Source: a virus (lineage: Duplodnaviria; Caudoviricetes). From it: DNA of 49,198 bases. The DNA is taken from positions 1 to 49,198 of the IMG/VR virus record IMGVR_UViG_3300025247_000004. One strand, written 5' to 3'. Shown here one piece after another: positions 1 to 49,198 of the stretch (its first letter is position 1; each line of letters begins with the position of its first letter). Made by a program: the position numbers and the translations under genes. The notes under the pieces were generated by a model. That model worked only from the letters and a program-made list of their open reading frames with translations, was not told the DNA's origin and ran no database searches.

Positions 1-173
1 CAAACCTACAAGGGGCAGACCTACAAGGGGCAAACCTACAAGGGGCAGACCTACAAGGGGCAAACCTACAAGGGGCAAACCTACAAGGGGCAAACCTACA
101 ATGGGCAAACCTACAAGGGGCAGACCTACAAGGGGCAAACCTAAAAGGGGCAGACCTACAAGGGGCAAACCTA
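1..173 (+). repeat. 15-bp tandem repeat (pentapeptide coding)
   Basis: About 11-12 units visible. Confidence 0.95.
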
Positions 174-413
174 CCTATATTCTGCAAATGGGGCCATTAT
201 ATCCGAGAAGGAAAAATCCATATAGGTTGTGAATCCAAAACACCTAAAGAATGGATTGAATGGTTGGAATCCGAGAAGGAATATGAAACCAAAAGGGGAA
301 CACTTGAATTTAAACGTATTGAGGCGACCATAAGGGCATATTGCTCATATGTGGATGTTATGGGAGAAGATTTATACCCTAAAACAAAAGATGATGAAAC
401 TGCTAAGGTGTAA
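1..413 (+). CDS. Pentapeptide-repeat protein, C-terminal part
   Basis: Frame 3 reads (A)NLQGADLQG...[30 protein letters not shown]...ETAKV with TAA at 411-413. Confidence 0.88.
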
Positions 414-510
414 CGATGTGAACGGACGTATCGAAGTTGATTATGATATGGATGTTCTGGACCAAAAGAACTACCAAGAGCATACAAAGCAAATGATTAA
501 GGAGTTATGA
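391..510 (+). CDS. Small hypothetical protein (39 aa)
   Basis: [18 protein letters not shown]...IKEL; ATGA overlap with the ORF at 507. Confidence 0.45.
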
Positions 511-791
511 CAACTAGAAAGGATAAGGAAAAACTGATAATTGCCGTACAGGACAATATAGAGAAGTTCTCCGATAAAGAGAGGTACTGCAAGTTGATGG
601 TAAAAGGATATGAAGATGCCGGGCTTGCTCCAATGCTATGGATGTCCTATTACAGGAACTATCTATTAACTGGAAAAATGCCACCTGAACTAATCAAAAT
701 CAATATAGCATATGAAATCGCAAAAAACTTTGAGTGTGAGGTTGACGGTGAACCCAAAAAGGAAGTTCAACCTGACCGAGTGGATGCATAA
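507..791 (+). CDS. Hypothetical protein
   Basis: ORF coupled within the early operon. Confidence 0.7.
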   Translation: MTTRKDKEKLIIAVQDNIEKFSDKERYCKLMVKGYEDAGLAPMLWMSYYRNYLLTGKMPPELIKINIAYEIAKNFECEVDGEPKKEVQPDRVDA

Positions 792-860
792 CAATCAAGT
801 ATCGGTATTACATACTTCCCTTGATTTTGGAACAACAAGAGCAATAGAATCGGAAAACAG

Positions 861-956
861 ATGAACCTAGAAACAATTAACCTAATAGCCTCAATACTTC
901 TTTTTATAGGGATATTTCCTTTAGCAGTGTTGGGCAATAAAAAACCGAAGAGATGA
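861..956 (+). CDS. Small hydrophobic membrane peptide (31 aa)
   Basis: MNLETINLIASILLFIGIFPLAVLGNKKPKR; ATGA coupling. Confidence 0.5.
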   Translation: MNLETINLIASILLFIGIFPLAVLGNKKPKR

Positions 957-1087
957 AATTAATATTGAGAATTATTATTGGTATTAGTATTGGATTTACC
1001 GCACTATATATTAGCGAAACATTTATTTCTGGATGGACAGGAGGGTGTGTTTATCTACTTGTATCTAGGATTATTGACGAAATATAA
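953..1087 (+). CDS. Small hydrophobic membrane protein (44 aa)
   Basis: MKLILRIIIGISIGFTALYISETFISGWTGGCVYLLVSRIIDEI; ATGA overlap. Confidence 0.5.
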   Translation: MKLILRIIIGISIGFTALYISETFISGWTGGCVYLLVSRIIDEI

Positions 1088-1226
1088 AATGGAAACCTAC
1101 ACCCTGTCATTGATGATTTACATACTGCTGAACTATGCGGTGTGGGAGTATTTGAAATTAACTGAAAGGATATAATAGAGCCGAAGCGTTCACGGCAACA
1201 TTGGACGTAGTTTAAAACAATTAGTT

Positions 1227-1961
1227 ATGAGTTGGTTAGATAGACCAGAAGCAAAAAGGCCGAATCCGGCAACCAAGTTTTTATCATGGAGTTCAAATGA
1301 TAAATGCTTTAAGTATTACGACAAGGAAAAGGAACAAAACGTAATGGTTTCCCTTCCTATGAAGTTTGTGATACTAGAACACTACCACACTGTAAAAGGA
1401 TGGAACGATGCAAGCGAAAGCGGTATCTATTCCAATGAGGTTCTTTTTACTGGAACGGAAGAAATGGAAGTAAAATCATTTAAAGGTGGGTTGATCGCCA
1501 AAGGGTTTTACAAGGAGATAAAGCACAAGGTACACGAAGCTGGAGGCCATTATTGCCGTTCTGTTTATGTAGTACTTGAAACAGGGGAGCTTGCTAACCT
1601 AAGTTTAAAAGGCAGTGCTGTCAGTGAGTACTCCGATTTCACAAAGAATGCTGAACACCTTTGGCAAAAGAACTGGATGTCGGTCACAGAGTTCAAGGAA
1701 ATGAAAAAGGGAAGTATAAAGTACACCGTGCCTGTTTTTGGTATTGCTGATGAAATAAAGGATGCCAGTAAAATAATCCCTTTTGCAGAAGAACTCCAGG
1801 ACTATATGAAGGAATACTTTTCACCATCAAAGAACAGTGAGGTGGACAAGTACGAAATGAACAGTAACCTCCAGCCCACTCCCCCGCCCGAGGAAGATGC
1901 AAAACTGGCCGCTGCCGGAGGTGTTGACGAGGAAGAAATGGATGACCTTCCTTTTAACTAG
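1227..1961 (+). CDS. Putative phage single-stranded DNA-binding protein
   Basis: Acidic C-terminal tail ending DEEEMDDLPFN, as in SSBs; recombination-module context. Confidence 0.65.
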   Translation: MSWLDRPEAKRPNPATKFLSWSSNDKCFKYYDKEKEQNVMVSLPMKFVILEHYHTVKGWNDASESGIYSNEVLFTGTEEMEVKSFKGGLIAKGFYKEIKHKVHEAGGHYCRSVYVVLETGELANLSLKGSAVSEYSDFTKNAEHLWQKNWMSVTEFKEMKKGSIKYTVPVFGIADEIKDASKIIPFAEELQDYMKEYFSPSKNSEVDKYEMNSNLQPTPPPEEDAKLAAAGGVDEEEMDDLPFN

Positions 1962-1976
1962 GAGTTATAGTGTCTC

Positions 1977-2510
1977 ATGAGAAAAACTAAAAAATGCTTC
2001 AAATGCGGTGTCGAAAAAGAGTTGGATGATTTTTATAAGCATCCACAAATGGGCGATGGACACCTAAATAAGTGTAAGGAGTGCACAAAAAAAGACACCG
2101 CGGCGAGGCTAAATTATAAAATGAAGGATGAGTCTTTTAGAATTCAAGAGAGAGCAAGACAAAGAGGTAAATATTATCGATTGGGTTATAAGGATAAACA
2201 TAAGCCAACTCCAAAACAGAAAAAGAAACAAATGGAGCGGTTTAATGAAAAGTTTCCTGAAAAGAAAAAAGCTAGGTCAATGACCAGCCATTTAAAACCT
2301 AAAAATACTGGCAACCATTTACATCATTGGTCTTATAGAGATGAACATTTAAAAGAGGTTATAGAATTAAAACCAATAAACCATTATCAAGCGCATAGAT
2401 TTCTTGAATATGACCAAATAAATAAAATGTTCAGAAGTGTTTCAGGAGAGTTATTAGATAGTAAAATGAAGCATTTAAGATACTTGGTTGAATATAAATA
2501 TTCAGCGTAA
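1977..2510 (+). CDS. Zn-finger/HNH-like endonuclease
   Basis: CFKC...CKEC zinc ligands and a HLHHWSY...H...H segment typical of phage HNH-like proteins. Confidence 0.6.
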   Translation: MRKTKKCFKCGVEKELDDFYKHPQMGDGHLNKCKECTKKDTAARLNYKMKDESFRIQERARQRGKYYRLGYKDKHKPTPKQKKKQMERFNEKFPEKKKARSMTSHLKPKNTGNHLHHWSYRDEHLKEVIELKPINHYQAHRFLEYDQINKMFRSVSGELLDSKMKHLRYLVEYKYSA

Positions 2511-2549
2511 TGGAAGGTAGTAAGGAACAATTTTTAAAACAAAGACAAG

Positions 2550-3044
2550 ATGAGCATTCAGAATTACATAACGCACCTGAACAGAAGTATAGAGAATTTG
2601 AAGAACTATGCTATCTCAGGGGAATTGCAACCGCACGAAGCGTATGCACTCATTAAAGAATCAGGGGTTGATGAAATACTCAACTCCTGTATTACCGAAG
2701 TGAGGAACGCAGCAGTAGAGGAACTCCAAAGAAACTTTTTACAGGGCAAGGAAAAGACCTATAAGGACAATAGTTATAAGTACACCGTACGCAGTGGTTC
2801 GACCAGATACTACTTCACGGATGTTCCAGAGGTAAAGGAGAAAAAGACCATAACTGAATCCACTAAGGAATTTACAGAATGGAAGGCTACCGAAAATAAG
2901 TATAAAACAGCCTTTTTGATGAAGCAGAAAAATCAAATAATGGTTGATGAGGAAACAGGTGAGGTGATCGATCCATCAACTGTAAAGGTCGTGTATTCAC
3001 CTGATACACTTTCGATCAAGAAATTGGAAAAGGAACTGGTATGA
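2550..3044 (+). CDS. Hypothetical phage protein
   Basis: Coupled ORF. Confidence 0.7.
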   Translation: MSIQNYITHLNRSIENLKNYAISGELQPHEAYALIKESGVDEILNSCITEVRNAAVEELQRNFLQGKEKTYKDNSYKYTVRSGSTRYYFTDVPEVKEKKTITESTKEFTEWKATENKYKTAFLMKQKNQIMVDEETGEVIDPSTVKVVYSPDTLSIKKLEKELV

Positions 3045-3364
3045 AAAAAGACCTACGGTCAATATTGCACGAGATAGCGGATAGTGTTGATAAATACGAA
3101 TCCGGCACATGGCAGACAAAAGAGAACCTGATACTGTTACAGCGTTCCCTATCATCCAATGTGTACTATCTCACACAACACAATATAGAGGCTTTTCAGG
3201 ATTGGAACTCGATAGTGCACAAGTTTTCGGGAAGCAATGCAGCAGGGCAGACATTGGCGAACGAGGAAGTACCTGAACTTAGGTTGACAAGAAAGATTTT
3301 GGAGGCAGCAAAGAATGTCCAGATAGCCATTAGCAACGAATTGGGAATCATGAGAAATGAATAA
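3041..3364 (+). CDS. Hypothetical phage protein
   Basis: ATGA-coupled ORF. Confidence 0.7.
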   Translation: MKKDLRSILHEIADSVDKYESGTWQTKENLILLQRSLSSNVYYLTQHNIEAFQDWNSIVHKFSGSNAAGQTLANEEVPELRLTRKILEAAKNVQIAISNELGIMRNE

Positions 3365-3764
3365 AATAACCCAAAAACATAAAAATATTTATTACGCAAA
3401 GATTTGTCCTTACTGTGGTTCTGAAACTAGAGTTACAGACGAGCTAGAAGTTTATGGGAAATCTTATTCAGGTCGAAAGCAAATTGTATGTCAAAATTAT
3501 CCGAAGTGTGATGCTCATGTAGGATGTCATTCGTCAGGAAATCCATTAGGTAGGTTAGCTGATAAATCTCTTAGAGAGGCTAAGAAAAAAGCGCACGAAC
3601 ATTTTGACCTTTTATGGAAAAGTGGTGGTATGCAAAGGAGTGAGGCTTACGCAAGATTGTCAACTTTTTTAGGAACACCTAAAAAATATACCCATATAGG
3701 AATGTTCAGTGTGCAAACCTGTAAAAGAGTAGTTGAGTTTTCAAAACAAGAACTTGTAAAATGA
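3357..3764 (+). CDS. DUF3268-family zinc-finger protein
   Basis: CPYCG...C...CDAHVGCH...PLGRLAD...AH..FD.LW...HIG.F pattern. Confidence 0.8.
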   Translation: MNKITQKHKNIYYAKICPYCGSETRVTDELEVYGKSYSGRKQIVCQNYPKCDAHVGCHSSGNPLGRLADKSLREAKKKAHEHFDLLWKSGGMQRSEAYARLSTFLGTPKKYTHIGMFSVQTCKRVVEFSKQELVK

Positions 3765-4372
3765 CCCAAAAGCCCAAAAAGTGCAAAGGAATAAACAAGG
3801 CCCACGGCTATGATGGTTGTGGAAAGGAGGTGTTGAAACGCACTTATGGATTGTGTTCCTATTGTTACTGGGATTGGATGCAGAACACAGAAGCTGGACA
3901 GGTCCACTACAAAAAACAGTTTATACCAAAAGTGGAATCCAGGACTAAAAAAGAGATAAAGAAAAAGGAAAGACAGCGAAATGAATCCTTAAAGACCATT
4001 GCAAGATTGAAGAACGATGCAAGGGTTCCTTTTCAAAAGTTCATAAGGATGCGGGATGCAAACGATGCCTGTATCAGTTGCGGAACGACAACAGCAAAGA
4101 TTTGGCACGCAGGACACTATTTCAAGGCCGAGATTTTCACGGGATTGGTTTTCAATGAAATGAACGTGAACAAACAATGCGAAAAGTGTAACACCTTCCT
4201 GGATGGTAACGAAAGCGAATACCGGAAAGGACTTGTTAAAAAATACGGAAAAGAAGCGGTGAGCCGATTGGATGAATTAAGCAACTCAAAACGGGATTAC
4301 AAGTTTGATCGTGAAGAGTTGAGGAAAATCAAGAAAGAGTATCAGCAAAAAATCAAGGAACTAAATAAATGA
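3761..4372 (+). CDS. ninG: NinG/Rap-family recombination endonuclease
   Basis: FIRMRD...CISCG...WHAGHY...NVNKQCEKCN...YRKGL motifs. Confidence 0.88.
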   Translation: MTQKPKKCKGINKAHGYDGCGKEVLKRTYGLCSYCYWDWMQNTEAGQVHYKKQFIPKVESRTKKEIKKKERQRNESLKTIARLKNDARVPFQKFIRMRDANDACISCGTTTAKIWHAGHYFKAEIFTGLVFNEMNVNKQCEKCNTFLDGNESEYRKGLVKKYGKEAVSRLDELSNSKRDYKFDREELRKIKKEYQQKIKELNK

Positions 4373-4375
4373 ATC

Positions 4376-4681
4376 ATGCAAACACTAATCGATTTCACAA
4401 AATCACATGGAAGGGAGAACAACCCCAAAAGCCAAGAGAACTACGAAACGAACCTTGATAAGTTCAACCGTAACTGCCGTATAATTTTCGAGCAGTTGTT
4501 GACAGGGAAGAAACTGACAGGAATAGACGTGGTGAAGTTGGGAATGATGGAATACCGTAAAAGGTTCGATGACCTTAAAAAAGTCTATAAGATACCCGTA
4601 CAGGATGGTTATGTGGATGGTGAAAGATATAAGGCATGGTGGCTTGAAAAGAGTTTTATAAACCAGTATTTGGGTACATGA
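4376..4681 (+). CDS. Probable winged-HTH protein
   Basis: LLTGKKLT...EYRKRFDDLK pattern; weak. Confidence 0.5.
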   Translation: MQTLIDFTKSHGRENNPKSQENYETNLDKFNRNCRIIFEQLLTGKKLTGIDVVKLGMMEYRKRFDDLKKVYKIPVQDGYVDGERYKAWWLEKSFINQYLGT

Positions 4682-5085
4682 AGAAAAGACTGGCAGCAGG
4701 TGAACATCATGAGGTTAAGATAATAGCCGAAATAGTGGCAAAGTATTTTGATCTCTCTTTAAAGGAGCTTACAATGGAAACCAGAAAAAGGCACATTGTA
4801 TATCCAAGGCATATCTATCACTACATCTGCCATAAAAAAAAGGGTTTTACCACATATAAATCCGCATTTGTAACCAATAAAGACCATGCAACGGTACTAA
4901 ATAGTTGCAAGCAAGTTGAGAACTGGCTTTCCTATGATAAAGTGGTTAAAAAGGAAATAAAGGATATAGAGGGAATAATCAAAAAGGGCGATGTCTATTT
5001 TGAGGTACAGAAGATGATTGATGAAGTACCACACGGATGGTTGCCAAGAGTAAAAAAAGAACTTGAAAAATACATAATTGCATGA
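4678..5085 (+). CDS. DnaA C-terminal (domain IV)-like DNA-binding protein
   Basis: VAKYFDL...RKRHIVYPRHI...KDHATVLNSCKQV resembles the DnaA domain IV signature (RDHTTV). Confidence 0.75.
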   Translation: MKKRLAAGEHHEVKIIAEIVAKYFDLSLKELTMETRKRHIVYPRHIYHYICHKKKGFTTYKSAFVTNKDHATVLNSCKQVENWLSYDKVVKKEIKDIEGIIKKGDVYFEVQKMIDEVPHGWLPRVKKELEKYIIA

Positions 5086-5354
5086 CACCACCAAATCTTG
5101 ATGATTTTCTTGAACATGGATTTAAAAGATGCCGTATGGAGGGATTGGAGCCTGAAAAGTTCAGAAGAAGGCTTATAAACAAGTATGGTTATTGGGAGGA
5201 TGGGGATTGGCATGATGGAAATGATAAACCTATCAAGAACTGGAAAAGAAAACTTACCACTTCAATAGGTTATTGGAAAGCAGAAGATGTAAAAGTTAAT
5301 GAACCAAAAGTAATACAAGCGGACTTTTTAAAGAAACGATATGGAGTTAGTTGA
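5082..5354 (+). CDS. Hypothetical, possible replication-associated protein
   Basis: W.DGNDKPIKNWK motif resembles phage initiator C-terminal segments. Confidence 0.5.
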   Translation: MTPPNLDDFLEHGFKRCRMEGLEPEKFRRRLINKYGYWEDGDWHDGNDKPIKNWKRKLTTSIGYWKAEDVKVNEPKVIQADFLKKRYGVS

Positions 5355-6042
5355 AATCAAGGGCTATAATATGCCCATTCATACCCTACCTGATGAGAAA
5401 TGGGAAGAAACCATATGCAAAGGTCTTATTCCAAGGATAATGATGCTATTGTCCATCAATCTGGAAAAGAACCCGGAAAGGATAGCAGCAACCGAAATGA
5501 TGATAAAGGAAAGTGCTAACCGTATCAGTCCAGAGGAAATAGAAAAAGCCTTTAGACTTTATGTATTGGGCAAACTTCCCAATCTCGAGCCGATGGACAA
5601 CCATTTAACCCCAATTCTTTTCAATAAGGTCGTAACAGCTTACAAACAAACAAAACCCAAGGAAAAGCACGAGCCTATCAAACTTGATATTTCAGAGGAT
5701 GAAAAGGAAAGAAACTCCTTTTTGAACATAGTATATGCATTTGATGATTGGGAGGCCAAAAAAGAGGTTGCCTACGAATACCATACCGCTTATGACGAAC
5801 TGAAATCAAGGGGCTTTGTTTTCCCTCCAGACAGCAATGAATCCAAAAAGGTAATGGAATTGGCAAAGAGCAGATTATTAAGGGAATCATCAACCAACAG
5901 GCAGTTGAAGGAATCACTTAGGAAGGTTCTAGGAACGGATAAGGAACGCGGATGGGTAATAAATTACGGAAAGTGTGAACTGCTGTCACGCTACTTTAAA
6001 TCGGTTAAGGATGATAAAAAACACATCAAGGACATACTATGA
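5341..6042 (+). CDS. Hypothetical phage protein (replication module)
   Basis: Coupled 233-aa ORF. Confidence 0.7.
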   Translation: MELVEIKGYNMPIHTLPDEKWEETICKGLIPRIMMLLSINLEKNPERIAATEMMIKESANRISPEEIEKAFRLYVLGKLPNLEPMDNHLTPILFNKVVTAYKQTKPKEKHEPIKLDISEDEKERNSFLNIVYAFDDWEAKKEVAYEYHTAYDELKSRGFVFPPDSNESKKVMELAKSRLLRESSTNRQLKESLRKVLGTDKERGWVINYGKCELLSRYFKSVKDDKKHIKDIL

Positions 6043-6242
6043 AACTTAACCACGATAAACTACATGATGATATTGTCACCCACAACCTTAAAAATTACGA
6101 TACAATGCAAATGATGTTCGATAAGATTGGAATATCAAAGAGCATTTTACAGAATCTAAGAAAAGGCTGCGACATAAGATCATCCATATTGATAAAAGCA
6201 TTAACTGAATTGGATAAAGATTTAAAAGATTACTTAGTATGA
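6039..6242 (+). CDS. Small HTH (Cro/XRE-like) protein
   Basis: KIGISKSILQNLRKG HTH-like segment. Confidence 0.6.
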   Translation: MKLNHDKLHDDIVTHNLKNYDTMQMMFDKIGISKSILQNLRKGCDIRSSILIKALTELDKDLKDYLV

Positions 6243-6661
6243 GAGGTTATGAATTAGCATACATGATAGCTGAAAAGGCTTTTGAGAAAAAGAAAGACCT
6301 ATCTGGAAACCCGTATATGGAACATCTGGAAACTGTTGCTAGTGGATTTCCTGATAATTCAGAACAAAAGACGGTTGCAATCCTACATGATTTATTGGAG
6401 GATTGCCCAGAGTGGAATGAGAAATCACTAAGAGCATTGTTTTATGATAGCATTGTTAATTCCATTGTTGCATTGACTAAAAACGATGATGAATTATATA
6501 CAGATTACATCCACAGGGTATGGAAAGACAATACCGCTAAGAGAGTGAAAATTGCAGACCTAAAACACAATATGGATATAACCAGATTAAACAAAATAAC
6601 CGATAAGGATGTGTGTCGATTGAGAAAATACTTAGAAGCATATAAATATCTGACAAAATGA
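6239..6661 (+). CDS. Stand-alone HD-domain phosphohydrolase (SpoT/Mesh1-like)
   Basis: GNPYMEHL...AILHDLLED...VKIADLKHN motifs. Confidence 0.85.
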   Translation: MRGYELAYMIAEKAFEKKKDLSGNPYMEHLETVASGFPDNSEQKTVAILHDLLEDCPEWNEKSLRALFYDSIVNSIVALTKNDDELYTDYIHRVWKDNTAKRVKIADLKHNMDITRLNKITDKDVCRLRKYLEAYKYLTK

Positions 6662-6686
6662 AAACTGATTTAAAAGAGTATTTGGT

Positions 6687-7004
6687 ATGAAAAATTTTGA
6701 AAAGGATTTCGAACACTATTACAATACAAGGAAATGGGATATACAGCCACATGTAACTATTACTGGTTTTAAAGATGGCCCATTTTCAATGCAATGGGGT
6801 GTGTATGTTGATTTCTTTGATGGGCATGATATTAAAATCCAAATAGAACCAGACCAACCTGAAAGATATAAGGAAGGTGATGCTTTCATATGGTATGTTA
6901 TGATTGCCGCTAATATTTATTCTGATGATAAAGAATATATAAATCGCCAAGAAGCAAGAAAAGCAGCCTTGGAAAAAGCAATAGAGATTTATGAAACAAC
7001 TTAA
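6687..7004 (+). CDS. Hypothetical protein
   Basis: ORF in operon. Confidence 0.65.
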   Translation: MKNFEKDFEHYYNTRKWDIQPHVTITGFKDGPFSMQWGVYVDFFDGHDIKIQIEPDQPERYKEGDAFIWYVMIAANIYSDDKEYINRQEARKAALEKAIEIYETT

Positions 7005-7575
7005 ATACATACTGATAGCAATAGGGGCTTGGATTGTTTTCACCTCTTGCGAAAAGCACGAGTTTGCGTCCACTAAAATAACGTACCCATACGAGCCAGA
7101 GCAGGAAACGATAATCAATGTCGATGTTGTTCCCGTTGGTGATGTTGAGCTTGAAATGGAGGATATGGACTTAGAAGTGAACGCGGACTACTTCAATCGA
7201 TACGGAATAGGTGTAAGGCTTCACTTAAGGGATAGAATGGTCTATGACAAGGATAAGATTTACCCAATGGGGAAAAGCGGGAGTTTGACGGTTTATATCG
7301 TTCCTATGGACTACATAGGTCTTGAAGGAACCCTATCATATACCGTAAGGCAAACAAGCGATGCCAGAACGGTGACCAAGATAATCTTGGGAGAGCCTTT
7401 CCAAACCAACAGGACTTTGGCACATGAGTTGGGACACGCCTACGGATTAAGCCATTTAAGGGAAAAGAACAACGTAATGCAAGTTGGAACACAGGCATAT
7501 CAATACGATATACCCCACAACTTCAACGAAAAGCAGATTGATACTATAATGTCTAATGTTAATTGGTATAAATGA
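6991..7575 (+). CDS. Lipoprotein zinc metallopeptidase (metzincin)
   Basis: Lipobox VFTSC; HELGHAYGLSH = HExxHxxGxxH; downstream Met-turn NNVM. Confidence 0.85.
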   Translation: MKQLKYILIAIGAWIVFTSCEKHEFASTKITYPYEPEQETIINVDVVPVGDVELEMEDMDLEVNADYFNRYGIGVRLHLRDRMVYDKDKIYPMGKSGSLTVYIVPMDYIGLEGTLSYTVRQTSDARTVTKIILGEPFQTNRTLAHELGHAYGLSHLREKNNVMQVGTQAYQYDIPHNFNEKQIDTIMSNVNWYK

Positions 7576-8114
7576 ATCAAATACAAGAGTTTTTACAATA
7601 CATCCTTCAAAGTGTTAAATTTTGGGTAATAGTTCAACCTTGGCAAACTGCACTTATAGTAAGATTTGGTAAAAGGGTTAAAAAAGTAGAAAAAGGGGTT
7701 TATTTCAAAATTCCATATTTCGATAGTGTGTATATACAAGAATCAAGACTTAGGGTAACACCATTATCAATGCAGACACTTACCACAAAAGATTTAAAGA
7801 CCATAACACTTAATGGTTCGGTTGGTTATAGTATAGAATCTATCGAGGATTTATATAAAACACTATACCACCCAGAAACAACTATTGCAAATATTGTTAT
7901 GAGTGAGATTTCTGATTTCATTTATTCTAAGGATCTAGATGAAATAACCCCAAAGGAACTACAGGAGAAAGTTTTCTATATGCTCAACACTCATCAATAT
8001 GGACTAAGGTTTGAATACTTTAAGATAACAAACTTTGCTGTTGTTAGGACTTATAGACTGATTCAAGATCAAAGTTGGACAGACGAAACTTTAAGAATGG
8101 ATGAAAGCAAATGA
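7572..8114 (+). CDS. SPFH/Band-7 domain protein
   Basis: IVQPWQTALIVRFGK...GVYFKIPYFDSV...QTLTTKD pattern. Confidence 0.85.
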   Translation: MNQIQEFLQYILQSVKFWVIVQPWQTALIVRFGKRVKKVEKGVYFKIPYFDSVYIQESRLRVTPLSMQTLTTKDLKTITLNGSVGYSIESIEDLYKTLYHPETTIANIVMSEISDFIYSKDLDEITPKELQEKVFYMLNTHQYGLRFEYFKITNFAVVRTYRLIQDQSWTDETLRMDESK

Positions 8115-8149
8115 CAATAGAAACAGTAATAAAACAAGAAGTAAGATAG

Positions 8150-8395
8150 GTGACTAAGCAAGAAATCATAGAAGCACAACTGGAGGCCATTCAGATTTTT
8201 GAGGCCAACAATACCATGATGACAGTCAAGGAGTGTGCTGATTTCTTGGGGTGCAGTGAGGACACTGTTAGGCGTTCAATAAAGTCAGAGACGATCCTAG
8301 CTTATAATATAGGCGGATGGCGAATACCAAAACTACAATTCCATAAAGAACTTATTGAGCGTAGTATTCATTCCACTTCTCTAAAAGCCTCTTAG
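8150..8395 (+). CDS. xis: Excisionase-like HTH protein
   Basis: MMTVKECADFLGCSEDTVRRSI...IGGWRIP; convergent with the integrase. Confidence 0.75.
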   Translation: MTKQEIIEAQLEAIQIFEANNTMMTVKECADFLGCSEDTVRRSIKSETILAYNIGGWRIPKLQFHKELIERSIHSTSLKAS

Positions 8396-9545
8396 CGTGT
8401 TGGTCGGGCGTGACCTTGATGTACTTCAAAAAGTTTTTTTCAGTAGTGTGACCAGTGATCTGCATAATGGTAAGCGTATCAATTCCCATCAAATAATTGT
8501 TGGTAGCGAATGACCTTCTACAAGTATGGGAGCTTACCATTTTCCATTTTTCCATGTAACCTTTTTCCAATCTGTTTGTTTCCGGGTTTCTCCTGGAGCC
8601 ATAAACCTTGTATGTCATTCCAGATTTTTCACAAACTTCTTTAATCACCCTGTTAAATTCCTGCTCACTGCATTTTTCCGGCAATCCATTTTTAATCACT
8701 TCTTTTACTTGATGGTGCAATGGTATCACAACTTTTCTTCCAGTCTTTTGGGTTTCTATTTCAATCAAATCACCTTTAGGCTTGAACTTATCCCAGTCAC
8801 TTACCCTTAATCCCGTCCATAACCCTATAATGGCCCAATCCCTTACCTTTTTCCAACGCGGCGAAAGATCTTTTAGTTTGAAAAGTTTGTTTATTTCTTC
8901 CTCGTTTAAATAAATGCTATCGCTCTTTTCTTCGGGAATGAAGAAGTCCTTTGATAGGATGACCGGATTTACTGGACAACCACTTTTATTGGCTTCCCTT
9001 GCAAATTTCTTGATGTTCTTGATGTATCCGCCTAATGTGTTAGTGGAGTGTTCCTTTTCCGTTTTCAGAAAGTCTATGAAATCAGAATGTAATTTCATGT
9101 CCAAATCCTTGAAGTGTACCGTACCAAATTCATTGAAGAATTTTCTTGTTGTTTCATAGGCTTGTAAAGTTCGATTACTTAAAGGTTTAGTATCTTTCTT
9201 TTTAATCGTACTTGCACTGTCCACATACTGGTCTATAAAGTCGTTGAAGGTAATCACTTTATTAGTGTCGAACTGCTGCTTTAAACCCCTTAACGCGGGT
9301 TCTTTGCCGTTCATTTTACAAGCGGTGATATAGTTATCCACTTTGGACTGAAAAACCCTTAAAACGGCCTCAATCCCTTTAATGCTTATTTGCTTCTTTT
9401 TATTGATGGGCCACTGCCTGTCAAAATCCCATTGGTCAGGACGTATCTTCTCCCCTGTACTTTTCTTGAAATTCCTTCCCTCTATCCTATAAATTAGGTA
9501 TATTGGTGTGGGCTTATCTGCTTTTGGTTCTTTTAGATAAAACAT
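8352..9545 (-). CDS. int: Tyrosine integrase (Bacteroidota type)
   Basis: TGLRVSD, K, SSHTCRRSFAT, TGH...Y catalytic residues; N-terminal arm-binding and SAM-like regions. Confidence 0.95.
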   Translation of the reverse strand: MFYLKEPKADKPTPIYLIYRIEGRNFKKSTGEKIRPDQWDFDRQWPINKKKQISIKGIEAVLRVFQSKVDNYITACKMNGKEPALRGLKQQFDTNKVITFNDFIDQYVDSASTIKKKDTKPLSNRTLQAYETTRKFFNEFGTVHFKDLDMKLHSDFIDFLKTEKEHSTNTLGGYIKNIKKFAREANKSGCPVNPVILSKDFFIPEEKSDSIYLNEEEINKLFKLKDLSPRWKKVRDWAIIGLWTGLRVSDWDKFKPKGDLIEIETQKTGRKVVIPLHHQVKEVIKNGLPEKCSEQEFNRVIKEVCEKSGMTYKVYGSRRNPETNRLEKGYMEKWKMVSSHTCRRSFATNNYLMGIDTLTIMQITGHTTEKNFLKYIKVTPDQHAKRLLEKWNEYYAQ

Positions 9546-9547
9546 AG

Positions 9548-9742
9548 AGGGGAAAGATTAGGGGAAAGAATGGTACATAGTTTAGCGTATTTTGGTTGTG
9601 CTATATTATGCAAATTCATCCAAAAAGTCAATAAAACCGTGTAAAATACTGATAATCAACAACCCGTGCTGCCCCAGTCGTGGGCACTTAAACCCAATGA
9701 TTATGGGTGTTTCAAGAGGCAGGGGAAAGAATTAGGTAAAGA
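9548..9742. other. Putative attP with tRNA-Leu-3'-like core (9674-9687) and arm-type repeats
   Basis: CCAGTCGTGGGCAC core; AGGGGAAAGA at 9548, 9560 and 9721, with a variant at ~9734. Confidence 0.7.
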
Positions 9743-9826
9743 AATCCTAGTTTTTATCCCTGCTTTTTTGTATTTTAGTATCTCCCAATGACACCTGATG
9801 GGGGTGTTAAATTAAATATTTTACAT

Positions 9827-9857
9827 AAAAAGCCCAATCTTTCCGGGTTGGGCTTTT
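9827..9857. terminator. Bidirectional intrinsic terminator-like hairpin
   Basis: AAAAGCCCAATCT-TTCC-GGGTTGGGCTTTT. Confidence 0.6.
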
Positions 9858-10030
9858 AATGAAACGGGCAGGATTAATAGTCTGAACAGCGAAAGCAGGA
9901 CATATATATCTGAACAGCCTGTTTTTAAAAAGTAATAGTACCTTTATCGCCTCTCCTTCCGTCGAATGAAGCGTATCAGTAAAGGTCTTATATAGGCTAA
10001 ACGGAATGACGGATATACCGTAAGAGTAAC

Positions 10031-10064
10031 GGCCCAATCTGAAGTACAAGGGTTGGGCTTTTTT
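10031..10064 (+). terminator. Intrinsic terminator-like hairpin, same stem as 9827
   Basis: GGCCCAATCT...GGTTGGGCTTTTTT. Confidence 0.55.
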
Positions 10065-10352
10065 AAATTAATTTTTGTGGAAAAATACAGAAAAAAACCT
10101 ATTGAGATAGAAGCTATAAGGTTTGACGATGAAAACAAAGACAGAGTTTACACTTGGGCGTCAGGGATTCAGAAAAACATTTACCATGGATGGGATGAAA
10201 ACCAAGACCCTGTTTTGAAGATTCCCACTTTGGAAGGTGAAATGATATGTGGTTTGGGTGATTATTTAATATTAGAACCATTCCCTACTGATTGGAGGAA
10301 ATTATACCCGTGCAAAGCTGATATTTTTGAAAAGACCTATGAAAAGGTTTAA
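10053..10352 (+). CDS. Conserved small phage protein (KYRKKP...YPCK.DIFEKTYE family); true start may be a few codons downstream
   Basis: Recognisable widespread phage family motif. Confidence 0.8.
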   Translation: MGFFKLIFVEKYRKKPIEIEAIRFDDENKDRVYTWASGIQKNIYHGWDENQDPVLKIPTLEGEMICGLGDYLILEPFPTDWRKLYPCKADIFEKTYEKV

Positions 10353-10549
10353 TTTAAATCAATGGTTGTGAATGGAAAAAGAAGAAAGAATTTAGGTTTT
10401 GGGATTACATGTTTTGCTTGGTCCAACTTATTTGGTATTGATGGATATTTCATTATAGATATAGTAAGTCTTATTTTTTTTGGTTTAGGATGTGTATTTA
10501 TGTTTTATTTTATAAAGTACTAAACTGTGTTTAACCTATACCTAAGATT

Positions 10550-10735
10550 ATGGAGGGAAAAACAAAAGTTCGTGTAAAACCCCAAAAAAAGGGCTTCATG
10601 CAAAAAGAAAGAAAAGGTTTTGAAGGATATATTGATGGCTATTATGGAGATGGTTCAATGGGAGTGCAGGCCATTGTAATATCAGATAAGAAAATATATC
10701 GATTTGACTTAGACGATTTAGAGATAATTGAATAA
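10550..10735 (+). CDS. Hypothetical protein
   Basis: Short ORF, SH3-like beta composition. Confidence 0.55.
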   Translation: MEGKTKVRVKPQKKGFMQKERKGFEGYIDGYYGDGSMGVQAIVISDKKIYRFDLDDLEIIE

Positions 10736-10770
10736 AAACACTTTTAACCCCGCTACAAACACCTAAAGCA

Positions 10771-10956
10771 ATGGATGAGAAATTGATTCCCAATGAACAT
10801 GCTGATTGTTATCAAGAACTTTTTAATATGATGAACCAAGAGCATGGTCTTGTATTGACTCTTGAAGAAATGGATGAAATTATTTATGAGTGTAACAAAG
10901 TTCAGAAAAAAGTCAATGAATTATATTCTAAAACCACTTCTTCCACTTCCCAATAG
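10771..10956 (+). CDS. Hypothetical protein
   Basis: Short acidic ORF. Confidence 0.55.
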   Translation: MDEKLIPNEHADCYQELFNMMNQEHGLVLTLEEMDEIIYECNKVQKKVNELYSKTTSSTSQ

Positions 10957-11380
10957 CAATTATGACCAATAAGAAAACAAAGCCCCATATTATCTTGACC
11001 CATCCATCTGAAGATCCTTCCCTGTCCAAATCAATGTTCTTTTCTTTTTTAGTCTCTTTCACTTCTCCTTTATCTTTAACTTGTACGGTTTCATGTACGG
11101 TATCTTGTACGGTGCTATCCACTCTTGTTTTTCGATAAGTGACTTTTTTGGCTCCCTTAATGGTGTCTTTTCCAATAATTAGAGGATTGTACGGTAATGG
11201 TTCTATTATCATTTCTGTTGCATCTTTAGTGAACGTAATCACCGATAACCTGTTTCTTTGGTGAAATACGCTCAAATCCTTTTTTTCATGGCGTTCCTCT
11301 TTGGTGATTTCCGTGGTCTTTTTCTTGGAACCGCAGCTTAACATAAGAGTCAAAACAACCATTAATAAATAATTTTTCAT
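10928..11380 (-). CDS. Putative unimolecular spanin
   Basis: N-terminal lipobox LMLSC plus C-terminal TM segment (IIWGFVFLLVIIAIG); end of the lysis cassette. Confidence 0.75.
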   Translation of the reverse strand: MKNYLLMVVLTLMLSCGSKKKTTEITKEERHEKKDLSVFHQRNRLSVITFTKDATEMIIEPLPYNPLIIGKDTIKGAKKVTYRKTRVDSTVQDTVHETVQVKDKGEVKETKKEKNIDLDREGSSDGWVKIIWGFVFLLVIIAIGKWKKWF

Positions 11381-11447
11381 CTTAATAAATTCATGAACAT
11401 ATCGGGAAAATGAACGTTATTATAAAATATCGGCTTATTATAAGATA

Positions 11448-12467
11448 TTACCTTACCTTGCCCTTTATTATCCTAAGGTTATCCAATTGAAAACCACCAT
11501 CTTTATCTACTTCTATAAAAGAAAATCCATGGTTCCACTTATTATGTGGCATATATTCAGGTCTTAAACCGCACAAACATCCTTGTGAGAAAGTTGATAT
11601 AATATTTCCTCTTATATCTTTTTCATTATGTTCAGATGTTCTGTGGTGATGACCTATCAATGTGTTGCTTATGGCCCTTGTAAATATTGTTCTAGCAGGG
11701 TTTACCTGGCCTCCAAACCCAGCAAAAACTTCGTGTCCGTGAAGTATCGCCAGCTTTCCCGCAAAGGCAAACTGCTTGGACTTTATGAGCTGGTATCCTT
11801 TTTCTCCAAATTTCAGTAATACCGATAATTGAAACTCATCTATACCCAATAATTCAGGAGCTTTTGATTTTAAATATGTTTCCCATCGTTCTTCATGGTT
11901 TCCTATCTTATAATACTTTTTAGCTTTTGGAAACTGTTCATTTATATAATCAAGAAAATCCCTTGTCATATCCAACTCTCCTGCAAGATCTCTTAAACGC
12001 CTATCCTTAATAAATCTACTTCCTTGATAGACGTCCATTATATCACCATTTAAATAAATAACATTAGGATCTATTTTTTTCTTGGCATAATCTATGGTAA
12101 GCTCTATTGCTTTTTTGTCATGATATGGAATGTGTACATCGGAAAGAGATAAAATCCTGTTATTTCCCTTTGGTATTATATATGGAGGTAATTCCTCATA
12201 ATCACTGTCCGGTATTTCGTGCCAATCTTTTTGCTTTCTGGCATTCTGTATTTGTTCTTTGGTTCTTTTTAAATGTTTTGTATCAGGTTGCCCAAATTGA
12301 TGTTCCTGCCTTACTGTCCTTACCAAACTTCTTACTGTCTCTAATTTAGTGAAGTCCAACGGATGATTTTTAAGTATCATTCTTGCAAGGGTTTTTGTGG
12401 GAATGGTTGTATTTTCTTCACAATATTCCTTAACTATTTGAGTAGTGTACTTTTTTTCTTTGTCCAT
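11448..12467 (-). CDS. Calcineurin-like metallophosphoesterase
   Basis: SDVH, GDIMD, GNHE, HGH and GHHH motifs. Confidence 0.9.
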   Translation of the reverse strand: MDKEKKYTTQIVKEYCEENTTIPTKTLARMILKNHPLDFTKLETVRSLVRTVRQEHQFGQPDTKHLKRTKEQIQNARKQKDWHEIPDSDYEELPPYIIPKGNNRILSLSDVHIPYHDKKAIELTIDYAKKKIDPNVIYLNGDIMDVYQGSRFIKDRRLRDLAGELDMTRDFLDYINEQFPKAKKYYKIGNHEERWETYLKSKAPELLGIDEFQLSVLLKFGEKGYQLIKSKQFAFAGKLAILHGHEVFAGFGGQVNPARTIFTRAISNTLIGHHHRTSEHNEKDIRGNIISTFSQGCLCGLRPEYMPHNKWNHGFSFIEVDKDGGFQLDNLRIIKGKVR

Positions 12468-12570
12468 TAAACATTCATCATTATTTCATCAATAGCAACC
12501 TGAATGGCCAACGCACTTATTATATCCCCCTCTTGGTAGGACTGCCATTTTATATCCTCCAGTTCTTCAA

Positions 12571-13056
12571 TCATATCCAAGCTAATTGAAAGTGCATCCC
12601 GTCTTTCCTCTTCCATCTTCCGCCCCATTCAAACCCGGCATCTTCAAAGCACTTTACAAGTTCCATGCTCATTTGCGGCTCTTTTCCAAGTCCGTTCCAA
12701 GCAGCGTTTATATCAATGGCAATTCCCCATGAGTGTATGCTCATGTATATCATGGCAGCCTCAATGCTCAATTCTTTAAGAAGTCTGCTTACCTGTTGCT
12801 CAAAGCCTCTTATCGGTCTTACTTGAAAACAGCCATCCCATGTCTTTATTTCATCTGTTAAACCTCGATTGATTATATTCAGGAAAGCGGTTTCCAAAGG
12901 CACTATCATTGCTTTGTTGCAATAAATTCGCCTCGGGATTTCGGGGATGAGCTGCCAGATATATTCCGGAACTTGCCAAAGGGTCATATAACTGCCCTCA
13001 TCATGCGTTGTATTGGGGTCACCCCATTTTTCGTAACAATCAAGACCTGTAACCAT
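12571..13056 (-). CDS. Endolysin, peptidase M15 family
   Basis: R...SIHSWGIAIDIN...WGGRW..KDGMHFQ. Confidence 0.9.
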   Translation of the reverse strand: MVTGLDCYEKWGDPNTTHDEGSYMTLWQVPEYIWQLIPEIPRRIYCNKAMIVPLETAFLNIINRGLTDEIKTWDGCFQVRPIRGFEQQVSRLLKELSIEAAMIYMSIHSWGIAIDINAAWNGLGKEPQMSMELVKCFEDAGFEWGGRWKRKDGMHFQLAWI

Positions 13057-13403
13057 TATTTATTTCTAAGTAGATTCTTTATCTCCTGTAAATCCTGACC
13101 TATCCGCTTTTGATTCTCACGTATGATAATCAACTGCTCTTTTTCCGTTGCGCTCATGTGCCTGTCAGTATCCCCCATGTGCATTAACAATTGATCTCTT
13201 TGGCTTGGTGAAACCACTGTTTTTTCCTCTAGTTTCTGAATCATCCTTACCTTTTGCTCGTAAGAGTCAAACGTTCTATTGTTTATCGCATCGACCGCCT
13301 TGGGCGCAAAAGAGAACGTGAAAGAAACCATAGAGCCCAATAATGCAACTACTACTGTTCTAAATGCCCACGTTCCAAGTGTTTTCTTTTGTGGTACTGT
13401 CAT
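13056..13403 (-). CDS. Single-TM protein, holin/antiholin candidate
   Basis: N-terminal TM, coiled-coil C terminus, directly upstream of the endolysin. Confidence 0.5.
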   Translation of the reverse strand: MTVPQKKTLGTWAFRTVVVALLGSMVSFTFSFAPKAVDAINNRTFDSYEQKVRMIQKLEEKTVVSPSQRDQLLMHMGDTDRHMSATEKEQLIIIRENQKRIGQDLQEIKNLLRNK

Positions 13404-13762
13404 TACTTTTGTTTTAATGCCTCTGAAATAGGTTTCCGTATCTTTTTCTTTGCAAACTTTCCAAGTATCAATGGAAGTATAACGGGAACCAATACCCAGT
13501 AAAATGTATTATCGTCAAAATGTGGAATCTGATAGCCTATGGTAAGTTTTGCAAATACAATATTGACCACATCTATAACCTCACAACTATATTGAACCGT
13601 GATAAAAGAAACACCTACCAACATCATGTAATCACCTATGTTATTGGAAATCCATTTATTCCAATTAAAAGGCATTACTGAATCCCTGAAATACTTAAAA
13701 TGGATATACTTGTAGATACTTATTACAAGCATACAATATCCTATTCCCTTTAATATTTCCAT
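13403..13762 (-). CDS. Multi-TM protein, holin candidate
   Basis: About 3 hydrophobic segments and a basic C terminus. Confidence 0.5.
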   Translation of the reverse strand: MEILKGIGYCMLVISIYKYIHFKYFRDSVMPFNWNKWISNNIGDYMMLVGVSFITVQYSCEVIDVVNIVFAKLTIGYQIPHFDDNTFYWVLVPVILPLILGKFAKKKIRKPISEALKQK

Positions 13763-13763
13763 A

Positions 13764-14306
13764 TCAATCTATCTTAGTGGTTGAAAAAACATATATCGTT
13801 ATCGGTATCGCTGCTATCATTTCACCTTCAGCAGTTGTTAGAAAAGGCGTTAAATATGCGAACAGAAAACCCAGAACACCGCAGGCAGCACCTAAAATAG
13901 CACCGTGGCCCATAACCGTTCTTACCTGATAATACCAAACCATCCCAATATATGCGGATATAATGGCAATGCCCGTGAAAACCAAATGCAATGCTCCTAT
14001 CAACCCATCATGGTTGACCCCAAAGAACATCACACAAGCGAACAACAAGGCCGTTAACCTGTTCCAATGTCTTTGCCTGATGTTCCAAACAATTCGGAAC
14101 ATCATCCTATCTTTCCTATTATGCTGAAAGCTCCTTATCAAAAAAGTTGACATGATACCGGAAAGCGTTGCGTATAATAGGTAGTCGGTCTGAAAAAGAT
14201 GGTTCTGTGACCAACTGAGTGCGGTACGTCCAAGGGTCATTATAAGCATCGGCACTATCGCCAATCCCATAAAAAACCAAGTCATGTAAACACCCTCCTT
14301 ATTCAT
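13764..14306 (-). CDS. Polytopic membrane protein
   Basis: About 6 hydrophobic segments. Confidence 0.65.
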   Translation of the reverse strand: MNKEGVYMTWFFMGLAIVPMLIMTLGRTALSWSQNHLFQTDYLLYATLSGIMSTFLIRSFQHNRKDRMMFRIVWNIRQRHWNRLTALLFACVMFFGVNHDGLIGALHLVFTGIAIISAYIGMVWYYQVRTVMGHGAILGAACGVLGFLFAYLTPFLTTAEGEMIAAIPITIYVFSTTKID

Positions 14307-14318
14307 ATCGTAACCAGT

Positions 14319-15812
14319 TTACGGGCTTGGGTCAACATCCGCGAATGTTCCACCTGGTCCGTTCCATATCTTGAAATTATCATAGTAAATATCGTAGCTT
14401 GTACCTCCGGGTATAGGTGTTAAAGCTGAACTCCAATAAGGCCCTATCTTCGGGCTTATCTCACCTATTGTAAAAGCACCATCCCTCTCTCGTGCATAAG
14501 TAGTAGTTCCAACGTGGTCAATAACTTTTACTCCATTTATCCAAATCTCAACATAACCATCACTTTTTGGGTCATATCCCAATTGCCTTGCAAGGGTTGT
14601 GGTATCACCTGTATACCCTGCACCAAAAGCACCTTTGAAATGCATAACAAAATCAACCCAAGTACCTGGAGTATAATTGACATTGTATGTTGTAGCACCA
14701 GTACCAGCTCCATACCAAGAACTTACAGGGGAACCGGTATCTGGATTTAATGGAGTGTTGGCTGCTAAATAAGTGTTTGTGGCATCAACAAAATCCAAGG
14801 TTTGGGAAAGACTTATCGATAATTGCGTTCCATTACTATTTTCACGTATAGATATGGGGTTAACGGAATTACTCCCCCCATCGGTTAAATTCCTTTCCTG
14901 AAATATAATCCTTGAATTAAGCATTGGATTGGCCACATAAAAAGAAAGCCCTATCCAATGCTCGCCCCAGCTTAAGGCATTGTCTTTTCCAAGTTCGTTC
15001 CTATCATATTCAGAGCCAGTTGGACTATTATAAGACCCCAACCAAATTGCTCTACCAGTTCCATCTCTTCCTGTTGAAATGTCCGCATCTACATGATCTG
15101 TTGTTCTTGGTAATCCGGTATCTACCTCCCATTGGTTTATCTCACTTTCTGGAACACCGTTTGCGCCCCATTGGTCGGCATAGGTATAAGTTGCAGTTTC
15201 AAAGTCTGTAAAAAATGTAACCGAGGCTGGCAAACCTGATTCAGCGTTTATAGTTGAAATACCTATATCTTCAAGAACCATGTTCTGAATCTCAAAAGTA
15301 TCGCCAATGGTTTCACCTCCGAATGTCAAATCGTTGCCAGTTGCGTTCCCATTTGCATTGGCCCCGTTCCACTCGACTTGATAGGTAACGAAGCTTCCAG
15401 TAAGTGCCTGTGTTGTAATCACACCAAATCTTTGCCCTATCTGCATACCACCGCTTCCAACGGTCTGCCTAGCATCAAATGTCAATCTAAAACGCCTGAC
15501 CTTGTAGATTTGGTTCGGCATAATGTCGTAATATTCAGCTGACCAATTTGCACTACTGGCGGCAATGTTCCCATTGGCTATAACGGTCATGGTTCCCCCA
15601 GTCGCCGTACTTGAATTTCGCAAAGTCCATTCATCGGCATTCACGAAGTCACCATTCAATAATAAATTTTCAACAACTGGAGGGTCCGGTATGGATACAC
15701 TTGATTTAACACGTCCGTTGAATATCCTTCCGCTTTGAGATACCCTTATAACGGTCTGCCCGTAACTTAAAGTGCCAATCAAAATAAAGAATATGTATAG
15801 TTGTTTTCTCAT
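14319..15812 (-). CDS. Signal-peptide protein with CBM-like domain and polysaccharide-lyase-like jelly roll
   Basis: MRKQLYIFFILIGTLSYG|Q; NLLLNGDF CBM-like start; RNEL...GTWVDFVMHF...DGYVEIWING...PKIGPY...IYYDNFKI. Confidence 0.7.
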   Translation of the reverse strand: MRKQLYIFFILIGTLSYGQTVIRVSQSGRIFNGRVKSSVSIPDPPVVENLLLNGDFVNADEWTLRNSSTATGGTMTVIANGNIAASSANWSAEYYDIMPNQIYKVRRFRLTFDARQTVGSGGMQIGQRFGVITTQALTGSFVTYQVEWNGANANGNATGNDLTFGGETIGDTFEIQNMVLEDIGISTINAESGLPASVTFFTDFETATYTYADQWGANGVPESEINQWEVDTGLPRTTDHVDADISTGRDGTGRAIWLGSYNSPTGSEYDRNELGKDNALSWGEHWIGLSFYVANPMLNSRIIFQERNLTDGGSNSVNPISIRENSNGTQLSISLSQTLDFVDATNTYLAANTPLNPDTGSPVSSWYGAGTGATTYNVNYTPGTWVDFVMHFKGAFGAGYTGDTTTLARQLGYDPKSDGYVEIWINGVKVIDHVGTTTYARERDGAFTIGEISPKIGPYWSSALTPIPGGTSYDIYYDNFKIWNGPGGTFADVDPSP

Positions 15813-15813
15813 C

Positions 15814-16689
15814 TTAAAGGTTTCTGCTCAATTCAGTTTGAAACGCCTGTATATCCGTGTAATCATCAGATACTTCCGCATCGCTCAATCCATCTGCTAT
15901 TGCAAAAAAAGTAATGTTCCTACTTGAAAATTCCCCCGCAACGCCATCCCTATTGACGGCTCCAACATACATCGGCTCCAAAAGAGTGTCAAATGATGCT
16001 GTATTATCGCCTGTATTCGTCGTTCCTATCTGTGAACCGTTCCTAAATGCCTTATGGGTAGTTCCCCCATTTTGGGTATTTGTGAACATACCTGATGAAA
16101 CGCCTATTGCTGCAACGGTTATTGAGTTTGATGCAGAACCAGCGTATGAGTAAAAGTCACCCCCAAATTCAGGATAGAATGTCCAATAACCAGTACCGTC
16201 CTTAACCCCTATTCCGCTTCCTTCCGATATATCACTTCTGTAATAAACGGACATTGAATAACTGGAGTTTGTCAATACGGAGGCTGGAACCAAATGAGTA
16301 TCACCGTAACCAGTTGATCCATCTGCTGTAATTCCATTCGCATCATGTGTGATAGTTCCGGTAAACGTTATCCTATAGGCTGCATCTAAATCCCTTGGGT
16401 CTTTAAGGTTCCATTTATGCTCGGCAGCAGTACCACCAATAAAAGGGTAAATTGCCTTATATTTCGTCCAAGTGCCGTTAGCTTTCAACGCTACAACAAG
16501 GTTGTTTATAGCTGTTTCTTCAGTCGCGTTGAGTGTTCCGACCGCATCAATGAAATCCTGTGCATCCGCATCATTACCACCAACGCTTGCTTGTTGTATT
16601 GATGCCAATAGCATTTTGCCCTGTCCAAATGAATTGGAAGAGAGTAAAGTAAATAGAAGAAATATGTATATAAGTTTACCTCTCAACAT
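15814..16689 (-). CDS. Signal-peptide protein, LamG/ConA-like phage fibre-associated domain
   Basis: ...SSNSFG|Q; DADAQDFI...AINNLV..LK..G.W.K..AIYPF.GG...NLK motif seen in phage tail-associated proteins. Confidence 0.6.
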   Translation of the reverse strand: MLRGKLIYIFLLFTLLSSNSFGQGKMLLASIQQASVGGNDADAQDFIDAVGTLNATEETAINNLVVALKANGTWTKYKAIYPFIGGTAAEHKWNLKDPRDLDAAYRITFTGTITHDANGITADGSTGYGDTHLVPASVLTNSSYSMSVYYRSDISEGSGIGVKDGTGYWTFYPEFGGDFYSYAGSASNSITVAAIGVSSGMFTNTQNGGTTHKAFRNGSQIGTTNTGDNTASFDTLLEPMYVGAVNRDGVAGEFSSRNITFFAIADGLSDAEVSDDYTDIQAFQTELSRNL

Positions 16690-18226
16690 AGTAGTAGTCT
16701 ATTGTTGTACCATCGTAAGCAACCTCAAATATTATCATCATCGTAGTTGCTGCCGCGAAAGCCGTTGTATTTGGAAGTTGGTTGAAGGTCAATCCAGTTC
16801 CCGCTAAAGTTGGAGCGGATGCCCTATTGATATAGACCGTCAAGGTTTCCCCAGGGTCACAGTCCGATAATGTGATTGTAGCCGCATCCGCTGTCTGGTC
16901 GTCGTACATTTTCCACCCATCCATTGCTATGGTAGCAGTCGTTATAACTTCCGCTGGACTTGCATCTGTTATGAATACCAACTCTCCTGCACTTGGCGCT
17001 CCATCCGTTGTATAATTGGCCTGTGTCTGCCCGTAAATGTCCGTATATTGTACAGGTGAAGTCCTGCCAGTTCCCTTGGAAACAATATTATCAGGGTCTA
17101 TTCCATCTACCCCTGTTAAGTCAATTGTGTTTCCACCTGTTCCAGAGATTGTTACATCTTTATTTCCAGTTCCACTTAATGAAAGTGTTTGATTCGTTCC
17201 TCCTAGTGTTATATCAGAATCAGGAACTGTGACCACCCTATCAGTTGTTATTGCTGATAAATCAATAAAAATATCGTTTGTTGTTCCTGTTTTTTGAAAA
17301 TACGCTCTACCAGTTGAATCAAAACCAAATCTTGAATAACCACTTGTTGTTGATGTTGGAGTTGCATTCAAAAACTTAGTGTTGCTATCAAATCTCTGCT
17401 CACCCAACCATGTGTAATTTGTTGTCATGTCTAAATTAGACGAAGTCAAAGCACCTAAATCAACATCGGCATCTGGCATTGTTATCGTTCTTGTAGTTGA
17501 TGTTGTAACACCTCCTGCATCAATCCTGACCTGTTTTGTATTGTCCACAGGGTCTTGTACCAATGCTGTTGTGTCGTCTACAGGTAAAGAACCACCACCA
17601 CTCAAAAGACTTGTTCCGTTATATGTTATATCATTTTCAGATGCCTTTAAAACTGTTTCGACTCCATTTGTGCCGGGAGCCAAATCATCCACTAAAAAAT
17701 AAATCCTTGCAAAGTTTGGATTAGTGTATGAATAACCATTTATTTTAGTGTAATTATTTCCCGTTGAAATTTCAGCACCCCCTAAAAGAGATTGTCCAAC
17801 TTGTAAATTTGCAGATCCTAAAACCGATATATTCCCATTAAATTGCTTTGTACCTGTTATAGTTTGAAGTGAACTCAAATCAACATAACTACCAAAATCA
17901 CTAATATCCGCCTCTACCAATGCCCTGCTTTCAAAATCAACTCCATCAGCTACTAATACGTTTCTATTTGTAGGTGTCGAAGTGTTTACATCTGTTAAGT
18001 CTGATAGTTGTGATGCTCCGCCACCTGCCGCTTCTCTCCAAACACTATTTAGATATACCCACTTTGAATTTGTTGTTGAGTTTGAAATCGTCTGTCCTTC
18101 CTCTGGGCTTACTATTGCGTTCATTTCCGTTGTGGTCATTGGTACATCGACATGACCGTTCTGGAACCTTTGACCGTATCCAAGAACTCCAATAAAAAGT
18201 ATTGCTATAAAAAGTATCTTTTTCAT
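16676..18226 (-). CDS. Signal-peptide tail-fibre-like protein
   Basis: MKKILFIAILFIGVLGYG|Q; PMTTTEMNAIVSP trimer-like motif; QTITGTKQF and RTITMPD fibre-type segments; Thr/Gly-rich. Confidence 0.65.
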   Translation of the reverse strand: MKKILFIAILFIGVLGYGQRFQNGHVDVPMTTTEMNAIVSPEEGQTISNSTTNSKWVYLNSVWREAAGGGASQLSDLTDVNTSTPTNRNVLVADGVDFESRALVEADISDFGSYVDLSSLQTITGTKQFNGNISVLGSANLQVGQSLLGGAEISTGNNYTKINGYSYTNPNFARIYFLVDDLAPGTNGVETVLKASENDITYNGTSLLSGGGSLPVDDTTALVQDPVDNTKQVRIDAGGVTTSTTRTITMPDADVDLGALTSSNLDMTTNYTWLGEQRFDSNTKFLNATPTSTTSGYSRFGFDSTGRAYFQKTGTTNDIFIDLSAITTDRVVTVPDSDITLGGTNQTLSLSGTGNKDVTISGTGGNTIDLTGVDGIDPDNIVSKGTGRTSPVQYTDIYGQTQANYTTDGAPSAGELVFITDASPAEVITTATIAMDGWKMYDDQTADAATITLSDCDPGETLTVYINRASAPTLAGTGLTFNQLPNTTAFAAATTMMIIFEVAYDGTTIDYYYVER

Positions 18227-18227
18227 C

Positions 18228-18545
18228 TTAAATCTCTTCGTATTTAAAGTCTATATGGGAATCCTGTGTGGGTGGTGCGGTGATAACGTTTCCAAAGAAC
18301 CATTTACCCCCGTTGATGCCCACCTTTTCGCCAAATACCTTGTCACCAGCTTTGATGTTGGGGTCGTTCACGTCTATTGCCACGCCATTTGGGAATATGT
18401 TCTCAATGACCTCTCTCTTCTGTGCTGCGCTCATGGAGTCTATGGATACTGAATTTCCTATAAGAGTATCGTAGTCTAGTTTTAATTGGTCGTATTCTGA
18501 CCTTAATTGGTTTATCAGTAGAAGATTTGTGTCTGGATTTGCCAT
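18228..18545 (-). CDS. Hypothetical late protein
   Basis: First gene after the 18568 promoter. Confidence 0.65.
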   Translation of the reverse strand: MANPDTNLLLINQLRSEYDQLKLDYDTLIGNSVSIDSMSAAQKREVIENIFPNGVAIDVNDPNIKAGDKVFGEKVGINGGKWFFGNVITAPPTQDSHIDFKYEEI

Positions 18546-18567
18546 GATAGATATGTTCTAAACTATT

Positions 18568-18607
18568 CAAATTTACAACATTTTGTTTTATTTATAACAT
18601 TTTGTTA
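18568..18607 (-). promoter_or_regulatory. Leftward promoter (-7 TAAATTTG) with upstream TGTTTTATTTATAACA box
   Basis: Same 16-mer and spacing as at 34808-34847. Confidence 0.65.
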
Positions 18608-18646
18608 CGGTTTTTTAATCTCAACATTATCAATTACATTTGTTGA

Positions 18647-18841
18647 ATGTTCGGTGTGTTGGTTATTTCAGTCCTTTTTATATTGGGATGTGGCTATGCT
18701 GCACGATTTCTTCTTTGCGATATTTGGATATCGAATCCAAAACAACCAAAAAACACATATGACCCAGAATATGAACTCTACAAGGATTTTCTGCACTCTA
18801 TGGAAAAAGACCTTGAAAAAGAGGATATCAATCTTCCATAA
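18647..18841 (+). CDS. Small single-TM protein, opposite strand (moron-like)
   Basis: Hydrophobic N terminus; TACATTTG box just upstream. Confidence 0.5.
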   Translation: MFGVLVISVLFILGCGYAARFLLCDIWISNPKQPKNTYDPEYELYKDFLHSMEKDLEKEDINLP

Positions 18842-20909
18842 GTATTGTGTTTCCGTTTTCATTTATAAGTTTCCCGCCGCTCAATATCAATGGCGAAGGC
18901 TGCAATGTTGTTTGTGGCCCCTTGTTGGTTATAGGTGTTGATGGTGGATTCAATACTATTTCATCTGGATTTACCTCCAGTTTATTAGATCCAAACTCAA
19001 AGGTGGCCTCTATCCTATACCAGTTACTTGATTTCAAGGGGGTGGATGTCATTTCACGTTTTTTATAGTTTATCCCGTCAATATTGAATTCTTCCATACC
19101 CGCAGCAATCTGTAATTTCTGTTGCATCTTGAACCCTATAACCGTGGCTATCAATAATTTAACATCTTTAACGTCTTGTTTCAATGATACCGATTCACTG
19201 TCCGTGTCGAAAAGCTCTGAAGTGCTTTCACTGTTACCTACCCATTTTATGTATGGCAACAATAAACGACTGATGATACCTGTTTGGTGAACCATTCCAG
19301 ACTTGTTTTCAGGGTCTCTCCATGAAAAATCCAAAAATCCTTTTTTATCTGTTATTTTTTGTATTCTCTCACTTCCATATGTCAATTCTATGTTTGATTG
19401 GCCTGCGATATCAAAACCGATTTCAATAATGATTCTAGCGCAATTATCTATATTGCTTATTGGGAATATGTATTCATAGGTATTATATGGTTGAGCGTTA
19501 TAATTAGCTTGTATTTTCCCATCAGCATCGTTATTTGATGAATAGCTTGCGTTAGTTTGTAGATAAAGGCCCCTAGTGTTATCAGTTGTAACCCTTTTTA
19601 TCTTTATGGAACCTATGCCATCTATAACAACAGTCGTACCCGTTCTTCCCCATGATGGTAAGTTTGTGGCATCATAATCACTGGTCCCATCTGTGGTCGT
19701 TGTGTTCGGCACATAATTAGCCCCATTTCTGAAATAAACCCCTAAAGCACCGTTGACATCGCGAAAAAGTTTACAATCGACTTTTTCTTGTAGCCCTAAA
19801 TTCTGTACTTGAAGAACAGGGTCTATATATGTTGCTGAACCGTTTTCAATAAGTGTTATCTTATGGTAGTTGTATGATGATTTGAACTGACCTATAAAGT
19901 TCCAGTCCTTATATTGGAATATCGTCGTCTCATAAGGTAGTTTGACCTTTTCCTCAAAACTCAATGAATCATTGAAATTTGACGGGCTTTCAGTCAATCT
20001 GGAAAATATACCACTACCTCCATTGCTTATCTCAAAATGCCTTTCATAATTTGTTGTAACGGTATCACCATTGGTTATTTCCTGTGGGGTTATGAATATC
20101 TTTTGTCTTTTACAGCCAAAAGTGTCCTGTATGTACAGTGTGTACTGTGTTTCAAAGGATAGACTAGAGAATACCCCGGTACTGTTGTAATCTACATCGT
20201 TTATACTATAAGTTACCGGAAGCAACAAATCATCCAACACAACATTGGGTGTTACAGTTGCCTTTGCGCCACTTTCCTGTGTAAGGTCAATGGTGAAATC
20301 AGATTCATTAAGAACTTTCGGGGGGACTATCTGCTTACTTCCAATCTGATCACTATTTGAATCAACTATTGTGACAACATTTGGAACACCCCTTAATATG
20401 GAAATGTTGGGTGTTCTACTGGATGTTACAACGTTGAAGGTTCCAGATCTGGAAATTGTAAATGGAGGGGTTCCTCCTTGAATGTTCAGGTCGTAATCAG
20501 CATTTGTACAATCCCCGCTCACAAGTTGGTAAGTGAAATCTTTCGGTGCTGGAATCGGTTCGTTTTCAAAAGTTGCCGTTCCAAAACCTTGAACCCCGGC
20601 ACTTACGATTTGCCAGTTTGCGTTTACCAATGTTATTACAACATCCCCTGATGTAGGTGTCAATCCTGTTGCTATCGCCGTTAGGTTGTCAGTACCACCA
20701 ACATCTGAATGGTCAAGATTGAAATAATAGGCCATATTTGAAATGGTCTCACCTATTGTCGAACCTATTATAAATTGATTCTTACCAAATCTGGTATTAA
20801 CGGCCAACATTGTTATGTTTATGTTCTTTGAGCCATCATTGACGGAAATGGTAAATGTCATATACTCCGTCGGTATCGATGTTATCGTAAGTGTTGCAGT
20901 TCCTGCCAT
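18828..20909 (-). CDS. Tail/baseplate structural protein
   Basis: Large beta-rich protein with Ig-like GGTPPFT segments, downstream of the tape measure. Confidence 0.6.
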   Translation of the reverse strand: MAGTATLTITSIPTEYMTFTISVNDGSKNINITMLAVNTRFGKNQFIIGSTIGETISNMAYYFNLDHSDVGGTDNLTAIATGLTPTSGDVVITLVNANWQIVSAGVQGFGTATFENEPIPAPKDFTYQLVSGDCTNADYDLNIQGGTPPFTISRSGTFNVVTSSRTPNISILRGVPNVVTIVDSNSDQIGSKQIVPPKVLNESDFTIDLTQESGAKATVTPNVVLDDLLLPVTYSINDVDYNSTGVFSSLSFETQYTLYIQDTFGCKRQKIFITPQEITNGDTVTTNYERHFEISNGGSGIFSRLTESPSNFNDSLSFEEKVKLPYETTIFQYKDWNFIGQFKSSYNYHKITLIENGSATYIDPVLQVQNLGLQEKVDCKLFRDVNGALGVYFRNGANYVPNTTTTDGTSDYDATNLPSWGRTGTTVVIDGIGSIKIKRVTTDNTRGLYLQTNASYSSNNDADGKIQANYNAQPYNTYEYIFPISNIDNCARIIIEIGFDIAGQSNIELTYGSERIQKITDKKGFLDFSWRDPENKSGMVHQTGIISRLLLPYIKWVGNSESTSELFDTDSESVSLKQDVKDVKLLIATVIGFKMQQKLQIAAGMEEFNIDGINYKKREMTSTPLKSSNWYRIEATFEFGSNKLEVNPDEIVLNPPSTPITNKGPQTTLQPSPLILSGGKLINENGNTILMED

Positions 20910-20912
20910 TTG

Positions 20913-23117
20913 TTATGGTTTTAATGCGATTTCGTGCTTGCCCTCGCCGTTGATCTCTACTTTATTCAATTTACCCTCATATAAGGTCGTTCCAACCATT
21001 ACCAAGTATTTTCCAAAGTAATTTGGTACGCGTTCACCGTTTATTTCCGTAAAACCCTCTATCTGGTCAACCATTTCCTGAAATACCTTGCCGTCGAACT
21101 TTAAAAGGAACTCGGTTATAAATGGCTGTCCTAAATCCTCATTCAGTACAAAGCCCTTTTCATATAATGCACCCTCCCCTGTTTTTGTGGTTGTGTAGTC
21201 GCTAAAGCAGTTTGAGGAAATCCAGTTCAATTGTCCTTTTGGGTCTTTGTACACACTTGTCGATAATAGCCTACCATGCCTCAACAAGCACCTGAAAGGT
21301 GTAAGCAAAAGGTTCCCCATAGTGTCTGGGCTATAGACCAATGTACCCTGTGGTGGCAAATCAAAATCATCCTGCCATACACGCATAAAGTATTGGTTAC
21401 CTACTTTTTTTACATGTCTGAAGAATATATCTTGGTCATACGGGGTGTCCTCGTCAGGAAAGAGATTGGATGGTTTTTGTCTTGCAAGTTCAAACCCCTC
21501 CAAATCTGCCCGTATCTTTGATTTTTTTAAATAAATATTTTCTTCGGAACCTTTAAAAGATGTATTGAATTGAACCGATCCATGGGGTGAAGAAAGTCCG
21601 GAAACCTCTTCGTAGTCATTACCCCCTTTTTCGTAGCCTATTTCAATACCCGTATATAGGTTATCGTATAGTGTGGATATCTCCGGGTTACTTGCCTTGA
21701 TATAATTGAAATCACCGTTTACTGTTCTTCCCAATTGAACACCATCAAATGATTGGTGCCCATATTCGTACTTTTCCAATCTCACATACTCTTTTCCGTT
21801 TTTTGTCTCAATGAACCACATTAATGGAAATTCCACATTGAAAGAATCAAAGGCATCCTTTAGGCTTATTGTGTACTGTTTTTCGTTCAAGTTGAAACCT
21901 CTGGCCCAAAATCCAGAAGCTGTGGCCAGATACGCCCATTCACCATCGGTATCATATCCTAAATCCGTCCTTCCCAAAACATTGCTGATAAAAAGCCCTT
22001 TCTCACCTGTTATTTTCTCTAAAAGCCTATCGAACAGTTCGTGAGGGAATAATATCCTTGACTGTGTATCCGGGTAACTATCATCTTCTGTTATGGTTAT
22101 TTCAGTATCTTCATAAAAATACCCGATACCGTCATCGGTGTTTGAATAAAGTGCCAATGCCATTGCCTGGTCTGTCTGTAATGTTACTTCATGATCGATA
22201 AAATCATACTCCAGTACATTTCCCTGTATACTAGTGTCTATTATGACCAATGGGTCACGGCTACCATTTATATACTCATAACTACTTGTTGAACTATTGT
22301 AATTGTAGAATACTTTTTCAAGCCTCAATGAGCCATCGTGAACTTTTGCAGGGTCAAGTCTTACCCTTACCTTGCCGTTTATAAATCGTGTCCTTGGTCT
22401 ATCTGAACGTGTGAACAAAAGGCTGCCCAATTGACCTGTCGCATAATCACCGCCGCTATAAGGAACGGATTCAGCACCTATTCGAACCGATTTTATATTG
22501 CTGGTATCTGAATTTGGATCAATGGTAAATACAACGGCCCTTGCAACATCCTTATCAGGTGGTGTTACGGGGTGGTTAATCCCGGTGTTGTCCTCTACCT
22601 TGCCAACTGAACGCCTGAATATTTCACGTCCTGAAACCTGTTCGTATTTTGTGGACAATATTGAGATATCCTCTCCATCTGCGCTTTTTGGTGTGACCAA
22701 GTCGTATTTGTTCGTCCAACGCGACTTGATACGGTCGTAAAGTCCACCTTGCGTGAACGGAACCTTTGCCAGTTTTCTATCAAGGTCAAACTCCGCTTTT
22801 GGCATATCCAAATAAGATTGATATAAAAGCCTGTTGGTTTCGTTCCTACTTGTAACATCCTTACCATATTTCGATACACTTATAGCGGTGTCCATTGGAT
22901 AGGACAATGCATGTCCGTACAATAGGTCAAATCCGTCTTTGGCAAATTCCAACTTTGTATTGATTTTCCTAAGCACACCCCTACTGTCCTTATCGAGTTC
23001 AAAACGTTTTTCGTCGTCGTTCCAGTTCCTTGGGTCGGTGTTTAATAGAGTAGAGCCAGTGCGCTCACTATCAAGCACGAACTCTACCTCTCTGGATTGT
23101 GTCAACATATCCCTCAT
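20913..23117 (-). CDS. Tail tip/hub structural protein
   Basis: 734 aa directly after the tape measure. Confidence 0.6.
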   Translation of the reverse strand: MRDMLTQSREVEFVLDSERTGSTLLNTDPRNWNDDEKRFELDKDSRGVLRKINTKLEFAKDGFDLLYGHALSYPMDTAISVSKYGKDVTSRNETNRLLYQSYLDMPKAEFDLDRKLAKVPFTQGGLYDRIKSRWTNKYDLVTPKSADGEDISILSTKYEQVSGREIFRRSVGKVEDNTGINHPVTPPDKDVARAVVFTIDPNSDTSNIKSVRIGAESVPYSGGDYATGQLGSLLFTRSDRPRTRFINGKVRVRLDPAKVHDGSLRLEKVFYNYNSSTSSYEYINGSRDPLVIIDTSIQGNVLEYDFIDHEVTLQTDQAMALALYSNTDDGIGYFYEDTEITITEDDSYPDTQSRILFPHELFDRLLEKITGEKGLFISNVLGRTDLGYDTDGEWAYLATASGFWARGFNLNEKQYTISLKDAFDSFNVEFPLMWFIETKNGKEYVRLEKYEYGHQSFDGVQLGRTVNGDFNYIKASNPEISTLYDNLYTGIEIGYEKGGNDYEEVSGLSSPHGSVQFNTSFKGSEENIYLKKSKIRADLEGFELARQKPSNLFPDEDTPYDQDIFFRHVKKVGNQYFMRVWQDDFDLPPQGTLVYSPDTMGNLLLTPFRCLLRHGRLLSTSVYKDPKGQLNWISSNCFSDYTTTKTGEGALYEKGFVLNEDLGQPFITEFLLKFDGKVFQEMVDQIEGFTEINGERVPNYFGKYLVMVGTTLYEGKLNKVEINGEGKHEIALKP

Positions 23118-26072
23118 TTAGAAAAACTTTGTAGTTGGTTGATTGATTACGTTCTTTATATTGTTGGTTATCCTTGCTTTTTTGAATCCTTTATCAATAC
23201 CATTTTCTATCTTGTCCTCTAAGTTTTCGAACATCTCAAATGACATTCTCATTACGGCTAAATCTATTCTTTCGGATTCCGATAATTGGTGCCCGTTCAA
23301 TATAGCCTGTGTTTCATCCGCCGTATAGACGTTTGAGCCTTTTGGAAGGTCTGCGACCACATTTCTTTTGTTGGACATAAAGAATTTTCCGTCTGGCGTT
23401 TCCACAAGCTCTTTGAACCTTCCTCCTTTTTGGTCGTTTATCATTGCGTGACCTCCGTCAAAATCCCTTACACCGTCCTCAAACTTTGGTAATGGTTGGG
23501 CTAAGACAAAAGCTGCTTGGGCTGCTCCTAATCCAGCAACAACACCTGCTAAGGCTAAATTTGGAAGAGCTTTGACAAACGCAACAGCCGTGTCAATGCC
23601 TATTTGTATAATAGCATTTGTTCTTTCCGCTTTAGCTTGTTTAGTCCGTATTTCTTTTTCTTTTCGGTCTGCTTCAAGTTTGGCCTGTGTTTTTTGTTCT
23701 TCCGTGGCGTTTTCGTCAGCTAGGATAATATCTAATCTTTCTTGGTTGGCTACAATCTCGTTTTCGTAGTTTATCAACTGATTTTCAAGAATCAGATTTG
23801 AGACGGACTTTGCAAAATTTGCATAATCCTCTAGACTTGCCTTTTTACCCCCAGCAATTTTGGAAAACGCAGTCAAATCAAGCCCGTAGTAACTTGAAAA
23901 AGTAGAAAAAAGTTGGTCAAAAATAGCCTGCTGCTGCTCGGCTGATAGTTTTGTTTTTTTAACTATCGAATCTTGTGCATCAGCATGTTTTTTAACAATT
24001 TCAGCAAGAGCATCACTTACTTCATCTGGATTTGGAACTCCTAAAGCCTCTGCGCCAAAACCAACTTTACCAGTTGCTTCTTTTTTAAACTCTTCCCTTG
24101 CTTTTCTTAATTTTTCCTGTATTTCCTTAAAGCGCTGTTGAACTTCTTCTGGAAGATTTTCTAAATCGGTGCGAAGGCCACCAAACAATGCTAAAAAACC
24201 CCTATCTTCAGCATTTAAACCTGAATCAAAACTACCAAGTAAAGTACCTGACAATGAATCCGCTATGGACTTAGCTTCTTTCGCTAGTTTTTTTGCCTCA
24301 TCGATTGTAGTTCCGAATGATATAGTGGATATTTCCTGTAATTTCCTACTTGCCTTATCCAATGACCCATTTAAACCGTCAGTTTCATTTTTCAGGTTAT
24401 TGGTTTCTTTTCCTGATTCTACCATTGCACGCCTGACCGCATCAAGTTTGCCTTGCTTTGTACCTAATAATCTACTTGAAGTTTCTATGGATTCGTTAAG
24501 TTCTCTCAACTCTTTTTGTAAAACCCCTCTGGTAAATCCATCACTTAAAGGTGTGTTTGCTATTTGAGTTTCTAATTCTTTTCTTCTTTCTAAAAGATTA
24601 TTGAGTTCATTTCTCGCTTCTTCAACACTTTTCGTATAGGAAAAGAAGTTTATATCCGCAACCTCACGCAAACTGACCCCCGCCTCTTCTGCTGTCTTGG
24701 CGAGCCTTTCCATTTCATTAGCGGATGATTTTGCCCTTTCCTCATCTATAAAATCCTGACTGTCCGCAAAGGAATCGTTTATCTTGTCGAATATATCCGT
24801 GATAACACCTAAAAGACCCGTGAAGAATGTAGAGACCCTGTTGTCTTTATTGATTACCTCGTCAACAAATCGTGTCCATGCGTTGCCCAATCGCTCCTGT
24901 TGGGCTGCCATATTCTCTACCCTTTGGACTTTTTCCAATGAGTATGTTTCAGCTAATTGTTTTGCAAAACCAGGTAATACATCTTCACTTAAAACATTAC
25001 CGAGTTCAAGCTGTTTGGACAGTTCCTGTGTTGTCAATCCCATTGACTTTGCCAATATTTGGAAAGCACCCGGCAATCTCTCACCTAACTGGCCCCTGAT
25101 TTCTTCAGCTTGCACCTTCCCTTTCGATAATATCTGCTCCAATGCGCGGAAAACACCATTTATATCATCACCCCTCAAGCCTAAAAGACTAGCAGCCTTT
25201 GAAACATTCCTGAATATCAGTTCAGTTTCTTCCAGTGTAAGATTTGTTGTCTTTGCGGACGCCAAAAATTTAATATATGATTGGGATAGATTTATAATAT
25301 TCACCCCTGATATGTCAGCCGTTTCTTTTAAAAACTGTTGGTTTCTATTTAAGTCAAGTACCGTTTCAGAAACTTGTTCCAAGGAAAGTTTAAGGCTGTC
25401 CAACGCTGTAATCTGTCCATATATCTCACGTGCTATCTGTAAGCCTGAATAAATACCGAATATATTTGAGAAAGTTCTAAATGCAGTAGTAGCACCATGG
25501 AAAGCGGATTGATAATTACCTACGTTCCTTCTGAAATTACCAGTTGCTTTGTCGGCCTTATCAAGTTGTGTACGATATTTATTTAGTTCACGTACAGCTC
25601 TTTTATACTCTCTCGTATTTTCTTTATTGGCTACCGCTAAATCACGCACTGTCCTAGCGACCCTACTATGCTTTACTTCAAGTTTTCGGTATTCGCTTAC
25701 CAACTTGGAAGATAATAACGCCTCTTCCTTCATTGCACGATTTAGCAATCTGGTCTCTTCCCTGTTCCTAAGAAGTTCCTTGTTTATATTTGATTCTGCT
25801 TGAGCCCTTCTTGATACTGCGGTCTGTAATGCTTTTTCCAATCTATCACGCTCCTTTAATTGGGCGTTCAATTGGTTAAGAAATGTTTGATTGGACTTTA
25901 ACGATTTTTCAAGTTCCTTTGGCAGCTTTATGTCCATAAATGAACCTTGGGCATCCCTAGCGGCCTTGGAAATCATCAAAATATCCTCATGTGATCCTTT
26001 TAATTTTGCACGGATATTGCCTATTTCCTTTTCAATTGCCTTCAGGGCATCTATTTCGTTACCTAATGCCAT
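23118..26072 (-). CDS. Tail tape measure protein
   Basis: ALEQILSKGKVQAEEIRGQLGERLPGA tape-measure motif; long helical 984 aa. Confidence 0.92.
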   Translation of the reverse strand: MALGNEIDALKAIEKEIGNIRAKLKGSHEDILMISKAARDAQGSFMDIKLPKELEKSLKSNQTFLNQLNAQLKERDRLEKALQTAVSRRAQAESNINKELLRNREETRLLNRAMKEEALLSSKLVSEYRKLEVKHSRVARTVRDLAVANKENTREYKRAVRELNKYRTQLDKADKATGNFRRNVGNYQSAFHGATTAFRTFSNIFGIYSGLQIAREIYGQITALDSLKLSLEQVSETVLDLNRNQQFLKETADISGVNIINLSQSYIKFLASAKTTNLTLEETELIFRNVSKAASLLGLRGDDINGVFRALEQILSKGKVQAEEIRGQLGERLPGAFQILAKSMGLTTQELSKQLELGNVLSEDVLPGFAKQLAETYSLEKVQRVENMAAQQERLGNAWTRFVDEVINKDNRVSTFFTGLLGVITDIFDKINDSFADSQDFIDEERAKSSANEMERLAKTAEEAGVSLREVADINFFSYTKSVEEARNELNNLLERRKELETQIANTPLSDGFTRGVLQKELRELNESIETSSRLLGTKQGKLDAVRRAMVESGKETNNLKNETDGLNGSLDKASRKLQEISTISFGTTIDEAKKLAKEAKSIADSLSGTLLGSFDSGLNAEDRGFLALFGGLRTDLENLPEEVQQRFKEIQEKLRKAREEFKKEATGKVGFGAEALGVPNPDEVSDALAEIVKKHADAQDSIVKKTKLSAEQQQAIFDQLFSTFSSYYGLDLTAFSKIAGGKKASLEDYANFAKSVSNLILENQLINYENEIVANQERLDIILADENATEEQKTQAKLEADRKEKEIRTKQAKAERTNAIIQIGIDTAVAFVKALPNLALAGVVAGLGAAQAAFVLAQPLPKFEDGVRDFDGGHAMINDQKGGRFKELVETPDGKFFMSNKRNVVADLPKGSNVYTADETQAILNGHQLSESERIDLAVMRMSFEMFENLEDKIENGIDKGFKKARITNNIKNVINQPTTKFF

Positions 26073-26704
26073 TACGCTGCCTTTTTACGTTGTTTTTCCT
26101 TTTCACGAGCCATAACCTCTGCATCCTTGATGATTTCCACCCATTTTGCCACGCTGCACCTTTTCACGTCGATTTCATTCCTTCCCGATAACCGCTCCAG
26201 TTTTACCTGTTGCTTTTCCAATCTCTCTGGTTTGGTCTGCTTGCTTCGATAACCTTTTACATCTGCTGACAATAGGTTGATTCGTGTCTTGATAGATTTT
26301 AACCAAACCCTAGCACGCTTCATTTCCTTTTCTGGGCTTCCTTGGTTAAATGCAAAACCCCATGCTGACATTTCTTTAAAATATAACTGCTGGACTTCCA
26401 CATCGTCGGTCGTTATCAGTTCGCTCAATATCAATGAACAGAAAACATATTTTTTTTCCATTTCGTCCAGTTCGGCCAATTGTCTCAAATGCTCCTGTGA
26501 TTCTGAATTGTCTGAAATCTCGCAGTACTCATTGAATATCCGTTCCCATATTTTTGGTGAATCAATGGGCAGCCTGTCCACTTCATCGATTTCATCAACT
26601 TTTGCCAAATACCGATAGTCCATCCCTTTGCCCAATTGGTGAAAGTTCCAAATAGGCATCTGTGAGCAGTCTAAGTAGTACCGAAAAGTTGTTTTATCAT
26701 CCAT
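26072..26704 (-). CDS. Putative tail assembly chaperone
   Basis: Position directly before the tape measure. Confidence 0.5.
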   Translation of the reverse strand: MDDKTTFRYYLDCSQMPIWNFHQLGKGMDYRYLAKVDEIDEVDRLPIDSPKIWERIFNEYCEISDNSESQEHLRQLAELDEMEKKYVFCSLILSELITTDDVEVQQLYFKEMSAWGFAFNQGSPEKEMKRARVWLKSIKTRINLLSADVKGYRSKQTKPERLEKQQVKLERLSGRNEIDVKRCSVAKWVEIIKDAEVMAREKEKQRKKAA

Positions 26705-27120
26705 TGCACCAGTCTTGGTAATATCTCCTGTTCGTTTATGATTTTGTTGTGTTTGTCCGTTAATACCATGATCGAATCACCGTACTTATCCTTCAACATA
26801 TCAGATTTATAGTCGCTAGACTCAACAAAGTACATTCTATCACGAGCGTGGACGTACATGTTATCGTAGAAGTCACCGGTATCTAAGAGCGTTGTCCGGT
26901 TATACACTTCTCCCTTGAATTTTTTTAGAGCTACTGTGTAGGGTGAGTACGGCTCTAAACGCACTCCTTTTCCATCGATTCCTTTTTTGTACAATTGTTC
27001 CTCACGGACAAAATCAAGAATCTTTTCTTGTATTTCAGCAATCAGCTTATAGGCCTGCGCCTCTAAGTTGGCCTCAATACTGTCCAATTTTTGTAAAAAT
27101 GGTGAGACCGCTGTTTGCAT
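26671..27120 (-). CDS. Tail completion/virion morphogenesis-like protein
   Basis: PYSPYT...K...TLLDTGDFY motif. Confidence 0.6.
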   Translation of the reverse strand: MQTAVSPFLQKLDSIEANLEAQAYKLIAEIQEKILDFVREEQLYKKGIDGKGVRLEPYSPYTVALKKFKGEVYNRTTLLDTGDFYDNMYVHARDRMYFVESSDYKSDMLKDKYGDSIMVLTDKHNKIINEQEILPRLVQWMIKQLFGTT

Positions 27121-27133
27121 GGTTTTTATTTTG

Positions 27134-27206
27134 TTGCGGGGACTGGGATCGAACCAGTGATCTTCGGGACATGAACCCGACGAGATACCAACTTCTCCAC
27201 CCCACG
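27134..27206 (-). tRNA. Initiator-type tRNA-Met(CAU), no encoded CCA
   Basis: Cloverleaf CGTGGGG-TG-GAGA..TCTC-G-TCGGG-TTCATGT-CCCGA-AGATC-ACTGG-TTCGATC-CCAGT-CCCCGCA-A; C1:A72 mismatch, A11:U24, three G-C anticodon pairs. Confidence 0.92.
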
Positions 27207-27252
27207 GTTTAAAGGGACGGGGTTAACCGCCCCTACCAACTATGAAAACAAA

Positions 27253-28200
27253 TTACGCAACCACCGTAGCGGCAATCGTCGCACTTTTATATAAGTTTCC
27301 ATTTTTATTCACTATTGCCCTGTTATTGGCATTGTCGTAAATCCTTAACGTAACAGAATCCGATGTTGCCAATGCTGTTATCCCCGTAAGGTCATACTGC
27401 GAAGGCTCACCTGCAACTGCCGCATCCGCTGATGGGTTTGTTGTGGATATCCCATTTACAAAAAGGAAATCACCAAACTCTAGATCTTCAATCGCTGTTT
27501 TGTTATCCTGTGACCTTACCGCTGAAACCCTGACCGAAGTGTCAGTGTTTGAAGGAGCATTGACAAAGGATAGTTTAACCTCTGTAACACCATCAACCAC
27601 CCTTGGGTCGAAACTCAAGTTGTTCTTATCGATAAGAACGTAGTTCTCGTCCAATTCAAACCTGTCCAATAATTGAAAACGCAATCCCTCTTTCAAGGAA
27701 GTGGTTGTCGTTGGAAAAGTAAGTTTAGCGGGTTGAATCATACCAACGTTGAAACCACGCCCGAATCCAGTACTGTTCTGTGTCATCAATATGGAACCTG
27801 CCTTATCCACGATAATGAACTTCCATCCACCAAAACCCTTCAAAGAATGAAGCACCCTGTTATTGAACAATCCTTTTTTGAATGTGGCCAAGAAGGTATA
27901 TTTACCCTCATTGGTAACTTCTTGGGTATCGTCCTCTTCAGTCTCAATGGCATCATCAGACCCATTTTCCTCAAAAGAGGTTACCCCCTTCAATACCACA
28001 AGTTTGCCTTGGGCCTGTAAGGTCTGCCAGTAGGAAAGTACGCTCCAATCCTCTGAAGGATCTAAGTCAGTACTCGGGGAAATCGCCCATATACTTGCAG
28101 CAGCCTTGAATATATGAAGGCATCCACCTGATAGGTTTGATCCAAGAGAACCTGAATCACCACCACATGAACCTCTATTTATTAATTCTGTACCTGTCAT
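27253..28200 (-). CDS. Major tail (tube) protein
   Basis: Size, position after neck genes, C-terminal Ig-like extension. Confidence 0.7.
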   Translation of the reverse strand: MTGTELINRGSCGGDSGSLGSNLSGGCLHIFKAAASIWAISPSTDLDPSEDWSVLSYWQTLQAQGKLVVLKGVTSFEENGSDDAIETEEDDTQEVTNEGKYTFLATFKKGLFNNRVLHSLKGFGGWKFIIVDKAGSILMTQNSTGFGRGFNVGMIQPAKLTFPTTTTSLKEGLRFQLLDRFELDENYVLIDKNNLSFDPRVVDGVTEVKLSFVNAPSNTDTSVRVSAVRSQDNKTAIEDLEFGDFLFVNGISTTNPSADAAVAGEPSQYDLTGITALATSDSVTLRIYDNANNRAIVNKNGNLYKSATIAATVVA

Positions 28201-28364
28201 TGTACTATGTTTTTAGATTTAAAATATTCTGCCGTTGCCTCGTCAAGGTTATAGGATTTACCTGCCCTATATTCTTTTTTGGGCTTTCCCTTTTCATCGA
28301 GTCCTACCCGATAATCAACCTTGAACGTACACTTTATCGTTTTTTTATTTGCCTGTGCAGCCAT
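28197..28364 (-). CDS. Small virion-module protein (55 aa)
   Basis: MAAQANKKTIKCTFKVDYRVG...NIVQ fills the gap, coupled on both sides; missed by the ORF track. Confidence 0.6.
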   Translation of the reverse strand: MAAQANKKTIKCTFKVDYRVGLDEKGKPKKEYRAGKSYNLDEATAEYFKSKNIVQ

Positions 28365-28365
28365 A

Positions 28366-28902
28366 TCAACAATTGTTTTTTAGTTCATACATTAAACTTC
28401 CAGTAATGGCGAATACGTGGAACGGATGCATATCATCATATAATGATTTATCGATATTATAACCCGCAAACACTTCGCCCATGGTCTTTTCCAATCCGTT
28501 TATATCGAAATCGAAGAAATAATCATCAATCCATTGATATGCTTGTTTTTGCGCCAGATCGTCCCTTCTTTCGTCCTTGTGTGCCGATTGCTCGAACTTA
28601 TCAAGGTTCAAAAAGAAAACTATTTTTAAAGGTGCGCTGAACATACCCTCGTCGATATTATCATGGCGACTGCCCTCCAAAAAGAACACTTGCCCCAACT
28701 TTTTTGAATCCAATAAAACCTCCATGTACCTTCTTTTGGAATCATACACCTCTGGCAAGTTTCCTGCCTTTGATGTGTTTCTTGTAGCCCGTCCGTACAT
28801 TTCAACTTCTCCCCACTTGGCCGTAATTATCGGGTAAAGGGTCTGTTGCAATGTCTTTATCGGACAATCTATTCCAGTACAGTTGGGTTTTAAATGGTTC
28901 AT
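28366..28902 (-). CDS. Neck/tail terminator-like protein
   Basis: Synteny. Confidence 0.55.
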   Translation of the reverse strand: MNHLKPNCTGIDCPIKTLQQTLYPIITAKWGEVEMYGRATRNTSKAGNLPEVYDSKRRYMEVLLDSKKLGQVFFLEGSRHDNIDEGMFSAPLKIVFFLNLDKFEQSAHKDERRDDLAQKQAYQWIDDYFFDFDINGLEKTMGEVFAGYNIDKSLYDDMHPFHVFAITGSLMYELKNNC

Positions 28903-30032
28903 ACCGTTGCAAATTCGATTTCAAAACCCCCGTTATCGTTCAATTGTGTATCAAAGGTCTTTTCAATCCTTGATACCGCTTTTTTGCGCTCTGATGCAAA
29001 CCTTTTAGCTACCGTATCACCTTCCATGCTCTTTGCCTCCGCAATCAGGATATCATCCTGCATTTGGATGCGCTGTGCACGGTTACTGATATTGTTGGGG
29101 TTGTGCAGGAACATCTGTAATGTCAAATAATCAAAGGTTGCCCTTATAAAAGAACCCATCCCTTGAAGGTTTGATTTTAGATATTCGCTAGGGTCCAGAT
29201 ATACTGATATATCAAAACCCAATCCATTACCACTTACCCCGTCATTAAAAGTCGCTGTTTCAGGTGATGCGCCAGTACCACTTGCCGTGTATGCCACAAA
29301 ACCATCATAGGCCAAATTGTCAATGGCACCACCATCAACAAGCACATCTGTACTGTCGATAATGAAGTACCACTTACCTTTGCCTGAAAAGCTATATCCC
29401 AGTTCCTGAAACTGTAATCTACCATTATCCGGGGTTACCGATAAAGTATCCACCAAAACACCTTGGTTGACCACATAAACATTAACCGGGGTCAAACTTT
29501 TCTTTTGCAGGGAAATACGATTGATGCGGAAACTGATATAATCACTCCCTTTTGGTTCGAACACCCATGCCGCATAATCATTTGGCAATGTAATTTCATG
29601 CCTTCCGACTTCATACAACATTTGACTGTTCACCAATCGATTTACAAGGTTGAGTTCTGATTTCACCCTATCCATTGTAGAATAGATGTGGTTTTTCAGA
29701 ACCAATGACTCCAGGTTTGTATCTATCCAGTGCGTTGTACCTGGGGCATCAGGGGAGTTGTTTAAATTGCCCACCTTTATGCTTTGGTATATCGTACCGT
29801 CAAGAGTTACCAAATCACTTCGCTTTCTTGTATCTTCATATTTCCCGTAGGTCGTAGATGCGCTCCACGCTTGTATTCCATTGAACGTATTGGGTAGGAA
29901 CTCTAAAAGATTGTTTACGTTAACGGATGGATGACCACCGCTATTGACATACATCCCACTTGTGGGAGTTGCCAACAACTCTGAATCAAGTTGTACATCG
30001 TTTGTAAAATCTTCTAGAATCCCTACGACCAT
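28899..30032 (-). CDS. Head-tail adaptor-like structural protein
   Basis: Synteny after capsid genes. Confidence 0.5.
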   Translation of the reverse strand: MVVGILEDFTNDVQLDSELLATPTSGMYVNSGGHPSVNVNNLLEFLPNTFNGIQAWSASTTYGKYEDTRKRSDLVTLDGTIYQSIKVGNLNNSPDAPGTTHWIDTNLESLVLKNHIYSTMDRVKSELNLVNRLVNSQMLYEVGRHEITLPNDYAAWVFEPKGSDYISFRINRISLQKKSLTPVNVYVVNQGVLVDTLSVTPDNGRLQFQELGYSFSGKGKWYFIIDSTDVLVDGGAIDNLAYDGFVAYTASGTGASPETATFNDGVSGNGLGFDISVYLDPSEYLKSNLQGMGSFIRATFDYLTLQMFLHNPNNISNRAQRIQMQDDILIAEAKSMEGDTVAKRFASERKKAVSRIEKTFDTQLNDNGGFEIEFATV

Positions 30033-30043
30033 ATTACTTTAGT

Positions 30044-30472
30044 TTAAGGTGCTGTTGCTGTTATACTACCTACTGAATTGCCTACACCGGAAACATAAAT
30101 GTTTGTTCCATCGGATTCTACCGTTACCTCGTCGCCCAAAGATTCAGCGGTAGCCACAAAAGAGATTGTGTTCTCATTTGAAGCTGGAACAGCTGCTCCA
30201 TTTACCACTAAATTTCCTTGAATTACATTGGTTGCACTTACTAAAGTCCAATCAGTAGTGGCAAAAGCCAAACCAGTCCTGAACTTTGCGTAAAAGCCTT
30301 TTACCAATGGAATGTCGATTTGTGCCCCGGCAGCAGCTTTAAGGATGAACAGTTTCCCGCTATCCTCCGCTGTCAAGGTCTTGGCCTCGGTAATATCCTC
30401 TACCATCAATAGATTTCCCCCTTCATTGAAGGGAACCCTACTCGCATCCGCTTGTGTCTTTAAATATCCCAT
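30044..30472 (-). CDS. Capsid decoration/minor head protein
   Basis: TLTAEDSGKLF motif; beta-rich; directly after the capsid gene. Confidence 0.55.
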   Translation of the reverse strand: MGYLKTQADASRVPFNEGGNLLMVEDITEAKTLTAEDSGKLFILKAAAGAQIDIPLVKGFYAKFRTGLAFATTDWTLVSATNVIQGNLVVNGAAVPASNENTISFVATAESLGDEVTVESDGTNIYVSGVGNSVGSITATAP

Positions 30473-30482
30473 TTCAATTATT

Positions 30483-31559
30483 TTAAGTGGTTAAACCTTT
30501 CAATTTCACAATATCATTGGCACGTGTGGTCAAATCACTATTGTACCTGTGTACAATGTAGAACCTGAACCATACGGCCATTTCCTCAAAGTGGGTCATA
30601 ATCATGTTAGAATCACTTCCAGCACCCACTAAAGAAGTAGCTTCAGTAGCTTCGTTGTTCACGTAGATATTGGCCCTCATTCTGGAGAATGGAAGCTCAA
30701 CATCACTGATAGACCATTTCTTACCAGCGAACTCCGTACCGTTACGGAAGTCATAAGGGTAGTTTTCAACTACACCAAGCGCACCATCACGGAAGAAATA
30801 ACCATTGAACACATCTGAACCAGCAGAAATATTGTGTGATTCATAAATCCTATCAGCACCGAAAATACCCAACGCCTCAAGGTTCATTTGGTTGTTTGCC
30901 CCATACTTGGCCTGTGCCACTTTTTGAGTGTACAGTCCACCTGGACTTGTGACCAACCTGTAATCACCTGAAAGTTTGTTGATATCCATCAATTGCTCCA
31001 AAGCAGCGAACATTGTTTCGTTCTGTGCTGCCTTGTTCACTTGTAGGGTATCTGTTCCAGCATCGAAAGTATAAGTACCTGAACCTTGATTGACCTGTAC
31101 GGTTCCATCCAATAATTGGGTCTTTCTTGCCTCCAAAGTGGTTGACAATAAAGATTCAATAGTGCTTGCTGCAGCATGGTCAACATTCTTCATCACTTCC
31201 ATTTTTGCCCAATCCGCATCTATCTGGTTGTTGTCGTACTGTGCAGGATAGAATCTAAATCCCGTGAATACGTCGACAGCACTGAAAGAGTACTTGTCGG
31301 ACTCTGGAAGGTTGCTTGGGATAAAATTGAATCCCGGTGTTTGCACTACCGTAACGTTCTGGTCTTTTAGAACTGGTAATTGCAGATTTCTAAGAGAAGA
31401 TGTACTCCTCATTTTATCCATTTCGCTAGGGGGAATGTAATCCACTCCAGCTGTGGAATCTTTTACCGAATTGACCAGACCAAGTTTCTTTGCACGCTTC
31501 TCATTGGTAGCCGCAGAACTCTGTAAGTCGAGCCAATCGGTTGCATCTAAATAAGCCAT
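30483..31559 (-). CDS. Major capsid protein
   Basis: 358 aa after the scaffold; synteny and composition. Confidence 0.75.
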   Translation of the reverse strand: MAYLDATDWLDLQSSAATNEKRAKKLGLVNSVKDSTAGVDYIPPSEMDKMRSTSSLRNLQLPVLKDQNVTVVQTPGFNFIPSNLPESDKYSFSAVDVFTGFRFYPAQYDNNQIDADWAKMEVMKNVDHAAASTIESLLSTTLEARKTQLLDGTVQVNQGSGTYTFDAGTDTLQVNKAAQNETMFAALEQLMDINKLSGDYRLVTSPGGLYTQKVAQAKYGANNQMNLEALGIFGADRIYESHNISAGSDVFNGYFFRDGALGVVENYPYDFRNGTEFAGKKWSISDVELPFSRMRANIYVNNEATEATSLVGAGSDSNMIMTHFEEMAVWFRFYIVHRYNSDLTTRANDIVKLKGLTT

Positions 31560-31634
31560 ATTTTTTTTGCTTTTTTAGGTTAATAAATGTGCAGGTCTGT
31601 CTGCGGTTAAATACTCAATTTCAGGGGTCTGTCC

Positions 31635-32528
31635 CTATGCGGCCTTATTTCCGGCCATTATTTTTTTGTTCATTTCAGCGAACTGCTTACTATACTCTGT
31701 ATGTGCAGGGCCTATGCCTTTTTCAGCTAAATGCTCTTTAATGAGCTTTGAACGTGTTTTCGCATCAGCATCCTTAGGCACCTTGAATGGAATACCCTCA
31801 ATCACCTCACCTTCGGCTGGCCTCGCTCCAGTACCTCCCTGTTGTCTACCTTTTGAAAGCTCTTGGATGTTCTCATCCTTTGCTACCAAATCAGACAGCT
31901 TGGATTGTTTATACTGGTTTTCCTTACTGATAGCGACTGCTTCACCGTCCACTATCTCAATATTGTACTCATTGAGAATTGCGCTCTTGAACTCTTCCCA
32001 TTTTGCTTTTACCTCGTATGGATTCACGCTATCAGGAAAGTTTGGCTTTGCACCGTTAAATGCCACTTCCAACTTCAATCCGGATAATTGTTGTCCATAT
32101 TCATCTGCCTTTGTCGCTTTTTCTTTCAACTCATCGTAATCCGCATATTTTTGCAATGCCTCGTCCAAATCAGATTTTGCCTTGTCCAATTCGGATTTAA
32201 GGGCATCCCCGCCCTTGAACTCTTTTAATTTTTGCTCGTAATCTCCTTTTAGTTTTTCAAGTTCTTCCTGTTTTGAACTCACCACCTGATCGGAAAGCCT
32301 CTTTAAATAATCGGCGTGCTTTTCGCCTTGCTGTCTTTCCAATGAAATACCAAACTGTTTTTGAGTGGATGTGATCACCCCATCAAGGATGTTGTTTGCA
32401 TTTTCGTTGGCCTTTCCATCCCATTGTTGTTGCAATTCGGCAATATGCCCTTTACCAAACTCGGAAACGGCTTTTACCTGCTCTTCTGTCAGGTTGTTCT
32501 CTTTTATAAAATCTTCTGAAAATTCCAT
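31635..32528 (-). CDS. Capsid scaffolding protein
   Basis: Acidic coiled coil with GGTG motif near the C terminus. Confidence 0.7.
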   Translation of the reverse strand: MEFSEDFIKENNLTEEQVKAVSEFGKGHIAELQQQWDGKANENANNILDGVITSTQKQFGISLERQQGEKHADYLKRLSDQVVSSKQEELEKLKGDYEQKLKEFKGGDALKSELDKAKSDLDEALQKYADYDELKEKATKADEYGQQLSGLKLEVAFNGAKPNFPDSVNPYEVKAKWEEFKSAILNEYNIEIVDGEAVAISKENQYKQSKLSDLVAKDENIQELSKGRQQGGTGARPAEGEVIEGIPFKVPKDADAKTRSKLIKEHLAEKGIGPAHTEYSKQFAEMNKKIMAGNKAA

Positions 32529-32534
32529 AGTCTG

Positions 32535-33029
32535 TTATGAATTTTTTACTTCTTCAATTTTTGCTTTCAATGTAGCTTCGTCCCATCCATGGAACGGCTT
32601 TTTACCCACCACTTCTTCATATTCGGCGCGTACTGCTTCCAAATCATCGTTCTTAGTATCTTTGGGCTGTTTCTTATCTTTTTTACCACCCACCAAAGCA
32701 TCTAATTTCGCCTCCAGTTCCGCTATCCTCTTTTGTTCCGGTGTCAATTCAACTTCTTGTACTTTGTTGGCGTTATCCACCTCTTTTTGAATGGCATCGA
32801 TTTTTGATTTATCCTCTTCATCATCAACCAAGAAAGCCTCAACCGTTGGTTTTACGTAACCCAATAATTTTACGTTCTTGATAAAGTTTGACCACTCCAA
32901 AGAGTTGTGGGACAACTTTACAAGTATGTTCTCGTTCTGAACCTTACCCGAAGAATCATAACTCAACTCTTCGTTTCGTCCATTACCCTTGTACACCCGT
33001 AGATGCACTGTTGTTTTCTGTTTGCTCAT
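32535..33029 (-). CDS. Head-module protein with C-terminal helical (HeH-like) motif
   Basis: YEEVVGKKPFHGWDEATLKAKI. Confidence 0.55.
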   Translation of the reverse strand: MSKQKTTVHLRVYKGNGRNEELSYDSSGKVQNENILVKLSHNSLEWSNFIKNVKLLGYVKPTVEAFLVDDEEDKSKIDAIQKEVDNANKVQEVELTPEQKRIAELEAKLDALVGGKKDKKQPKDTKNDDLEAVRAEYEEVVGKKPFHGWDEATLKAKIEEVKNS

Positions 33030-34698
33030 AGTCTGCTATTATTAATTGTTTCAATAGTTCGTTTATAATCGCCAATTTCTCGGCATCCGTTCCATCCATC
33101 AAATCCCAGAAATATGTTATTTCTCCGTATTGTGATTCAAATGATGATATGTAGTAGTTGAACCTCGTTTGAAGGGCGAATACCGTGTCATTAACTATTC
33201 CCCTTTCAATGGCCTTATCAAAATCAACATCATTGCTGTACGGTAAAAGTTCGTACAATAGTGTTTCGCGTTTAGCCTTTGATGGGTTATATCGGTTTCT
33301 GTTCTGGGTGAGCCTCAAAAGAATGTTCCTTCGCTCAATGGCATTCGGTGATTTTTTATATAGACCATAAAGTTCATCCTGTGTCTCCAAGAAGAAATCA
33401 CTTCCATAATAACAATCCACACTGACCGCATCAGGGCCATATTTCAATGCCAATAATTTATAATCGGATAGGCTTCTTATCCTTGATAGTTCATTTGAGA
33501 ACGATCTAAGTTTGTCTTGTTTGCTGATATAACTTTTCTCGACCTGAAGTTCGTTCTTTGCCGATTCGTTCTGTTCTGAATAATCACCCAATACATGGGA
33601 TATGATTCCCTTTTCAATCTGCTGGATGCGTTTGTTGATGTAATCCAACGCCTCGATTGGCACATAAAGGAACTTTAAGAAGTTTTGAACCGCATCTACA
33701 TCAATGGAACCGTCATTCTTCTTTATCATCGGCATTTTTATCCTTGTCCCGGCCTGAAGGGGCGAATCGTTCTTTACCCCTTGTACCTCACTACCGTATT
33801 CCGATGATTGTCCGCCTATCTCTTTTGCGGACATTGGTTTTGCGCCATCCGTATCGTTGCCCTGTTTTTTCTTGACCTTGGCATCCAATTCTATTGTAAT
33901 GGGAATTGCGCCATTGGGTTCGGTCATCCGAAGAAGTGTTTTTAAGAACACATATTCCTCAAAAGCCTCTAATGAGTAACTGAATATTGAACGTCTTACA
34001 ATGTCGTTGTCATCAAAAGATTCCTTTGCGATATAATCGGCTGGACATTTTTCAAGGTCATGTGGCGTGCTTACAAGTTCGACGTAATCATTGTTGTAGA
34101 AAGCGTACTTTTCAGAATCCATGTAAGCGAACCCTTTTACTTTCCTGCCCTCAACATCAACTATTGCCCTGTACGCTATTTTTTTGATTTCACCATCCTT
34201 ACTATCAATGGCCACCACCTTTTCAATGGAAACCAATTCACGGTAAGGCTTATTTATATCCTCTAGGTCATTTATAAGGATTGCGTTATGCTCGAATAAA
34301 AGTGCATTGAATATCTTTTCGTCGAATTTATCAGAACTTAATTCCTCTGGGGCTTCCTCTGGATTTCCTTTTATGAGATAATTGAACCTGGAATCCTCCG
34401 CATGGAAAACGCGGCTCAATGATTCTTTTATCCTATTCTGGACAAGGTTTGCTGATGGTAATGGGTGACGGAAGTATTTGTAGAAAGCTAGAAAGTTTTC
34501 AGTCTTGAACACCGCCTTTACCCAATTCAAGAAATGGTCGTTGCCGATATAGTTGCGGTTGGCCCATTGCTTTAGGTATTCAATATTGACCTCCTTTTGT
34601 ATGGAACTACGGGTGAAGTATGACAACTGGGCCTGCTGCCTAGCTGCCAGTTCCAATCCATCCTTACCCTTACGTTGCCTTATGAAATCGACTTCCAT
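32983..34698 (-). CDS. Portal protein
   Basis: 571 aa, first gene of the head operon. Confidence 0.75.
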   Translation of the reverse strand: MEVDFIRQRKGKDGLELAARQQAQLSYFTRSSIQKEVNIEYLKQWANRNYIGNDHFLNWVKAVFKTENFLAFYKYFRHPLPSANLVQNRIKESLSRVFHAEDSRFNYLIKGNPEEAPEELSSDKFDEKIFNALLFEHNAILINDLEDINKPYRELVSIEKVVAIDSKDGEIKKIAYRAIVDVEGRKVKGFAYMDSEKYAFYNNDYVELVSTPHDLEKCPADYIAKESFDDNDIVRRSIFSYSLEAFEEYVFLKTLLRMTEPNGAIPITIELDAKVKKKQGNDTDGAKPMSAKEIGGQSSEYGSEVQGVKNDSPLQAGTRIKMPMIKKNDGSIDVDAVQNFLKFLYVPIEALDYINKRIQQIEKGIISHVLGDYSEQNESAKNELQVEKSYISKQDKLRSFSNELSRIRSLSDYKLLALKYGPDAVSVDCYYGSDFFLETQDELYGLYKKSPNAIERRNILLRLTQNRNRYNPSKAKRETLLYELLPYSNDVDFDKAIERGIVNDTVFALQTRFNYYISSFESQYGEITYFWDLMDGTDAEKLAIINELLKQLIIADYEQTENNSASTGVQG

Positions 34699-34847
34699 TA
34701 AAAAACCCTGTTATATAGACCTTACGGGGTCAAACAGGGTTTTAAATTGTCCATCTAATAAAACGCCCATCTTGTAACTCCCGTTAAGGAATACTAGATG
34801 GACATTTCAAAGATAGTAAAAAATGTTTTATTTATAACAAAATGTTA
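34699..34847 (-). promoter_or_regulatory. Late promoter (-7 TATCTTTG, 34808-34815), conserved box and structured leader with terminator-like hairpin
   Basis: Stems TGTCCATCTA/TAGATGGACA and AAAACCCTGT/ACAGGGTTTT. Confidence 0.65.
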
Positions 34848-35091
34848 TATTTTTATTTTAATTATTATGAATTAGAATGGCTTATGGATTTATTGTTTAT
34901 GGTTTTGTGCAATTATGTTTTCAAGCGGAATATATGTGTAATCCTTTTCGGTTTTGTGGTACAGAATACCGTATGATTCTTTTTGGTTTCGTTTATCTGC
35001 ATTTTCAATGTGATTGACGACCATACACTTATATCCGTTGATAACGCCTAGTTCTAGTAAGCATTTTTCAATATGATTCATATTATTCTTT

Positions 35092-35304
35092 TTAATCTCT
35101 TTCATTCCAAATATCCCAAGCTTTACGCTCATCATCGTCTGTCGGCCTACCATAATCACTTCTATTTCCTTTTGCTCCAGAACAGTCATTACATTCAATT
35201 CTTGCCATTGAAAAACCACTGTCGCCATGACCATAATTTATTTGGTACTTAAATGAAAGATTGTTTCCACCGCAAAATGGACATGGTTTTATATCTTTTT
35301 TCAT
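35092..35304 (-). CDS. Lar-family (restriction alleviation) zinc-ribbon protein
   Basis: IKPCPFCGG...IECNDCSG...AWDIWNER. Confidence 0.75.
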   Translation of the reverse strand: MKKDIKPCPFCGGNNLSFKYQINYGHGDSGFSMARIECNDCSGAKGNRSDYGRPTDDDERKAWDIWNERD

Positions 35305-35306
35305 AA

Positions 35307-35558
35307 TTACTTATTAAAATTAATATACCCTCTAGTTGTCATATACAGATCACTGAACGTTTCAAAATCATCTTCAAAAAGTTTCTTTTCAGCATCATTG
35401 AAACCTACTAAAACACAATTGCCATCTTTATCCATAAAAACAGCCTTTTCGATTTTTATAGGTTCTTTTTCAAGAAACAATGGAACGTATATACCACGAC
35501 CAAAAATATTATGTATTAATTCATGTGCTGAATTTAAAGCCCTTTTAAAAATATTCAT
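35307..35558 (-). CDS. Hypothetical protein
   Basis: ORF in inserted cluster. Confidence 0.55.
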   Translation of the reverse strand: MNIFKRALNSAHELIHNIFGRGIYVPLFLEKEPIKIEKAVFMDKDGNCVLVGFNDAEKKLFEDDFETFSDLYMTTRGYINFNK

Positions 35559-35752
35559 CTAAACTTCAATTTATAAATAAATTCACTTACATTTTACAAC
35601 CACATAACCATCGCCATCGTAACGCATCAATTTCTTCCTACTGAATATGTTGTACAGTTTGTTCTCGTTTATTCCGGTGGCCTCGCACAACGCCCTTAAA
35701 TTACTGAAAGAATAGTACTCGTCTATTGTTTTGTTGTGGTAGATGTACATTG

Positions 35753-36016
35753 TTAGTTTTTTTCTTCTAAAATTTTCTTGGCAAAATCAACATCCCAAAT
35801 CATATCTATCACTGTGTTATATTCAACTTTTAATAACATCGCCATAATTCTAACATTTTTAACAGCTTCCGCCTCTATAATAGAACTTCTTTTTTCAGCT
35901 ATTTCAGAATAAACAGTTACGTAACCAGAATAGTCCGCACCTTTTTCTAATTCTTTAGTTGCCCTGTTAAATATTTCTTTTGTCGCTTGTAGATCTTGAA
36001 GTGATACGGTTATCAT
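35753..36016 (-). CDS. Hypothetical protein
   Basis: ORF downstream of a TATATTTG box (~36042-36049). Confidence 0.6.
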   Translation of the reverse strand: MITVSLQDLQATKEIFNRATKELEKGADYSGYVTVYSEIAEKRSSIIEAEAVKNVRIMAMLLKVEYNTVIDMIWDVDFAKKILEEKN

Positions 36017-36168
36017 GGCTTATTGTTTTTTTGTTACACTACAAATATAACACACTATTTTGTATTACGCAAGTATTTTTACAAATAAATGTATAATAGT
36101 TTGTAATCTTAACATTTACCCTTGCATCAAAACCAGGTTTTCCATACATTTAAACCAAACACTACCAA

Positions 36169-36438
36169 ATGAAACGATTATTTATTATTGCGCTGCTTGT
36201 TGCTGGATGCTCAAAGGGTGATAGGGAGGATAGTTGTCAATGTGAAAATATGATGGCACTTGACTTTAGTGAGGATGCTTATAGGCAGGTAACACTTAAG
36301 ATATGCGGTGCATTGGAGAAAAGCCTTGAAAACAATGGTGGTATAGAGACACGCAACGGTGTTAGGTATATTTCAGAGAATGATTGGTCCAGTTGGAGAC
36401 AAATGGCGTTCGAGCAAGGTTGTATGTCTGCTCCTTAA
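36169..36438 (+). CDS. Small Cys-rich lipoprotein (moron)
   Basis: MKRLFIIALLVAGC lipobox; opposite strand to the late genes. Confidence 0.75.
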   Translation: MKRLFIIALLVAGCSKGDREDSCQCENMMALDFSEDAYRQVTLKICGALEKSLENNGGIETRNGVRYISENDWSSWRQMAFEQGCMSAP

Positions 36439-37859
36439 TCCCATTCCACTTCAACATCCGTTCCATCGTTCCAAGCCATGTGAGCATATCTGGCGGAATC
36501 CCAAAAATGATTATGCTTGTCAATTGGCTGGTTTATCATTATCCCGTTTATTTCCTTCCATTTGTAATTCTCACGCTCTTTTTTTACGTATTTCCATAGT
36601 TCATTCTTTACCACGTGGATTTTTTTGTTCTTCATGGATAGCAACCAAAAGGTTATCCCCTTGGTCTTGCTTACCTTGAACGCGCCAATCCATCCCAAGT
36701 CAAATATTCCCCGTACCATTTCAACTGTTCCTTTGTTCTCTCCCGTGTACTTATCCGAAGAATCACAGGCAATTGGTAAATCCTGCTCAACACCATTTGC
36801 AAGAAGTTCATTACCTAATTCCTCTGGGGTCTCAATGCTATGGTATGCCAGTAGTTCAATATAGATGTTGTTTTTATCCTCTGAATACCTGACCAAACTA
36901 TTGGGATCTGCGGTGAATCCAAAATCATTGCCATAGATGTATGCCACGTCTTTAGGAAACTCATCTATCCAAACAATACGCTGAAATATCACCCCTTTCA
37001 TTGAACCTTTCAAACCAAGCCCATAAACACGCCACATAAACTCATCAGCGGTTCCGTTCTTTACGTTTTCCGGGTGCGGTGGTGGTTGGTTCTTTTCACT
37101 TACTGGTTTATTGTTATAATAAAGTTCGTCGTCTATTACAATGTAAGAACCTGGCATAAACGGCTCATAACCGATAATCTTATTGTACTCCTGTGGGCTT
37201 ATGAATTTATTGTCCTTAAAAGTAGTGTGAAGGAATCCCACTTGTGGATTGGGCATTACGTTATCAAACACCCAATGTTCAGTAAAACTTGGGTTATAGT
37301 CCATCCACCAGAATATCCTGCAACGCATTGTAACTTGGTCGAACACGCTTTTAGATATATGCATTACTTCGTTAAAGAAAGCATAATCACAACCACCACC
37401 ATGCTTTCCGTCGCCCAAGAAGTGTATGGTTGATTTACCTATCTTGAAGCTTTTGACCTCTTGCGCCTCGTGGAACTTATTTGGAAGCCCGAACATATCC
37501 AGAATGCGCTTAAAGTCGTCGTACAGCGTTGTTTTAAACTCGTTATAAGTTTCCCTATAAATATTTATTGTTACACCGTCTGGGTGCTTTACGGTACATA
37601 AATAAATGATAAAGAATATTCCCGACCAAGTTTTCGTGGATCTACTGGAGCCTTGCAAAACGCATCCGGCATAACCTTTAAGTAGTTTAGGTTTTCCGTT
37701 TTGGTCAAATCCCCATTTTTGGGAATGAAGGGAATCATAAAGGAATTGATAATTAGGTGAAGTGTTTTCGTCGAAGTTGGTCAATCCATCTTTTAAAACA
37801 TCTATTTCCTCTTCATGCCAAAGCCTTTCAAGTTCAAGTATTTCATCATCAGTCAGCAT
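36435..37859 (-). CDS. terL: Terminase large subunit
   Basis: GSSRSTKT Walker A-like, FFNE Walker B, DYNP, nuclease DFGF..DP and NHFWDSARY. Confidence 0.92.
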   Translation of the reverse strand: MLTDDEILELERLWHEEEIDVLKDGLTNFDENTSPNYQFLYDSLHSQKWGFDQNGKPKLLKGYAGCVLQGSSRSTKTWSGIFFIIYLCTVKHPDGVTINIYRETYNEFKTTLYDDFKRILDMFGLPNKFHEAQEVKSFKIGKSTIHFLGDGKHGGGCDYAFFNEVMHISKSVFDQVTMRCRIFWWMDYNPSFTEHWVFDNVMPNPQVGFLHTTFKDNKFISPQEYNKIIGYEPFMPGSYIVIDDELYYNNKPVSEKNQPPPHPENVKNGTADEFMWRVYGLGLKGSMKGVIFQRIVWIDEFPKDVAYIYGNDFGFTADPNSLVRYSEDKNNIYIELLAYHSIETPEELGNELLANGVEQDLPIACDSSDKYTGENKGTVEMVRGIFDLGWIGAFKVSKTKGITFWLLSMKNKKIHVVKNELWKYVKKERENYKWKEINGIMINQPIDKHNHFWDSARYAHMAWNDGTDVEVEWD

Positions 37860-38391
37860 TGGCCTTTCTTAAAAGCTGTTCGATACGTCTTTTTCTATCG
37901 GTTCTGGAAAGAGGTTGGTTTTTTTGATAATTATCTATTGCATAGAAGCCAGTATGTTTGTGGATCATTTCCATGGCTTTTTCCTTTGATACGAACTTTA
38001 ACTCTATGGTTGTTTTGATGTTTTCGTTATCCTTACCAAACCTGGTTTCTGATTTTTTATAGGAAGTGATCAATCTGCGAACTTCAGGAGGTAACTGCCT
38101 TACTTCTTCTATATCCAATTCTAAAGTTTCGGTAATATCCGAATAGGCCCAGTTTTCAATTTCCCTTAATAGTTCAGCGTGGGAGGTTTTTAGTGCTGTC
38201 TGTGCCTCTTTATGCTTTTCTTGTAGATACTCCTCTATTCGTGGATTTTCGTGGATATCCCTAAAACCTTTATCGGCAGTATTGTATGTTGAATCTGGAT
38301 ATATTTTTTGGTAGGCTTTCACCCCATTGAATCCATTAACGAAGTATTCGTCTATTACAAGTTTGTACTTTTCAATAGTGGATTCTTTCAT
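37849..38391 (-). CDS. terS: Terminase small subunit
   Basis: EYFVNGFNGVKAY...KEKAMEMI.KH.G motifs; upstream of terL. Confidence 0.85.
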   Translation of the reverse strand: MKESTIEKYKLVIDEYFVNGFNGVKAYQKIYPDSTYNTADKGFRDIHENPRIEEYLQEKHKEAQTALKTSHAELLREIENWAYSDITETLELDIEEVRQLPPEVRRLITSYKKSETRFGKDNENIKTTIELKFVSKEKAMEMIHKHTGFYAIDNYQKNQPLSRTDRKRRIEQLLRKANAD

Positions 38392-38412
38392 TGTGATAGT
38401 CTGTTAACACAA

Positions 38413-38547
38413 TTAAAGGTCTATCAGTTCATCCTCACAAACCTTTGTTTCAATGAATTTATCTATTGACACCCCGTTTATTTCGGATAGTGCCATTGCT
38501 GCGATGTACGCTTGTTCAGAAATTTCTATGGTGAGTATTCTGCTCAT
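38413..38547 (-). CDS. Small ribbon-helix-helix-like protein (44 aa)
   Basis: MSRILTIEISEQAY...GVSIDKFIE. Confidence 0.4.
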   Translation of the reverse strand: MSRILTIEISEQAYIAAMALSEINGVSIDKFIETKVCEDELIDL

Positions 38548-38600
38548 ACATCAAATGTTTTAAACATAACAATAAGTTTCAAATATAACATTTTTATATA

Positions 38601-38918
38601 TCAATTCCAATAGATGAAATCTTTTTGTTTTTGTTGGTCTTTATATTTAGGTTGTAACCTTTGCTTTATTTCAATCTCCGAATATTCCCGAAGAGGTATA
38701 TGGTTTTTTATTTCCACATTTCCGGTTATATCATAACCAAGTCTATTGTAAACATATATTGCGTGGGATTCATCGGTATAGATTTCACCTCCAGGAAACC
38801 TGTCTTGTAAAATGAGTGCAAATCCATAGCAATTTCCTTTTGTGAAAATGTTTACTGCATTAGGTATATACTCTTGATAGAGTTTTATTGTATCAATTAT
38901 GTCGTTATAGTTATACAT
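38601..38918 (-). CDS. Hypothetical phage protein (GNCYGFA...H...YDITG)
   Basis: Cys-His-Asp pattern suggests a papain-like fold; weak. Confidence 0.6.
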   Translation of the reverse strand: MYNYNDIIDTIKLYQEYIPNAVNIFTKGNCYGFALILQDRFPGGEIYTDESHAIYVYNRLGYDITGNVEIKNHIPLREYSEIEIKQRLQPKYKDQQKQKDFIYWN

Positions 38919-38948
38919 GGTCTATTGCCAATGTCATTGTTTGGAACA

Positions 38949-39260
38949 TCATTTGTTTTTTCTTCTTAAATTGTTGAATTTTAAACATATATCATTATGT
39001 ATTGTTTTTATTGAGTCTATTTTATTTTCAGAAATATTATGATAATATTCTGAATAAACAATATCCCCACCTATCCAGTACAAAGAACTTATAGAAAATG
39101 TTTTTTCTCCCGTATCTGGATTTATTTTATCTAACGAAACATAAAAATCATCTGTATAATTATAAATAGTGTCAAATATTGGGCTAAAGGCCATTTCCAT
39201 TAAAGAAACAATCCATGATAAAATGGCTATACCAATAAATATTTTTGTTGCTCTTTTCAC
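38949..39260 (-). CDS. Membrane-anchored hypothetical protein
   Basis: N-terminal hydrophobic helix. Confidence 0.55.
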   Translation of the reverse strand: MKRATKIFIGIAILSWIVSLMEMAFSPIFDTIYNYTDDFYVSLDKINPDTGEKTFSISSLYWIGGDIVYSEYYHNISENKIDSIKTIHNDICLKFNNLRRKNK

Positions 39261-39550
39261 TTTGTTTCTTCTATTAGGGATTCGGCCACTGTTATCTCTT
39301 CCATTGGAACGTCTAATTCATACCATCCACCTGAATGAAGTTCCTTAGGGTTACTTATAATAGTGTTTAATACCCCTTTCAACCTCTCAATAAGTTCTGT
39401 CTGCTGTTGGGTTTTTTCGTTGGCGAAGTTCACCATTAGAGCGGATACGTTTTGAATTGTATTTGAATCATGTTTTTTGTCACCCATGAACAATGTGTCT
39501 ATGTCTGGATGATTCTTGAAAATAAAATCTATTGCTTCACTACTTCCCAT
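39257..39550 (-). CDS. Hypothetical protein
   Basis: Coupled ORF. Confidence 0.6.
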   Translation of the reverse strand: MGSSEAIDFIFKNHPDIDTLFMGDKKHDSNTIQNVSALMVNFANEKTQQQTELIERLKGVLNTIISNPKELHSGGWYELDVPMEEITVAESLIEETK

Positions 39551-39869
39551 ACTACTGTTTTAATCTTTGTTGTTTTGTTACTTTAGTTGTTGTTTTTCAA
39601 TTAGTAGTTCTAAAAATAATTTAGCTTCATTTCCAGTTATCAATATTCCCTCTTGATAATTCCATGAGCAATAATCCATATCTTCATCATCTTCCTCCAT
39701 GAAATTTATCCTTCGCTTTAAATTTTTTATCAGTTTGTATTCCATCACTTATCTGTTTTTGGTTTGGTGGGTTAACACCCTATACATTTTTCTCCTATTG
39801 CTATTGCAAACATTAACCTGGTACATATAAATAAAAGAAGAAGAATAATTACCTTAAATTTTACATCTT

Positions 39870-40406
39870 TCATCCCTTCCTTTGTTTTAGGTGTGTTAAC
39901 TCTTTTAGTTTGTCTTGATATGCTTTTGCAGCATCCTCTTCTTTATCGAAAAAACCTAATAAAATAGGGTTATTAATATATATGTTTGCTGCCCATTTAT
40001 TTTTTAATTTGTGATACGACACACCTATATATTTACTAGTACCTCCTTTTCTATCTTTAGATGAGTTTTCTCTATTTGTAACTATTTGAAGGTTGCTTAA
40101 TTTATTATTTAAAGGATTATTATCTATGTGGTCAACAACTTTTTTAAAACCGCATTTGGTGTGATTTAAAAAAGAAATTGCAACTAATAGGTGTATATGG
40201 TGGAACTTAACTTTTCCATTTTTACTGAGCCCGACTATACAATATCCACTACTAGTGTTGTTTCTTAATATCCTCTCTTTTATAGTTAAAACATTTCCGT
40301 CTTTTTTCTCAACAATCCTGTTCATTGATTTAACTCTTCCGAAACTACTTACTTGGTATAAACCATTATAACCTTCAATATCTTTCCAGATTTCTTTATC
40401 GCTCAT
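39870..40406 (-). CDS. NUMOD4-HNH-AP2 homing endonuclease
   Basis: EIWKDIEGYNGLYQVSSFGRVKS; VDHIDNNPLNNKLSNLQ; SKYIGVS...KWAA.I. Confidence 0.92.
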   Translation of the reverse strand: MSDKEIWKDIEGYNGLYQVSSFGRVKSMNRIVEKKDGNVLTIKERILRNNTSSGYCIVGLSKNGKVKFHHIHLLVAISFLNHTKCGFKKVVDHIDNNPLNNKLSNLQIVTNRENSSKDRKGGTSKYIGVSYHKLKNKWAANIYINNPILLGFFDKEEDAAKAYQDKLKELTHLKQRKG

Positions 40407-40418
40407 GTCGTTGGGTGT

Positions 40419-40796
40419 TTAGATTCTTTCTTTTTTAGGTGGAGTATAAATAAACCCTGTTCCGAAATAATGAATAGACTTTTTCATTACCCTTTTGTAG
40501 TAACTTTTTTTCATTGCAATGTCTCTATATGCTGTTTCGTGAAACTCTAGTTCATCAACACTTTCAGTATATAAAAACCCGTTATTATCAACCTTTAAAA
40601 CACCTTCGCAAAGTTTACTTACTGAATATTTATTCATCTCACCTCTTTTATACCCAGAACGAACAACCTCATATTTAAAATCCCAAAGTATTTTATCACC
40701 AACATTTAAGTTGTTTTCTTTTAAAACAACCTCTTTTACCATTAGCAGGTATTCTTTTTTTAATGAGGGTATATTTGGTTTTACAATTTTTTCCAT
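40419..40796 (-). CDS. Hypothetical protein (start moved to MEKIVK)
   Basis: The upstream extension lies inside a hairpin element. Confidence 0.55.
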   Translation of the reverse strand: MEKIVKPNIPSLKKEYLLMVKEVVLKENNLNVGDKILWDFKYEVVRSGYKRGEMNKYSVSKLCEGVLKVDNNGFLYTESVDELEFHETAYRDIAMKKSYYKRVMKKSIHYFGTGFIYTPPKKERI

Positions 40797-41072
40797 CTTG
40801 TTTGTTTTAAAAATTGGAGTGGATTCCTCGCGCGTTCCAAGTCTATTTCGCCTTGAGCGTCTGTTCACCACTCCAATAAATCAGTTCTTTTTGTTCAATG
40901 GGTTAATCTTCATCTGCTTTATCACAGCACTTTTCACACCACATTTCCATACCCATGTGCCATAAATACTCTCCATTATCAGGGGTTTCACCACACACAT
41001 CACACTCATAAATTCTTTGTGTTATTCTTTTTCCCATATCTATATATCTATTTTAAGGGTTTGAATGTTAGG

Positions 41073-41267
41073 TTAGAGCAATCCTAATTCTTTGGCTGAT
41101 TTTTCCGGTGATACTCCATCTAAAGTATCTGTGAAATAATAATCCAATTTGTTTGCGTATTTTTCAGATGCCTTTAATCGCTTTCTGAATTTTTTAGCAA
41201 GTTCTCTTCCTTTATCAGTAACTATATGCTTTCTTAGTTCATCAAAATCATTCAATATTTCTTCCAT
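41073..41267 (-). CDS. Hypothetical protein
   Basis: Short ORF in leftward array. Confidence 0.55.
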   Translation of the reverse strand: MEEILNDFDELRKHIVTDKGRELAKKFRKRLKASEKYANKLDYYFTDTLDGVSPEKSAKELGLL

Positions 41268-41303
41268 ATCTCTTATTTTAATCCCTTTGGTTATGTTGGG
41301 TAG

Positions 41304-41537
41304 TTACTGGTTAATCTCTAGACTTGTTTCAATATCAAATAAACAGTCCATAAAGTTTTGTTCAATGATAGTTCTAATCAAAAAATCCTTAAGTGTTTCG
41401 TGAGGTAGTTGACTTGATATTGTTTCCTGTGAATCATCTAAAACCTCCCATGATCCAGAATCTTTATATAGATATAAGTTTTCAGGAAAACCGTCAATGA
41501 TTTGTGATAGGCTATATTCTTTCAGTTCTGTTTCCAT
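41304..41537 (-). CDS. Hypothetical protein
   Basis: Short ORF in leftward array. Confidence 0.55.
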   Translation of the reverse strand: METELKEYSLSQIIDGFPENLYLYKDSGSWEVLDDSQETISSQLPHETLKDFLIRTIIEQNFMDCLFDIETSLEINQ

Positions 41538-41557
41538 ATCTCAAATGTTTTGTTCCT

Positions 41558-41767
41558 CTATTCAATATCTTTCAAAAGTTCATCAACGGGTCTTTCCATT
41601 GGTTCTCCCGTCTCCGCATCCTTAATACTGCTATTGAAAACATTTTCCTCTGTTTTATAACTGCTTTGTGGATATGGTGAAACTGTAGACACAACACTTC
41701 CTTCTTCTTGGAGGTACATTGTTCTTTCCCTTCCTTTTGAATCGGATACTATTACTTTTTTTGACAT
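41558..41767 (-). CDS. Hypothetical protein
   Basis: Short ORF in leftward array. Confidence 0.55.
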   Translation of the reverse strand: MSKKVIVSDSKGRERTMYLQEEGSVVSTVSPYPQSSYKTEENVFNSSIKDAETGEPMERPVDELLKDIE

Positions 41768-41772
41768 GATTA

Positions 41773-42081
41773 CTATGTTAATTGATTAATAATTGATTTC
41801 CTTGTATCAAGAGTTTTTTGTAGGCATTTTGACTTATAAAGTTGTTTTAACTTTCCGTTTACTCTTATCCTCACACAAAATACCTTTCTTGTATTGTCTA
41901 TGGTTATTCCAGATGGCAGCAGATAAGATTTGTCTTTATAAAAATCAAATGTGATCTTATCTCTTTCTTTTTCAGCTTCATCAATTGTTGGAAATGTTTT
42001 CCCGTTAATTGTTTCCTTTGAAATTGGATTCCAAAATCTAGCGGTATAGCTGTTTCTGTTTTTTGTTATTCCTTTTTTCAT
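41773..42081 (-). CDS. AP2-like DNA-binding protein
   Basis: GIT...YTARF...GKTFPTIDEA...R; second repeat LPSGIT...VRIRVNGK. Confidence 0.55.
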   Translation of the reverse strand: MKKGITKNRNSYTARFWNPISKETINGKTFPTIDEAEKERDKITFDFYKDKSYLLPSGITIDNTRKVFCVRIRVNGKLKQLYKSKCLQKTLDTRKSIINQLT

Positions 42082-42119
42082 GGTTCATATTTGTTGTTCC
42101 TCTATACTTGGATAGGGGG

Positions 42120-42518
42120 TTAAAGTTGTTTTCCGTGTTTAATTATAAAGTACTTTTTACCTGGTTCCGCACCCCATTCAGGATTTCCCTCCCTTATTTC
42201 TATTCCTTTGTGTTCCAGTTTTAGGATTCGTTCTGTATCGCCTGATTTTGGATAGCCAAGCGTCATTGTGTTGGTTGTGAATGGTTTTAAATAGGAATAA
42301 TAAGATTTTAGGATTTCAATAAAATCGTGTCCATTATTAAAATCAAATAGAATATCCTCTGCAATGTTTTTACAGTCGTTAGGTGTTTCTTTTGGATAAT
42401 TAGACCAATCTACTAACCTAGTTATCCAGTAATGTGTGATTTCACGGTAGTCCTCAGTCTTGATTCCCGCCTTGGTCATTTCAAACCATTTCTTTTTTAG
42501 TGATAGTTGTAAGTTCAT
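42120..42518 (-). CDS. ASCH/PUA-like domain protein
   Basis: LSLKKKWFEM..AGIKTEDYREI..YW...LGYP. Confidence 0.75.
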   Translation of the reverse strand: MNLQLSLKKKWFEMTKAGIKTEDYREITHYWITRLVDWSNYPKETPNDCKNIAEDILFDFNNGHDFIEILKSYYSYLKPFTTNTMTLGYPKSGDTERILKLEHKGIEIREGNPEWGAEPGKKYFIIKHGKQL

Positions 42519-42781
42519 TCCCCATTTGCTTTAGATATTGTTTGTATTGCTTTTGATTGTGCTGATTGATAATCCCAAGTTCCATCGTCTGGCACTGCGT
42601 TTGAAAGTTGTTCCAAAACCTCTATCGCTTCATTGTAACGCTCCAATAACTCACTTTTACTGCTCTCTGCCATTTCAACTAAATCCTCAGCTAATCCTAA
42701 ATTATCATAGCCTTGATCATCATCAATCCTTTTTGCGAATTTTGCCGTTAACTCTCCTTTTGTTATACCTAGTTCTTTCAT
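42515..42781 (-). CDS. Hypothetical protein
   Basis: Coupled ORF. Confidence 0.55.
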   Translation of the reverse strand: MKELGITKGELTAKFAKRIDDDQGYDNLGLAEDLVEMAESSKSELLERYNEAIEVLEQLSNAVPDDGTWDYQSAQSKAIQTISKANGE

Positions 42782-43047
42782 TGGTTACGTTGTTTTGATT
42801 GCCAATTTTTAAAATTATTTAATAAAGCCTGTGATAAAAAATCCCTTTGACTTGTTTCAAGTAACCCTAATGGCTTAATTATTTCTAGAAAATCCTTTTC
42901 TTCCATCGTTCTTAGTTTTTAAGGAGGCGGTGGTTTATCTCGACTCCTGGTTAATTTTTTTGGCAGCGGTGTTGCGGTAGCTAGAATTTTCAAAACAAAC
43001 CGATTTGTATTTAAGGTTCATATTTGTTTGCAAGCCGCTGCCTTTTT

Positions 43048-43680
43048 TTAATTGTTTGCATTATAAAATGCGTATGCAAAACCTAGTGGGGTTTTACTCC
43101 TTTCATTTTTTGTTTTTTGGCTTTTACCTCCAAGTTTTTTGAATCCAGGATATTCCTTCTCAAAGGGCTCCATGAATTTCTTTTCCGGAATATTAAAATC
43201 ACCCCACAACCAAGTTTGTTTATTATATCTACTATCGTTAGGATTTGGGTCGTAACCTGCGTAGTCGCATGGATTGAATTTATGTTTTACATCCCCAAGC
43301 CAAGGATTTAGTTTATGAATCCTGCTCATTGGATTTTCCAACTGCCAGAAATTCAAAACGTTCAAGTCCTCAAAAAACTCAATAATCTCCTTTGTTTTCG
43401 ACACAAGTTTTTGCGATGCTTCAGTTCTCCCATCAACATCTTTAGCTTTAAAATGTTTTGCTCCGCTAATGGCATAATCTGTACATGGTTGCATAGCTAT
43501 AATACCTACTTCAGGCAAAGCTCCATGTTCCATAAACCCTAAATACCAAGATGCGTAATGCCATTTAAGAACATCTATTCCATGTTGAATATCAACTTGC
43601 TTGACGATCCAACCGTTTTCCTTGTACGGCCTGGAGGCATTTCCGGTGTAGTCATAAAGAGAAATCAATATTTTCTTCAT
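43048..43680 (-). CDS. Orphan DNA cytosine-5 methyltransferase-like protein
   Basis: Variant motif I (SLYDYTG), PCT catalytic motif, LENP motif VI, K.T.LWG.F and RS.TP.GFA.AF. Confidence 0.78.
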   Translation of the reverse strand: MKKILISLYDYTGNASRPYKENGWIVKQVDIQHGIDVLKWHYASWYLGFMEHGALPEVGIIAMQPCTDYAISGAKHFKAKDVDGRTEASQKLVSKTKEIIEFFEDLNVLNFWQLENPMSRIHKLNPWLGDVKHKFNPCDYAGYDPNPNDSRYNKQTWLWGDFNIPEKKFMEPFEKEYPGFKKLGGKSQKTKNERSKTPLGFAYAFYNANN

Positions 43681-43819
43681 TATACTTTGTCTTTTATCCG
43701 TTAATGGCATCTGAAGCACAGGAACCGTAAAACTCCATGAACTTTTCAAATGATGTCCATTTGCTCTCTAGGTACGTGTATATTGTTTTTAGTGTTCTCA
43801 TTGTGTTTAATTTTAATTG

Positions 43820-44116
43820 TTACTTTTTAATCCCGTGAAACTCAAGGTCGCACATCCAACCGTCAGAGGGGTATTCTTTTGCTGCGTTTTCCCTTACCCA
43901 TGCCCTTTTTACCGTATACTCAACAGGGTTGCCCTTCTTATCGTGGCACATCACAACCCTTGTACCTATTTTGCATGATATGTAATCCCCCTTGGAATCC
44001 ACTACCTCGGGATATAGCTCCTTGGTGTGTATGGATTGGTTGTACCAGATGTTTTTGTATCTGAACGGTACTCCTGCCCTAAATGCTTCCAGTCGTTTTT
44101 TAAAATAGTTTGACAT
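43820..44116 (-). CDS. Hypothetical protein
   Basis: First clear ORF of the leftward accessory operon. Confidence 0.6.
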   Translation of the reverse strand: MSNYFKKRLEAFRAGVPFRYKNIWYNQSIHTKELYPEVVDSKGDYISCKIGTRVVMCHDKKGNPVEYTVKRAWVRENAAKEYPSDGWMCDLEFHGIKK

Positions 44117-44380
44117 TGTTTGTTTTTTATTGGTTTTTAAATAACCGCCCCGGAAATCCTCACTACCGAGGCGGTGTGAAAATGGAGTGGCCTCTCACAA
44201 CCTGACCGCCCTAATAATCCATCAACGCAAAGTGTCCTCGCGGCTATATTTCAAGATTATTTCGTGCATTTCTCCATATCATTATTTCAAAAAATGGAGT
44301 GGTTTCGCAGTTGTTTCCTGTACCGAGTATGCTGTGTAGAACAAGCCTTTCGAGTTTCCTGTTTCCGTGTCCACCACTCC

Positions 44381-44416
44381 AAAAAAAACGCCCCTAGCTC
44401 TAGGGAAGCAGGGGCG
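44381..44416 (-). terminator. Intrinsic terminator in leftward leader
   Basis: Minus strand CGCCCCT...AGGGGCG followed by T8. Confidence 0.6.
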
Positions 44417-44491
44417 AAAACCAAATAAACACATGAAAATTAACTAACTCTTTTGATGTTTAAGTGCGCCCCTAAACGCTCAATCATGTTT

Positions 44492-44580
44492 CAAATGTAT
44501 AATATTGTACATTAATATCCAAATATATTTTACATTTTTTTACATTTTGCTTGTTTTTAACGTATATTATTGTACTTTTG
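44492..44580. promoter_or_regulatory. Divergent promoters with operator TGTATAATATTGTACA (44496-44511)
   Basis: Leftward TACATTTG (44492-44499) with TTTG 20 nt upstream; rightward TACTTTTG (44573-44580). Confidence 0.7.
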
Positions 44581-44676
44581 GATTGTCGTTGGTCGAGGAC
44601 GATGGGAAAAATTTAAGTGTGGGTAACACGAAATAAGAACCCCTGACAATCTCGACCGTTGTACAGGGGTTTTTTT
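44581..44676 (+). ncRNA. Short leader RNA/attenuator
   Basis: 5' GATTGTC and GGTCGAG are complementary to GACAATCTCGACC in the terminator hairpin AACCCCTG/CAGGGGTT-Tn. Confidence 0.55.
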
Positions 44677-45039
44677 ATACGTCTGAAATCTCGTTTCGGA
44701 AAACCTCTTAAAAGTTGTAGAAGGTTCTAGCGTTAGCTAGGGGATAATTGGGAAAGCAACACGGAGCTTTGACTGGACCCGCCCGATTTGAGGAATTTAT
44801 TCCAATAAGAGCCAGTGCCTTTTAAGGCTGCTATACGGTAAACCTCATGGTTATTGTGCGTGCAAGTTTAAAAGTAGTTCCCAATGGATCAGGTCTTTTT
44901 TGGGCTTTTTCCGTTGGGATTACTATATGCGACCGTTTCCTATTGCTTTTGTGTTGCAAGTTTAATATTAAGAGTTATATAATAATAGAGACTTAAGAAA
45001 ATTCTTATAACTTAAACACCAAACTATAAAAAACACATA

Positions 45040-45675
45040 ATGAAAACACTTTTTATCGCATTTTTTTGCATTACAACGGGTTTGACCGCTCAAAAAACAT
45101 CAGAAATAGATTCAATTACCTATAATGAAATGAAATCCCTTTTAAATTCAAAAGACTATAAAAACAGAGTGGATGTTAAAAACTACAAGGCAATCAATGG
45201 TAATTGGTTAAGTATTGGAGATACCTTAGAGATAGGGCCACCAAGTAACCCAAACAGTACAATGGCAGGTTATGCCGGAGGCTCCAACGTTGCAACACAT
45301 AGTTTTATTTTTTTAGGTACGGGTGCTGCTGCCCTTACTGGTACTTCCATGATGGGAAACGAACACATGACAGGTGACAGGGCTTTTATTATTGAAATGG
45401 AAATGGCCAGAGGCTCAAAAAAGCAGGATTATGAAGTGCTTATCCATTTAAATAGGCTTGGTGGCGGCAGGTTTGTTAACATAAAGAAACTTGCAAGGGC
45501 CAATATAGACCAAGCACTTGAAACAGGCGAAATAATAGATCCTAACGCTCCAATGTCAAGGGAACAGGCAATAAAAAAATTGAAAGAGGCAAAAGAACTC
45601 TTAGATATAGGTATGATGGAGAAGGAAGATTTTGAAAAATTAAAGGAAAAGCTGGAACCAATTATAATGAATTAG
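45040..45675 (+). CDS. Secreted protein with C-terminal SHOCT domain
   Basis: Signal peptide ...GLTA|Q; AIKKLKEAKELLDIGMMEKEDFEKLK. Confidence 0.8.
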   Translation: MKTLFIAFFCITTGLTAQKTSEIDSITYNEMKSLLNSKDYKNRVDVKNYKAINGNWLSIGDTLEIGPPSNPNSTMAGYAGGSNVATHSFIFLGTGAAALTGTSMMGNEHMTGDRAFIIEMEMARGSKKQDYEVLIHLNRLGGGRFVNIKKLARANIDQALETGEIIDPNAPMSREQAIKKLKEAKELLDIGMMEKEDFEKLKEKLEPIIMN

Positions 45676-45843
45676 GGAAAACCCATAGTTTTTTTAAGGT
45701 TTTCATGCAATCGTAAGAAAAATAAACCTTGTATATTGTAGGACTTTCAAAGTTGATAAAACTTTGATAACTCCCCCAGCCTACAATACTATAACATATT
45801 GAAAATAGGTAATTTAAGGTCTTAACCTTTAAATTATCTTAAG

Positions 45844-45996
45844 ATGAAAAAAGTACTATTCGCATTGATGCTGTTATTTGCAGGTTCTGTGATCACATCA
45901 TGCACAAACGACCAAACAGAAGATGAAATTGAATTTCTCGCAATTGACAAAGATAAGCAAGAGTGCACAGGTTGCGACGATAATGGTAGTGAGTAA
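45844..45996 (+). CDS. 50-aa lipoprotein/peptide precursor
   Basis: MKKVLFALMLLFAGSVITSC|TNDQTEDEIEFLAIDKDKQECTGCDDNGSE; clean signal plus lipobox; below the ORF-track cutoff. Confidence 0.85.
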   Translation: MKKVLFALMLLFAGSVITSCTNDQTEDEIEFLAIDKDKQECTGCDDNGSE

Positions 45997-46513
45997 CATT
46001 ACTATTATCGGCATAAGCCGTTTTACTTACATTATAGTGGACAAGTACTTTGACCGTGAAGGTGACTTCCTGGGCTTTAAGTGGTTGTCCACTGCTTTTT
46101 GGAATACAGGTGTTGAGCTTTTCACCATTAATATCGGATTGCTTATGTATTACAGCACTTTCTTTATGGAAAAGAGTGTAAAGCCATTATTTAGGGGTGT
46201 ATCTTTTTTAGTGGTTGCAATCGGATGCTTTTTTATGTCATGGATTTTATTTGACGATACTGGTATAACCAATTCATTGGAGTTAATTTTTTCAACCGTT
46301 ACCGGATTGTTTACGGCTCATATAGCAATATCGATGTACAGATATATGATAAACTACATGGAGGGTTTAAAGTTCTCTATTCGTGAGCTTATCCATGTAA
46401 TGGTAACTATTGTTCCAACTTATTTTGGTATTGAACTCAATGATATAGAAGTTAATGATTATGAAGAGGTCGTAGTATGGCCCACATTAAACAAAGTAGG
46501 AGATGCAACGTAA
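45983..46513 (+). CDS. About 4-TM membrane protein with cytoplasmic tail (start moved from 45923)
   Basis: Hydrophobic segments; ATG at 45983 overlaps the end of the peptide gene. Confidence 0.75.
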   Translation: MVVSNITIIGISRFTYIIVDKYFDREGDFLGFKWLSTAFWNTGVELFTINIGLLMYYSTFFMEKSVKPLFRGVSFLVVAIGCFFMSWILFDDTGITNSLELIFSTVTGLFTAHIAISMYRYMINYMEGLKFSIRELIHVMVTIVPTYFGIELNDIEVNDYEEVVVWPTLNKVGDAT

Positions 46514-46682
46514 AAAATTAATCCAGAAATTAAAAGATCAGAACCTCATTAAAGATGACGAGGTTTATAGGCTTGTCGTTGAGCATGACAAAAAAGAACT
46601 CGAGAAAGTAAAATCTGATTTCGATAACAAATTCAAAGAACTAAGAAAAAAAGGTAAACTTGATTTTCTTGGATTATCCTAA
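46503..46682 (+). CDS. 59-aa charged helical protein
   Basis: MQRKKLIQKLKDQNLIKDDEVYRLVVEHDKKELEKVKSDFDNKFKELRKKGKLDFLGLS; overlaps the upstream stop and the repressor stop. Confidence 0.7.
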   Translation: MQRKKLIQKLKDQNLIKDDEVYRLVVEHDKKELEKVKSDFDNKFKELRKKGKLDFLGLS

Positions 46683-47023
46683 AGTTTCTTTTTTCCTTCT
46701 ATAATGTCTTTTGCTATATCATAACTCTTGATATATACCTTACGGTGAAAATCCTCATGTGACATAAATTCGTCAAAATGTTTCACCACAAAAGGAAGTA
46801 CCGATTCCACGGTATGACCTTCTTCACTTTTTGCAAGGCCACTCAACTCTTCTGGAGACCTTGAAAGCACACTTTTTACAAACTCAATTTTAGAATCAGG
46901 GATAGGAACATCGCCTTTTATCCAATTATATACCGTTTGACGGCCTACTCCTAAAACTTTAGCAGCATCCACTTTGCTCAATCGGCTCTTATCCAAAAGT
47001 ATTTTAAACTCTTTATTATCCAT
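46679..47023 (-). CDS. XRE/CI-like HTH repressor without S24 peptidase domain
   Basis: LSKVDAAKVLGVGRQTVYNWIKG HTH; divergent from the early operon. Confidence 0.8.
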   Translation of the reverse strand: MDNKEFKILLDKSRLSKVDAAKVLGVGRQTVYNWIKGDVPIPDSKIEFVKSVLSRSPEELSGLAKSEEGHTVESVLPFVVKHFDEFMSHEDFHRKVYIKSYDIAKDIIEGKKKL

Positions 47024-47058
47024 TATTGGACGTTGTAAATGTTAAATTTTACATCAAA

Positions 47059-47102
47059 TGTACAATTATATTTGCAATTGTACAATATTGTACATATATT
47101 CG
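47059..47102 (+). promoter_or_regulatory. Early rightward promoter with palindromic operator TGTACAATATTGTACA (47079-47094)
   Basis: TTTG (47071)-N20-TATATTCG (47095); perfect 16-bp palindrome in the spacer. Confidence 0.75.
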
Positions 47103-47135
47103 CATTGTTGTTTAACTACAAAAGCACTCAAATAT

Positions 47136-47468
47136 ATGGAAACATTAACAATTATCAACGAAAAAGATATAGAGCAATTGGTGCTTCCGGTCATAGATAT
47201 AGAGATGGAACACGACTTTGATGATTTCACTGGAGAATCCATTTACACCTATGATAATCCAGAGCAGACCATAGATGTTGGTGAAATACGGATAGTGTTT
47301 GATTTGAGGATAGACAATGATGGTGATGCCAATGTAAGAATCATCAGGGAACTGTGGTTGAACGATACTGACCATATAAAGGTAGATGTTGGAAGCGAAC
47401 TTGATTTGATGCTTACCAAGAAACTGGAAAAAACGTACAGCAACCCATTCAACAGGAACGAAATATAA
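47136..47468 (+). CDS. Acidic hypothetical early protein
   Basis: METLTIINEK... first gene after the promoter. Confidence 0.65.
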   Translation: METLTIINEKDIEQLVLPVIDIEMEHDFDDFTGESIYTYDNPEQTIDVGEIRIVFDLRIDNDGDANVRIIRELWLNDTDHIKVDVGSELDLMLTKKLEKTYSNPFNRNEI

Positions 47469-47489
47469 ACCACCAATAAATAAAGAATC

Positions 47490-48575
47490 ATGGAAACAGT
47501 GGAAAAAACACAATTAACAACAGTAGTAGAGGAATCTGGAATCGAAAAATCCAAAGGAGAGATTATATCCAACACTCTTGGAAAGTTTTTTGAGAAGGCC
47601 ACAGAATGGAACGACACAATCGAGGCATTACAGATAAATGATGTTTCAGAGGTGGGTAAAATGAAAATGGCCAGAGAGGGTAGGTTAACTCTAAAGAACC
47701 AAAGAATATCATGTAAAAAAATAGTTGACGAAAAACGTCAAGAGGTCAAGGCTAAGATGGCGGATTATGTCTTAGAGGATAAACTATGGTTAAAATCATT
47801 CCAAATGATTGAGGCCACTTACAAGAACCTTGAAACCAAACTAGAGGAAAAAGAAAAGTACGCGGAGAGAAAGGAGCGTGAAAGACTTGATGTTATTGAA
47901 AGGGATAGAATCAATCAACTTATACCATTTAACGAGTTCTGTCATATAGAGGCTTTGGATTTAAGGGGTATGGACGATGAATCTTTTGAAAGAGAGCTTG
48001 CAAAGGCAAAGAAACTCTTTGATCTGGATAAAGCTGAAAGGGAGAGAATCGAAAAAGAACGCATTGCAAAAGAAAAGGCGGAGGCAGAAGAGCGTGAGCG
48101 TATCAGAAAGGAGAATGAGCGATTGAAAAAAGAGGCAGAGGAAAAAGAAAGGCTTGCTAAAATAGAGGAAGAAAAAAGGATTAAGGATGAGAATGAACGA
48201 AAAGCAAAGGAAGAAGCTGAAAGAAAAAAGCGTGAGGCCGAAGAAGCTAAAAAACGTGCTGAATACGAAGCTAAAATTAAAAAGGAGCGTGAAGAGAAAG
48301 CAAAAATAGAAGCTGAATTAAAAAAGAAGCGTGAAGCTGAAGAGGCTGAAAAGCAAAGAATTGAAAATGAAAAGAAAGCTATTGAAGAAGCTAACAGAAA
48401 AGCTGCTTTAGCACCTCAAAAAGAAAAAATAACCAATTGGGTCAACTCTTTTGAGCTACCATCATTGGAAACAACCAATATGGATGCTAACGCAAAAAAC
48501 AACATCAAAGAGATTGCTGAAAAATTCGACGCCTTTAAAAAATGGGCCGTACAGCAAACTAAAAATATTAAGTAA
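47490..48575 (+). CDS. Coiled-coil E/K/R-rich phage protein
   Basis: Long charged heptad region. Confidence 0.8.
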   Translation: METVEKTQLTTVVEESGIEKSKGEIISNTLGKFFEKATEWNDTIEALQINDVSEVGKMKMAREGRLTLKNQRISCKKIVDEKRQEVKAKMADYVLEDKLWLKSFQMIEATYKNLETKLEEKEKYAERKERERLDVIERDRINQLIPFNEFCHIEALDLRGMDDESFERELAKAKKLFDLDKAERERIEKERIAKEKAEAEERERIRKENERLKKEAEEKERLAKIEEEKRIKDENERKAKEEAERKKREAEEAKKRAEYEAKIKKEREEKAKIEAELKKKREAEEAEKQRIENEKKAIEEANRKAALAPQKEKITNWVNSFELPSLETTNMDANAKNNIKEIAEKFDAFKKWAVQQTKNIK

Positions 48576-48577
48576 TC

Positions 48578-48814
48578 ATGGAAGCAATAAGATACTTCAA
48601 CGAAAAAATAGAGGAACTGCAAGAGGACATCGAATACTATAAAGAAAGTATAGATGCCCAGAAAAGAACGGTCAACGCCTCTAACGGGCATATCAAGATT
48701 TTCTATATCAAGGCATTAGAAAAGAATGTAAATGAGTGCTACGAGCAGATAGGGTTTTACCGTCAGGCCATCAATGCGTTGGCCGGGCAGAACCAAATAG
48801 CTGAAGTGGCATAA
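48578..48814 (+). CDS. Hypothetical coiled-coil protein
   Basis: ORF in early operon. Confidence 0.6.
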   Translation: MEAIRYFNEKIEELQEDIEYYKESIDAQKRTVNASNGHIKIFYIKALEKNVNECYEQIGFYRQAINALAGQNQIAEVA

Positions 48815-48826
48815 AAACTAAACACT

Positions 48827-49198
48827 ATGAAAACTAAAATACAGATAAAAACAGTATTTGGCAAATTGCTTTTTGAACACGAATCAGAGAACAACTCCAC
48901 TAAAAAAACATTGGAGCAAGCCAGAAAAGAAGGGGCAAACCTACAAGGGGCATACCTACAATGGGCAAACCTACAAGGGGCAGACCTACAATGGGCAAAC
49001 CTACAAGGGGCAGACCTACAATGGGCAAACCTACAAGGGGCAGACCTACAATGGGCAAACCTACAAGGGGCAGACCTACAAGGGGCAAACCTACAAGGGG
49101 CAGACCTACAAGGGGCAAACCTACAAGGGGCAGACCTACAAGGGGCAAACCTACAATGGGCAAACCTACAAGGGGCAAACCTACAATGGGCAAACCTA
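48827..49198 (+). CDS. Pentapeptide-repeat protein, N-terminal part (continues across the contig ends)
   Basis: ATG at 48827 gives MKTKIQIKTVFGKLLFEHESENNSTKKTLEQARKEG followed by A(N/D/Y)LQ(G/W) repeats, open to the end; missed by the ORF track. Confidence 0.9.
   Translation, partial: MKTKIQIKTVFGKLLFEHESENNSTKKTLEQARKEGANLQGAYLQWANLQGADLQWANLQGADLQWANLQGADLQWANLQGADLQGANLQGADLQGANLQGADLQGANLQWANLQGANLQWANL
48935..49198 (+). repeat. 15-bp tandem repeat GCA(A/G)ACCTACAA(G/T)GG
   Basis: Directly visible; the same unit occurs at 1-173. Confidence 0.95.

Follow-up and report, generated by a model that had tools for sequence, protein, structure and literature searches.

The window, meaning the whole 49,198-nt stretch of viral DNA analysed here, is the genome of a temperate tailed phage, in which integrase, terminase subunits and an M15 endolysin are matched by Pfam, and it carries a four-gene cassette that is very probably a peptide-sensing regulator of the repressor encoded within it. 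The cassette comprises, in order, a lipoprotein-type peptide precursor, a four-transmembrane (4-TM) protein, a small protein designated C and a convergent XRE repressor (Table 1), and lies between a leftward operon (from 44116 down) and a rightward early operon (from 47127). We judge it somewhat probable, from sequence comparison, that these parts constitute a peptide/membrane-receptor/antirepressor relay exerting cell-to-cell control over lysis and lysogeny. The cassette is real, widespread and not found in print, and its function is strongly suggested by the comparative data. An earlier note on this DNA had described three overlapping genes convergent on a repressor; all four open reading frames were located as described, and they are not chance, because the arrangement recurs in a prophage of Flagellimonas sp. 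SN16 (locus L001) and at more than 100 other loci. As that prophage is the nearest named relative of the cassette, the host of the window phage is likely a member of the Flavobacteriaceae.

Table 1. Coordinates of the cassette and associated features in the window.
Feature	Position	Strand	Remarks
Phage integrase	8352..9545	-	Pfam PF00589, PF13102; marks a temperate phage
Predicted left operator	44496..44511	.	Copy of the palindrome with one mismatch; overlaps a -7-like box for the leftward operon
Conserved upstream region, probable promoter and leader for the three genes	45667..45843	+	Similar in L001; several other contigs match
Peptide precursor, 50 aa	45844..45996	+	Lipoprotein (type II) signal up to Cys20, acidic spacer at 21-32, core predicted to begin at Ala33
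4-TM protein, predicted receptor	45923..46513	+	Start at ATG 45923 (196 aa, likely) or ATG 45983 (176 aa, possible)
Predicted core, Ala33-Glu50	45940..45993	+	D-K anchor, CTGC particular to its class; also codes for the N-tail of the TM protein; cleavage inferred
Small charged protein C, 59 aa	46503..46682	+	Predicted antirepressor or adaptor; overlaps the TM stop by 11 nt
XRE-type repressor, 114 aa	46679..47023	-	HTH and family-specific helical C-terminal domain (CTD)
Predicted right operator	47079..47094	.	Perfect 16-bp palindrome; beside a TAnnTTTG -7-like box at 47067

The precursor displays the lipoprotein signal that had been read from it previously, with a lipobox, ITS, immediately ahead of Cys20 and then the acidic spacer. 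These properties extend to its relatives. Among 114 precursors a Ser, Gly or Ala precedes the lipobox Cys in 111, at least two Asp or Glu residues occur at positions +2 to +8 after the Cys in 107, and the mature part has a median net charge of -9, being net positive in none; the lipobox is kept in nearly all, the Cys being missing in L012/L052. The spacer has a median length of about 15 residues and the predicted core, of which about 12% is hydrophobic, spans 10-20 residues across the relatives. The acidic run is reminiscent of the lipoprotein export signal (LES) of Bacteroidetes, a polar residue followed by acidic residues just past the lipidated Cys (PMC5080379), although the LES is there defined on folded surface lipoproteins and the CTNDQTEDE of the window is no exact match to the forms QKDDE, SDDDD or SDDFE given in that account (PMC5080379). 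What the anchor profile shows to be conserved is the motif x-[I/T/P/S]-D-K, after which the tail varies. The CxxC proposed earlier to cyclise the peptide is present in the window (C41-C44) but is not a family feature, and a ring of this type was rejected as a general property, as only 9 of the 114 precursors have CxxC and 17 have a Cys pair of any kind. Cores with a Cys pair cluster on a quick tree (3 changes versus 12.5 in shuffled data), a result that speaks to clustering only. Tandem cores were detected by script in 5 of the 114 precursors, with L219 and L220 appearing alike by eye, and the precursor gene is duplicated in L083 and L085. Searches of Pfam, PHROG and NCBIfam gave no match to the precursor near cut-off.

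The survey of relatives covered 131 distinct TM loci, the window copy included, over half of them from one genus. A precursor was parsed in 115 of these and overlaps the TM gene in the +1 frame in 114, the remaining one looking mis-parsed. Compared with synonymous recoding, the +1 frame is open beneath the whole core at 103 of the 114 loci (65 expected), and an in-frame ATG with an open run precedes the precursor stop at 112 (81 expected), both counts being drawn from related loci rather than independent trials. Third-position T is depleted far more strongly in the cores (0.32 versus 0.51 expected) than in the spacers (0.45 versus 0.52), again across related loci. These overlap statistics indicate that the TM gene likely starts inside the precursor gene, in the window probably at 45923. 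A start in this position would tie the ligand to its receptor.

The AlphaFold model of the TM protein (mean pLDDT 95) agrees with the topology deduced earlier from the letters, with four helices and a soluble tail. In the AlphaFold2 model a hairpin follows TM1 and a long TM4 runs into the cytoplasmic helical tail; the charges fit an N-in, C-in orientation, with loop 2 and the region after TM4 rich in Lys and Arg and loop 3 acidic. No family in Pfam (searched also with 32 members at E up to 0.05), PHROG or NCBIfam matched the protein. Foldseek returned a best E of 0.66, with no clear match to a solved chain; comparison with solved chains (VIA) reached Z 7.5 at best (rmsd 4.8-6.2 over 102-111 residues), a score typical of ordinary helical bundles. 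ESM Atlas searches produced only leads below 0.9. A weak search for longer TM forms found none. One relative, P0114, has a C-terminal extension of about 60 residues that does not match the C profile. Fusions are informative with respect to function. Among the best 150 matches the TM domain is joined to HisKA_3-HATPase in one Tenacibaculum protein (P0089), and at four loci it is fused to an AraC domain, the output domain replacing the tail; one of these, L123, has an intact peptide. At three repressor-less loci AraC genes stand in place of C. The N-terminus of the AraC protein is 42% identical to C over 26 aa at L216 and, in the truncated L161, 60% over 47 aa, these being the two loci compared. 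An intact precursor is absent from 6 of the 7 AraC loci. Since its TM domain is fused to histidine kinase and AraC domains, the 4-TM protein is likely a sensor.

As the earlier note had it, the stop of the 59-aa gene overlaps that of the repressor; the overlap measures 4 nt. C was parsed at 84 of the 92 repressor loci (one a mis-parse), with a C-like open frame at the other 8, and the two stops lie within 30 nt of each other at 76 of 85 loci. Pfam, PHROG and NCBIfam gave no match to C near cut-off. The C family alignment has a mean identity of 17%, and this poor alignment may hide the true coupling of C. At seven loci (L184, L192, L204, L205, L207, L208 and L213) the C-terminus of C resembles, by eye, the first helix of the CTD of its own repressor; the likeness of the L184 type is comparable to SinI/SinR, without family-level support. 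Mimicry among the TM tail, C and CTD received no support from profiles (hhalign probability under 1%).

LexA- and CI-like autocleaving repressors bear a C-terminal S24 peptidase domain. In contrast, and in accord with the initial reading, the 114-aa repressor matched HTH families only, gave no S24 match, and has an all-helical AlphaFold model that indicates the absence of such a domain. The longest relative has 174 aa. The CTD profile matched 5 of 60 XRE loci in 10 genomes; all five lie beside the cassette and all were training members. Fold searches returned nothing clear beyond the HTH: the AimC structure (9iaq) and SinR-SinI appeared at a non-significant E of 0.06-0.09, likely reflecting the common HTH, with HigA2 also among the top rows. 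In both the window and L001 the repressor and the rightward early operon diverge, and no second repressor-like gene was apparent in the immunity region of the window. Two palindrome matches in the window are weak evidence alone, as 9 of 100 shuffles reach two. The right palindrome is exact in L001 and has one mismatch in L137, which have related HTHs, compared with 4-7 mismatches at seven loci with other HTHs (one, L133, mis-parsed). For the left operator, L001 has two near-copies in the corresponding position. Both candidate operators lie at a box resembling the -7 consensus TAnnTTTG. A search for a common upstream motif across loci was not convincing. That the palindrome tracks the HTH and sits at both early promoters supports the view that the 114-aa protein is the immunity repressor of both arms, acting through these candidate operators.

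Iterated profiles recovered 22 close TM relatives and then 455 clusters at 50% identity. In a family sample 27 of 401 genomes contain a relative, repeat draws of this sample being essentially the same genomes and not independent of it; for three single genera the figures are 15 of 101, 5 of 19 and 50 of 91. The last figure refers to the genus of G232, where genomes have up to 16 matches each, tandem cassettes (L196, L201, L210, L190) and peptide-less TM copies; 30 loci returned from this genus and 40 further regions, part of all its matches, were taken into the survey. Of the 125 loci that extend 800 nt or more downstream, 92 show the three-gene synteny beside a convergent HTH repressor that had been set beforehand as a check; a further 16 have a small gene but no such repressor, and 17 lack both. 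Two further full cassettes, L268 and L272, stand beside XRE genes; their TM proteins have diverged beyond the reach of the search threshold, and prevalence is thus underestimated. The TM protein of L272 is 28-31% identical to one encoded in three genomes at a conserved site on the chromosome; the link of this chromosomal clan to that of the window is weak and transitive. Clear mobile contexts comprise the window, L001, L005, L021 and L064 (phage genes), L054 (relaxase), and L056 and L057 (integrase). The cassette is also present at ICE-like, integrase-linked and apparently chromosomal loci, many copies not being clearly phage; among loci of at least 6 kb, 10 of 41 with a repressor and 2 of 18 others yielded a recombinase. 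No other cassette was found in annotated phage records or the scanned viral contigs; seven viral-contig loci were rejected because they matched in the HTH only. In view of the sparse recombinases and the absence of another viral carrier from these records, the system may be a general Flavobacteriaceae signalling module used by this phage.

Several loci extend this picture. The earlier note mentioned small acidic lipopeptides beside sensor and regulator genes in Flavobacteriaceae, and such precursors were seen directly at L095, L097, L098 and L071, between LytTR regulators and TPR-bearing proteins; the row at L071 reads peptide, TM, TPR histidine kinase and response regulator. The conserved chromosomal locus represented by L084, L092 and L085 combines genes that by eye resemble those for TsaE and alanine dehydrogenase with a 4-TM gene and a similarly built precursor, the latter present twice in L085. 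Its TM clan recurs in the full cassette L272, and the locus is a candidate host peptide-sensing system. The loci L020, L069, L103, L034 and L111 lack a repressor but retain the peptide, the TM protein and a C of reduced length; L020 and L069 have chromosomal neighbours in common, which points to retention in the absence of a linked repressor. At L019, L054, L055 and L057 the genes past the repressor and a small divergent gene encode large proteins that appear to be secreted, some of them resembling Rhs by eye, and the cassette may regulate them.

Co-variation between peptide and TM protein was assessed at 103 non-redundant loci, 11 of the 114 having been dropped as short or near-identical. With the signal and spacer held, the peptide core correlates with the TM core at a partial r of 0.52, a value reached in none of 499 permutations, which ignore relatedness in a set with over half of its loci from one genus; the corresponding values for the spacer and signal are 0.04 and -0.02. 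Linkage and common ancestry inflate this co-variation, as the core overlaps the TM gene. A test proposed in the earlier note was whether the C-terminus of the peptide varies with the outer loops of the receptor, and it does: the partial r is 0.45 for the outer face, 0.13 for the inner face and -0.03 for the tail, although windows on the outer face hold more class signal in general and are also better correlated with the remainder of the TM protein. The region of distal outer loop 3 reaches 0.37, compared with 0.15 and 0.04 for its flanks, a rise that distance alone does not predict, whereas in a nearest-neighbour test the outer and inner faces are tied (0.58 versus 0.58).

A second block emerges at the output end. 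At 73 complete loci the correlation is 0.41 between the tail and the CTD, 0.16 between C and the tail and 0.13 between C and the CTD (each 0 of 199 permutations), while the HTH is nearly independent (0.05 with the CTD and 0.03 with C). These two co-varying blocks place break points inside genes, such that the units are leader; core and TM core; tail, C and CTD; and HTH. Natural swaps agree with these break points. G337 has four cassettes in which near-identical leaders precede three distinct cores, carried by as many TM classes. In L004 the peptide (94%) and TM protein (89%) of the window are retained, whereas C (22%), the repressor (21%) and the operator are swapped. The 59-aa protein, which may be an antirepressor or co-regulator as first suggested, co-varies with the CTD less strongly than the tail of the receptor does, and direct binding of receptor to repressor fits at least as well. 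Of the scheme originally put forward, an exported peptide, a receptor and an antirepressor, the fusions support the receptor.

In the mechanism we propose, the precursor would be lipidated at Cys20 and its export aided by the acidic spacer, after which cleavage ahead of the D-K anchor would free an 18-residue core with a C41-C44 disulfide. The core would re-enter the periplasm, possibly via a SusCD-type importer, and bind the outer face of the 4-TM protein, the signal passing down the long TM4 helix. Oligopeptide import by Bacteroidetes has reportedly been shown for RagAB; no protease or importer gene is encoded in the cassette, and the requirement that an acidic 2-kDa peptide cross the outer membrane twice is a burden on the model. 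When peptide is lacking, C would bind the CTD and block the repressor, so that the early promoters fire and lysis ensues; when peptide is present, the tail would hold C and the repressor would restore lysogeny. This direction, in which peptide favours lysogeny, is adopted by analogy to arbitrium, where peptide in the medium promotes lysogeny, and we prefer it only slightly to the reverse. In a close variant the tail would sequester the repressor directly, with C as a modulator.

An alternative, which we regard as unlikely, is that the lipopeptide stays anchored and binds a receptor in the same envelope, reporting lipoprotein trafficking, envelope damage or kin co-infection instead of population density. 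The retention of the lipobox and the lack of a protease or importer in the cassette are in keeping with such a relay, the co-variation and fusions fit it equally well, and the translational overlap would fix the stoichiometry of the pair. Tandem cores behind one anchor and duplicated precursor genes, however, are better explained by a common diffusible ligand, as are the many specificity classes, several per genome, and the peptide-less TM copies. It is distinctly improbable that the cassette is instead a host or island quorum-sensing module for adjacent genes, such as those for secreted proteins, and in this phage a passenger or a tuner of accessory genes that does not govern the choice between lysis and lysogeny. 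Its abundance in the genus of G232, the many loci without a nearby recombinase, the distant TM clan at a conserved chromosomal site and the absence of a second cassette from the viral-contig scans and phage records are as this explanation would predict, but in the window and L001 the repressor is divergent from the rightward early operon with candidate operators at both early promoters, and the immunity region revealed no other repressor-like gene.

A toxin-immunity or superinfection-exclusion unit, in which the peptide or TM protein would kill or block entry and the repressor would only autoregulate in the manner of SdpC/SdpI/SdpR or a HigA-like antitoxin, is slightly more improbable. Toxin-immunity pairs also co-vary, SdpI is described as both immunity protein and transducer (PMC2910880), HigA2 is among the non-significant fold rows, and the precursor signal has a weak NCBIfam match to EexN lipoproteins (E 0.034). 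This match, however, spans the signal region only and scores 14 bits against a cut-off of 33, the mature peptides are acidic with few hydrophobic residues in the core, and the fusions to kinase and AraC domains point to sensing. Scarcely credible is a +1 ribosomal frameshift that fuses precursor and TM protein into a lipid-anchored product, or a precursor that acts as a translation-arrest leader gating TM synthesis. The near-universal +1 frame and the Pro-Gly-rich C-termini, one with RAPG (L008), would be compatible with either, but a frameshift at the precursor stop was rejected as no slippery site there is common to the loci; in addition, the in-frame ATG before the stop is in excess, the N-in topology conflicts with a fused exported N-terminus, and the cores track the outer face.

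Returning to the relay through a diffusible peptide, its logic is already known, while its parts and wiring are new. Among phages, signalling by peptides is well documented in the arbitrium systems of Bacillus. The extended arbitrium system of Bacillus phages (AimP/AimR/AimX/AimC/AimL) brings together a secreted peptide gene, a receptor, a small antirepressor, a short repressor and a divergent early gene in one module (10.1101/2025.11.23.689978), the combination predicted here. In extended systems the antirepressor binds the oligomerisation domain of the repressor; C co-varies with the CTD and not with the HTH, although the link between tail and CTD is stronger. The cassette had been likened to arbitrium but considered unrelated to AimP and AimR, and this distinction holds: AimR is a cytoplasmic TPR receptor with an HTH, while the receptor here is a 4-TM bundle without a TPR or HTH match. 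Precursors of arbitrium and other RRNPP systems have an ordinary signal peptide and a mature peptide of 6-10 residues, a pattern that the cassette does not fit, its precursor having a lipobox, an acidic spacer and a predicted acidic core of 10-20 residues rather than a hexapeptide. Control of C would, moreover, be post-translational, and the host is Gram-negative. SdpC/SdpI/SdpR of Bacillus subtilis would be similar in having an extracellular peptide, a membrane transducer that lacks a kinase and a sequestered cytoplasmic regulator (PMC2910880). The cassette differs in that its ligand lacks toxin-like features, a small protein is added, the repressor is XRE rather than ArsR and the setting is a phage immunity region; no SdpI-type domain was matched by Pfam in 32 TM members (E up to 0.05) or by NCBIfam. 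SOS-independent small-protein modules are reported in Vibrio prophages, and in VqmA-Qtip of VP882 the repressor is reportedly inactivated by the product of a small ORF. That system would resemble the cassette in its small product directed against a repressor and its Gram-negative host, but its input is a host small-molecule autoinducer with a cytoplasmic reader, compared with a phage-encoded peptide and a membrane protein. Prophage LuxI/LuxR systems of Phaeobacter, in which a prophage-encoded signal is said to promote lysogeny, would be similar in that effect and in their marine Gram-negative host, but employ a small-molecule autoinducer and LuxR rather than a ribosomal peptide and a membrane receptor. 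The literature searched, mostly outside subscription papers and supplements, contained no published description of the cassette, no peptide-based counterpart in Gram-negative hosts and no peptide quorum sensing in Bacteroidota.

There is about an even chance that Flavobacteriaceae and their phages, ICEs and islands use one phylum-specific peptide language, in which D-K-anchored, lipoprotein-derived peptides address a new family of 4-TM receptors wired to repressors, AraC proteins or kinases, and similar peptides are read by TPR sensors. In temperate phages this would represent an independently evolved Gram-negative form of lysis-lysogeny communication with many specificity classes, on which host copies may eavesdrop. 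If true, the model would explain the switching of S24-less repressors in marine flavobacterial prophages and add a new family of membrane sensors. The cassette supplies a candidate ligand, receptor, effector and operator together with matched cognate and non-cognate pairs, and its occurrence in the prophage of a named isolate, Flagellimonas sp. SN16, makes it testable with synthetic peptides.

The surroundings of the cassette contain further features. Upstream, at 45040-45675 (+), is a gene for a 211-aa protein with a signal peptide and, at its C-terminus, a SHOCT-like motif; Pfam gave nothing above cut-off for the protein. The accessory slot that it occupies is variable, the gene being replaced in a related contig, and RNase H is found there in L001 and L149. 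Between the left operator and this slot, a hairpin with a flanking T run (44632-44675), kept in L001 near 6530-6575, is possibly a terminator or small RNA element. The leftward operon encodes a DNA methyltransferase (43048-43749, -; phrog_757, E 4e-39), with a similar gene in the rightward operon of L001. Finally, a pentapeptide-repeat gene (48827-49198, +) leaves the right end of the window and an open frame (3-413, +) is present at the left end, which suggests that the genome is circularly permuted.
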